DNA of 63,984 nt, the filler included, from Octopus bimaculoides (lineage: Eukaryota), in the NCBI RefSeq assembly GCF_001194135.2. It is 7 parts of 5 records of this genome, joined end to end, with 100 filler letters (N's around TTAATTAATTAA, not from the genome) between each part and the next. Parts side by side here need not be neighbours in the genome. Positions count along the whole stretch, not along the records: positions 1 to 29,653 come from NC_068983.1; 6 more parts are not named here. One strand, given 5' to 3'. The translations under genes were made by a program, and so were the position numbers. Position 1 is the stretch's first letter, and each line of letters starts with the position of its first letter. Shown here piece after piece: positions 1-63,984 of the stretch. The notes below the pieces were generated by a model, which searched no databases, had not been told where the DNA came from, and was given only the letters and a program-made list of their open reading frames with translations.

Positions 1-1351
1 TATATATATATATATATATGCATATATATATATATATTGGCTAAACTGGCAATATGACCATCCCCAAGTACAACAACATATATATATATATACACATATA
101 TATACATACAGAGATGAGAGAGAGAGAGAGGGGGGTGGAGCGCATATAAAGTTACATAGCCATTCTCGCATCCTCACTACCGTTTACACACTATTTAAGG
201 TTAATCAGCTGTTACGTCACAGATTTCAGCGGAATTCGCCTGTTTGTTTAGGCCTTCTTGAGAAATTGTTTACACAATTATCAGATGAGTTTATTAGCTC
301 CTGCCTTACACACGCGATTAAGTAGTTAACGGCTGATTCTCGTGAAGACTGTTTATTTTGTCTCCCAACAGCGGGAGCTGGGAGACGGTCGATCAAGTGT
401 AAACAAGTGATGTAGTTATATCTAAAATAGTATATATACTATTGTTAGTTTTTGATGTTACAACCTATTCAGTATTTACTTCCGTTCTTCAAATATACGT
501 CTTTACATATTGATTTCGTTTGACTTGGAATGAAGCCAGTCGTTTTAGCTTTCGTTATCGCATCTGTAGCCCAGATTAACCTTGACTGAGCACACCTATG
601 TCCAAAAGGTGCACTAGTCATGGGTTTTCTGCCCTTTTAGCAGCGTCTATGACTTCATTATTATCCTGTGTATTATTCCTTGTTTAAGGCGGTGGTATTT
701 GCTTTTTGAGAGATTTGACTAATATTTCTAGGAAGAAGACACACAACATAAAGAAACTTTGTTTAGAATATAATCGCATATTTCCCCTATTTTTTAAAAA
801 AGAGCGTACTTTTGATTCTTCGGAGCCAACATGCACTTCACCGTGATCAGTAACTGACTCTCCACAAAGCCCAAATGTAACCCACAATAGCCCACGGCTC
901 GCATATCTGTGACTGTTAATTCTGCATTCAAAAATATAGACTGAAGCCCAAAATCTATTATTCACCAGGTTGTCATATGCGCTTTTGCCAACGCACTACA
1001 AGCATTTGTTTACAAATGTGCTCTTTATTCTTCCTGTCGCCTTTATAGAAGCCATTACGGCTTTTAACTCACCTGAATTGGCACGCTGTCAAACCAACAC
1101 ACCTGCCCTACCTTCTCACGGCATTCTCACTGTTTATACTGATCCTTTGTCCTAGATTCTGTATTAAACCTACATATACTTTACCCAGAGCTACAAGCTT
1201 CTAGACTTTTTTCGCCTATCTATTCTTCCATAGAGCTGCAAGCTTCTGGAATTCTCTGCAGATGACGACCAATATAGGTTCGAACTAAACACCAACTGCA
1301 TCGATTTCAAATGCCTGAGTGTGCTTACAAAAGTCAGTTGCACGTCTCCTC

Positions 1352-1373
1352 ATCGTCGCCATCATCATCGTCG

Positions 1374-1421
<48 letters not shown>

Positions 1422-1967
1422 CCACCACCACCACCACCACCACCACCACCACTATCATTCTTNNNNNNNNNNNNNNNNNNNNNNNNNNNNNNNNNNNNNN
1501 NNNNNNNNNNNNNNNNNNNNNNNNNNNNNNNNNNNNNNNNNNNNNNNNNNNNNNNNNNNNNNNNNNNNNNNNNNNNNNNNNNNNNNNNNNNNNNNNNNNN
1601 NNNNNNNNNNNNNNNNNNNNNNNNNNNNNNNNNNNNNNNNNNNNNNNNNNNNNNNNNNNNNNNNNNNNNNNNNNNNNNNNNNNNNNNNNNNNNNNNNNNN
1701 NNNNNNNNNNNNNNNNNNNNNNNNNNNNNNNNNNNNNNNNNNNNNNNNNNNNNNNNNNNNNNNNNNNNNNNNNNNNNNNNNNNNNNNNNNNNNNNNNNNN
1801 NNNNNNNNNNNNNNNNNNNNNNNNNNNNNNNNNNNNNNNNNNNNNNNNNNNNNNNNNNNNNNNNNNNNNNNNNNNNNNNNNNNNNNNNNNNNNNNNNNNN
1901 NNNNNNNNNNNNNNNNNNNNNNNNNNNNNNNNNNNNNNNNNNNNNNNNNNNNNNNNNNNNNNNNNNN

Positions 1968-2031
<64 letters not shown>
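1352..2031 (+). repeat. (CAT)n(CAC)n and (CT)n microsatellites flanking a gap
   Basis: Directly visible; source of the poly-His, poly-Ser and SL ORFs in the track. Confidence 0.95.
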
Positions 2032-2032
<1 letters not shown>

Positions 2033-2191
2033 TTAATAAATGACAAGGGGACAGGAATCATGTAATCAACTGTAAGTTAATGAAGTTAATTACGTGAATC
2101 TTGTTCCTTTGTCATTCATTAATAAATATATAATGCTCTGTACTCGCCTAATACTTGTACTCTAAAGCATATGTATCCTGGGTTCTAACAA

Positions 2192-2575
2192 TAGGCGCAG
2201 ACGTGGCTGTGTGGTAAAAAGTTTTTTCTCAACCAAATGGTTCCGGATTCAATCCCACTGCAAAGTACCTTGGTCAAATTTCTTCTACTATAGCCTCAGG
2301 CCGGTCAAAGCCTTGTGAGTGGACTTTGTAGACGGAAACTTAAAGAAGCTCGTCATGTGTGTGTGTGTGTGTGTGAGTGAGTGTGTGTATGTCTCACCAC
2401 CGATTGACAACCGGTGTTGGTGAGTTTACCTCCCTGTAACTTAGTGGTTCGGCAAAAGACACCGATAGAATAAGTACCAGGCTTTAAAAAGCAATAAGCA
2501 CTGGGTTGATTTGTTCGACTATAATTCCTCATCGCGGTACCCCAGCATGGCCGCAGTCTAATCACTGAAACAAGG
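2192..2575 (+). mobile_element. SINE family A (CORE-like body, internal microsatellite), near full length
   Basis: GTGGCTGTGTGGTAA head, ACCTTGGTCAA...CTATAGCCTC body, internal (TG)n and CAGCATGGCCGCAGTC...CTGAAACAAG tail, shared with about 8 other copies in the window. Confidence 0.85.
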
Positions 2576-3154
2576 TAATTTAGTTCTAAATAGCATTCTG
2601 TAAATCATACTTAACGCAGATATACTGTCGAAAGCCTGGAAACTGTAGTATTCACCTCGAGAAAGCATCTCGTATAGACGTATAGTGTTAAAAAAACATC
2701 AGCAACGGTGGTGGAATTGCTAAATACACATTTCTGCTTTTTTTGAGTCATTAGTAGCAAGCATCCACAAGCAACCACATGCTAAACTTCCACTGATATA
2801 GAAAATCATTAATTAACAAATCTTTTCTTATTTGTTGATTCCATTTCTAGTGTCTACAAGTATTTCAATATTAAATATTTTACATTTTTCTGATTATTTT
2901 TCTTTTCTACCATATCAGATTTCCTATTCATAATATTATAGCTGCATTCAATGGCTGAGTTCCAAGGATTATGTTGTCTTTAGATTTGATTGTGTGTGTG
3001 TGTGTATGTGTATGTGTGGGTGTGTATATCTATCTACATATCTATCTTTCTACATGCACATAATCATGCGCGCGCAGACACATACGTACACATACATGTA
3101 TGCATATAATATATACATACATACATATATACATACATGCATGCATGCATGCAT

Positions 3155-3273
<119 letters not shown>

Positions 3274-3274
3274 A

Positions 3275-3498
3275 AGGCGGCGAGCTGGCAGAAACGTTAG
3301 CACGCCGGGCGAAATGCTTAGCGGTATTTTGTCTGCCGCTACGTTTTGAGTTCAAATTCCGCCGAGGTCGACTTTGACTTTCATACTTTCGGAGTCGATT
3401 AAATAAGTACCAGTTACGCACTAGGATCGATATAATCCGTTTGTCTGTCCTTGTTTGTCCCCTTTGTGTGTAGCCCCTTGTTGGTAGTAAAGAAATAA
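3275..3498 (+). mobile_element. SINE family B, full length
   Basis: AGGCGGCGAGCTGGCAGAAACGTTAGCAC...GAGTTCAAATTCCGCCGAGGTCGACTTTG...GTCGATTAAATAAGTACCAG, with a B-box-like GTTCAAATTC. Confidence 0.8.
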
Positions 3499-5369
3499 CA
3501 CACACATATATATATATTCATTATAATGTATACTTTCCAAATAATTTCCTATAGGCGATCCGTGATATGTTTCCCTTCTGTATCTCATATTCCATCTCAA
3601 ATAATTCATTATATTCTCTAAGAAATGCATTATATTTTTACCATTTTTTCCCTCATATTCCACACAATGGAGACGTAGGGCTTGTTTCTATTCTGCGAAG
3701 GCCTGGACTTAAGTCGCAGACATTATTTAGGTCTGGTGTTCTTGTCCATGGCCATAACTCACCCACATCCATATAATCATCCATTTACCTAACTGAAAAA
3801 AAGTACAAAACAAAACAAAAGCTAGACATTGTGGTATAATCGTTCACATGGGCACCTTACAGGCGATTGAACAGTGGCATAGCTAGGGTGTGTACCATCA
3901 GGGCAGCCTTTAAGTTTTTTCTGTCTCTTTTTTCTTTTTCTTTTCTCTCCTTCAGGAATCTAACAGCAAGGGATGATATATACAACACTCCATAAAAGCC
4001 TCACCCGGGATGGACCGGTTCCTGCCAACCCCCACCTCTCACATTCCAGCTCCTCTATGTATTAGTTTTGTCATTATTGTAATGATAATATNNNNNNNNN
4101 NNNNNNNNNNNNNNNNNNNNNNNNNNNNNNNNNNNNNNNNNNNNNNNNNNNNNNNNNNNNNNNNNNNNNNNNNNNNNNNNNNNNNNNNNNNNNNNNNNNN
4201 NNNNNNNNNNNNNNNNNNNNNNNNNNNNNNNNNNNNNNNNNNNNNNNNNNNNNNNNNNNNNNNNNNNNNNNNNNNNNNNNNNNNNNNNNNNNNNNNNNNN
4301 NNNNNNNNNNNNNNNNNNNNNNNNNNNNNNNNNNNNNNNNNNNNNNNNNNNNNNNNNNNNNNNNNNNNNNNNNNNNNNNNNNNNNNNNNNNNNNNNNNNN
4401 NNNNNNNNNNNNNNNNNNNNNNNNNNNNNNNNNNNNNNNNNNNNNNNNNNNNNNNNNNNNNNNNNNNNNNNNNNNNNNNNNNNNNNNNNNNNNNNNNNNN
4501 NNNNNNNNNNNNNNNNNNNNNNNNNNNNNNNNNNNNNNNNNNNNNNNNNNNNNNNNNNNNNNNNNNNNNNNNNNNNNNNNNNNNNNNNNNNNNNNNNNNN
4601 NNNNNNNNNNNNNNNNNNNNNNNNNNNNNNNNNNNNNNNNNNNNNNNNNNNNNNNNNNNNNNNNNNNNNNNNNNNNNNNNNNNNNNNNNNNNNNNNNNNN
4701 NNNNNNNNNNNNNNNNNNNNNNNNNNNNNNNNNNNNNNNNNNNNNNNNNNNNNNNNNNNNNNNNNNNNNNNNNNNNNNNNNATGTATGCATGAATGTATG
4801 CATGAATGTATGCATGTATGTATGTATGTATATATATATATATATAAATTTTACAGACAACACCTTTTTGAGGAGTGTAAATCTCCGTATATAGTCATTG
4901 CTTTTTGAGTTTTCTTACATAAACGAACCCTCTCTTTTTTTCTCTCTTAATAGCCTTCTTCTATACGTTGAAAGAGATATGACTTAGACATTAACGGCTG
5001 CAGTTTTATTTTCATTATTTAGTTTGTATTTAAGCAGTAATTTTAACCTTCTGAGGTATTCATTTCCAAAAATGTTGCCCCATTTCCTTCTTTAACTTAG
5101 TCATCTCTATTATATATATGCGTACTTATAAGCTTTCTGTATCTACCTGTTTAATGGTTTTCTGACTTGGTAATTGTATCCTAGTACTTTACGAATTATT
5201 TCGTCTTTTTCTCATTCGTTCTTTGCCAAGAGGAATGTAGTTTTCTTTATACTGTATACATTTAATATCACACCCATCTTCTACTCTTCGTAGTACTAAT
5301 ACTAAAAGTATTATTCTATATGTCTCAAAAGACTAAAAGAAGTAAATATTGGTTTACTATCCTTTACAG

Positions 5370-6030
5370 AGTGAATTCAGATTCCGTCGAGGTGAACTTT
5401 GATTTTCGTCTTTCTGGAATCGATAAAATAAAATACCAATCAATAACTGGTGTTGATTGAACCAACTAATTAACCCACTTCCTCCAAATTTCTGATTTTG
5501 GGTCTATGTTAGAGACGATTGATTCGCTGAGGTCCAGTTTGCCTTTCATCCTCTCGGGGTCGATAAAATAAGGATCAGTCAAGTACTGTAATCGATGTAA
5601 TCGACTTACCCCCCTCCCACCCAAATTTCTGGCCTTGTGCTAAAATTTGAAACCAGCACACCCGGAAAAATCCTTACCGGCGTTTCTTCCGTCTTTGGGT
5701 TTCAAAGTTCAAATTCCGCCGATGTCGATTTTGTCTTCCATTCTTCTGGGGGTCGATAAAATAAATACCAGTTGGACACTGGGATCGATGTAATCAACCT
5801 GCCCCCTCTCCCGAAGTTACTGGCCTTGTGCCGAAATTTAAAGCCAGTATTATGCTTAGCGGTATTTCGTCCGTCTTTGCGTTCTACGTTCTAACTCTGC
5901 CGAGGTCAACTTTGCCTTTCTTCCTTTCGGGGTCGATAAAATAACCACTAACTGAGCACTGGGGTCGATGTAATCGACTTAACCCCCTCCTCTGAAATTA
6001 ATAACCTTGTGCCAAAATTTGAAATCATCA
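5370..6030 (+). mobile_element. Head-to-tail cluster of four diverged SINE family B copies
   Basis: Four recurrences of CGAGGTC-ACTTTG...TCGATAAAATAA...TCGATGTAATC-AC; the last three end in CCTTGTGC--AAATTT-AAA. Confidence 0.8.
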
Positions 6031-8504
6031 TCATCATCATCATCATCATTAGAATCATGAACAAAATATAACTAGAAAGCCACTGCACAGTCACCGCTTG
6101 AACTGTTAGAAATAATTCCCTCATATATTCAGAAATAACAGCATAGTTCCCTATATGTTAAGAAGGAAGGACATTCATAAACCGGAAACCAGACCCAAAT
6201 GCTTGTAACAACAGAGTAGCAATCTGTTAGGGATGCCCCAAATTCTCAGGTAGTGGTGTTAAAGCGGGCGATAGGTTAACGATTTATGTCTCCCACTCAG
6301 GGACCAAATTATTCACAACATTATCGCCAATAATTTCTCACTATGTAGTCAAGAAATATCAGACAACTTCCGCCCGTCTGCAAACTTGCTTTCTTCGTTT
6401 ATATATATATATATATATATATGTATGTCTTTTCTGTTTGAAATCTCTGCTATCACTTACCAAGGTCTCGAAATACCAAAAATACTTCAGCTTCCTTCTC
6501 ACCCTACATGTATTCTTTGATATACGAGAAGTGTGCATAATGAACTGATAAGTCTACTATTGGAAAGCATAGAAAACCTTATAAAGAAACAGAAAAGAAA
6601 CAATGTATAAAAACAAAACAAAACAAAACAAGAAAGAATCATAAAATAAAATCGTACAAAGCCTGTTTTCTCATCATGCAACAAACATTTGATATTTGTA
6701 TGATGACTGTGCGTGTGTGCCTATATATATATATATNNNNNNNNNNNNNNNNNNNNNNNNNNNNNNNNNNNNNNNNNNNNNNNNNNNNNNNNNNNNNNNN
6801 NNNNNNNNNNNNNNNNNNNNNNNNNNNNNNNNNNNNNNNNNNNNNNNNNNNNNNNNNNNNNNNNNNNNNNNNNNNNNNNNNNNNNNNNNNNNNNNNNNNN
6901 NNNNNNNNNNNNNNNNNNNNNNNNNNNNNNNNNNNNNNNNNNNNNNNNNNNNNNNNNNNNNNNNNNNNNNNNNNNNNNNNNNNNNNNNNNNNNNNNNNNN
7001 NNNNNNNNNNNNNNNNNNNNNNNNNNNNNNNNNNNNNNNNNNNNNNNNNNNNNNNNNNNNNNNNNNNNNNNNNNNNNNNNNNNNNNNNNNNNNNNNNNNN
7101 NNNNNNNNNNNNNNNNNNNNNNNNNNNNNNNNNNNNNNNNNNNNNNNNNNNNNNNNNNNNNNNNNNNNNNNNNNNNNNNNNNNNNNNNNNNNNNNNNNNN
7201 NNNNNNNNNNNNNNNNNNNNNNNNNNNNNNNNNNNNNNNNNNNNNNNNNNNNNNNNNNNNNNNNNNNNNNNNNNNNNNNNNNNNNNNNNNNNNNNNNNNN
7301 NATATATATATAAAGGTGAAGATAAACTTACTTGGGAATACTCGTTGCACATCGACTGTCAAACAGCTGGACAAAACGGATGACATTTTCGAGTTTATAC
7401 TTTCTAAGTTGCGAAGATATCTACAGGCCTCAACTTGCTACCAAGTATTCGTACATATTTTTCTACCGCAGCTCTCCATATATTTATTACATTCATTATC
7501 CTATTCCATGTTTATTGAAAGCAATGATGATTAATTCACAGTCCAATTGTCCTCGTTTTTCATGGCTAGTTGGAAGCGCATATTTCCTTTGCAAGATCCC
7601 GCTAAATACCGTAAGGTATTTTCTCTGGCGTTTGTAGGATTCTGCTAATCTCCTTTCTTGTATATGTGTGTGTGCATGCATGCGTGTTTGTGAACACAGA
7701 TAGATAAATAGATGGTATTTATGGAAATATGTACTTCACAATTATCACGGCGATTGTGTATTTTGTAGAAAGCAATGTGCAAATGGGCCCAATAACTCTT
7801 TTTATTTTTTTAATTCGATTTGGAACAATAACAATTTAATGTAATTACGGCTCGAAATAACAAGTGTTAAAATACTGAAAAAATATTCAGATTGTACATA
7901 TTCTATAACATATATCTGTCTATATATACATATGTACTTATATATATATATATATGGCGTAAAGACAGACATATGTACAGAGATAAGAAAAGGCGAGATT
8001 AAAATAGTCACAAAGAGATCTGGTTTATAGATGCACACAGATACGTGATGAGTTGACAGACAGCCAAACTGGTGACTACACGGAAAATTTTATTTTTTGC
8101 TGGATGTGGTCTCTTTACGCCGTTGGCAATCACGCTGATTTAGATGCATGTCTGTGTGAATCTATTTGTGTGCGCACGTGTACATTTGTACGTATGTGTT
8201 TGCACATAGGTTGATATGTATACGCATATATTTTTGTAGAGTGCACCTACCATAAGCTATGCATGTAGAGGAGGTGTAGTGGGATCACAGGTAGGCTGAC
8301 AGAGAGGGTAGACTTTGTCTTTGGCAGGTATATAGGAGTAGTTAGCAGTAAGAGTACATGTGAAACAAATCCTTTTAAAGACTCCATGCAATTAGTTAGT
8401 GTGTGCGCGTGTGTGTATAGTGAGTATGTGTGTGTATGTATGTATGTATGTATGTATGTATAATTATTCATCCGGTACGCTCAAAGCAACGGGAATCTAA
8501 ACAA

Positions 8505-8539
8505 TGGATTTGGTAGACAGAAACTGAAAGAAGCCCGTC

Positions 8540-8599
<60 letters not shown>

Positions 8600-8795
8600 T
8601 TGTCCCCCTTGCATTGCTTGACAACCGATGCTGGTGTGTTTATGTCCCCGTCAACTAGCGGTTCGGCAAAAGAGACCGATGGAATAAGTACTAGGCTTAT
8701 AAAGAATAAGTCCCGGGGTCGATTTGCTCGACTAAAGGCAGTGCTCCAGCATGGCCGCAGTCATATGACTGAAACAAGTAGAAGAGTAAAAGGGT
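8505..8795 (+). mobile_element. SINE family A, 5'-truncated
   Basis: GGATTTGGTAGAC-GAAACTGAAAGAAGCCCGTCG, then (TA)n(TG)n, then the family A tail. Confidence 0.85.
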
Positions 8796-9559
8796 AATAA
8801 CATATTATTCATTCTTAATATGTTTTGGCGGATTCGAAGGTGAATATACTGACCGCCGTTGTATTTTGCGCCTTTAGAGACCGTCTCTTATCTCCAAACA
8901 CTCACACATTCATTGACGTAAGGAGTCTTTGAAGGACCGCTGTGATTTGACCTCTCTGTGTGTCTCTTCATTCAAAGTTATTCTCGATCAATGAAACTTA
9001 AACGAGAGTAGTGTTTCTTGTTTATAAAAATCATCAAATAAATGTTTGGCTGATGTGTGTTGATGCCTACAAAATCGATAATCATTATCATTGGGTACGC
9101 GGAAAGCATCGAGAATCCAAACAAGAACATATCTAGTCATTCTTAATACATTCAGTAGATTCGAACATGAATATGCTAATCGCTGTTGTATTTCATTTTC
9201 GGCTGATATAATTAACTGTGGAAAAAGGTGTTTCGAAAGCATAGTAACCAGTGTAAGAATGCCATGAAAAAATGTTCTTTGATTCCTCTGCTGGTATCAA
9301 TGAGTTTCTGTGTCAGAGTAAAGGACAAATTTTATGATACTTAAGTACGATGGTGCGCGATAGGGAGACGAGTGGCTTGAACGTAGATTTGCAACGGACG
9401 ACCCACTGGATGTGTAATGTTAGTTTGTACGAATGATGGAGCGTAAATGAATTGATAGAAAAGCTGGATACAAAAGGAATCATATGTAGTGTGCAAGAGA
9501 GAAAACTGCGTCAGTAAGAAAATGTGATGTGTATGGCGGATGTCAATTGAATAAGGAAC

Positions 9560-9720
9560 TGCTGCTGCAAGACTGAAGTGGATGAAACCAGTGGAAAAGA
9601 TTTATCTGGAAAGATGTGACAAAATGGTGACGATTGATCTCAAGAAACTGAATCTCACAAAGTATATGAAAACCACGGTGAGTGGAGACATACGGTGCTA
9701 CAGAAGACCTCCTCACCTGT
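9560..9720 (+). mobile_element. Old RTE-type LINE ORF2 C-terminal remnant
   Basis: KIYLERCDKMVTIDLKKLNLTKYMK resembles KTWDAVVKHDLRTLGLTEAMTK of the RTE copy at 26004-26100. Confidence 0.4.
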
Positions 9721-10747
9721 TCAGGTGTGGCCAAACTGTCTGTAAAATGGTGGTCGTAATGGATTTTGTTATATATAATATATTTCCATTTGGGTCTCTT
9801 GGCCATTGTATTTCTATTAAGTCACTATCTACTTACTGGTTTCTTTGTTACCTTCTAATCCATAAATCACTCTCTTTTTCTTTCGATGTACCATGCTATA
9901 ATGAGGGTGACACTGGGTCTGTGTGAATTCAGTTATTCAAGCATCACTATTTACTATGCCGTCTCTCTTCCTTCGTTAGCTTCTAACACTCTACCACACT
10001 CCATTCAAGGCATCTGTGTTACGAAGGATTGTTTCTGTTTTCTACTCCATTATCTTCTAACATTACCGCTCTTTGCAGCTAGCTACCATTTTCTCTATTG
10101 CCACGTCTCTCTTCATTGGCATCCTCACCTCACTTACCAATACTCATCTCTATTACTATCCACCACTCGTTCTGTCTTACCATCATCTATCTTTATTGCT
10201 ATCCTCATAACATGACCCTTGTTGATTTTCTATTCAGTCTCCTCACCAAGAACCGGCACGTAGCTAACATTGTCTCTCTGCTACTACTTTTTTACCCATC
10301 ATTCTTTCACTTCCGTTATTCAGTTTCATGTATCACATTCATAGTCCATCATCTTTCACTTCCTCGGTTCATCCCTATTCTGTTCAACCCCTTCGGTCAA
10401 ATTTTCATTGAACAATCGGAAACAACGTCGAGAGGACTCTTTGGTCATGCCGAGGACATGACAACAAATTCTCTAGTGATGGCGTCACGATAAAATGATG
10501 GCGATAATCGCGTTTAATTAAAACAATGGTAGTCGGAGTGCGATGATGAGGAAGAGGCTGGTGAGATGATGGTGGTGGTGACGAGAAGGAAGAGGAGGCG
10601 GGTATGATGAAAAATGAGGATAAAGACGTCGGCTTTGATGATGACATGAAGATATGCTACTGAATTGCTTCTCACAGATACATAATAATAATAACAATCG
10701 CATAACACAGCTAATATGTGTGTGTGTGTATGTATGTGTGTTTCTGT

Positions 10748-10834
<87 letters not shown>

Positions 10835-10920
10835 GGAAGTCTTGACAGCAGATTACAACAAATAGAGACATGTCGTGATGACAGACATACTGAGTAGCAA
10901 TCAGAGTAAAGTTGAACAGT

Positions 10921-10995
10921 GGGTGGGCGGCGGGGTGAGATTGCAGGCGAAACCAACATCGGCACAGCTTTTGCCTGTAAAAATTGCTACAAGTC
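10921..10995 (+). promoter_or_regulatory. GC box and putative 5' UTR of the EF-hand gene
   Basis: GGGTGGGCGGCGGGG (Sp/KLF-type GC box) in AT-rich DNA about 60-75 nt upstream of the ATG and downstream of a (CA)n tract. The TSS was not observed. Confidence 0.35.
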
Positions 10996-11084
10996 ATGGG
11001 TGCTGCAGCCTCAAACTCCATTTTACTAGTGGAGCAAGTCTCGTGTCTATCGAGAAAAACAGATGCTAGAGAGAGAAATGATAC
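10996..11084 (+). CDS. EF-hand calcium-binding protein, exon 1 (N-terminal myristoylation motif)
   Basis: ATG in aagtcATGG context with an in-frame TAA at 10978-10980. Encodes MGAAASNSILLVEQVSCLSRKTDARERND+AC, then donor GTGAGT at 11085. Phase 2 matches the exon at 14418. Not in the ORF track. Confidence 0.75.
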
Positions 11085-11261
11085 GTGAGTGTATCCAAAA
11101 TTACTAAGGACATCTCTTCGAAACCTACAGCACCGTTACCTTGGTTATAAATTTTCGTTCACACGAATAATCATTGTAAATGTCTAAGCGACAATCTAGA
11201 AAAGCTACGATTTTCTATTACAAAAAGAAACCGGTTAACACGAATTTTACAGATATCTGTA

Positions 11262-11333
11262 AGTTGTTGTTGTTGGCACTCCGTCGCTTACGACGTCGAG
11301 GGTTCCAGTTGATCCGACCAACGGAACAGCCTG
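11262..11333 (-). mobile_element. SINE family C 3' tail, truncated by a gap
   Basis: GTTGTTGTTGGCACTCCGTCGCTTACGAC...TTCCAGTTGATCCG is the reverse complement of the family C tail. Confidence 0.75.
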
Positions 11334-12911
11334 NNNNNNNNNNNNNNNNNNNNNNNNNNNNNNNNNNNNNNNNNNNNNNNNNNNNNNNNNNNNNNNNNNN
11401 NNNNNNNNNNNNNNNNNNNNNNNNNNNNNNNNNNNNNNNNNNNNNNNNNNNNNNNNNNNNNNNNNNNNNNNNNNNNNNNNNNNNNNNNNNNNNNNNNNNN
11501 NNNNNNNNNNNNNNNNNNNNNNNNNNNNNNNNNNNNNNNNNNNNNNNNNNNNNNNNNNNNNNNNNNNNNNNNNNNNNNNNNNNNNNNNNNNNNNNNNNNN
11601 NNNNNNNNNNNNNNNNNNNNNNNNNNNNNNNNNNNNNNNNNNNNNNNNNNNNNNNNNNNNNNNNNNNNNNNNNNNNNNNNNNNNNNNNNNNNNNNNNNNN
11701 NNNNNNNNNNNNNNNNNNNNNNNNNNNNNNNNNNNNNNNNNNNNNNNNNNNNNNNNNNNNNNNNNNNNNNNNNNNNNNNNNNNNNNNNNNNNNNNNNNNN
11801 NNNNNNNNNNNNNNNNNNNNNNNNNNNNNNNNNNNNNNNNNNNNNNNNNNNNNNNNNNNNNNNNNNNNNNNNNNNNNNNNNNNNNNNNNNNNNNNNNNNN
11901 NNNNNNNNNNNNNNNNNNNNNNNNNNNNNNNNNNNNNNNNNNNNNNNNNNNNNNNNNNNNNNNNNNNNNNNNNNNNNNNNNNNNNNNNNNNNNNNNNNNN
12001 NNNNNNNNNNNNNNNNNNNNNNNNNNNNNNNNNNNNNNNNNNNNNNNNNNNNNNNNNNNNNNNNNNNNNNNNNNNNNNNNNNNNNNNNNNNNNNNNNNNN
12101 NNNNNNNNNNNNNNNNNNNNNNNNNNNNNNNNNNNNNNNNNNNNNNNNNNNNNNNNNNNNNNNNNNNNNNNNNNNNNNNNNNNNNNNNNNNNNNNNNNNN
12201 NNNNNNNNNNNNNNNNNNNNNNNNNNNNNNNNNNNNNNNNNNNNNNNNTATATATATATATATATATATGTCTTTGTATGTGTGTGTTTGTGTCTGTGAG
12301 TGTACTATGTTTATGGGTATATAGATGTGTATATATATATATATATATAGAGATAGATAGATAGATAGATAGATATACATACAGATAGATATACATACAG
12401 ATAGATATACATACATATAGATATACATACATATATATATACATACATATATATATATATATACATACATATATATATATACATACATATATATATACAT
12501 ACATACATATATATATGTGTGTGTATATATATATATATATATACACCGTTATCTATCTGTGTGAACATATATTCATGTATATTTGTACACACATATATAT
12601 ATATATATACACACACACGCATACACACCCACACATTCGCGCGCGCGCTTAATGTCTCCCTTTTCTTTTCAAAAAACGTTTGAAATTGTGATTTGGAGGT
12701 ATATTTCACTGCTATTTATAGCTGCTCGAGCAATTGCTGAGATGGTTCCTCATTAACTGGCGATCTTGTAGTAAAACGTCATTAGAAAATTAAATACGAC
12801 GAACTCGGTCAAGTTGAAAACAAACTACTACTGCTGCTACTACTACTACTACTACTACTACTACAATAATTACAGTAGCAGTGATGCTTATAATCATAAA
12901 TCATGTCCTTT

Positions 12912-13140
12912 GTCTTGTACTTGTTTCAGTCATTGAACTGAGGCCATGCTGGGGCATCGCCTTGGATGGTTCAGTCGAACAAATCGACTTCAGTACTTAC
13001 TTTTGAAGTCTGGTACTTATTCTGTCGGTCTCTTTTGCCGATCCGCTAAAGTATGGGGAGGGGGCCAAAGAAACCAACACCAGTTGTCAAGCGGTGAGGA
13101 AACAAAAACATACACATTCATATATGTGTGTGTGTGTATG
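12912..13140 (-). mobile_element. SINE family A, 3' half
   Basis: Reverse complement of the family A tail (CTTGTTTCAGTCATT-GACTG-GGCCATGCTGG). Confidence 0.75.
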
Positions 13141-13169
13141 TATGTATGTATGTATGTATNNNNNNNNNN

Positions 13170-13378
13170 ATATATATTTATCGCCATGATTGATCGCTAA
13201 ATCCACAAGTTTCTTTTAGTCTTTCTCTGTTTATTTACTCGTGTTCCTTTCTGTTGAAGAGCGTAGGCTCAAAATGTAAAACACTTTCTCACCTTCCCGA
13301 GCGTCAAACTAATACATCTGCTTGTTACTTATACACCTGTCTTCGACTTTTGTTTTACTGTAAATTTCAACTGTATAT
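13170..13378 (+). mobile_element. Short interspersed repeat P2 (Penelope terminal repeat-like)
   Basis: CTGTTGAAGAGCGTAGGCTCAAAATGTAAAAC...GAGCGTCAAACTAATACATC; homologous copies at about 44585-44790 (-) and 58185-58370 (+). Confidence 0.6.
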
Positions 13379-13615
13379 ATGTATATAATAATAATATAAA
13401 TAATATATAAATATATGCATATATACATACATATATGTACATACCTACATCTATATGTATGCATACATGCATATATGGATACAGGACATCACAATAAAGA
13501 AATGTTAAACACAATGAGAAACGAAAACAGAAAACGAACTTTTTTTCGAACAACGAAAAAACAGAGACGAGACATGCAACATAAAGAATATTTCCCTTCA
13601 TCAGTTGTCACACAC

Positions 13616-13652
<37 letters not shown>

Positions 13653-13659
13653 TCATCAT

Positions 13660-13730
13660 CATCATCATCGTTTAACGTCCGCTTTCCATGCTAGCATGGG
13701 TTGGACGATTTGACTGAGGACTGGTGAAGA
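13660..13730 (-). mobile_element. RTE LINE 3' terminus with (GAT)n tail
   Basis: CATCATCATCGTTTAACGTCCGCTTTCCATGCTAGCATGGGTTGGAC matches the 3' end at 25684. Confidence 0.7.
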
Positions 13731-13968
13731 ATTGTCTTCTCTTTTCCTCAACTAAATTGATTACTATTCACTCAGTGAGGCTTATAACATGCCTACTGGA
13801 TCATATCTTGGATTTAACATTTTTGTTTTCAAGTATAAATAATCTTCCTTGATTACTGGAACACTACGCCCGCCAGCTTTCTACATGAAGTGTCGATAAA
13901 GTGATCGCCCGGAGTATACTTACTCCCCCCACCCACCACCAATTATTATTGATATAATATATGTATGA

Positions 13969-14115
13969 TTACAACGGGCTTCTATACAGTTTTCGTCAAC
14001 CGAATTCGCTCAGAAGGCATCAGTCGAGCCGGAGTTATAGTAGAAGACGTTTGCCCATGGTGTCATGCTCGAAATCACGTGGTTGCAAAAGCAAGCTTCT
14101 TAACCGCACAACCAT
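13969..14115 (-). mobile_element. SINE family A, diverged 5' half
   Basis: ACAACGGGCTTCT...TATAGTAGAAGAC-TTTGCCCA...AAGCAAGCTTCTTAACC matches the family A head and body on the minus strand. Confidence 0.6.
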
Positions 14116-14139
14116 TCCAGCACCTAAAAATACGGTATC

Positions 14140-14212
14140 AAGATCTATTGAGATTCGAACTCTGATTGCAAGATTTAGAGTCCAGAGTGCTAACCAATTA
14201 CGCCATAGAACC
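14140..14212 (-). pseudogene. tRNA-Gln-derived pseudogene with anticodon CTA
   Basis: GGTTCTATGGCGTAATTGGTTAGCACTCTGGACTCTAAATCTTGCAATCAGAGTTCGAATCTCAATAGATCTT aligns by eye along its length to metazoan tRNA-Gln(CTG). A and B boxes are present; acceptor, anticodon and T stems carry mismatches. Confidence 0.7.
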
Positions 14213-14417
14213 CATACACTAGATATTCGTTTTTTTCTTCTTCTTTCTATTCTTTTACTGGTTTAGTCTATGAACTATTGTCTTGCTAGGGTACCACCGT
14301 CAAGAGTTTCAAGTCGAGTATATTGATCATTAGTGTTATTTCCGCCTTGTACTTATTTCATCGATAACTATCGAATCGCTAAGTTATTTATGCTTATTTT
14401 ATCTTTTATTCCTTTAG

Positions 14418-14621
14418 CCCTGAAGTGCAAGCAATCTTTGATAAATACCAAAAGACGATGGTACGTCGATTGAACAAAGGAGATGCCATCAAATTGTTTT
14501 TGGACGAATTCGGTCTGAATGACGAACAAGCAGAAAGCATGTTTGAAATGTTCGACAGAGACCATAACGGCGAGTTGAGCTTATGGGAGTTCCACCAGTT
14601 CTATACTATGATCGGAAACCA
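14418..14621 (+). CDS. EF-hand calcium-binding protein, exon 2
   Basis: Acceptor cttttattcctttAG, donor GTAAGT, 204 nt, phase 2-2. Reads PEVQAIFDKYQKTMVRRLNKGDAIKLFLDEFGLNDEQAESMFEMFDRDHNGELSLWEFHQFYTMIGN and contains a canonical EF-hand loop DRDHNGELSLWE. Confidence 0.93.
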
Positions 14622-15231
14622 GTAAGTAAGACCATTTCCATTTGTTGCAACACTATTATTATCCTTGTTGTTATTGTCGTTGTTCTCGTTAAGAAGTTCA
14701 CTACGCAGTCATGAAGTCTCGATTTCAATTCCGCTGCGTGACATCTTGGGCAAGCATAATTTCTATAGCCGCGGGTCGATTCATATCTTATGTCTGAAAT
14801 TGATTAGATGGGAACTGTGTGGAATTAGGCAGAAACTATGTGGAAACTGGTCGGATGAATTGTACTCGTAAAATATAGACCTGACCTTGCTCACACTGTG
14901 TCAGGTTGACTACGTGACTACGTAATTTTGGGATACTCAGCCACTTAAATGCTAATTGTATAGGCGCGTGGTTTAGTAGTTAGAGTGTTGGACTCATGAT
15001 GGTAAGATTGTAAAAGCCAGTCGTGTATATATATATATATAAGTTTAGCTGAGTTAGAGGTTGAAAAAACCGTCTAAGGAAAAAAATATCCATTATACTA
15101 CCGGTATATTTCCCATGTTTAACCATGGGCATACATATGCAAGCATATTATGTTCATAAATTATAGGTAAAGACAAGGATAAGCGTGAGATTATCAGGAA
15201 TTAAATTTAAAGAAAGTAAGAAAACAGAGAC

Positions 15232-15661
15232 ATATTGAAGAACAACAATTAACTGACATCAATTATCATTTACTAATTCAATACAAATTGACTACATCCC
15301 ATCTAACAGCTGTTTCTGCTTCCAATGTTATATGGTATTGAGAGTGAAGAATAAATGAATAAAAAGAGACACACAAGCAATATGTTATGATTATAAACAT
15401 ATTCAGCCTTTCCTTTATCTTCTCTAGGCGCTTCTTTTTTCTTTTTCCTTTTTTTTATTTATTTATTCATTCATTCTTCACTCTGATGAAGCTCCATGTT
15501 TCAGATCGGTTTCATTACCAAATATGATGAATATTTTTTAGCATATCAACGGCAATACCATATAACATTGGAAGCAGAAACAGCTGTTAGATGAGATATA
15601 GTCTATTTGTATTGAATTAATAAATAATAATTGATGTAAGTCAATTGTTGTTCTTCAATAT
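15232..15661. mobile_element. Inverted pair of Penelope-like terminal repeats with a hammerhead-like core
   Basis: 15232-15340 is the reverse complement of 15553-15661 with a few mismatches; 15341-15360 pairs with about 15465-15484. The + copy contains CTGATGA...GAAACAGCTGTT. Confidence 0.65.
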
Positions 15662-16646
15662 TTCTCCATTTGCTGTCTTCATTATATATGTATATAAAAT
15701 GTATGTATGTGCGTCCGTGTGAGTGGGTGCGCGAGCGTGTGATTTTTAAAATCACTTTGAAACATATTTTTTGAATAATTCTATACGAAGTGCGTCAGCG
15801 ATTCTTTTACTGTCCATGTGACGTGCACCAGAAATGTTTTTACTTTCCTTGCAAAGTCCGCAGATAATGTTTACTTGATCGCCAATACTCTGTGAAATCA
15901 AAAAGACTAAGAACAAGTGGAATACAGACAACCTCATTTTCAAGATTTCCATCAATTTTGTTAGGCTTTGACAGCAAAGCCTACCAGTATCTTTTGCTAG
16001 AAGTGTTCTTCTCTGAAATCTCAAACTTCCATTACGTTTCCAACTTAATAAATCACTATTCGTTTGTTATCTTCAAGACTAAAGAAATATTTACTTCTCT
16101 TCTCTTCTCTTTAAAGTGAACTCTGAGAGTTTTCTTTTTTCATCCATGAAACAAGTTATGGCAGTTGCTTCTCATCGGAAGTGTATAACAGCTGTAAACG
16201 AAGGATATGGCTTGTTAGATTCATTAACACGCGAGAGTATTTATTCAAGCTATTTTTACTCTTCGTTCAACGCCTTTCGTGCCGTGAATAAGCAGAATTA
16301 TTATAGTGCCTTTCGGTTTTAGTTCTGGCTTTTTACGTTGTTTTGTAGAGTTGACTTTATTCTCGTCGCCCGATTTAACACCACCGTCAGGTCCTTGGAT
16401 GGGTGCCTTTAGCGGACTTCATTCTGTAACAAGCATTCGAAAAATATTCATTCCTATACAATCGTAAACGTATGGCAGTTATAAATCCTAAATGCTAAGT
16501 GTTATTCATGCATGTATATAGAAATAAGGAAATATTTGCTATTATGTAAGTGTATAAGAGTTCCAAATATTTGGTCATCGTTACATTAATAACAAATTGA
16601 TTTTAAAATACGTGGAAGAAAAACTGGTATTTTGTCTTAGTATCAG

Positions 16647-16685
<39 letters not shown>

Positions 16686-16686
<1 letters not shown>

Positions 16687-17051
16687 GTTTCAAATTTCGG
16701 CACAAGGCCAGCAGGATTGGGGGATTAAATCGACCCCACTTTTCTACTGGTACTTATTTTATCAATCCCGAAAGGATGGAAGGCAAAATCGACCTCGGCG
16801 GAATTTGAACTCAGAAGGTAAAACCGGAAGAGATACTGCTAAGCGTTAATAATAATAATAAAGGCACAAGGCTTGAAATTTTGTGGGAGGGGACCAGTTG
16901 ATTGCATCAACTCCAGTGTTTCATTGTTACTTAATTTATCGACCCCGAAAGGATGAAAGGCAAAGTCGACATCGTTGGAATTTGAACTCAAAACGTACAG
17001 ACAGACGAAATACCACTAAGCATTTTTCCCGGCGTTCTAGCGATTCTGCCA
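16686..17051 (-). mobile_element. Two head-to-tail SINE family B copies with (ATT)n tails
   Basis: Reverse complements at about 16686-16848 and 16862-17051, each abutting an (AAT)n run. Confidence 0.8.
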
Positions 17052-17707
17052 ATAGTAATACAAGAAGCCAACATAGACAATCAGTATTATTTTGTTACAT
17101 CTCGTTTTGGGTTTTGTTAAAGAGATTTTTGCTAGTGCCAGCAGACGAGCCAAATGAAAAGGTCACATTCTGCCGTACTTCACATTTGCAGAAAGTTTTT
17201 TTGCCATTCTTTACGTTCTTTGAGATAATAAAAGAAAACTGCTTGATGCATAGGCTTGAGTTTATGTGTGCTGACATACCTAATGATAATACAACTTCCT
17301 TATTTACTCATAGTTCTATAAACAATAGGTACGTTTCATGAAAAACCTCGATATAGTCACTCGTCTCTCTATTGAGGAGATACACAGCTGCGTCTGCTGT
17401 AAAAAAAGAGGAGAGATGGCGGTGATGAAATGTCAAAGTATACTCTCGAGGTACAAAAAGATGAAGTTTCATACTGCTACGACTTGCAAGCGAGTTCTGT
17501 GAAGAATGAAGCAACATAGAACTTGAGTCCTGAATGATTTATTATACTACTGCTTTGCTCCTGGTCACTCCGCTGTCCACCGTCCTTGTGGCCTGCTTCT
17601 CGAAAAAGCTTGCCCATGCCTGATCTAGACTATTTGTTCTCAAAATTTCTATATAAAATAAGAGACTTCATAGATCGTAGATAAATCCTTATAACCTTGC
17701 AGTGAAT

Positions 17708-17798
<91 letters not shown>

Positions 17799-18469
17799 AG
17801 AGAGAGTGGGGTCCTATCGCTTTTTCCAGACATAAAAATAGATTTAGTTCTGCATCTCAAGTTAGTGAAGTCCTTGTTAATCATACAATTCTCTCATTGC
17901 TTACAGCTGTGAACTGCGTGTACTGAGAGCAGCCAAAGAACTCGCTTTCTTATAAGCCGAGTAACACTGACGCTGATGAGTTGATAGCATCCTGTTAGTT
18001 CTCTTAACATTAATTAGGTACCGTTGTATTAAATAACTCATTACCGTAACGTTTCATTCGTTGGCCGAGCTTATTTGGGATCCAGATGTGCGATATAGCG
18101 GAATGAACTTAAACTGAATTATACTTTACCAACCATAACGTACCTATTAGCATTCTTTAAACAAGGATATCTTTTCACTATTTAATGCAAATAAAGTTTT
18201 CGCACTTCGTACTATAGCTCGTCGTACTGTAGTTTGTCGGTTAATCTAGCTACGAATAATTTCTATTTCAATTTTTTTCTACGATAAGCTTTTGACTATC
18301 TTTCGTCACTACATTAAATACATCCATTAATTATCTAGTTGTTACATTTCAAATACATCACAGATCTCAACCCTCAAGCTAGAGAAATAAAATGGTAATC
18401 TTGAAATGATTACTCGATAGTGTGCGTAGCTCGGAGATCAAGAAGTCTCTACAGGTCGAGCCGCTACTT

Positions 18470-18645
18470 CTCCACATTGAAAAGCCACAGCTCCGATACT
18501 ACTGACATGTGATTAGAATGTCTCAGGAAAGAATCGCAAGATGGACTCTTCACGCAGAGCTAGCCAGCAGGAGATCTATGGGCAAGCCAAGAACGAGATG
18601 GTTGGATAAAGTCCAGTCTCTGTTGGTCGTGCTTGGGAATCCAGG
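18470..18645 (+). mobile_element. Non-LTR retrotransposon (RTE-like) ORF2 C-terminal fragment
   Basis: HVIRMSQERIARWTLHAELASRRSMGKPRTRWLDKV matches the GHVxRM...R..GRPR.RW motif. Confidence 0.65.
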
Positions 18646-18666
18646 TGGAAATTATAATGATGATCG

Positions 18667-18734
18667 CTACTATAGCCTCGGGCCAACCAAAGCCTTGTGA
18701 GTGGATTTGGTAGACGGAACCTGAAAAAAGCCTG

Positions 18735-18767
<33 letters not shown>

Positions 18768-19017
18768 NNNNNNNNNNNNNNNNNNNNNNNNNNNNNNNNN
18801 NNNNNNATATATGTTTGTGTGTCTGTGTTTGTTCCCCCACCATCGCTTGACAACCGATGCTGGTGTGTTTATGTCCTCGAAGCTTATAGGGTCGGCAAAA
18901 AAGAGACCGATGGAATAAGTACTAGGCTTACAAAGAATAAGTCCTGGGGTTGATTTGTTCGACTAAAGGCGGTGCTCCAGCATGGCCACAGTCAAATGAC
19001 TGAAACTAATAAAAGAA
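18667..19017 (+). mobile_element. SINE family A, 5'-truncated
   Basis: CTATAGCCTCGGGCCAACCAAAGCCTTGTGAG..., an internal (TA)n containing a gap, and the complete tail. Confidence 0.85.
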
Positions 19018-20919
19018 ATGAAAGAATATGCTCGCCTCGTCCATTGTAACAGTGAGACTGGCAGAATCGTTAAAGCATCGGACAAAATACTTTGCAGTAT
19101 TTTGTTGCAGTCCTTTACATTCCTAGTTCAAACCCCGCTGAAATTGACTACGACTTTCACCCTTTCAGGTGTCGGCCAAATAGCGTACCAATCAACTACT
19201 GCATCAATTTTCTCGAGTATATCCCTTTCCAAAAGATATGGCCTTGTGCCAGTGTTAGAGATTATATCTGTGAGACATTGACAGTTTCTTCAAAGTTCTC
19301 ACGCACATTTTGTGTAATGTAACATAAATGCAATCTGATTTATCGAAGTTAAGATCTTAGTTATCGAGATTTTCCCTGATAACGTCGACTTTTCTGTCAA
19401 CAATTTTATCTTGGAACCATGTTTAGATATGATGAATAAGAGATATCACTCGTTGAGTTTTATCGATAACATTCGCTCAGTTGATATCTCTTGATATGAT
19501 CCGAAGTTAATGGCAACTCTTTGATAAGACAACCGCCAACAGTGTCGAGAATTTCTGAGCTACGATAATGTCATGGGAAAATGTAGAGGATGTGACTTGC
19601 GTACAGTTTATTACTTTAAGAAGGACAATTGTGTCATAAGGAAATATATAGAAATTAAGAAGGAGAACGTAGATAACTTACGTTCTCGATTATTATTAGA
19701 TGTATTCGTAAAATAAGAAAGAATGTTAATTCCTTAATACACACAAGCGCTAGTCATGTTTTGTAACTAGTTCTTAGTTCTTTAATATACACAGGAGCCA
19801 GGCATAAAGTTACGGTATTTGAAAGACTGACAGATATAGTGTAATTTGTCAGAAAGTTATTTTTGTACAGCGTTCAACAACACTATCGTCTTTTTTTTTT
19901 TTTACCTTTCGGTTTGCGTTTAAAATTCCAAAACCACATATTTCTGTCAAACGCTAAACGCCTTTGAACTATTTCTGGCGGACAAATTTATTTTTGTTTT
20001 CATTTCTCTGACAAATTCTAGACAACTTCGATAGCTTCTACAAATTTTGAGGGACCACCAAACTTGACTTTAGAATATAAATAGAACACTTGTCAGACAT
20101 TCCTCACTTTAGCTCAAGAGAAACGAACATGATTTTTGCATGCTGACAAGCTATTTAAAATAGACGTTACTATTTAAAGTAGGGATGCGAGATGTTTGTA
20201 AAACGAAACCAACAAAAAGGACATACACGAAAATTATTGCGAGGGGATATAACTCTTGAACAAGTTATAGCCAAGGGAGGCAACTTTCAGAGCATACTTG
20301 GATATTAAACACCTTATAATGGCAGATAAAAGGCCAAACTTTACTCAAATAAAATTCCACCGAGATAAACTCTACCTTTCATCTCTCCGTAGTCGAGTTT
20401 TAGAGTAGATTTAATTGTCTAACCTCTCCTCTTTGAAAAAGTTTCCGGCCTTGTATCTACATTAGAAACAGTCATTTCGTTCTGTCACTTTATATTATGA
20501 GATCCTAAAAAACTTATAGAATAGGTTTTCCATTCGTCCACAGTTAAGAAGAACGTCCATAAGTTCTACAAATGTTACCTGAAATCAGATAACATTTTTC
20601 TTTTTTTCAAAGAAGTTAATCAGAAGAGGTTAAGAGGAGTATCTATGATTATGCAGGGCTTTCCCAATTGGTTGGGAGAAGGGAGAAGGAAAAAACTATG
20701 CCTCGTGGGTTATTCACAAACTAGAGAAATTGGCTAAATGTTTGCGAAAGAGTGGACGTTACTACAGATATTCAAGGTCCGGATGAATGTATTTAACCGG
20801 GTTTGATGAACTTCAGCATGTCGTGGTCACTTATGGATAGAATGAAACTTGTTAATCGAATGAAATATCAACAGCAGTTTTTATAAGTCGATTCAAAGAA
20901 GTGCCTCGTCCAATACCAT

Positions 20920-21092
20920 TGGCAGCTTTGCAGACGTCCAGTAGTACCCTTCTGGCAGCTTTGCAAACGTCCAGTACACTTCTGGCAGCTTTGCAAACGT
21001 CCAGTACCCTTCTGGCAGCTTTGCAAACGTCCAGTAGTACCCTTCTGGCAGCTTTGCAAACGTCCAGTACCTTTCTGGCAGCTTTGCAAACG
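20920..21092 (+). repeat. Minisatellite of 30/33-bp units (5.5 copies)
   Basis: TGGCAGCTTTGCAAACGTCCAG(TAG)TACCCTTC in unit order 33, 30, 30, 33, 30, partial. Confidence 0.95.
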
Positions 21093-21459
21093 AAAGGTGC
21101 ATCCAATGAATTCCTCGAAATAGTAGGTCAAACCACACCTTACCATCTTAAATAGAGAGGGCTGCACATGCAGTGCCCAAGAAAAGTTGGAATAGTCATA
21201 GTCGGAATTCCCGCCTTTGTTCGTAGGTCTGCTAGTCAGAGCCATCCTGCTCGGCAAAAACACAGCAACAACAACAAAAACAAAATGGCGCTGATGTAAT
21301 TTGTTTCTAAAGTTCGAAACCATATAAATACCGGATCCGCGTATTTAAACTATTTACTAAGACTTTGATGTGTCTAATGATTATCTCCCTTCCTTTTTAT
21401 TTATCAAAATCATTAATGCTCTCCCCTGCCTCACTACGTCTCTTTCTTTCTTTGTTTAG

Positions 21460-21559
21460 TGCTCAAGACATGTTAACTCTGTTTGAAAAACTTGAAAAGG
21501 ATGAGAAAGGACATATCCAAATTGATGCAGCCTGGGAAGCTATGAGAACAATGAACACT
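21460..21559 (+). CDS. EF-hand calcium-binding protein, exon 3 (cut off by assembly gap)
   Basis: Long polypyrimidine acceptor tctttctttctttgtttAG. The split codon CA|T (His) continues the frame: AQDMLTLFEKLEKDEKGHIQIDAAWEAMRTMNT, with a degenerate EF loop EKDEKGHIQIDA. Runs into Ns at 21560. Confidence 0.88.
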
Positions 21560-22458
21560 NNNNNNNNNNNNNNNNNNNNNNNNNNNNNNNNNNNNNNNNN
21601 NNNNNNNNNNNNNNNNNNNNNNNNNNNNNNNNNNNNNNNNNNNNNNNNNNNNNNNNNNNNNNNNNNNNNNNNNNNNNNNNNNNNNNNNNNNNNNNNNNNN
21701 NNNNNNNNNNNNNNNNNNNNNNNNNNNNNNNNNNNNNNNNNNNNNNNNNNNNNNNNNNNNNNNNNNNNNNNNNNNNNNNNNNNNNNNNNNNNNNNNNNNN
21801 NNNNNNNNNNNNNNNNNNNNNNNNNNNNNNNNNNNNNNNNNNNNNNNNNNNNNNNNNNNNNNNNNNNNNNNNNNNNNNNNNNNNNNNNNNNNNNNNNNNN
21901 NNNNNNNNNNNNNNNNNNNNNNNNNNNNNNNNNNNNNNNNNNNNNNNNNNNNNNNNNNNNNNNNNNNNNNNNNNNNNNNNNNNNNNNNNNNNNNNNNNNN
22001 NNNNNNNNNNNNNNNNNNNNNNNNNNNNNNNNNNNNNNNNNNNNNNNNNNNNNNNNNNNNNNNNNNNNNNNNNNNNNNNNNNNNNNNNNNNNNNNNNNNN
22101 NNNNNNNNNNNNNNNNNNNNNNNNNNNNNNNNNNNNNNNNNNNNNNNNNNNNNNNNNNNNNNNNNNNNNNNNNNNNNNNNNNNNNNNNNNNNNNNNNNNN
22201 NNNNNNNNNNNNNNNNNNNNNNNNNNNNNNNNNNNNNNNNNNNNNNNNNNNNNNNNNNNNNNNNNNNNNNNNNNNNNNNNNNNNNNNNNNNNNNNNNNNN
22301 NNNNNNNNNNNNNNNNNNNNNNNNNNNNNNNNNNNNNNNNNNNNNNNNNNNNNNNNNNNNNNNNNNNNNNNNNNNNNNNNNNNNNNNNNNNNNNNNNNNN
22401 NNNNNNNNNNNNNNNNNNNNNNNNNNNNNNNNNNNNNNNNNNNNNNNNNNNNNNNNNN

Positions 22459-22493
<35 letters not shown>

Positions 22494-23039
22494 ATGTGTG
22501 TGTGTGTATACTTGTGTGTGTTTACAAAACCCTCCACAAAGACTTTGAGAGACATTCAGCAAACTGGCTGAAGACTCTATTGTAATAATTTTCTTCTCGA
22601 ATATTTACTATTAATATATCCTACATTTATATATATATACGTAATTAAAAAAAAAAACCTCATTGTATTGTTGTTTATGATTAAATAACATTTTTATACT
22701 GAATATGAGTTGTTTTCTTTTAGTTTGTTTATTTATTTATTCATTTATTTATTGTATTCGCCTAATATTTTTGTTTTGTATTGACTTGTATGATGGCAGG
22801 ATAGTTTAGTTTGGGTTGTTTTTTTAAAAATTAATATGACTAAACACACTATTCAGTTAAACTTTGAGTGCTACCTGGTTCTTAAATAACTTTACTATTT
22901 GCCTACCTTGACCATCTCTAGTTTCCTTGGATCCAGTTGTTTCACTTGCAGACTTGTTGACCATGAGGGATTTCATGAGGACAGTTTATCCTCAAAGATT
23001 ATTACATACGGTAAGCTGTACTTACTTAAGGAACATATA

Positions 23040-23550
23040 GTGCTAGGCCAATCATTGGAAAAACATTCAAGCGAAGTCGTTGCCAGTGCCGCTGGACTGG
23101 CTCCTGTGCAGGTGGCACGTGAAAAACACCATTTGAGCATGACTGTTGCCATTACAGCTTGTTGCTAACATTTTGACCAGATTCATCCTTTACTCCCTGA
23201 GTGAATTTTCCCTACAATAGCTGACCAGCAGATACTGAAAAAGAATATCCAATGACTGGCACCCGTGCATTATAATGGTGTTGATTGCCAGTGCCATACA
23301 ATTGGCACCCATGAATTGTAGTCATGGTTGTCGCCAGTGTCATGTAAATGGCACCCATGCCGGTGGCACGTAAAAAAACGCCTATTACACTCCTGAAGTG
23401 GTTGGTGTTATGAAGGGCATCCAACCATAGAAACCATGCCAAATCAAACTGGAACCTGGCGCAGCTTTCCAGCTTATCTGTTCCAGTCAAACTGTTTAAC
23501 CCATACCAGCACAGAGAGTAGACATTAAGTGATGATAATGATGATGATGA
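23040..23550 (+). mobile_element. RTE-associated 3' UTR remnant with (GAT)n tail
   Basis: GGCACGT-AAAA motifs and AAGGGCATCCA, ending ...AACCCATACCAGCA...GACATTAAGTGATGATAATGATGATGAT, similar to the tails at 13660 and 25684. Confidence 0.55.
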
Positions 23551-24305
23551 TCTTCAGATTTTCAGGCTAAGCATAAGCTTCACTCATCACCCAAATCTCA
23601 GGCCTTGTGCCTATAGTAGAAAGGATTATTATCAAGAAAGAAACTCAAAAAACTTTTTTTTTTCCATAGATACAATATTTATTTAAACTTTCTTGACACT
23701 ACAGGGAATAAATGATAAAAACACCACCAGTTCTGACAAGTCTCTTTTTTTTTTTTAAGAATAATGACATTAGAATTTATTATTCGACCATCTAAGATTA
23801 TTTATGTCTTTTAGTTCTGCAATAACAAATGTTATTTGACTCATATTATTACTTTTTCAAATTTTAAATGAAATTATCTAAATTAAAACATTTGAATAGT
23901 TGAAGCCAAGGTGACAGTCTGCAAAGGTGACCCTTTTGTTCCGTTTCTTTGTAATTACCATTATCCTGATACTGTCTGAATTGCAGAAAATATAACATGA
24001 TTTAAATGATAAAAATTATATTGCTTTTAAAACAAAAGAAATTTAATGAAGAAAGAAAAATACTGACTGAAATTTATAAATTTGTTGCTCTATGTACTTT
24101 AGTGCTCATTTTGAAAAGTTAAATAAATCGAAGAAACAGGTTTATTCTTCAGTGATTCATTCAAGGTAGGTACTTACACCCTGTGTTTCTATTCTCTACC
24201 TTCTCTTTAGGGTCTCTTTTATCTTCTATTTGTCTTCTAGCTTCTTTTTACTCCTGTTTATTACAGTATATTTTACTGCCTACAGTTAAATTTATTCCTC
24301 AAAAA

Positions 24306-24577
24306 TTACATATGTAAAAACAGATACCTGACCAATGACAAAATATCTGGAACAATAATTACTGAAGCTAGAACTGTAAACAAGACAACAGCCAGTACAC
24401 CAATAGCTTGAGATGAAGGTCTGTCATCCTTGGCACTTATTTTCTTGGCAATATACCTTGATGTTTCATTTTGTTTTACAGATAGTTCCTTACGGGTCTC
24501 CTGCATTCGTTTCTCAAAATGTTCAGGTGTTTCCACATAACAGGCACAGGGACATAAAGTTTCATTTTCAGTGGAAT
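24306..24577 (-). CDS. Terminal exon: CPCAC motif, juxtamembrane KKISAKDDRPSS, transmembrane helix, short tail
   Basis: Acceptor tatattctatttacAG. The split codon A|AT (Asn) joins the Thr-rich exon in frame: STENETLCPCACYVETPEHFEKRMQETRKELSVKQNETSRYIAKKISAKDDRPSSQAIGVLAVVLFTVLASVIIVPDILSLVRYLFLHM-stop. Confidence 0.9.
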
Positions 24578-24648
24578 CTGTAAATAGAATATAGATTTCT
24601 GAAACCAGATCAGAGTTACAAATTTTGAGGATGTGGTGTGGTCTAGAT

Positions 24649-25088
24649 CAGTGGTTCTTAACCTTTTTTTGTAGTCCCTACATATTTGAGCAGTTGTTAT
24701 GTCTAGTGTCCATCTAAGTGGTGAGCGAGGTTTCATGTCTAAACTGACTTAGCATGGATGATAATTTATAACTTTTACTCTAAAAATGGATTGTATAAGC
24801 TTTTAACAGAGAAATGATAAAAAATAAGAGACGAAAGTTGTAAATATACTTCATGCATTGCAAATTAATGACTTCCCCGTGCCTGATGAGATTTAATTTT
24901 ATTTTAATAACCATTTTAATAAGCATTACTTGTTTTATCATATATAATATAATTACTACTATAGGTAAAATTTTGCTTTGTAATTATGTTACCTAACTGC
25001 TTCACTCATTACTCCCTAAAGCCTAACGCCTTTTCAATATGCCCAGTGCTTCCTTGGGAATGGTAACTATGCATGTTGAGAACCTCTG
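24649..25088. mobile_element. hAT (Charlie-type) MITE
   Basis: TIRs CAGTGGTTCTTAAC and GTTGAGAACCTCTG. The 8-bp flanks GTCTAGAT and GTGTAAAA match at 5/8 and fit an NTNTANAN target. Confidence 0.75.
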
Positions 25089-25576
25089 GTGTAAAACATT
25101 ACATCAACATCCAGTATTTCATTTCTGCTTTATATTAGCAGCTTTGTAAGGATCAATGGTAAAGCTGGCACCAGCTGCATTTGAACTCAGAACATACACG
25201 AATGAGATGAATTATAGCAAGTTTTTTTTTCATCAGCAGCTCTACTGATTATGCAAATCCACAACCCTCAGTATAGGTATGTCTGCACAACTGTATGGTT
25301 TGATAGGCAATTCCTGTGTGTAACATCTTCAGCAAATAAATTTCTTCTACCATCTTCTGAAGTTGAACTATATGAAAGCATCTTGTATATAAGCAATAAT
25401 TTATCGGCATTTCCTATAAATGTGTGTGTGTGCTTGTACACACATATAGCTAGATATTTCTCTCTCTCTCTCTTTCTTTCTCTCTGTGAGTGTGTGTATG
25501 TATGCGTGTATGTAAGTATGTATGTGTACACATAAATATATGTGTAGTTTGTATGTGTATGTATATATATATACAC

Positions 25577-25619
<43 letters not shown>

Positions 25620-25683
25620 ATTATATATAGAGAGAGAGATTATATATATATGGGAAAAAAAGTCAAGGTAGAAAATGCTAAAA

Positions 25684-26810
25684 TCATCATCATCATTTAA
25701 TGTCTGCTTCCCATGCTAGCATGGGTTGGACAATTTGACTGAAGACTGGTAAACCAGATGGCTGCATGGAAGCCAGTCAAGGCGGCGCTGGCATCAGCCA
25801 TGTTCGGTGTTTTTTATGTGCCAACATAAACGGGGATCACAACTACAATTTCCATTTGATTTTGATTTTGATGTACTTGACTCAGTAGGTCTCCTCAAGC
25901 ACGGCATGTCACCCTACGACCCAAGGTACTTTGAGTGAGCTGGTTATGGGACACTGGTGTAGGTTACAGCTGTGAACTCACTTTATTTGCCGGGTCTTCT
26001 TCATCACAGCATATCTTGGTCTTTTGTCATTGCCTCTGTGAGGCCCAACGTTCGAAGGTCATGCTTCACCACTGCATCCCATGTCTTCCTGGGTCTCCCT
26101 CTACCCCGGATTCCTTCCACTGTTTGGGAGTGGCACTTCTTCACACAGATCTCCTCATCCATCCGTAGTACATAACTATACCAACGCAAACGTCCCTCTT
26201 GCATGCTACATTCGATGTGCACACTGACATTACACATCCAGCAGATCATACTAGCTGCATTTCTTTTGAGCCTACACATATCTTCAGCAGTCACGGCCTG
26301 TGTTTCACTGCCATGAAGCATGGCAGTTTGCACACATGCATTGTACAATCAATCTACCTTTCACTCTGAGCGAGAGGCCTTTGTCAACAGTAGGAGTAGA
26401 AGCTTTCTGAACTTTGCCCAGGCTATTCTTATTCTAGTGGTAACACTCTCAGAGCATCCACCCCTACTACAGACTTGGTCACCTATGTAGCGGAAGCTAT
26501 CAACTACTTCTAGTTTCTCCCCCTGGCATGTGATGGAATCTGTTTTCTGAGCATCCGTGGTGTTTATTGCCCCAGTGCATCTGCCACACATGAAAGCTAT
26601 CTTCTCAGTTAATTTCCCTTTGATGTTGCTGCATCTCTTATGTATCCATAGCTTACACTGGGTACATTTTACAGAGTTTCAACCTACACCTTTTCTACAG
26701 ACTGAGCAGAGCCACCTACCTGAAGGGGTGTATGATGTGTTCGCCTTCCTACTTACTAGAACTTTGGTCTTTGCAACATTGACTCTAGGGCCCTTATACT
26801 CATTTTATCC
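25684..26810 (-). mobile_element. 5'-truncated RTE-clade LINE with frameshifted ORF2 C-terminus
   Basis: GEKLEVVDSFRYIGDQV...TRIRIAWAKFRKLL, YNACVQTAMLHGSET, RLRWYSYVLRM...RGRGRPRKTW, plus 3' UTR and (GAT)n tail. Confidence 0.92.
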
Positions 26811-26921
26811 TTTTTCATATTTTATTTGTATCGACCGTGCGGAAGGAGAGGTGACAAGAATGGCTCCTTTAGTACATCACAACAAGGTCGATACAAATAA
26901 AATATGAAAAGGGATAAATGC

Positions 26922-27775
26922 TGTATTTAGAAGGAAAAGAGAGACACAACCGGTAGAGTGTTTAAGAGAAGATTTTATTTATAGGTTAACGTGTGTGTCT
27001 GTGTGTGCAACGTACAAACATAATAATAGACAGGCCATCATGTATACAAAGTGTGTATGTACAAACATGGATGTATGTGTGTGCAATAAGTACAGAGCAT
27101 GAAGAGAGTATGACGTTAGAAGAAAGTCCAGACACAAGGATGATAAATACCAGTTCGTAGTCAAGGTACACAGTAGTTGAAGTGCTGTATCAAGAAGTTG
27201 AGGCTGCAATGCAGAGCCGGGGAGAGGCACATGTCGTATAAGAAGTTGTGACTACGATGACGAGCCGGTCTCTTGTTACAGAAGGGTCGCAGGTTGTACT
27301 TGTTGTTAACCATGGTGAAGTAATTCACAAACTGTGGATATAGAACCTGTGCGAGCATAGCGGGTTGGTGTGTACGTAGCAAGAAATTGATGTTGTTAAG
27401 AAGATGATGGTGGCGACAGAGATGGAGGTCCTGAATGCTGCTGGACGAAGTGTTGCTGAGTCTCCATGTGGCTGCTGTTGTGTCGTCACTGGAACTGGCA
27501 GTGTGCTCTGTGGTCAGTGGCTAAACCTCAGAAGGTCTGTAGCCGAAAGACCTTGAGATGGTGTGAAGCTAGCATCTTATAGTGGGCTGTCAGCTGACTG
27601 GAAGTTTAGAAAAGACTGTCTCATGTGACCTCATCTGAAGGCTGTGATTGGTTGGGTTGCATCTTGGCGCGCAATAGGGCAAGAAACAACTTGAGCCAAT
27701 AGCAAACAATCAGAGTAGTGGACACAACAGGGTCCAAAGTGCAGCCGAAGGCTAGCTGTTATCTACTATGTCCGT
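26922..27775 (-). mobile_element. Solo-LTR-like segment
   Basis: On the minus strand: CCAAT at 27651-27647, TATAAG at about 27581-27576, AATAAA at 26979-26974, ending ...TACA. It is richer in GC than its flanks. No target-site duplication was found. Confidence 0.45.
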
Positions 27776-27788
27776 ATTTATGTATATA

Positions 27789-28001
27789 CAGAGTGTCCAT
27801 AAGGTCTGGGTACATGGAGTAAATAAAACCATAATATAAACAATTAAATATAAGAAATAATAATTTCTTAAAGTATGTGTTAATCCCCATGTGGGTACAT
27901 GGAGTAAATAAAATCATAACATAAACAATTAAATATAAGAAATAATAATGTTTTTAAAGTATGTGTTAATCCCCATGTACCCAGACTTTGTGGACACCCT
28001 G
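27789..28001. mobile_element. Tc1/mariner-type MITE with internal tandem duplication
   Basis: TA|CAGAGTGTCCATAAGGTCTGGGTACATGG ... CCATGTACCCAGACTTTGTGGACACCCTG|TA; an internal segment of about 85 bp is present twice. Confidence 0.85.
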
Positions 28002-28114
28002 TATAACAGAGAGAGAGAGGAGAATTTCCCTAAAGGCGTTCGCTACACCAGCATGGAAACAGACACTAAATGATTTGTCTAATATTATTTTATTTTTATA
28101 GTTTAGTAATATTA

Positions 28115-28750
28115 GGAGGCGCAATGGCCCAGTGGTTAGGGCAGCGGACTCGCGATCATAGGATCGCGGTTTTGATTCCCAGACCGGGCGTTGTGAGTGT
28201 TTATTGAGCGAAAACACCTAAAGCTCCACGAGGCTCCGGCAGGGGATGGTGGCGAACCCTGCTGTACTCTTTCACCACAACTTTCTCTCACTCTTTCTTC
28301 CTGTTTCTGTTGTGCCTGTATTTCAAAGGGTCAGCCTTGTCACACTGTGTCACTCTGAATATCCCCGAGAACTACGTTAAGGGTACACGTGTCTGTGGAG
28401 TGCTCAGCCACTTGCNNNNNNNNNNTTGTGAGTGTTTATTGAGCGAAAACACCTAAAGCTCCACGAGGCTCCGGCAGGGGATGGTGGCGAACCCTGCTGT
28501 ACTCTTTCACCACAACTTTCTCTCACTCTTTCTTCCTGTTTCTGTTGTGCCTGTATTTCAAAGGGTCAGCCTTGTCACACTGTGTCACTCTGAATATCCC
28601 CGAGAACTACGTTAAGGGTACACGTGTCTGTGGAGTGCTCAGCCACTTGCACGTTAGTTTCATGAGCAGGCTGTTCCGTTGATCGGATCAACTGGAACCC
28701 TCGATGTCGTAAGCGACAGAATGCCAACAACAACAACAACAACAACAACA
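28115..28750 (+). mobile_element. tRNA-headed SINE family C, body type 1; middle duplicated across a gap
   Basis: A box TGGCCCAGTGG, B-box-like GTTTTGATTCC, GAGCGAAAACACCTAAAGCTCC body, GATCGGATCAACTGGAACCC tail, then (AAC)n. Confidence 0.85.
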
Positions 28751-28784
28751 GTAATATTATCTTAAATACTGTCAAGTTACTTAC

Positions 28785-29168
28785 TCTTTTCTGCTGGAAT
28801 TGATGATCCATTCACCATTGCTGATGCCATGTCTGCCTCCAATGTTGTTATTTTTGGCGATGTAGCTTGTGTTTCTGTTCCTGTTGATGCTGTACTTGTC
28901 GTTTCTGTTTTGATTGTTGTTTCTATTGTCGGTGTTGTTACAGTAGTATCAATAGTTGTTGTTGTTGGTCTTCTTTTAGTAGTAGTGGTAGTAGTAGTAG
29001 TAGTAGCAGCAGTAGTAGAAGTAGTAGCAGTAGTAGTAGTAGCAGTAGTAGAAGTAGTAGCAGTAGTAGTAGAAGTAGTATCTGTTGTATTCGTTGGTTC
29101 TAGTGTGGATGTTATTAATGATTGTGTTGTGTTTATTGGTGATATGGTTGTATCTCTATATTCAGAAC
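28785..29168 (-). CDS. Thr-rich mucin-like stalk exon of a membrane glycoprotein
   Basis: Acceptor atttttctttttaaaacAG, donor GTAAGT, 384 nt, phase 1-1. Reads GSEYRDTTISPINTT...TTTTTKRRPTTTT...SSIPAEK, with NTT and NGS sequons. Confidence 0.85.
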
Positions 29169-29299
29169 CTGTTTTAAAAAGAAAAATATTGATTGCCAGT
29201 GTTTTATACTGATTTCCTTGTTTAATATCATCATCACCATCCTTTGGCATCTATTTACCATTCTAAATTTAAGAGATAAGGAATTATGTACATTATTTA

Positions 29300-29653
29300 C
29301 GAGCTTACGCATGTCCTCAGCAGCCACAGCCCATGTTTCACTGCCATGTAGCATGGTTGTTCGTACTGTATGATGCATGCGTACGAACAACCATGCTACA
29401 TGGCAGTGAAACATGGGCTGTGGCTGCTGAGGACATGCGTAAGCTCGCAAGGAATGAAGCCAGTATGCTCCGTTGGATGTGTAATGTCAATGTGAATACC
29501 CGTCAGAGTGTAGGTATCTTGAGAGAAAGGCTGAACATTAGAAGCGTCAGTTGTGGCGTGCAAGAGAGACGATTGCGCTGGTATGGACATGTGGTGAGAA
29601 TGGAGGAGGATAGCTGCGTGAAAAAGTGCCACACCCTAACAGTTGAGGGAGCC
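29300..29653 (+). mobile_element. RTE LINE fragment with an inverted 5' segment
   Basis: LYDACVRTTMLHGSETWAV...RRLRWYGHVVRMEEDSCVKKC; 29300-29366 is the exact reverse complement of 29381-29447. Confidence 0.9.
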
Positions 29654-29753
29654 NNNNNNNNNNNNNNNNNNNNNNNNNNNNNNNNNNNNNNNNNNNNTTA
29701 ATTAATTAANNNNNNNNNNNNNNNNNNNNNNNNNNNNNNNNNNNNNNNNNNNN

Positions 29754-29829
<76 letters not shown>

Positions 29830-30108
29830 GATCAAAACAGTTTGATTCAAATTCGTTAGTACTCTTGTCTTTCAATCGCGATGCTAGTCGTTAGCCATTA
29901 TATATATATATTTTTCATTTATGTGCATACATACATGTGCACATATATGTGAGCTTCTTAAATGTTTTATATATTTTCAATATTCCCCTCTTGGTTTTAA
30001 ACTGTAATTTATTAATCGGCTGTCTCCTTCTGAACTTGTGAATTTCACTTTTTTCTCAAAATTGGTTGAGTATGTATGTATCTATGTATGTATGTATGTA
30101 TGTATGTA

Positions 30109-30168
<60 letters not shown>

Positions 30169-30485
30169 CATGCATGCATGTATTTATCTATCTATGTATC
30201 TATCTATCTATATGTATAATATTTGTATGTAGACACAGATATAATATACCAATGAATGAAGCAGACATCTAATATCTTTTGTTTTTGTGGTTACTTTTCT
30301 CTGCTTTATATCTATGAAGGGAACTAAGAAATGTTCGTTTATGAAGTTTGGTAGTCAATTAGACTTTTTTTGTTTAGAATTGGTCAATTTTTAAACGTTT
30401 TCATTTAACATAATAAATTGCATTTCTTGGTTTCAAGATTGGGAATAAATGATTATGGGATTTCACTGTCTATCTGTATACAAAT

Positions 30486-30640
30486 GAGTGGTTGTGTGGT
30501 AAGAAACTTGCTTGTCAGCCACATGGTTCCGGTTTCAGTCCCACTGCGTGGGACCTTGGCCAAGTATCTTCTATAGCCTCGGGCTGACCAAAGCCTTTGT
30601 GAGTTGATTTGGTAGACGGAAACTGAAAGAGGCCCGTTGT

Positions 30641-30681
<41 letters not shown>

Positions 30682-30880
30682 TGTGTATGTTTGTGTGCTT
30701 GTTTCCCCATCATCACTTGACAACCGATGTTGATGTGTTTACGTCCCCGTAACTTAGCGGTTCGGCAAAAGTAACTGAAAGAATAAGTACTAGGGTTGCA
30801 AATCGGGTCCATTTGTTCGACTAAAGGTGGTGCTCCAGCATGGCCGCAGTCAAATGACTGAAACCTGTAAAAGAGTAAAT
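30486..30880 (+). mobile_element. SINE family A, near full length
   Basis: Head, ACCTTGGCCAAGTATCTTCTATAGCC body, (TA)n and tail are all present. Confidence 0.85.
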
Positions 30881-30910
30881 TGAAAACTGAAATTTAATGT
30901 AGATACTGAT

Positions 30911-30963
<53 letters not shown>

Positions 30964-33900
30964 CGTCTAAGTGGTCGCTCAATCTGCTAGAAATAACAGC
31001 CAAATATCTTTCAAATATATTCTATTATTATTTTATGTAAACGATGAATGACAGAGTTATTTACGTTCTTAGTTACATCTCATTAGTTACTCTGACGTAT
31101 TCTGATTACTTTATATTAGCATTCCAATAATTCTAACGTAAGAAAAGAAATCATCTGCTAAAGTTTTTGAATTAAAGAGTAGATAGCACGCTAATTAGAA
31201 TGCTTCACGTTATTAGTCCCAACTCTCGGCACTCTGAGTTAAAGTCCTGTTGAGGTCAGCATTTTTCTTCCATCTATTCTGAATTGATAAAAAAAATGTA
31301 TTTTTAAAGAGCAGTGGTATAGCAGAACTATTAGAGGGCCAGACAAGATACCTTGCAGTTATTTCTTCCGTGTCTTTACGTTTTGGCAGCAGCGACTGCA
31401 AGGACACAGATGCCAAACTGAATCAACTAAAGTCAGCTGCCTTCCTAGTGATAAACGTCGATTACGCGGAGAGAGACTTGTATGCATTGTCAACTGCCAG
31501 ACGTCCTCACAAAACGTTTGCCCAAGCATGCACAAAATCGCGTTGACGCATAGTCAAACTTAACTATCAGAGGTCCTATGTAATTTCTCCTACAATCCTG
31601 TGAGTAATTCTCTATGCATCAATAATCAAGATATTCTTTTCGTATAAAGAATCATTGCAATATTATCATGTGTGTTTCACCTAACTCTAACGAATGATAT
31701 TGAAACTAAGATTGTTAACAAAGTTTTGAACTTAAACCCAACTAAAACCTATGCATTATAGCAGGAATTTATTGATCTGCTTTTTTCCATACTTTGAAAT
31801 GCTATAGTTACAATTTGCTTTCGCCATCTTTGATTAACTCTCCTGGCGTTACATTCATAACATAACAAATACTAACCACCTTATTTTCATGACCTGGAAA
31901 TATTTTATCTGTGTGTAACCGGCGATGGATATCTTCTCACAATGCCTTCTGCCACTATTATAACATTCTCTGTTCCTCGGAACAAGCTAGTTGCTATGTC
32001 CCGAACCACCCACTCGAAACAGTTTGTTCTCTTTTCAACAATGACTATGTATTCATTATTCTCTTTCGATATTTGCTTCCTGCCGATATCGTCAAAATAA
32101 ACACCAGTCATATTATTTCTACTAATCTTCAGAGTCTGCAAAACTATAGGTACTGCCCCACCTTCAAGCAAAACCCTAACAGTAATTCTATAGGCCAGTA
32201 CGCATCTCGCTTTAGTCAATAACCTGTAAGATATCAGAAATGTATAATTAAATGTTATAATATGTTAAATTAGTAATGATATGAAAGAAATATAAAATGC
32301 GTTTTGATAATCATTTGATTACATGATCCAGTCATATGATATGTCGAATTCGTTTCAAAATATTAATTAAATTCAACGGGTACAATTTCAACAATTACAT
32401 TTCTTATTTTATTACATTATTTAAAATATACTGTTCTGTTATTCGGATAATATTTTAATCAAAACCAAGCTGTACATTAATATAAACATATAACCAAAAT
32501 AACTTAACTATGTTGATGTATTTTATCTTCTTAGAATGCATAAAGTATACTTTGATCTTCATTCCATTTTGCATTGTATATGATATGCAAGTAAACTGAC
32601 AATATACCCGCCCACTTCATTATAAGCAATTTATTAAACTTCGATTAAACAATAAAATATTCACAGGTGAGTATTCAATAACATATAATACCCAGTAATG
32701 AAGTAATTAAACACATACTTGATTTAAAATATGCATCGGAAGTCTCAAATGTCTGAGTAGCATACCACAGAGTTGAACTTAGAAAAACTTTCATTGGTTT
32801 TTAACACGTTATATTTCAGAAAGTGTTTAAATAACACTCATTCAATATTTTCATTTGAGACTATTGACATTTCTTCTGAGCTTTTTACTTCTCATATTTT
32901 GCCATACAAATATACAAAACACTCCATTTCGTTGCCAGATGAATGTTAAATTCAGTTAAAGGAAGTATCAGATGGATATTAATAGATGGTACGTGTACTG
33001 TGGCACAACCAACTAAATTTATCAATCGTTGGTAACAAGGCACAGCAAATAATTTTTATGTTACTTGCCAATTGAGGCACAAGTCTCTAGAGAAGTATTT
33101 TGATCCAAACTATTAATGGCAGTACGTTACTCGTATATTATTTTATCAATGTCAAAAGAATGAAAGCAAAATTCTCTTCGGCAGGATATGGACTCAGGAC
33201 GTAAAGAGCCGGGTCAAATATTACAAGGCATTTTATCCGACGCTACAACAATTCTGCAAGACCACCGTCTTTTCATTATATCTTATATACCTCCGCGCAT
33301 ATACTAACGTTGTGTCCATATTCAACAATTCATATAGCACAGACACAGTCGAATATATTCAAAGAGACATAAATAATACAATTTATTCACAGATCAGCAT
33401 ACAGGTGTACATATTTTCAGACAGTCACTTATAAACACAATTCAACGACCAACACGTAAAGAAACTTATTGTCTATTTTAGAAGACCGAACTATCTAATA
33501 TTTTAAATTATTGCTTCTTTCAAAGTTGAAGAAAATATATCAAAATTGCTAAAAGTTTTATATTTCAAAAACCTGCATTACGGTGTCGATTAATCTAGAA
33601 TCTAAAGCCAAATAAAACAGGTGCAGACGTAAGAGGAAGTAGCTCTTTAGTTGTTCGACAATATGATCGGTTTCACATCACACATTAGACAACTGGATGG
33701 TTATCAAATAAATGTATATACTCTTCAGAGACAGCAGTTACGGAGAAAGTAATGGTGCTCTCTGCTACTAGGTGAGGAAATGTTTCATCTGGCGCGTCTT
33801 TTTTACAGAGCCCACAAACCGGATGCAACACTTCCTCGCCCCCCCCCCCCNNNNNNNNNNNNNCAACCACCCAATAATAGAGAGTAATCGCCATATTTTT

Positions 33901-36900
33901 GCTTCACTTGCTTCTTCTGAGAAGTACACGTATTAGAGAAATGTATAGATGCGTTTCTCTAATACGTTGGTGCATAACTGATTGTTATCACCGGCTATAA
34001 TGGACCTTTAATACTGTAAATTTTGAATAGTATATTTATATATACGCGCACGCACACACACACATGTGTGTGTGTATATATGTAATATCAGAGTTGACTT
34101 AATCACGAAGACTATCTATTATGGACATTTCAATAGATTTTTGTCTTCATTACAGTTTTCTGCAGCTATGTTAAATGTGAAATGAGAGAAGAATAAAAGA
34201 ACCACATAGAATAGCACGAGATGAGGCGGCGTACATGGAGCTTTTTTATATTGAATGTATATCGTAATGAGGTCGGTATGGCATATCTGGGAGACAACGT
34301 TATTTTTATAATGAAATTATTTTTCAGCCGATGCATATGTATCCAAGAACAACAATAACATTTAATGCAACAATGGGAATCGGGGCCACTTTTATCACAC
34401 CACGTTATTTCTAAGCGCATAACCATTGCGGTTGTGCTGAAAACAAATTTTCACGAACATCTTTACTAACACGTTTGGGAACATTCAGTGAAAGTTCGTA
34501 AAATATTCATGCTATGCAATCACGTGTGAGCACTTCTGTATGCACATTGATTTATTGTATAAGTCTAGATTTTCCCAAAGAAAGTTCAATGAATTGTTTC
34601 AACATTTAAGCATAGATGAAATTAGCGAATAACAGTAACTCTATGCTACCTTGACGAAAACCAGTCTCTCGCTTTGGGTTCTGAGGCATAACAAAGAATA
34701 AAATTGAGATCCAGTGCTGACGACTGTCAGAACAAATTATGGACAGCAATTTGAGTCAAATTCTTTATATGGAAAGTGAATCGTTATCGCAAAAAAGGTA
34801 TGTATAGTGTAAGTAAATAAAATTATAATTAAAATCCTGTTCCTTTTCTCGGTTAGTGAAAGTGTAACTTTAGACTAACGTAGATGTATTCATAGCATAG
34901 ACTAAGAGACATATTGGACATGGTTTTAACATACAACAAATACATGACTTTAGCTTATTTATTCATTTCAGCTCAAGTCCCTCCACAAACGCTCTACTTT
35001 TAATCCAGAAAATAGTACGTCGATAGAATAATTACCAGAGTTGATGTACTTAGCTATACTCACAAGGCATTGACCCACCAAGGCCGTGACTAAGACCATT
35101 GTAAGAATAAAATAGTTTAAACATACATCAATCAATCTATCTCTCTTTGAAGATAATTGTGTACAAACTGATCTGGTATTCAACTTAACAGGGGTGGTTC
35201 ATACATTATAGCTATGTGAATACTTGTAGTAAATATTTCTGCTTTTAGCTATAGCAAAGAAATTTTAATAATTAATAAAGCTAAATTGTTGTTTCATTGC
35301 TTGTTTTTTCTTTGCTCACTGTTGTATAGATAATATATAAAAGACTTGTTTCATGGTGATAGAATAAATATCAATGCACATTAACCTATTATAGCTGCTA
35401 CTTGTAAACGCATATATACTAATTACTAAATAATAATTGTTTTTGGTGGAAATTCCACACAATACAATAAGTGGTTGAAATCGTTTATATATATAAACAT
35501 ATGTCTTATATATATATATATAAAATATATACACATATATAGAGAGAGAGACAGAGACAGAGACAGGCAAACAGACAAACAAAAAGATAGACAGACAGAA
35601 GTAGATACATAGGTAGATACCTACATATATAAATACATACACACACGCACGCGCGCATATACATACATGCATACATACATACATACATGCATACATACAT
35701 ACATTCATGCATACGTACGTACGTACATGAGTACATAATTACTATAATTTGTGAATAAGAGAAATACTGAGAAGCCTATGTTTATTGTACTAAGACACAT
35801 TTCTATTTGAGATATAAAATTGTAGGAAATGTATTTTTAGATTTGTGAAAACTAAGAGAATGTTCTGAAAAAAATTATCGTGACATAAATTCATAATACA
35901 TAAATTCGTCAAGTCGCTGAGAGAATCCGTTATGAAAATGAAATCTAACATATGTATGTATGTATGCGTAAGATCCATACCAATATATAGTCACACAGGC
36001 ATGCCTTCATTCATATTTAAGTATATTTTCCCGTGCATTCAATACGTGTCGGAGTGTTTGTATTCTCGTTCATACAAATCCACTCTATGTATTTGAATCA
36101 AGAAATTCAACAGGTGCAATTATACCAATACAAGTATAAGGTACATTTTCGGGAGAAGATGTATCTTATACATACCCGGAGTACGAGCTACAACTGTAGT
36201 CACCAAACTGTATTAAACTAATAGCAATTCAAGAATGCTTCCCGATGAAGTTCGCCTCAATAGGATAGCTAAGCTACGGTGGGGAAACTAAAAGCATTAC
36301 AAGTCTACAACCTGGAGACAAGAGGGAAAGCAATACAATGCTCTTTCCATGGAGCATCTATGAATGGCTCTCACCACATTTGGGTATTGTATGCTATACC
36401 AATCCCCGAAGTAGTCTTCATTTCATTGTCACGAATATCTTATTTTTCTCATTAAAATGAGGACCGCATCACAACTTTTTAATATCTAGTCAACGTAAGT
36501 TTTCTACGTGGAATGGATGTATCAGTATCCAAAATCACATGGATAACTTAATGACTGCGATTCCTGACAAGTCAACATCATGACAATAAATACAGGAGAG
36601 AGAGCACTGACATCACATTCTCTCGTTCACCAAAAATTAAGTAATGTTGCAACGGTAACAGACGTATAGACATGGCTACAACTCTTTAGATGGAACTAAT
36701 TAAATTAAAAAAGAAAAAATAGGCATACAGACGTGTATATAAGTATGTGTGTGTATATGTATGCATACACTCAAGTATGCACATATGTGAGGGTAATCAT
36801 TCAGGAATGTATACATATATGTATGAATATGTGTGTGTATGTGCGCACTAATGTGTGTGTGCGCGCAAGCGTATTGTTTTGTTAAAATGTTAAACCTAGT

Positions 36901-38640
36901 AGTCATCATAAAATTTGATGTGAAAAATAAGGAGATGCAAATAAATAATACCTGTATGTACTTTACAAGAGAATTTCGGCCTCGATCCGAAATAGGTTGT
37001 TTCATGCAAGAAAATGACACGAAGAAATATTTTATCACAACCGATTAATTTGTGAAATGAATTAGAACCAAATCTTCACTAATAACCTGAATTCCTTAGA
37101 AAGCAAAACTTCTACTACTATAAGAAAGAGAATTCTAGCACAAACTCAACAGTACATACACATACTCACTGCACACGCAAATAGGTATACAGCGATATAA
37201 TATTTCCATGTATATTCTTGCATAATGAACTGGAGACATAAAACGACAGTGTCCATACTAAATACATTGAGTGCAAGTCAAATGATATGTAAAAATCACT
37301 CTCGAACTATTAGTACACCTGCTCACTTTTGCTAACCGCTGCTATACCCGTGGTGTTCAAAGTACAGTTAGTTAAATTCTAGAAGCAAAATGTCATCTGA
37401 TTATACTTATTAGAATACTTCCGTAGCCATATTATAATGATTGAGCACATCAATATTCTCAATCGAATCAGCCTTTACATGGGACTCAACTTGCTAGAAA
37501 TAACAACTGAAATATTCATCAAATTTAACTGTACGAGCTCTTAAAAATGACTTGGCCGTCACAGTTGGAACATATTTGGTTGTTCGAGGTTTGCCTGGGG
37601 TTAAAGAAAAACAACGAAAACAGCAGCACAAAGCTAGTGTTTTATTGGTAATGGATATCGTCGATTAAACCAATCTCTACTATATAATTCATCGAACCCA
37701 AATGAATGAAAGCAAAAATCGATCCACGTGGTATTTAAACAGAATCGGAAAGGATTTTGTATACTATTTAACAGCATTTAACCCGATGCAACACTTTCAC
37801 AGACATTTCTATCTTTGTCATTTATATGCGATTTTCAAAAAGTAAATCAGCTACACCTATAAATGAATTGAATTTTCACATCGTAGCAATCAATAATGCT
37901 CTTTGTCAAATTGTGTTTTATGGGAAAGGTTTATGTGGATAAGATCCTAAGTTAAAACTGGAAGGAAACAATTTCCTAGTTTAAACAATTCAGTTAGTGT
38001 AATAAAATTTATAGAAATTTAATCTGTCCACTACAGTTTATATGACGACCAATAGGTGAATATGGTATGGTTCTTTTTTATTGAAAAGCAACGGTAAATA
38101 ACATCTCAGTGTTTTGCACACTGATCATTCTCGTAACATACTTTTACTTTGTTGATGAACAAACTCTCAATTTTATTGGCAATTTCTCCAGGAAGTCCTG
38201 TGAATTGTTTAATAGGCAAGGACAGAAGAGAATTTAGACTATAGATTTTGTAAATCCGAGATCATTTTCAAAAGACGCTGCTTCTACTGATGGGCATTAT
38301 TCTGTAATTATTCGGATGTTTATTGTAAATACTTATTAACGGAATTTAACGTGGCTTTATATTATTTCTTCAAGAAGCGATAAATAATAAATGAGAATTA
38401 GACAGAGATACTATTTTTTCAACTGAAGGATTATTGATCATATAAAGGCTTATTACCACTGCACTAACGTTTAGATTTACATAAAATACATTAATTTACT
38501 GAGTCTCGTTTTCTACATTTACAAGTGACTTGTTAATCAAGAACACGTATTTTTATCCATACGCAATTAAGAACTAACGCTTGCAGCTATTCTTCATTAT
38601 TAGTATACTAAATTTATCATCCAAGAATATATATATATTA

Positions 38641-38945
38641 TTTACGATAACCAGGGTTCCAGTTGATCCGAACAACGGAACAGCCTGCTCGTGAAATTAA
38701 CGTGTACCCTTGACGTAGTTCTCGGGGAGATTCGGCGTGACATAGATTGTGACAAGGCTGACCCTTTGAAATACAGGAACGACAGAAACAGGAAGAAAGA
38801 GTGAGAGAAAGTTGTGGTGAAAGAGTACAGTAGAGTACAGCCGAAGGCCTCGTGGAGCTTCAGGTGTTTTCGCTCAATAAACCCTCAGAACACCCGGTCT
38901 GGGAATCGAAACCGCTACCCTAACCACTGGAACACTGCACTTCCA
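38641..38945 (-). mobile_element. SINE family C, body type 1
   Basis: Reverse complement of the family C head, body and tail. Confidence 0.8.
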
Positions 38946-39077
38946 CACACACACATTTTCATATATATATATATATANNNNNNNNNNNNNNNNNNNNNNN
39001 NNNNNNNNNNNNNNNNNNNNNTTAATTAATTAANNNNNNNNNNNNNNNNNNNNNNNNNNNNNNNNNNNNNNNNNNNN

Positions 39078-39163
39078 GAGAGAGGGAAACAGATAGACAG
39101 ACAGAGAGAAAGAGACAGAAAGAGATAGAGTAAGTATGTGTGTGTGTGTGTAGTGTGAGTGTG

Positions 39164-39203
<40 letters not shown>

Positions 39204-39407
39204 AAGATAGATAGATAGACAGACAGACAGAGAGATAGACAGACAGACATACAGATAGATAGATAGATAGATAGATAGACAGAGAGATAGATAGACAGAG
39301 AGNNNNNNNNNNAGATAGACAGAGAGATAGATAGACAGAGAGATATATAGATAGATAGATAGATAGATAGATAGAGAGATAGATAGATAGAGAGATAGAA
39401 AGATGGA

Positions 39408-39444
<37 letters not shown>

Positions 39445-39445
39445 A
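39078..39445 (+). repeat. Compound (GATA)n/(GACA)n/(GA)n microsatellite
   Basis: Directly visible. Confidence 0.95.
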
Positions 39446-39646
39446 ATAAGTGTGTGCGTGAGAGAGAGAGTGTATTGGCTCGTACTGCGTTGAACTGAGC
39501 GAATGTATTAATGTGTACGTATGTGTGCTTATACTGTGTGTGTGTGTGTGTGTGTGTGTATATGGTTATATACACAATAGACTCAGTGTGCATATGTAAA
39601 AGAATATACCAACGATGTACGATAGCCCCGCACACCCATGCTATAA

Positions 39647-39681
<35 letters not shown>

Positions 39682-40060
39682 TAAGCACACAAGCACTCGC
39701 TCACTAACACTACATACACACACACACACGTAGATACAGCAAGTGTTATACACACCACGTATAAGATCAGTGAACAGTTAAAAAAAATAAGACGCTTTTA
39801 TAGTATTTTCTTTGTGGGACCCTTTAACACAAGCTGTATGCATCTTATTGAAGCGCTTTCAATCCCAGTTCAAGCCTTGTTGACATACAGATTGCTTTTC
39901 GCAATTCTTCTTTCTCTCATTCCGTTACGATCCTCCGATCTCTCCTCCTCCTCTCTTTATTTTGTCGTCTTCATTTTTTTTTTCTTTTGAATTGTTTGTC
40001 TTTTTTGGTTTTCAGGAAGCAAAATAAATTCTTTCTGAAATGTTTAATTATCTGAAAATC

Positions 40061-40090
<30 letters not shown>

Positions 40091-40097
<7 letters not shown>

Positions 40098-40290
40098 CAC
40101 TCTCACTCCCATTCACTCTCACTCTCATTCACTCTCACTCTCATTCACTCTCACTCTCATTCACTCTCACTCTCATTCACTCTCACTCTCATTCACTCTC
40201 ACTCTCATTCACTCTCACTCTCATTCACTCTCACTCTCATTCACTCTCACTCTCATTCACTCTCACTCTCATTCACTCTCACTCTCACTC
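40091..40290 (+). repeat. 16-bp minisatellite (TCTCATTCACTCTCAC)n within a (CT)n tract
   Basis: About 12 near-identical units are directly readable. Confidence 0.9.
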
Positions 40291-40665
40291 TCTCTCTCTC
40301 TCTTTCTCCTCTTTCTCTCTCTCTCCCCCTCTCTCTCACACACACACACACTCGCAAAAAGCCACAAGACGTAATATGCATAAAGATAAGGTGTGTGTAT
40401 GTGTGTGTATACGAATATATGTATGCATGTATGTATGTATATATGTATGCACGTATGTATGAGTATGTGTGTATGTATGTATGAATGAATGAATGTACGT
40501 ATGCGTGTGTGTATCTGTATGTGTGTGTATATGTATGTAGGTATGTATGCGTGTGTGTACGTATGTATGTATTCATGTACGTACGTATGTGTGTATGTAT
40601 GTATGAATGAATGTACGTATGCGTGTGTGTGTATATGTATGTATGTATATGTATGTAGGTATGTA

Positions 40666-40702
<37 letters not shown>

Positions 40703-40819
40703 GTATATGTATGTGTGCATGTATGTATGTATGTGTGTATACATGCATGCATGTATGTATGTGTGTGTATGTATCTATGTATACATGCATGCATGTATGT
40801 GTGTGTGTGTGTATATTTG

Positions 40820-41258
40820 TGTGTGTCTGTTCCCCCACCATTGCTTGTTAACCGATGTTGGTATGTTTACGTCCCCGTAACTTAGCGGTTCGGCAAAAGA
40901 AACGGATACAATAAGTACTAGGCTTCCAAAGAATAAGTCCTGAGATCGATTTGTTCGACTAAAGGCGGTGCTCCAGCATGGCCGCAGTCAAATGAGTGAA
41001 ACAAGTAAAAGAATAAATGAATATATATATATATATATTTATGTAGGTGTGTGTCTTTGTGTCCGTTTGTCTGTTATATTCACCCTGCCCCATCACTGAT
41101 TGACAACCGGTGTGGGTTTGTCTACCTCCCCGCAACTTAGTGACTCGATAAAAGAGGTCGCTAGAATGAGTACGAGGCTTAAAGATAAGTCCTGGGATCG
41201 ATTCATTCGACCAAAACTCTTCAAGGACAATCCAATGACTGAAAAAAAATAAAAGAGA
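40820..41258 (+). mobile_element. Two adjacent SINE family A 3' halves
   Basis: Tail sequence at about 40820-41017 and a more diverged tail at about 41050-41258. Confidence 0.7.
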
Positions 41259-41324
41259 AAAATGGTAACAAATGCCCCCTTCCCTCACAGACAAACAGGA
41301 GCTACATACATAACAGAAGAGTCA

Positions 41325-41597
41325 TGAGTTCGATTCCCAGCAGCACATTGTGTCCTTGAGCAAGACACTTTATTTCACGTTGCTCCAGTCCACTCAGCTG
41401 GCGAAAATGTGTAGTACCCGTATTTCAAAGGGCCAGCCTTGTCACACTCTGTGTCATGCCGAAACTCCCTGAGAACTATTTTAAAGGTATGCATGTCTGT
41501 GGAGTGCTCAGCCACTTGCACGTTAATTTCACGAGCAGGCTGTTCCGTTGATCGGATCAACTGGAACATTCGTCGTCGTAACCGACGGAGTGCCAGC
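41325..41597 (+). mobile_element. SINE family C, CORE-like body (type 2)
   Basis: GTTCGATTCC, then GTGTCCTTGAGCAAGACACTT...GCTCCAGTCCACTCAGCTG, then the same tail as type 1. Confidence 0.8.
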
Positions 41598-42068
41598 TGA
41601 GAAGATTGTAAAGAAAGCAATCCGATGCACAAGCGTACTTAATCACCGTTTACGAAAACGATCAACAGAAAGAAACAACTGTAGCGTACACACAATGCAT
41701 TAAACGTTTCAAGGACACTAGTTTTAAGCAAGCCTCTAATAACTCTCCAACAAACCACAAAATTACAAAGTAAACGAAACGGGGCACCAGGTATCAAAAT
41801 CTGGCAGATACCATATTCAGACGCTGAAACAATATAACAAAAATAATCACTTGGACATGCTAGAAAAACAGTATGTTGAGGTAGCCTTGCACTCTATGAA
41901 AACCCAGTTAACATTCAGTTTACAGCCGTAAAATTAGTGGAAGTTAATAGGGCTTAAAAATTGCAAGTATATTGCGATAGAAAATGGGAGTCATAACAAT
42001 GATATCCAGTAATTTCATATGAACAATGTATGTGACATAACCAATGTATAGAACGTAAGCACTCAGAA

Positions 42069-42755
42069 TAGGGGTTCTCAATCATTTTTTACCTATGGAC
42101 ACCTTTGATTACTATTTTATTCTGGTGGACCCCCATAACAATTCAATGTTTAAAACCTAGTTCCATAGAAACTTCTTTCGAAATTCCTATTTTGCTTTTC
42201 AAACATTAACTTGTGTAGGTTGAACTATTTCAAATATTAGAGAAAATAAGCAAGATGTTTCTTGCAATACATACAAATACATACATCTAAAGCAAGGGTT
42301 CTCAACAATTTTCTTTTTTATCTAAGGACCCCTTTGATTTCTATTTTATTTTGGTGGACCCCATAGCCATTCGATCATTAAAAACTAGCTTTATAGAAAC
42401 TTCTTTCAAAATTCCTATTTTGTTTTTCAAATATTAACTTGTGTAGGTTGAACTACATAAAATGTTTGAGAAAGAAACCTTGCGGTTTCTTGCAATACAT
42501 ACCAATACATACATCTAAAGCAGGGGTTCTCAAACATTTATACTCTATGGACCCCCTTTGATTACTATTTTATTCTGGTGGACCCCCCCCCCACCCACAA
42601 CCATTCGATGTTTAAAAATTAGTTTTATAGAAACTTCTTCCAAAATTCCTATTTTGTTTTTCACGCATTTAATTTGTGTAAGTTGAACTATGTAAAATGT
42701 TAGAGAAAGAAACCTATCTGTTTCTTGCAATACATACCAATACATACATCTAAAC
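42069..42755 (+). repeat. Three tandem units of about 225 bp, each starting with a hAT-type terminus
   Basis: Units start at about 42069, 42293 and 42521 with (C/T)A(G/A)GGGTTCTCAA and end ATACATACATCTAAA(G/C). Confidence 0.85.
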
Positions 42756-43573
42756 TTTAGGTCCTAGAAGAAGGTAATCTCTAAAATAAATGGGATTTTT
42801 GTCTAGAGGAAGTGATGTCATCAGACGGTATCCAACAACCATCTGATGTAACACCCTTCCGTTCGTGGGTCAGCCACTGGCTCGGAAACGAAATTTGCAG
42901 GTCCAAAAATTTTACAAACAAGGTCTTATTGCGTTTTTGTTTTTGTTCTTTGTTCTTTGAGAAAGAACCTAACTTCAAGCTACATCTTACAGATCACTTT
43001 TTATTCATCGTTTTCTAAACCTGAGAAAAACATGTAGAGGAGTAAATTTTCATTTTGAACCCCACAAAGATTCTAGGGGGTGCGCTTGCAGCCCCCTGCA
43101 CCCCATTTCCGGGCCCATGGGCTCAACATCTCCTTCAGCTTAAATCCTCTCTCTTGCTCCATAACCAGCAAACCAGTAAGAGGCATTTTCTTTTGCTGGT
43201 TATGGAGCATATATTCTTAATATAACATGAGAACATACATGTTTTACATAAGTTTAAAACAATCGCATTTATTGGAAAACATAAAGGTCATTGATGCACG
43301 AGATGAAATTCGTGAATAGCGTTTCACCATCTCTAAATTTATTTCAGCACATGAGATGAAGCACACATGAAGATACGATGTAAATAAATCATCGCTAGCC
43401 CCAACATTGTCGCCTCGGTTTCTTCGTGGCGAGAATCCGTTACCCATCTATAGTCTGCATATGAATGCTGTCAAAGTAAAGACCTACAAAATTGAGTGAA
43501 TGGTCGACAATTTCATGAGTATAGCAGTTGCCGAGTCCAACACAGGAAACCCGCATACCGAATATCAAACACT

Positions 43574-43741
43574 GCACATTATTTACATTTGATGGATATT
43601 TGTCCTCATCTTGTTTGTTGTTAACACAACGTTTCGGCTGATATACCCCCCAGCCTTCATCAGGGGTCTTGGGGGAATTTCGAACTTGGGTTCTCATTTC
43701 TAAGGTGTTTTGCGATGTTATTATTATCATTATCATCATCA

Positions 43742-43783
<42 letters not shown>

Positions 43784-43850
43784 TCACAGCCTCTAATCGA
43801 ACGCGGAATCTTGGGGTTAGTAGCCGGCGCTCTTAACCACTATGTCATAT
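43574..43850 (-). mobile_element. SINE family D: tRNA-like head, (AAT)n, Penelope-like tail
   Basis: Minus strand reads TGACATAGTGGTTAAGAGCG...GTTCGATT, then (AAT)n, then CTGATGAAGGCTG...CAGCCGAAACGTTG. An inverted partial head lies at about 43860-43890. Confidence 0.6.
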
Positions 43851-43886
43851 GCCCACGGGCATTCCGAGTTCGATTCCAGGCTTTGA

Positions 43887-43940
<54 letters not shown>

Positions 43941-43942
<2 letters not shown>

Positions 43943-44560
43943 CGCCAGAAAAGGTCACAGAAAACGAGAAAGCAACCATACTCTGGGATATGCCAATACA
44001 CACAGATAGAGAAATTAAGGCAAACAGACCAGATATAGTTGTCAAAGAACATGAAGAAACAAAAATGCTTTCTAATTGATGTACCAATACCAGCAGATGA
44101 CGTTTCTCTAAAAGAAATGGAAAAACTTTCAAAANNNNNNNNNNNNNNNNNNNNNNNNNNNNNNNNNNNNNNNNNNNNTTAATTAATTAANNNNNNNNNN
44201 NNNNNNNNNNNNNNNNNNNNNNNNNNNNNNNNNNAAATGGAAAAACTTTCAAAATACAAAGACCTGGAAATAGAGATAACTCGAATGTGGAATCTAAAAA
44301 CAGAAACAATTCCTATCATAGTAGGTGCCTTAGGTATAATAAAAAAATATTCAGACAAATACATAACAAAAACACCAGGACTTACAAATATATATAACAT
44401 ACAGAAAATTGCACTACTGGTACTGCACACATTCTACGCAAAACACTTTCGATACAGTAAACATAAGAGCACCACAGCAAACCACAGCACATACCCAAGG
44501 CGCACAGAGCTGCGCTCGGTAGTGAAGTGAAAGCACGTTATAAAAATAAAACTACTGAAC
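43941..44560 (+). mobile_element. 5'-truncated RLE-encoding non-LTR retrotransposon (R4/Dong-like)
   Basis: ILWDMPIHTDREIKANRPDIVV and EKLSKYKDLEIEITRMW...IPIIVGAL are restriction-like endonuclease motifs. Both ends are flanked by (AAT)n; there is an internal gap. Confidence 0.85.
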
Positions 44561-44584
44561 AATAATAATAATAATAATATTAAT

Positions 44585-44790
44585 ATATAGTTGGAATTTA
44601 CAAAGAAAAAAAACAAAAGACGAAGACGGGTGTGTAAACAGCAAACAGATGTATTTGTTTAACGCTCCGGACGTGAGAAAGTCTTTCACGGTTGGAACTT
44701 ACGATCTTCAATAGAAAGTAACACAGAAATAAACAGGGAGAGAAAATAGAAAAAGGTTTAGTGGCCAGCGATCAATCATGGCGAATATAT
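44585..44790 (-). mobile_element. Repeat P2, second copy
   Basis: Reverse complement of 13170-13378 (ATCGCCATGATTGATCGCT...CTGTCTTCG-CTTTTG). Confidence 0.6.
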
Positions 44791-45192
44791 GTTTACACGT
44801 ATATGTAATTATATATATAATTATAATAATAAGGGCACTAACGCGTTGGGCCACATGATGCACGTAGACGCAGATAGATTTTACTGGTATTTTATCTCTG
44901 TGTTTCGCACCAGTGATTTTGGAATATGACTCAGATTTATAAATCAGATGTGGTGTTTATAAGACGGCAGCACGAAGGAGATCCTGTTAGGATCTTCCGT
45001 ACAGCCAAGTCTGACGACTGGTAAATTTCTTTTTACCATTAGAAACATTTTAACACAAAGGAAAGCTTTTGTGACAATGACAAGAACAGGCTGTTTTGAG
45101 ACTAAATTGATACTGCATAAATAATGAGCGTGTGTGTATATGTGTGTGTATACGTACACATGCATATATACAAAGTTTTGTAGAAGATAATC

Positions 45193-45233
<41 letters not shown>

Positions 45234-46103
45234 NNNNNNNNNNNNNNNNNNNNNNNNNNNNNNNNNNNNNNNNNNNNNNNNATATATATATATATATATA
45301 TATATAGACATCCACATACATACATACATATATACAAACACACAGATATATATATACACATATACAGAGACAAACCGTGTACTTGTGCACAATGTCCTAG
45401 GAGAGCAAAGACAATTTTGAATAAACCAATGTGATGGCTGATTTGAAATTGATTAAGTTTTCCACATGCACCTGCAACCTGTCGAACAGCTTTGAAGATA
45501 TTTGAACACATTTCTGAACGCTCATCTTAGTCTCCTACCAACAGCCTTCAGACGTCAGTGTAGAATATGTCTCTTCAAAATTATTTGAAATTGTCGAACT
45601 CTACACCTGGAATGCCTACAAATCTTTGCGGATTTCCGTTGTTCCTCTTGTAGTGACCAACATATCTTCGACGCGATCAGATATTTCAGTTACTATTCGA
45701 AACGATTAAAGTAAGAATATTCTGTTTTGTTTTAAGGAAGAAAATCAGTTTGAAGTTGTTGCGTGTAATCACACTAATTTATTAGTTTCAAATGACAATT
45801 AATTATGTTCCTAGTTCTCCATAATTAAACAACATTTCATAATAATTCTGTTCGTCTGTACGTTACTTAACCCATCGCTAACGTATTCACGTGATTATGG
45901 AAAAAGAGCGAGAACGATAAAAGGGAGAGAGAAAAAGAGAGGCAGAAAGAGACAGAAAGGAAAAGAGGGAGAGAGAAGCATCCATAACATGTGGCAGGGG
46001 GGATGTAATATTTAGTATGTGGTTAAAAAATTTAATTGAAGATAGTGATATAGGAGAGAGTTAGGAATGTAATTTTTGCAGAGAGATGATGTTCTGATGG
46101 TGA

Positions 46104-46111
46104 GATTAAAG

Positions 46112-46142
<31 letters not shown>

Positions 46143-46298
46143 TTAAAGAAAGGCAGTGAGAGAGAGAGAGATTAAAGAAAGGCAGTGAGAGAGAGAGAGA
46201 TTAAAGAAAAGCAGTGAGAGAGAGAGAGAGAGAGATTAAAGAAAGGCAGTGAGAGAGAGAGAGAGAGAGAGATATTAAAGAAAGGCAGTGAGAGAGAG
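46104..46298 (+). repeat. Compound minisatellite ATTAAAGAAAGGCAGT + (GA)n
   Basis: Six copies of the fixed motif separated by variable-length (GA)n. Confidence 0.9.
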
Positions 46299-47663
46299 CG
46301 AGAGAAAAATGATGATGATGGTGGCGGTGATGGGGAGTCCATAGTGAGAATTAATATATTAGATGAACTAATTTTTTAATATCACCTACAAATTGAAATG
46401 TGTATTGGCTCTGACCCATCACCCTAGCTTATAAGTTACCAACGATGCGGTTTGTTTATGGGAAAATTGGAAAAATAAGAGTACTATGTATTAAGATTAA
46501 GAAATTGTGTATAAAGTATATAATCTATTTACATAAAATGCATTTAAGTAATGATCGTGTTTCAAATTCCTTCACTTTTCAATGATTAGCAGACCAGTGG
46601 CTAACTTTTGATACTGTCACAACACAGGCTATACTTTCAGGTTTTTGGATTCAGTTTTCAGCAATAACTCAATAGGTTTACTATTAATTCCCTGAAATAT
46701 TCATGGGTCCGGCTAGTTTATCATTAATCTAACTTTACTAACAGTAATATATGCTGAAAACTGGATAAAACCATATTGCACTGCCATATCTACACGAACA
46801 TGTTTTGCATAAATGAAATTCGAACCCATAAAAGTGTTGAAAAAGCTAAACCACGTCAACTTAAATAATCGAGCTTATGTTACGAATCTAAAATTCTTGA
46901 AGAATAGTATTTAGTGTATTTTCTATTGAGAAACTTTGTAAAAATAACGTAAAATGCAATTTTGATGACGGTCGTATTTGGGTACATCTGATAAGGGATA
47001 TTTTTTAGAAGGCAACATTGTCAATAATTTTAGTGATAATTGTAGAATTTACACATTCTCTAAATATTATTTTCTCGAATTTTCTCAAAATATTCAAACA
47101 CATTCGAATATATATTAAAAATAACATTACGAATATTTTTTTAACATCAAATTGTTAAAATATTATTTTACAGCAGTGAAAAAGTAACATATTTGTAAAA
47201 AGTAGATTTTAGAGTATGTCTTATATATTTCTTTTATTTGTTTCTTTCTTTATTTATTTAAATTCTTACCTTTATACCAAAAAATATAAAAACAGGTTCC
47301 ACGGGTGAACTCATGTGATCTAATAAATCATGTTTTGTTGTAAGGCGCTATCGCTTTTAACTTTCTGAGAGCTTATATAATTTAATATGATTTTGTTTTT
47401 ACTGTTTAAACAAATATTTGTAATCAATATTCTCTAAGATAAATCAATAACACTACTTTTTAAGCGTTGTTTTTTAGTCGTCTTATTTAATCACTTGAAT
47501 ATACATAATATAATATATATCTGAATTAGAACTTTTTTCATAAATGTTTATTTATATGTGACAGAAAGAACCTTTTGGTTGTATTTAATCGTCTTAATGT
47601 TGATTTTAGTCCTTCCATCAGGTGTGTAGTGGAGTAGGAGTAGAAATATGAAAAGCAATATAT

Positions 47664-47701
<38 letters not shown>

Positions 47702-49879
47702 CAATGTGTGATCATACGTATGTTGCGAAATTAAAGAAAATCGAATAAAAAATGTTTCAAGGACACATATAATAATGTAACAAAGTGCCATGTATGAAAT
47801 TAAACGAGATCTAAAAGAAAGCAAAGTGACAAACTATGTGTAAACAAAGAGTATGAGTTGTTGAAGTGAAAATCATAATTATAGGGCATATATATGAATT
47901 ATGTGCATTTGAAAAAAAAAAAGACGAAAAATGTGTGTTCCGTCGAAGGTTCGAATCGTTGAATATCCCATTTTACTATGCTCTGATTTGATAAGATTAC
48001 TTGCTTTTTATTATAAGAAATGAGAGTAAGAGGAGGAAATATGTTGAGCTAATGAGGTTATGGTAACGCAGTAGGTGGCATACATATCGTTTGCAGACAA
48101 ATACATCCGCAGAGCTAACATCATATTTGACACCACAGGGTCCAGTACACTGAAGGCCATCAAGTTGGCTATAGGGACAACAGAAATAGCTTCATATCAG
48201 TAATTACGAGCTTTAGAAGTGGCAGTGCTATCAAATATAATGCCATATGGACAGAAGCTGGGTGTTGGTCAACCCAGGCTGTATCGGCTGTGACGTTGAG
48301 AGACCAAAAGTACCTCTGTCGATGTCTGACTTTGAAAGACCAAACATACCTAATGACTGCAGGTCTCATCACCGATGATGTGCTCGGGTGCATCACAGGG
48401 TGATCTATGGAGCAATCATCATTTCAATGTGATACTTAATACATCTTTTTGAACAATTTGTAGGAACAAAATCTCTTGCATATGTCTAATTTATTGTATT
48501 TTAATGGTAGTGATGTAAGAAACATTCACAACACCCACGTGTGTTTCATTTACTATTACTCCATTATAATGGTTTAATGTTTGCATGTGTAATATATCAT
48601 ATGATAAAAAGAGAATTTTGAATCCCAAACGTTTTCATTATATTGCACTGAAAAGATTTACGAGAACGACTACATAGACTAGAGTTATATGATAAAAAAC
48701 ATAAAAATACATTTTGACTGAAATAAAGTTTTTTGTTCTGTTTTATACAAAAAAAAGTCATGGATATAATAAATCTTTGACGCGGAATTAATGTTTATAC
48801 ACAAACCGACTATATTCTATTTTCATTAAACTGATTGTAACTGAAACGTGAGAGTGATATTTTCAAAAATTCATCTCAGCTTAGAATTATAATCAATTCA
48901 ACATGTGAGTAGAACATTTTTCTTCTTAAAAAAAAGACGTCTAATTTGATGAATTATTTCCTCCCCGTCTTGCTGGTACCAAAAACATGTTCACTGAATC
49001 ACAGAGGCCCTTGATCTCCCCTTGTGAAAGTTCCATCCACGAAGTTCCCCTAACCAGCCTTATCCCTGACCATCCTTTTCAAATACCCCTAGAACCAGTC
49101 ACATATTGTCACGTTTGGCCTAAGTGTCGATCACCAATAGCTTCATGACGTTTCTCTCTTTGACAGGCTAACAATCTAACTAAAGATTTGCATTAGGGGT
49201 TTCATTTGAAAATCTACGTAGTGACCCTGTACCGGGGTCTTCGGAGGGTGTGCTCACTTCATTCCCAATATTTTGACTTGATCTTTGTGTGGTCCAGCCT
49301 ATGTTGGTTTTGCTTACACAAAGCTAAGTTGTTGATTTGTTGCTTTCGTCAATGAAATCTGACGATCGTTCTGAAGTAATGTTTGATGAAAGTCTAATTC
49401 ATCAAATGGTGCGTAGAAACCATCACTTATTCATATACATATCTGAATTGTTGTTGTTTGGTATCCGTCGGTCAATTTCCATCTAAAAAACTTACTGCAT
49501 GGAGGTAATCTGGCGAAGATCACAATATATCCCTCGTCCTAACTATTCCACAACCATGTACCTCACCCTCAAAATATAGGATTGATTCTTGTTCAGTATA
49601 TTTCTGAAACCTGGAGACATTACACTCGTTCCACTACACAATCTGTTTCCCTACCTGATGGACAGTAGCCTCATGAGTACTTGCATAGAAGGTAATGGAC
49701 CCAGTATGAGGCTAGAGTAGAAGATACTTGCACGGGATTGCACGCAGTGTGTCAGACATCAGGAACATATGATTGACAAGCAAGTGTCTTACCAATCAGG
49801 TCTGCGCTTATATATATCGGATCAACTGGAAGCCTCTTCCTCGTAACCGACGGAGTGCTAGTTATATACATATATATAT

Positions 49880-50116
49880 TCTTTCTTTTGTTCTTTTAGT
49901 TTGCTTCACTTATTTGACCGCGCCGACGGTGGAGCACAACCTTAAGGGGATTTAGTCGAACAGATCGACCCCACATCTTATTCTTTGCAAGCCTAGTAGT
50001 TATTCTATCGGTATATTTGCCGAACGGCTAGGTGACGGGGACATAGATACACCAACATCAGATCTTAAGTGAAGGTGGTGGGGATAAACACAGACACAAG
50101 CACACAAATGTATAGG

Positions 50117-50158
<42 letters not shown>

Positions 50159-50310
50159 CGACGGGCTTCTTTCAGTTTCCGGTAACCAAATCAGCTCACA
50201 CGGTATTTATCGAACCGAGAGCTACTATAGAAGATAGCCGCCCAAGGTGCCGGGCAGTCGGACTGAACCCGGAACCATCTGATTGGGAAGCAAACAGCCA
50301 CGACTGCGCT
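49880..50310 (-). mobile_element. SINE family A, near full length, diverged
   Basis: Reverse-strand tail, internal (TA)n, ACGACGGGCTTCTTTCAGTTTCC body, and head ending CAGCCACGACTGCGC. Confidence 0.8.
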
Positions 50311-50339
50311 TATATATACATACCCACACACACATACAT

Positions 50340-51290
50340 GGATTTTTCTCTTTTGATCGGCAGATCGAGAAATTAACTTTTTGCAGCTAAACACTTTCAA
50401 ACTTCGGACACTGGTAGAATGTGTCATATAAAACATTTTTACTCATACTGTTGTTGAGAAAAGTTTATATTTTCAAATTTATTTCGTGTTGAAGTTGTCG
50501 TATTTCGGTAATTTCAAGCAATCAATGACGTGTATTCAACTGAATAAAATTACTGCTGTTGTTTGTCAATAACAACTTCTGGCGGTGTATATTTTGTTTG
50601 TCACAGTTATTTATGACATATTTCGCATTTCTCCTGCTTTTAGGTTTTTTTTTTCCTGTTTTTCAGCTACTATTTTCGGAAAGACTTCCTCCTCCCTGTT
50701 TCTTCTCGCAAATTATTGTTTTTTTAAAATTTATTGTGCCAAAAACCTACGTTTTGGGATACGGAGATTCCCGAAAATTGCCAACAATTGGAATTTTTAA
50801 ATTACCCCCTTACCCATCCCCCTCCAATTTCTTCAATTTTCGCATTTTTCCGTAATTCTAATCCTAAAACCCCAACCCTAACCTAAAACGCTAACCCTAA
50901 CCCTAAAAGCCTAACCATAAAACCCTAACCCTAACCCTAAAAGCCTAACCATAAAACCCTAACCCTAACCCTAAAACCCTCAAGCTAAAACAAGTACAAA
51001 CGCACGAACGATGTCATAAAGAACAGTGACAAACGAAATATACACCGCCGATGGTTGTTGTTGACAGACAACTGCAGTGATTTTATTCGGCTGAATACAC
51101 GTCATTGATTGGTTGAAATTACTGAAACATGACAACATTAACACGAAATAAATTTGTAAATAGAATTTTTTCTCAACAACGCTAACAGTAAAAATGTTTT
51201 ATATAACACATTGTACCAGTGTCCGAAGTTTGAAAGTGTTTAGTTACAAAAAATTAATTCCTCGATCTGCCGTTGAAAGTGAAAAGATCC
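50340..51290. mobile_element. Foldback/MITE-like element with terminal inverted repeats of about 288 bp
   Basis: 50340-50628 is an imperfect reverse complement of 51003-51290. The interior carries telomere-like repeats. No TSD was resolved. Confidence 0.8.
50858..50990 (+). repeat. Interstitial telomere-like (CCCTAA)n with a 34-bp higher-order unit
   Basis: CTAACCCTAACCCTAAAAGCCTAACCATAAAACC at 50891 and 50925, with a partial third copy at 50959. Confidence 0.85.
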
Positions 51291-51525
51291 TAAAACATTG
51301 ATATATTCGCGTCTCCTGTTACACATCAGTAACCATTTATCTGTGTTCCACGTGATTTATTACACTCCAGTAGTACCATATTTTCTTTTCTTTTCTTCAT
51401 TAAAATGAATGTTCTGTCTGCTATGTTTAGCATTTCTCTCACAATATACTTCTCATTATGCTTCATCTAATTTGGTTAATAATTTACCAAATGTATCTTA
51501 AAAAACTTAACAATTATGTATTTGT

Positions 51526-51890
51526 GGAGGCACAATGACCCAGTGGTTAGGGCAGTGGACTCGCGGTCATATAATCGCGGTTTCGATTCCCAGACCGGGC
51601 GTCGTTAGTGTTTATTGAGCGAAAATACCTAAAGCTCCACGTGGCTCCGGCAGGGGATGGTGGCGATCCCTGCTGTTCTCTTTCACAACATTCTCTCACT
51701 CTTTCTTCCTGTTTCTGCTGTTCCTGTATTTCAAAGGGCCAGTCTTGTCACGCTGAATCTCCCCGAAAACTACGTTAAGGGTATACGTGTCTGTGGAATG
51801 TTCAACCACTTGCATGTAAATTTCACGAGCAGTCTGATCCGCTGATCGGATCAACTGGAACCCTCATCATCGTAACCGATGGAGTACCAA
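51526..51890 (+). mobile_element. SINE family C, body type 1, full length
   Basis: A box TGACCCAGTGG, B box GTTTCGATTCC, type 1 body and shared tail. Confidence 0.85.
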
Positions 51891-54800
51891 GTTATTACAT
51901 ACTTATTCTTTTTGTTAGACCTTTTACTACTCAAGCATTTGACATACAACTCTCGAGCAATTTACCATATAATATTTTTCCCGATTCCTCTCTCTTTTGT
52001 TTAATTTCATTCTTGTTTCCTGTTGGTAAATCTATACACCTTGTCTGCTCTTTCGTTTCGTGAATAATTTCCAATAGTTTTATATTTATCGAAATTAAGT
52101 GAAGTTACCTTAAATCTTTATCGGCAAAGAATACTTAATTAATGCATACAGTGCTGAAATTAGTACAATTCACACTATGATAATGTTGTAGTAGAATTAG
52201 TAAAGGTAGATTGATTGTACTCAACATTGATACCGGTAAGCTATTGATACATGTAAGCTGAATTGTAAAGTGAATGGACATAATCGATCAATATAGTTAG
52301 TTCCAAGTACTGCGATATCCCTGCAGATACAATTGCAAAACTGACGCGAGTTACTAATATTATTGCAGTAAAAATAGATATTGGTTCCTCAGGGGTACTT
52401 ATAGCTTTAACTCATTGCTTCAAGTATCATTTCACTTCATTGATATAGTTAACGGGCCAACTCATTCATAGACCTAGAGTTTCGACTTAATAATATGTCT
52501 GAGATCTCAAGGTTTCAACCCATTTATACATTCAATGTTTTGAATAATTGACACATGTAACGTTTCTATTTATTGATGAAAACAGAATTTCAACACGCTG
52601 AATCAAGCAGAACTTCGAATATTACCAGAGCAAAATTAAATATTGTGACACTTACTCTTAAACTGCAAGCTCTTCCATTGTCTGTCTAATGCTATATTAC
52701 ACTTAGTTTCATATATAAGTTAGCCTTTTTAGAAAGGGAAAAGAAGTACCGATTAAATCAATTTTGGGTATATGTCTAATCGAACGCAGAATGAATTAAA
52801 TCTTAGCATTTGATCAAAATTAAAGATACGATAAAACTCAGATGTGTTTCACAAAGGAATACTGCTTTCAAATTTGGTGCTGGTACTGCTGACACGGAAA
52901 TTCTAAGCTGCATAAAGAAGAAAGCTGCTTACCAGACTGGCATAAAGTGAGCACCGAGTATTTGCCATCAAAGAATGATCTGATGTTCGAGACTCTAACT
53001 ACATTAATCCGATCTCTTTGATTTCCCGAGAACTACATGGCCTCTGCGCCTTGGAGATAGCTGAGAATATGCTGCCTTCACTGAAGCATTTTCGATCTGC
53101 CCCTCTCTTCTTCCATTCTCACCCTTTTAGTCCCAGTAAGTAAAGAAAAAAGACATTCAATTAATAAGGCATTTTCCGACTTTCTTCACGTCCCCTGCTA
53201 TGTTAACACATGTTGCAGTTCATCCCACGTTCCCGACTGTTATCAGCAATTTAACATGAATAATGTGTGCATCTCCTATAATACTACTCTAGTTGTCGCC
53301 TAGTTGAAGACTACTCTAGTTGTTGCCTACAAAATTTTAATTTTCGAAGAATTAAACAATATTGTTTTATAGTAATATTTTAACACAAACCTGGAGTGCT
53401 ATTAAAATATGTAGGAGACTCTGACAGCATTTTGATTTGCACTTCATGAATGTTCAATTTATGTGCGATAGAAATACCCAAGAGAAAAGTACAAGTATTA
53501 TCCCTTGTTCTTTTACCATTCCTTTGGGCGCATTATAGAGGAATCAATATCTATTTTTATTAAAATAAAGTTACTAACCCGTGTCTGTTTGCATTTTTGT
53601 ATGGAGGGATATAGCAGTACTTGAGACTAAGTACATTGATCAATTGTGTCCATTAACTTTACAATTCAACTTTTACAGCCACAATATAAAATATGAATTA
53701 TAAGATAGCAATCGACTCGTCTTTGATCTTCGGTTCTGGCAAGTCCGTGACGGATAATAATGATAAAGACTTAAAAGCCAATTTAGCAAGATTTAATGAA
53801 CCGAAATTTACGCAAAACAGATAAGGAAAATCCTTATAATTATATTCCAATCAGTCGAACATCAAGTGTAAATGATTCTAGGAAACGCTTCCCACATTTA
53901 GGTTTTATTTAAAGTTATATCGATCAGTTCAAAGTATTCCTGTCATTTTAGAATACTATATTTCTATACAGTGTTTATTTCACATGAAAATTAAATTATT
54001 CAATTACAAATCTTCATTCTTAAGTTATCTGATAACCTTTATAGTGATGTTATATCTATTAACGTATCAACTGATATTTGACATTGTGGGACATAGAGGA
54101 AATCAATAGATCAGCACAGATTATACGATCTGCTGCTTCTCGAGATAAGTAGTTTTAATTTTCCTTGACCATTCGTTTATATGCTTAACATTTATTCACT
54201 CCGTTTCTTTGTTGCATAAGTTCACACATGTTTACGCCCACACACATACACAAAGGTGCATACACAAACATATTATAAGTTATAAAAGTTATGTTAACTG
54301 GGACTTAAATCCTGGCGATTTATTCAACGATTCAATGGCTGAATAAAATGCAAGGCGGATTTTAATGTCTCAATCAACACGAATTTTATGATAAACCGGA
54401 GTCTACTTTCAGTATGGAGTCTCTCGCATTAGTGAATGGTCCGTTGCGAATTATAAACTTGTTTTAAATAATCTTAATTTAACACATACGCACACACATA
54501 ACTATGTATATGTTTATGATTGCTTGCATGGATATAATGTGAAGGAGCAATACCTAGTGATAATCGTTTTCTGTTGACAAACGTAGGTCGTAGTTTCTGT
54601 TCCCAGCCTGGATAACATGTTTTATAATTTAGTAAATCCCTTTATTTTTCAATAATTTCAACCTAAATTGATGAAAAAAAAATTCCAGCCCCGTGCTTCT
54701 GCAATCTATTCCCTTCCAATTTCCATATATTTGTTGTCCCGCTTGTTCAAGAAATTAAGAGGTGTGTGCGAATTTATGAATGCTCGGGAGTATTTAAACA

Positions 54801-54902
54801 TTTAGAACAATTAGCGAAAACATAGTTCGCACCACCAATGGTATTATTTCATACGCACTTGAGAGTGACGATTTAGTCCAGACACACACACACATACACA
54901 CA

Positions 54903-54997
<95 letters not shown>

Positions 54998-55369
54998 GCA
55001 TGTACATTTATATAAAAAGGTGTGCATGAGCTAACACATTTACGTCGAAATCATATTGTACGTTTCCATAATGATAGGTAATATTTTCTTATTGCACCAT
55101 AAACTTTCATTTCGAGGAATACCGTTCCTATGAATTATAACAGCAGAATACATTCTGACACCATCTTTTCAATGAATTCGTTTAAATAACGCGTACATTA
55201 TCATTGCTTCCTTCACGATACGTCTTCGAAAACTTCTATTTGTTACCAAATTAACCCAAAAAAAAATTAGGACACAAAAAAAATCATTGCGTTAAACTCA
55301 TGCAAAGACATGTCTTCAATATATCAATATGTGCAGGTAAATATTTAGACGCATGCAACATACATGCGT

Positions 55370-55371
<2 letters not shown>

Positions 55372-55459
<88 letters not shown>

Positions 55460-55999
55460 GGTGGNNNNNNNNNNNNNNNNNNNNNNNNNNNNNNNNNNNN
55501 NNNNNNNNNNNNNNNNNNNNNNNNNNNNNNNNNNNNNNNNNNNNNNNNNNNNNNNNNNNNNNNNNNNNNNNNNNNNNNNNNNNNNNNNNNNNNNNNNNNN
55601 NNNNNNNNNNNNNNNNNNNNNNNNNNNNNNNNNNNNNNNNNNNNNNNNNNNNNNNNNNNNNNNNNNNNNNNNNNNNNNNNNNNNNNNNNNNNNNNNNNNN
55701 NNNNNNNNNNNNNNNNNNNNNNNNNNNNNNNNNNNNNNNNNNNNNNNNNNNNNNNNNNNNNNNNNNNNNNNNNNNNNNNNNNNNNNNNNNNNNNNNNNNN
55801 NNNNNNNNNNNNNNNNNNNNNNNNNNNNNNNNNNNNNNNNNNNNNNNNNNNNNNNNNNNNNNNNNNNNNNNNNNNNNNNNNNNNNNAAAGAAAAGCTCTA
55901 CAGTTGTATTTGTCCCCTCTGTCTGCAGCCCTGTGTGGCTAATAAAAGAAAGTTATCTATCTATCTGTCTGCTTGCCTGTCTGTCTATCTATCTGCCTG

Positions 56000-56063
<64 letters not shown>

Positions 56064-56065
56064 CT
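55372..56065 (+). repeat. (CTAT)n microsatellites on both sides of a gap
   Basis: Directly visible. Confidence 0.95.
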
Positions 56066-57126
56066 TGTCTGTCTGACTGTCTGTCTACCTTTCTATGTAT
56101 CTATAAATATAAATATGTGTATATACATATGTACATTTACGGAAGCATACATGTAAAGCTGCATATAGCCATAATCTATATATGCATATATGTGTGGATG
56201 CAGGCGTACATTCCCCTTCATGTGTGTGAGTGAGATGATAGGAAACATGATGTGGGAGTTCCCATCGTTTATTTGAAGGAAAATATTTGTTCCTTCCTAA
56301 TGTTATTCTTTGTAAACCTTATATAAGTTTCTGATTGTATTCGCATACTGTTTAATTTAGAACTTTTTAAAAACATATTATCAAAGAAAATTTTAAGGTT
56401 TCGTAATAAAAACAACGACATTAATCCTTTTTGTATCTTGTGTCCATTCCTTGTCGTTTGTAATATTAGTTTATATACGTCATAAAAACGGATATATAAA
56501 CCTGGAAGCGAACGTCTATGTAGTCACATTATACACAATATGTTACAGAAATGTGACATTAGTTTTGAAAGTTTCCAACGTCTAATTTGCGAATAAAAAA
56601 AAATAGTGGAACGCTTTGAAAAATAATCCAATTCACATTTTCTCTATATCTGTAATTAACACAATATAAGTTATACTCACTAACTTAATCACAGTAGATT
56701 AGCATATTTCACTCAACCGAAAGTAAATAACTATCATACTTACTTCTGCAAATGTAGCTTCACAAACTTAATTACGTAAATAATCATAAACTGACAAAGA
56801 ACATATATAGAAGAAACAAAAAATAAATAAATAAAATAACATTATAGAAAAATAATAAATAGTAGAAAACATTGAAGATTTATTCTTTCGGTGATAGGAA
56901 AAGAAAAGTATTTTCTTTGATCCTGAAAACTAAGGAATTTCATGTTAGCGATAATTATCTCACTAACGAAATAAAAGATAAAAAGCAATACGAAGGAACT
57001 TATGAATTGCGCTGAAGCAAATTTGGGAAAAATATTCGCTACTAAGTTGGGGAGCGATGAAAAAGAGGATTGCAGCAAATAATAGAGATAAAGGTATCAA
57101 AAATAAGGAGTTGCTGGGTTTGTTAC

Positions 57127-57162
<36 letters not shown>

Positions 57163-57262
57163 NNNNNNNNNNNNNNNNNNNNNNNNNNNNNNNNNNNNNN
57201 NNNNNNTTAATTAATTAANNNNNNNNNNNNNNNNNNNNNNNNNNNNNNNNNNNNNNNNNNNN

Positions 57263-57329
<67 letters not shown>

Positions 57330-57358
57330 ACATGCATGTATATGTATATACAACTGAT

Positions 57359-58115
57359 CTACAGGTACGCTACAGTTAGAAAGAGAGCAGTAGACTCCCT
57401 TGGTCACAGTATACGGACACAGATCATGTGTCGGTAGCCAACTGGAAAAGATGTTTTTTCCTGAGGTTAAAAAGTAGTAACATCGTCCTACGTAGGACTA
57501 CCACTTTGCGTTGGCAAACAGACTTTACTGTACAGTACTGATATTACATATTTCTCTTTCAGAGATTTATAACTAGTTAGTTTTCTCTTTACGATATCGG
57601 CGTATGTGTGTCGCTTTCAAACTATATGCTGTGGGCAAGAGCAAGTGGCTGCTATCTCTAGCCGGTGGTTGTCCTGTACCGACGAAAGGAAATTACCCAA
57701 GAGCCATGGTCTACAGGTATCGCTACAACTAGAAAGGGAGCAGTTGACTCCATTGCTCACAGTATACGGACAAAGATCATGTGTAATTAGCCAACTGGAA
57801 AAGATGCTTCCTTGGGCTAAAAATTAGTAACATCCTCCTACGTATGACTGAAATTTCGTGTGTCGCTTTAAAACTATACACTGTGGGCAAGAGCGAGTGA
57901 CTGCTATCTCTAGCCGGCGGTTGTACTGTACCGACGAAGCGAAATTACCTACAAACCATTGGTCTACAGGTATCGCTACGGCTAGTAAAGGAGCAGTAGG
58001 CTCCTTTTTCCAGAGTATACGGACACAGATCCTGTGTCGGTTGCCAGTTGGTTTTCCGAGGCTAAAATGCAGTAACATCGTCCTACATAAGACTGCCACT
58101 TTGTGGTGGGAAATA
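57359..58115 (+). repeat. Degenerate tandem repeat with a unit of about 253 bp (3 copies)
   Basis: CTACAGGTA anchor at 57359, 57711 and 57964; CAGTATACGGACA-AGATC and AGTAACATC-TCCTAC recur in each unit. Confidence 0.85.
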
Positions 58116-58184
58116 GTTACATATATGTATATACACATACATATGCACACATATATATACACATACGTGTGTGTGTAACTAAAA

Positions 58185-58370
58185 CACGTGCTGTTGGCGT
58201 TTACTTGTCCTTCTTTGGACTTTTCCTTTTCTACTTTCCGACCAAGAGCTTTGCTCGAAACGTCAAAAGCTCTTTTTTTTATTGAGCGTCAAACTAATAC
58301 ATTCCATGTGCACATCGTCTTGTCTGTTATTGTTAAGTTTGTTGTTCGTTTATTTGAATTGACAATATAT
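58185..58370 (+). mobile_element. Repeat P2, diverged copy
   Basis: GAGCTTTGCTCGAAACGTCAAAAG...GAGCGTCAAACTAATACAT. Confidence 0.5.
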
Positions 58371-58481
58371 ATATAGCATGGGAAGACCAGATCATAGCAA
58401 CATGGCTAGGGCATATAGAAAATAGAACACAAGTGTGAGGTTTGAGTGATAATATTAATTAGTGTTCAAAATATATGTATT

Positions 58482-58940
58482 AAGTAATGGACGAAAGCAT
58501 TTAAAAAAAATTAAATTCATAGAAACCGAACAAAATCAAAGATATTAATTCTATTTTTTCCCTTTCCTTAATACTAACAAGAGCATAGTTTGAGATTTGG
58601 CTGTTATTTCTAGCAAACTGAACAACTATACAGAGCTGTTCAATTGGTTCATTTGTTGATGTGTATAAGTAAACGAAAACTAAAAGACACACACACACAC
58701 ACACACACATATAAATATATGAGTGTATGTGTGTGTATGTGTGAGTGTGCGATAATAGGTGTTGCGTGGTAGAAATAAACACAACTTTCTCTTTCTATTT
58801 TTTTGTTAAGTTAGAATTTCTGTTTTGGTTAGGATTTTTTCCAATTTCCTTTTTCTTGTGTCAAGTAATTGACGAAAGTATTTTAAAAAATTAAATTCAT
58901 GGAGCCGAACATAATCAAAAATATTAATTCTATTTTTTCC
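58482..58940 (+). repeat. Direct repeat of about 80 bp (58482-58561 and 58863-58940)
   Basis: AAGTAAT-GACGAAAG-ATTT-AAAAAATTAAATTCAT-GA--CCGAACA-AATCAAA-ATATTAATTCTATTTTTTCC occurs twice. Confidence 0.8.
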
Positions 58941-59069
58941 ATTTACTTTTTACTTTCCTGCAATATAACTAATTACCATATCCTATATATTGTATCCTTG
59001 CATTTTAGGTAAGTATTTCAGAAATATTTTCACCTTTAAAACAAAAACTGTCGAATACATTCGTATATG

Positions 59070-59283
59070 TGGAGGCGCTGCCTTAGTGGTTAGGGTGTCA
59101 GCATCATGAACGTAAGATTGTGATTTCGATTCTTGGACCGGGCGACGCATTGTGTTCTTGAGCAAAACACTTCATTTCACGTTGCTCCAGCCCACTCAGC
59201 TGGTAAAAATGAGTAACACTGCGATGGACTGGCGTCCCGTCCTGCAGGGGAACATATAATATGCCATTGAAACCGAGAAACCG
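59070..59283 (+). mobile_element. tRNA-headed SINE with CORE-like body and a different tail (type 3)
   Basis: Head and CORE-like body as in type 2, but followed by GCGATGGACTGGCGTCCCGTCC instead of the family C tail. Confidence 0.7.
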
Positions 59284-59287
59284 GTTA

Positions 59288-59339
<52 letters not shown>

Positions 59340-59871
59340 TATACGCATGCCATCAAAGTGACACTGGGGTATAAGTATACGAAGACCAATATACCCATCA
59401 TGACTACCCGTCTGATAAGGGTACACCAGGCACAGTCATCACAACCATATGTGCGTGACTTAGTGATCTTACTGGTCGGGTCCAGTTAGAACTTTATTCA
59501 AGTTGAGTAGACCATCCCACTCAAAAGGTCACTGAATAAGGTTTGTTTAAGGATGCTGAACGAAACACACATGTTTCCAGAGGTAAATTATTCAAAACCC
59601 CCAAAGAATTCCTCTCAACACATGGCTATGATGCCCACCCCAACTACTTCTGGTCATGATCAGAGATGCACATATCATCAGCAACTAAGGGACATTCTCT
59701 GCTGGTTAAGGTCAATCAACTGACAAGCAAATCTGTGGTATTGAGCAGAATACTAGTTGTATCCCTTCTTTAACACCAAGACAAAACGTACATGATAACA
59801 TTGCCAATCAGTTAAGATCAGAGAGCGAGTGCCTGGTATTGCATCAGAACATTTATTATTATAGTTGTTTA

Positions 59872-60289
59872 AGTTGGTGACCGGGCAGAATCGTTAGCAC
59901 GCGGGTAAAATGCTTAGCGGTGTTTTCTCCGTCTTTACGTTCAAATACCGTCGAGATCGACTTTGGCTTTCATCCTTTCGGAGTCGATAAAATAAGTACT
60001 AGTTGAACACTGGGATTGATGTAATTTACTCATCTCCTCCCTTAAGGAAAGCATTATTATTATTGTAGCTGTTGTTGTTATTAGACTGGAAATTTGCAGA
60101 ATCGTTACCGTGCCGGGAAAAATGCTTCGAGGCATTTGGTCCGGCTTTAGGTTCTAAGTTCAAAATCCGCTGACTTTGCCTTCCATTCTGTTGGGGTTGA
60201 TAACATAAGTACCATTTAAGCACTGGGTTAAGCAACTTAATCCCCACTTCGGAAATTGCTAGCCTTGTACGAAAATATGAAAAACTGTT

Positions 60290-60358
<69 letters not shown>

Positions 60359-60625
60359 ATTATTATTTAAGACGGTGAGATACCAGAATCCTTAGCACGC
60401 CGGACGAAATGTTTAGCGGTATTTCGCCCATCGCTACGTTCTTAGTTCAAATTCCATCGATGCCGACTTTGCCTTTTATTCTTTCGGGATCGATAAATTA
60501 ATTACCCCAAATTTCACGCATTGTTTCTATAGTAGAAAGGATTATTATTATAAGTACTAGTTACGCACTGGGGTCGATGTAATCGACTTAATCCGCACCC
60601 CACAGCCGACAAAAATTTAAAATCA
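59872..60625 (+). mobile_element. Cluster of three SINE family B copies separated by (ATT)n/(GTT)n
   Basis: Copies at about 59872-60050, 60084-60285 and 60369-60625. Confidence 0.8.
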
Positions 60626-60655
60626 TTATTATTATTATTACTATTATTGTTATTA

Positions 60656-60711
<56 letters not shown>

Positions 60712-61589
60712 GAAGTAGTTCATCAACTGTTCAACTTATGGATTGCTTACTTAATCCTTTAATCAATTCCATCATTCAATTGACTTGGCAGAGTCGTATA
60801 TGCGATCTTGTCAACGTCGTGTTTTCGATAGTTCAGGTCTGTCTCGCGAATGGCAAACAAAAAAAAAAATACAAAGATAACTATAACAGCCGCATTTCTT
60901 ATTTATTGGTAAACTTGCCTTCCCAAGATACAACATCTGTTTCAACACCAAGATTTCACATCAATAAGCTTCCAAAGCAAATACAGAGCGATATATATAT
61001 GTCTATAAATGTACATATATATATATATATGTTCGAAGGTTATAAAGGACACAGGTTTCGTGTGTCACATAGCTAGCTAGAGGCGATGGCTTCTTGGAGC
61101 TAATTCACGGCAGCTTTCGTCCTAATTTTGGGACTGCCATGTTGGCTTGGCGATAACTATTAATTTCCAGTACCGCTGCCGTAGTCTCCTTTAGAGAGAC
61201 TTAGAAATATTAATAACTCTATTTCTGAAAACCAGTGGATAGATTCCACTGAAATTAGATAAATAACCTTCGAGCAGATAGTCAGCAGCGCCGCCTGGCT
61301 AAGGCTTGGCTACTCTGCATTGACAAGGGGCAACACCCTNNNNNNNNNNNNNNNNNNNNNNNNNNNNNNNNNNNNNNNNNNNNTTAATTAATTAANNNNN
61401 NNNNNNNNNNNNNNNNNNNNNNNNNNNNNNNNNNNNNNNTCATACAATTGAAAAAACTGCATTATTTATGGGATGACCCAATACAAAATGTAACACAGTT
61501 TGGTAGACAACATGGGTTCATGAATCATTATAAGGATCTCTTTCAATGGTTCAAGGCCATGATTTAGAGAGAAATCAATAACTCTCTCT

Positions 61590-61940
61590 TTACTCTTTTA
61601 CTTGTTTCAGTCATTTGACTGTGACCATGCTGGAGCACCGCCTTTAGTCGAGCAAATTGACCCCAGGACTTATTCTTTGTAAGCCTAGTACTTATTCTAT
61701 CGGTCTCTTTTGCTGAACCATTAAGTTGTGGGGACGTAAACACAGACACACAAACATACACATATATATACATATTTACAACGGGCTTCTTTCAGTTTCC
61801 ATCTACCAAATCCACTCACAAGGCTCGGGTCAGCCTGAGGCTATAGTAGAAGACACTTGCCCAAAGTGCCATGCAGTGGGACTGAATCCGGAACCATGTG
61901 GTTGGTAAGCAAGCTACTTAACACACAGCCACTCCTGCGT
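61590..61940 (-). mobile_element. SINE family A, near full length
   Basis: Reverse complement of the full family A structure. Confidence 0.85.
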
Positions 61941-62073
61941 AACAAACTTTAAATTTTTTGTTGTCTTTGATCAGTGAGTGTTATTTCTTATTCACTGCCA
62001 TCAAGAAATCATTGAATATCTTATTTTTTCATTGAAATATTAACGACTTATCAGTCATTAGTATTTGCTGAAA

Positions 62074-62843
62074 ATGTCTCCAAAGAAATAGATTCCTGAA
62101 GCTCAAAGGTCTCAAATCATTGCATTATCAAGTGAAAGATTCTCTCAAGTTGAAATTGCAAGAAAATTGAAATGCTCAAGAAAAGATTTCCATCAAAAGG
62201 TACAATGAGAGAAATTCTTTCATAAATTGTAAACAACGAGGTTGCAAAAGGTGTACAACCACAAGGGAAGACAGGTTGCTGAAGAGGACATCACTGGTGG
62301 ATAGGAAAAACACCTCTTTTGACGTAGCTACTGAGTTTTGGGTGGCAACAAACAAAGATATATCAATTCACACAGTGAGAAGAAGAAGATTATTAGAAGC
62401 TGGATTCAAAGGATGTAAGGCCAAAAAAGATGCTGTTACTGTCTGAGGGGAACATGAAGAAGCAATTGTGTTGGGCAAAAGAGCATGAAGACTGGACTAC
62501 TGATGATGAAGTTGTTTGGTCTGATCAAAGTAACTTTGATATATGTTCTCCACATTCATTTCCACCATTTTACTAGGCATAATTGAAATTCTTACACTTT
62601 TACCAATTTTTTTATTGGATACCAAAAAGGATCAGTAATTTTTTTGATTATCTTCAGATCTTTGAAAACCCAGGAGCTGTCTATGTCCACCATAGAGTAG
62701 GGGAGGTTTATCATCCTGGATGTACAGTCCCAACAGTCAAATTTGGATTGGGAAGGGTAATTGTTTGGGGTTGCATGTTTTCTTAAGGGCCTAGAATGTT
62801 GTTCACTTGTAAGGGCAGAATGAATGCCAACACTTACACCAAC
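62074..62843 (+). pseudogene. Decayed Tc1-family transposase, interrupted by an intron-like segment and cut by a gap
   Basis: MSPKK*IPEAQRSQIIALSSERFSQVEIARKLKCSRK (HTH); TTTREDRLLKR...SIHTVRRR; WAKEHEDWT...VVWSDQSNFD | IFENPGAVYV...TVKFGLGRVIVWGCMF. Stops and frameshifts are present. Confidence 0.92.
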
Positions 62844-62950
62844 NNNNNNNNNNNNNNNNNNNNNNNNNNNNNNNNNNNNNNNNNNNNTTAATTAATTAAN
62901 NNNNNNNNNNNNNNNNNNNNNNNNNNNNNNNNNNNNNNNNNNNATATATA

Positions 62951-63270
62951 TAGTGAAGACGCGTGGTTAGGGCATTCGATTCACAATCATAAGGTGGTGA
63001 GTTCAATTGCCGGCGACGCGTTGTGTCCTTGAGCAAGACACTTTATTTCACGCTGCTCCAGTCCACTCAGCTGGCAAAAATGAGTAGTACCTGTATTTTA
63101 AAGGGCCGGCCTTGTCACACTCTGTGTCACGCTGAATCTCCCTCAGAACTACGTTAGGGCTACACGTGTCTGTGGAGTGCTCAGCCACTTGCACGTTAAT
63201 TTCACGAGCAAGCTGTTCCGTTGATCGTATCAGCTAGGACCCTCGTCGTCGTAACAGACGGAGTGCTCCT
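62951..63270 (+). mobile_element. SINE family C, CORE-like body (type 2)
   Basis: Same architecture as the copy at 41325. Confidence 0.8.
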
Positions 63271-63879
63271 TTATATAATATATATATATATATATATATA
63301 ACCTATTCCTATGATATGAATATAAGTGCATGTGCTACGATATGTATGTGTGTATAGATATGTCGGTATATATGTATACATATTGTGTGTATGAGTATAT
63401 ATATACATGTGTATGTAGATAGGCATTATGCTTATACTTTTTTTTCTATATACATTGGCGTGCTGCAGTTATATATGTGTGTAGGTACGTATCTATTTCT
63501 CTGTCACTATCACTACTCATGCGCGCGCTTGTGTGTGTGTGAGGGTAATTTGCATTTGCTTCTCACTAATTGACAAGCAGTGTTCTTATGGTGAGGTTTT
63601 CATTACTTAATTCTTACGGTGAGGTTCTCATTACTTGGTGGTTCAGCAAACAGGAACCGATATAATAAATAGATGTCTAAGAAAATAAGGACCGAAGTTA
63701 ATTTAATTGGCTATAATCTTTACATAATTCACATATGCTCTATACACGCACACAGACACACACGTACATATGATTTCATATTATGTCATAATTATGCCAC
63801 ATATAACTGAGAATGTGTATGTATGCATCTCTGTCTGTCTGTCTATATCTATCAATATATATATGTATATATATTATGT

Positions 63880-63903
63880 ATATATATATATGTGTATACA
63901 TAT

Positions 63904-63984
<81 letters not shown>
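63880..63984 (+). repeat. (TA)n microsatellite at the window end
   Basis: Directly visible. Other long tracts include (CA)n at about 3158, 10750 and 54880, (GA)n at about 17715, (GTT)n at about 60290 and (ATT)n at about 60625. Confidence 0.95.

Follow-up and report, generated by a model that had tools for sequence, protein, structure and literature searches.

Molluscs lack adaptive immunity, and their lectin, Sushi, EGF and discoidin protein families are greatly expanded. In receptors of the PSGL-1/CD8/CD28 type, a signal peptide and a binding domain precede an O-glycosylated S/T-rich stalk; membrane-proximal Cys residues form interchain disulfides, and one membrane helix leads into a short tail. 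Group XIV C-type lectins (thrombomodulin, CD93, CD248 and CLEC14A) and selectins carry a C-type lectin domain, with or without Sushi/EGF domains, followed by a mucin-like stalk, a membrane helix and a short tail. The coiled coils of COMP, thrombospondin, matrilin and tenascin occur in matrix proteins that are secreted, and no membrane helix is attached to them. In Biomphalaria glabrata, polymorphic single-pass "TM1" genes form the clusters GRC/PTC1 and PTC2 (PMC4361660, PMC7494358, PMC11426442), and in GRC proteins over 50 residues separate the membrane helix from each terminus (PMC4361660).

The window analyzed here is a 63,984-nucleotide stretch, filler included, from Octopus bimaculoides. 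On its minus strand, positions 24306–29168 are the last two exons of the surface-glycoprotein gene LOC106884377. Only the 3′ part of the gene is covered; the sequences for the signal peptide and the N-terminal domain fall outside the piece.

Exon structure and gene models of LOC106884377

The penultimate exon (exon A) is preceded by a polypyrimidine tract and an AG acceptor (Table 1). The exon A peptide has 128 residues, of which 56 are Thr, with three N-glycosylation sequons, and corresponds to residues 199–326 of the 412-aa model P0152; the exon is partly built from a period-3/33 ACT/ACA/GCT repeat. The acceptor of the terminal exon is TTTACAG. An AAT (Asn) codon is formed across the junction, exon A ending in phase 1 and the terminal exon supplying two bases; therefore, the exons are joined in frame, and the spliced reading is ...IPAEK-N-STENETLCPCACYVETPEHFEKRMQETRKELSVKQNETSRYIAKKISAKDDRPSSQAIGVLAVVLFTVLASVIIVPDILSLVRYLFLHM, followed by the stop codon. 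Exactly six N-x-S/T sequons were counted over both exons: NTT, NTT, NGS, NST (spanning the splice junction), NET, and NET.

The initial annotation had described a mucin-stalk membrane protein with six such sequons, and both statements proved correct, although the window covers the 3′ part of the gene only. The Thr-rich stalk, CPCAC, helix, basic motif, membrane helix, Asp and tail of about 12 residues that it listed are likewise all present on the minus strand.

Table 1. Features of the LOC106884377 region, in positions of the window.
Feature	Start	End	Strand	Remarks
Penultimate exon (exon A), Thr-rich mucin-like stalk	28785	29168	minus	Acceptor AG 29169–29170; donor GTAAGT from 28784
Phase-1 intron, 4.2 kb, repeat-filled, holding an assembly gap	24578	28784	minus	
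False assembly gap (28416–28425) between identical 225-nt copies	28191	28650		tRNA-derived SINE-like repeat, intronic
Terminal exon, entire conserved C-terminal module and stop codon (24306–24308)	24306	24577	minus	Family HMM E = 1.4e-32
Cys cluster C-P-C-A-C	24540	24554	minus	Family: C-x-C near-invariant
Predicted extracellular juxtamembrane helix, module residues 17–47, PEHFEKRMQETRKELSVKQNETSRYIAKKIS-A, one NET sequon	24435	24527	minus	AlphaFold2; hydrophobic columns 17/21/24/28/30
Most conserved stretch, T-S-x3-(R)-K-K-I-S-A-x-D-x-R-P-S-S-x2-I-G	24399	24464	minus	D, R, G invariant or nearly so
Membrane-spanning helix, IGVLAVVLFTVLASVIIVP	24348	24404	minus	Family: one conserved helical face, fixed G-to-D spacing of 17 residues
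Invariant Asp, cytoplasmic end of membrane helix	24345	24347	minus	156/157 family members
Short hydrophobic/amphipathic tail, ILSLVRYLFLHM, 12 residues	24309	24344	minus	

The assembly gap lies approximately 360 nt from the exon A donor, and the chromosome-level record carries the same gap (28416–28425). It is flanked by a perfect direct duplicate, 28191–28415 being identical to 28426–28650. Because the two sides overlap each other, the gap is a scaffolding artefact; it is intronic and leaves the reading frame unaffected.

The spliced peptide is identical to two protein models, XP_052822666.1 and the older, 412-aa XP_014791218.1. The older model uses precisely the exon A acceptor, and the phase of the upstream donor (ACTG/GTAAC) matches it. 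The signal peptide, MQKKILFLLMVAACGSIYTG, is found only in this older joined model, outside the window. In the current NCBI annotation the gene is divided into two products, one secreted (205 aa) and one of 245 aa that lacks a signal peptide; the joined type I protein at this locus is therefore putative. The start ATG of XP_052822666.1 sits in an ORF running upstream of the acceptor; its 27 added residues (MPKDGDD...FLFKTG) were conserved in no hit, and phmmer matches started only at residue 157. With current models cutting the gene in two, the present analysis improves the annotation of this locus.

NCBI names XP_052822666.1 after Xenopus integumentary mucin C.1. This name reflects composition only, since the protein is Thr-rich and of low complexity and no mucin-type folded domain was found. 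Pfam scans of the window peptide and the full 412-aa model detected no SEA, VWD, trefoil or cystine-knot domain, and membership of the membrane SEA-mucins or of the gel-forming/integumentary mucins was rejected on these grounds.

The C-terminal cassette and its family

The terminal exon encodes the final 89 residues of the protein, a strongly conserved cassette of about 85 residues. Octopus CPCAC lies, as is typical of the family, 35–50 residues before the membrane helix. The juxtamembrane motif reads KKISAKDDRPS, and the longer family motif L-x-V-x-K-x2-[TL]-S-x3-R-K-K-x-S-A-x-D-x-R-P-S-x3-G appears as LSVKQNETSRYIAKKISAKDDRPSSQAIG, with R40 replaced by A as the single departure. Between G59 and D77 of the module peptide lie 17 intervening residues, followed by the 12-residue tail, and the membrane helix ends 13 residues from the C-terminus. 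The AlphaFold2 monomer model consisted of a helix, a break at KDDRP and a second helix (membrane helix pLDDT about 90; pTM 0.32), with D-D-R-P as the predicted break.

When the peptide of the terminal exon (89 residues) was used as a single-sequence phmmer query on 1.84 billion cluster representatives, the module was recovered in 433 of them (E ≤ 1e-3), nearly always at the extreme C-terminus (module end at a median of 9 residues from the end of the protein). The family consensus, derived independently from 162 module instances, gave the signature C-x-C-x-C, helix, [TL]S-x3-R-K-K-x-S-A-x-D-x-R-P-S-x3-G, 17 residues, D. Near-invariant positions were L28, S36, R40, S44, D47, R49, S51, G56 and D74. 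C-x-C (C4, C6) was also near-invariant, and C-x-C-x-C occurred in 59%; exactly three Cys were found in 91 of 142 modules, and in some members there is no further Cys available for pairing. The G-to-D distance was 17 residues in 115/139 modules. Conservation along the membrane helix and tail had helical periodicity (period 3.6–3.67, permutation p 0.002–0.005) and was limited, within the membrane helix, to a single face (G, G, L, I, D). In the extracellular helix it was spread beyond one face; the hydrophobic periodicity of this helix was marginal (permutation p 0.045–0.064, columns 14–46), columns 17, 21, 24 and 28 fitting a heptad pattern and later columns less well.

Names were sampled from the 150 best hits, and each of the 25 named clusters was molluscan (cephalopods, gastropods and bivalves). 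Pfam analysis of 150 members identified C-type lectin, Sushi, EGF, F5/8C (discoidin), IgGFc-binding, HRM, WSC, Ig, Kringle and SUEL lectin domains as partners, usually joined to the cassette by an S/T-rich stalk, and more than a dozen ectodomain types reuse it. Members show clear signal peptides and disulfide-rich ectodomains. Most are annotated as "uncharacterized", and others are misnamed as "integumentary mucin", "TFIID subunit 12-like" or "A-agglutinin anchorage subunit-like".

No Pfam-A family (2025 copy) matched the window peptides at E ≤ 10, and none covered the module in any of the 150 members, whose shared families were only N-terminal; Pfam scans of octopus paralogues gave sub-threshold noise only. 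A PDB profile search found no significant match to the module among solved structures, and no paper describing it was found. Judged by sequence comparison, the cassette belongs to a large family that occurs across molluscs and has no Pfam name. Much of this had been anticipated in the initial annotation: its pattern CxCxC...L.V.K...S...RK..SA.D.RPS..IG-TM-D equals the consensus, and the recurrence in uncharacterized molluscan proteins, the varied N-terminal domains, the lack of a named domain and the existence of homologues beyond this locus were all borne out. The amphipathic helix fared less well, as the helix is predicted by AlphaFold2 and its amphipathicity is only marginal statistically (p about 0.05).

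One anchor cassette common to hundreds of proteins bears on how molluscan recognition proteins are mounted on cells and how they signal. The cassette is also a handle for cataloguing membrane-bound recognition receptors in cephalopods, gastropods and bivalves, and it offers defined invariant residues for mutation and a bait for a common partner or protease.

Topology and possible working of the cassette

The 55 residues before the S-A-x-D-x-R motif contained 223 sequons across the family, compared with 86.6 ± 8.3 in composition-preserving shuffles. This 2.6-fold enrichment upstream of the membrane helix, with clustering at three alignment positions, supports a luminal location of the predicted helix and hence a type I topology. 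However, in 103/144 modules the N-terminal flank of the membrane helix exceeds the C-terminal flank in basic charge (+2.4 versus +1.1). This pattern is opposite to the positive-inside rule; it counts against the proposed type I model, which leaves it unexplained.

With confidence a little better than even, we regard the octopus protein as a type I membrane glycoprotein whose cassette anchors and assembles the ectodomain into a multivalent, stalk-mounted recognition display. The protein would comprise a signal peptide, an unclassified N-terminal domain of ∼175 residues, a Thr-rich O-glycosylated stalk and the C-terminal cassette (∼85 residues), which would fix the ectodomain to the plasma membrane. 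With its odd number of Cys, the C-x-C-x-C cluster may make interchain disulfides atop the N-glycosylated helix, and the invariant D-x-R-P hinge would connect this helix to the fixed-length membrane helix. Through its conserved face (G, G, L, I, D), the membrane helix could pack on another helix, belonging to a second copy or a partner, so that recognition domains would be displayed multivalently on stalks. The cell-surface display system proposed earlier fits the signal peptides, disulfide-rich ectodomains, S/T-rich stalks and sequon excess by the membrane helix.

We infer the oligomerization, the helix packing and the biological role of the cassette, as well as a structured juxtamembrane collar mediating disulfide-linked or helix-packing assembly. 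Oligomerization is suggested because a short Cys cluster sits directly beside a heptad-like helix, as in disulfide-stapled coiled coils. The three-Cys modules, the members without other Cys, the fixed G-to-D spacing, the helical period of conservation and the helix-break-helix prediction argue for assembly; against it stands a structure prediction that is of a monomer only, with its pTM of 0.32. Since several faces of the extracellular helix are conserved, a recognition site fits as well as a coiled coil.

The KK/R-SA-D-R segment had been put forward as a putative shedding or oligomerization site. Regulated release has a minor but appreciable probability: R-K-K-x-S-A-x-D-x-R-P-S-S would be the site of a dedicated protease, and ectodomains would be shed as soluble lectins or opsonins, either by a sheddase or by a rhomboid-type cut aided by G-x-x-G atop the membrane helix. 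Conservation in the module peaks in this stretch and extends over every helix face, as it would in an enzyme recognition site. The stretch is dibasic in 109/159 modules, the outer end of the membrane helix has small residues (S-S or S-A) together with the invariant G56 and G59, and the current annotation of LOC106884377 includes a short, possibly secreted product. However, no more than 4 of 159 modules contain the canonical furin site R-x-[KR]-R, this furin/proprotein-convertase site is absent from the protein encoded in the window, and an S1P-like pattern occurs in 36/159. ADAM-type sheddases need no conserved sequence, which also speaks against release, and cleavage leaves the invariant Asp, the fixed 17-residue spacing and the conserved membrane-helix face unexplained.

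In another reading, to which we assign a small probability, the near-tailless members would signal through a shared, putative membrane partner docking on the conserved helix face and the Asp. The arrangement would be analogous, with charges reversed, to vertebrate immunoreceptors pairing with DAP12/FcR-gamma. Hydrophobic residues flank the Asp on both sides, conservation of the membrane helix is restricted to one face, the short tails (a median of about 20 residues counted from the Asp; 12 here) carry no recognizable signaling motif, and the ectodomains are typical pattern-recognition domains. Nevertheless, the predicted position of the Asp is at the edge of the membrane and not in its middle, and self-association fits the same features.

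Slimmer still is the chance of a phylum-specific universal receptor chassis, in which hundreds of recognition ectodomains sit on one unit whose D-x-R-P collar, helix face and boundary Asp dock one common partner; this partner may be a signaling adaptor or a dedicated intramembrane/juxtamembrane protease. If true, this would be an undescribed modular mollusc immunoreceptor system, similar in principle to DAP12- or CD3-coupled receptors, and it might take in the polymorphic single-pass membrane gene clusters controlling schistosome resistance in snails.

It is very improbable that the 245-aa product exists as annotated, tail-anchored with a cytosolic Thr-rich N-terminus. XP_052822666.1 does begin at an ATG inside an ORF extending past the acceptor, and the basic flank is on the N-terminal side of the membrane helix, but the strong acceptor with its phase-matched upstream donor, the older 412-aa model with signal peptide, the family-wide sequon enrichment with disulfide-rich ectodomains, and the lack of conservation of the 27 added residues all oppose it. 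A GPI-anchor signal, with the hydrophobic stretch removed and S-A as the attachment site, is hardly credible: small residues (S44-A45) do lie ∼10 residues ahead of a 19-residue hydrophobic stretch near the C-terminus, but the putative +2 position is K, P, Y or Q rather than a small residue, a charged tail (median 20 residues) follows the stretch, and the invariance of G56 and D74, the constant spacing and the conservation of one helical face would not persist in a signal that is discarded.

Comparison with known systems

The best PDB profile match was the N-terminus of an archaeal type IV pilin (class III signal peptide; 8gi2 and 9myg, E = 0.017), which shares a weak local D/E-x-R-x-x-S-x-x-I-G followed by a hydrophobic helix. 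Kinship was rejected because this E value is not significant and the pilin motif is N-terminal and archaeal, whereas the module is C-terminal and molluscan; the resemblance is treated as chance or as convergence of a charged-collar-plus-helix motif. Xenopus integumentary mucin C.1 and the octopus protein are both Thr-rich and of low complexity, but the Pfam scan of the window peptide found no mucin-type folded domain in the latter.

The Biomphalaria glabrata TM1 proteins are similar in being mollusc-restricted and single-pass, encoded by clustered paralogues without known domains, and proposed to act in recognition. Membership of the GRC TM1 group, defined by a helix more than 50 residues from both ends and by fibronectin III domains, was rejected on the position of the octopus helix, 13 residues from the C-terminus.

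As in COMP, thrombospondin, matrilin and tenascin, the short Cys cluster of the module abuts a heptad-like helix; unlike in those proteins, this helix is joined to a membrane helix, and its heptad periodicity is marginal. Many mollusc members share the architecture of group XIV C-type lectins and selectins. To our knowledge, these vertebrate proteins have no juxtamembrane/transmembrane cassette in common with the mollusc module.

The overall layout, compared on general knowledge, is that of PSGL-1/CD8/CD28-type stalked type I receptors. However, there is no sequence relationship, and the mollusc triple Cys motif lies about 50 residues from the membrane. The mollusc proteins further differ in their conserved helix, their D-x-R-P...G-17-D signature and the reuse of the cassette with more than a dozen ectodomain types.

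Gene structure at the octopus locus

All of the sequence elements that the initial annotation had listed for a mucin-stalked membrane protein were present on the minus strand, including six N-x-S/T sequons in the joined peptide. The penultimate exon of LOC106884377, exon A, encodes a Thr-rich stalk in which 56 of the 128 residues are Thr; a period-3/33 repeat accounts for part of it. An Asn codon straddles the splice, with its first base at the end of exon A (phase 1) and the other two at the start of the terminal exon. The two exons are thus joined in frame to give ...IPAEK-N-STENETLCPCACYVETPEHFEKRMQETRKELSVKQNETSRYIAKKISAKDDRPSSQAIGVLAVVLFTVLASVIIVPDILSLVRYLFLHM-stop, and the splice itself creates one of the sequons. 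The conserved C-terminal peptide of 89 residues (the module, or cassette) is encoded by the terminal exon alone in Octopus, and no further copy of it was found within the window.

The assembly gap in the intervening intron is flanked by identical sequence on both sides and also occurs in the chromosome-level record. Since the contig ends overlap, it is a scaffolding artefact, and the coding frame is unaffected by this spurious intronic gap. No significant Pfam match was obtained for the retroelement-like ORF fragments around exon A. A suppressor tRNA gene is the less likely reading of the tRNA-like sequence elsewhere in the window, which is probably a tRNA-derived repeat or a pseudogene.

Features of the window and of L001, the chromosome record fetched for the surroundings of the gene
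Feature	Position	Strand	Remarks
Exon A	28785-29168	(-)	Polypyrimidine tract and AG acceptor at 29169-29170; GTAAGT donor at end
Terminal exon	24306-24577	(-)	Preceded by TTTACAG
Assembly gap (N)	28416-28425		Within 4.2-kb intron, ~360 nt from exon A donor
Gap flanks	28191-28415 and 28426-28650		Identical over 225 nt
tRNA-derived SINE-like element	28110-28700		Intronic; gap sits between the identical 225-nt copies of its body
Retroelement-like ORF fragment	26004-26348	(-)	Intronic (…MLHGSETWAV…RLRWYGHVVRM…)
Retroelement-like ORF fragment	29291-29653		Same type; just upstream of exon A; ~80-nt near-perfect inverted repeat around 29369/29370
tRNA-like sequence	14139-14213	(-)	Rfam tRNA, 31.4 bits; ARAGORN anticodon CTA ('Pyl')
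Neighbouring gene call	about 14306-21559	(+)	L001 17692-24945 (-); weak EF-hand Pfam matches
ORF fragment of neighbouring gene	21365-21559		…FEKLEKDEKGHIQIDAAWEAMRTMNT, broken by gap
One probable gene annotated as two	29169-29250 plus L001:1-4808		205 aa + 245 aa

The terminal-exon peptide matched the C-terminal end of XP_052822666.1 ('integumentary mucin C.1-like', Octopus bimaculoides, 245 aa) with 100% identity. This model has no signal peptide and starts at an ATG just upstream of the exon A acceptor, within an ORF that extends beyond it. The locus also has an older model, XP_014791218.1 (412 aa), in which a signal peptide precedes an N-terminal domain of ~175 residues; no match for this domain was found in Pfam or the PDB. 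The junction of this model (...EIFGTG/SEYRD...) falls exactly at the exon A acceptor, and its upstream exons were located on L001, on the same strand and past the window edge. The last of them ends in ACTG/GTAACA, a phase-1 donor (L001:4774-4775) that matches exon A; the current NCBI annotation reads through this donor to a 205-aa product, and the older model joins the 205-aa and 245-aa parts in phase. Of these models, it is the joined type I protein, putative at the octopus locus, that fits the family architecture. The split could reflect a secreted and a membrane isoform as alternatives, or an annotation error.

Extent, partners and anatomy of the module family

An exhaustive phmmer search of 1.84 billion cluster representatives, with the 89-residue peptide as query, recovered 433 proteins at E<=1e-3. 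The family was detectable only by such a HMMER scan: word-indexed homologue searches gave no matches with the single peptide and 18 proteins only with an 84-sequence profile. Among the best 150 of the 433, the match ended a median of 9 residues before the C-terminus, and all 25 named clusters sampled were molluscan and covered three classes. The named clusters come from Octopus bimaculoides, O. vulgaris, Argonauta, Physella, Aplysia, Lottia, Haliotis, Gigantopelta, Magallana/Crassostrea, Saccostrea, Mytilus, Mizuhopecten, Argopecten, Tegillarca and Solemya. Among the unnamed members, many are short contigs of public read assemblies that were found in several samples, suggesting that they are transcripts. 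These matches bear out the pattern that the initial annotation had described for varied mollusc proteins, and its main reading is likewise supported. The module is a real and large domain family without a Pfam name that is joined to many recognition domains and is apparently mollusc-specific.

Five of the best 150 proteins (P0006, P0007, P0011, P0093 and P0111) have two complete modules and repeated ectodomains in one gene model. Gene prediction has probably merged tandem paralogues here, implying that bivalves and gastropods have local clusters of such genes. The module also lies in one terminal exon at two Saccostrea loci, but in the scallop Argopecten it is split by an intron after ...TLS and before TIRKK. 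The idea that the module is always shuffled as one terminal exon holds for Octopus and the two Saccostrea loci but fails for Argopecten, so a single exon is not strictly the unit of shuffling.

When 150 members were scanned with Pfam, Lectin_C was identified in nine, Sushi in seven, IgGFc_binding in five and HRM in four, followed by F5/8 type C, Ephrin_rec_like and several EGF types (three each), WSC, Methyltransf_FA and PAN (two each), and Ig, Kringle and SUEL lectin (one each). The 60 residues preceding the module had a median S+T content of 35%. Taken together, these features indicate a usual layout of signal peptide, binding domain(s), S/T-rich stalk and cassette. Database names such as 'integumentary mucin C.1-like', 'TFIID subunit 12-like', 'A-agglutinin anchorage subunit-like' and 'fibulin-5-like' derive from composition or partner domains.

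The anatomy of the cassette was drawn from 162 module instances and is numbered by columns of the family alignment. In the Cys cluster, C-x-C is almost invariant; the longer C-x-C-x-C is found in 59% of modules, and 64% have exactly three Cys. The Cys cluster is followed by a turn bearing a sequon and by a helix with hydrophobic columns 17, 21, 24, 28 and 30. Conservation peaks in [TL]-S-x3-R-K-K-[IT]-S-A-x-D-x-R-P-S-[SA]-x2-[IV]-G, where D47 is found in 157/161 instances, R49 in 161/161 and G56 in 160/160. The membrane helix has 17 residues, a length fixed in 115 of 139 modules, and is usually followed by Pro and then by an invariant Asp (156/157), from which a short amphipathic tail runs for a median of 20 residues (12 in the octopus protein). 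An acidic dileucine signal, [DE]xxxL[LI], at D-I-L-S-L-V is not a family feature, because Leu occupies +4 in only 44/139 modules and the motif adjoins the membrane.

An AlphaFold2 model from a shallow alignment of 19 sequences predicted a helix at residues 17-47 of the module peptide, a break at K-D-D-R-P and a second helix at residues 53-88 with pLDDT ~90. Conservation was periodic at 3.6-3.67 in the membrane helix and tail (permutation p 0.002-0.005), where G56, G59, L63, I70 and D74 form a conserved face. One heptad register of conserved residues running through the extracellular and membrane helices had no support in the permutation tests; periodicity of conservation was significant only in the membrane helix plus tail.

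Proposed topology and function of the cassette

The 55 residues before S-A-x-D-x-R contained 223 sequons, compared to 86.6 ± 8.3 in composition-preserving shuffles, and these gather at three alignment positions. This excess supports a position of the helix outside the cell, as do the signal peptides of members and their disulfide-rich ectodomains. Of the two flanks of the membrane helix, the outer is the more basic (+2.4 vs +1.1, columns 40-54 vs 74-88; greater in 103/144 modules), and the family-wide charge distribution is thus the reverse of the positive-inside rule. The R-K-K-x-S motif resembles a basophilic kinase site though it is extracellular.

The conservation pattern, fixed spacing, Cys count and predicted luminal exposure are read from the sequences; oligomerisation through the cassette is what we infer. 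It is proposed that the cassette is a membrane anchor that additionally assembles the protein. The odd-numbered Cys cluster would form interchain disulfides, the glycosylated helix would act as a spacer or bundle, the rigidly conserved D-x-R-P would make a collar at the membrane surface, and the conserved face of the membrane helix would pack against another helix.

The amphipathic periodicity of the outer helix was only marginal. Its conservation spread beyond one face, and this spread leaves room for two rivals of an assembling anchor. In one, a protease may recognise the collar for shedding, but not one of furin type, as that pattern occurred in only 4/159 modules. In the other, a common partner may bind at the Asp and the conserved face of the membrane helix. 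It is unlikely that the C-terminal stretch, with its membrane helix, Asp and tail, is a GPI signal, or that the octopus product is a tail-anchored protein, as the 245-aa model without a signal peptide might be taken to be.

Comparison with known systems

No published description of the module was found in the literature searched. The polymorphic single-pass membrane (TM1) clusters of Biomphalaria are an obvious lead for comparison, but the GRC proteins of this snail genus do not fit the cassette, as they have the membrane helix >50 residues away from either end (PMC4361660).

Pfam gave no family for the module, for the complete gene model or for the octopus paralogues, and none covering the module in 150 members; matches to Orf78/ac78 (13.9 bits vs a cut-off of 29.4) were sub-threshold and were regarded as noise. 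A PDB profile search with the module returned nothing significant. Its best matches, to columns 40-79 at a non-significant E=0.017, were 8gi2_A and 9myg_A, which are archaeal type IV pilin N-termini (DEERAVSPVIGV…) and have in common with the module an acidic residue, Arg, a small residue, I-G and a hydrophobic helix. The likeness was set aside as chance or convergence.

The nearest functional analogues are type I receptors that have a stalk and interchain disulfides close to the membrane, such as PSGL-1 and CD8, and lectin-EGF/Sushi-mucin-TM proteins, such as the thrombomodulin group and selectins. The arrangement of a Cys cluster plus helix is reminiscent of COMP, thrombospondin and matrilin. 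None of these proteins has sequence in common with the cassette. The cassette is one form of the known stalk-and-anchor region of type I receptors, notable for its strict juxtamembrane/transmembrane signature and the wide range of domains joined to it.
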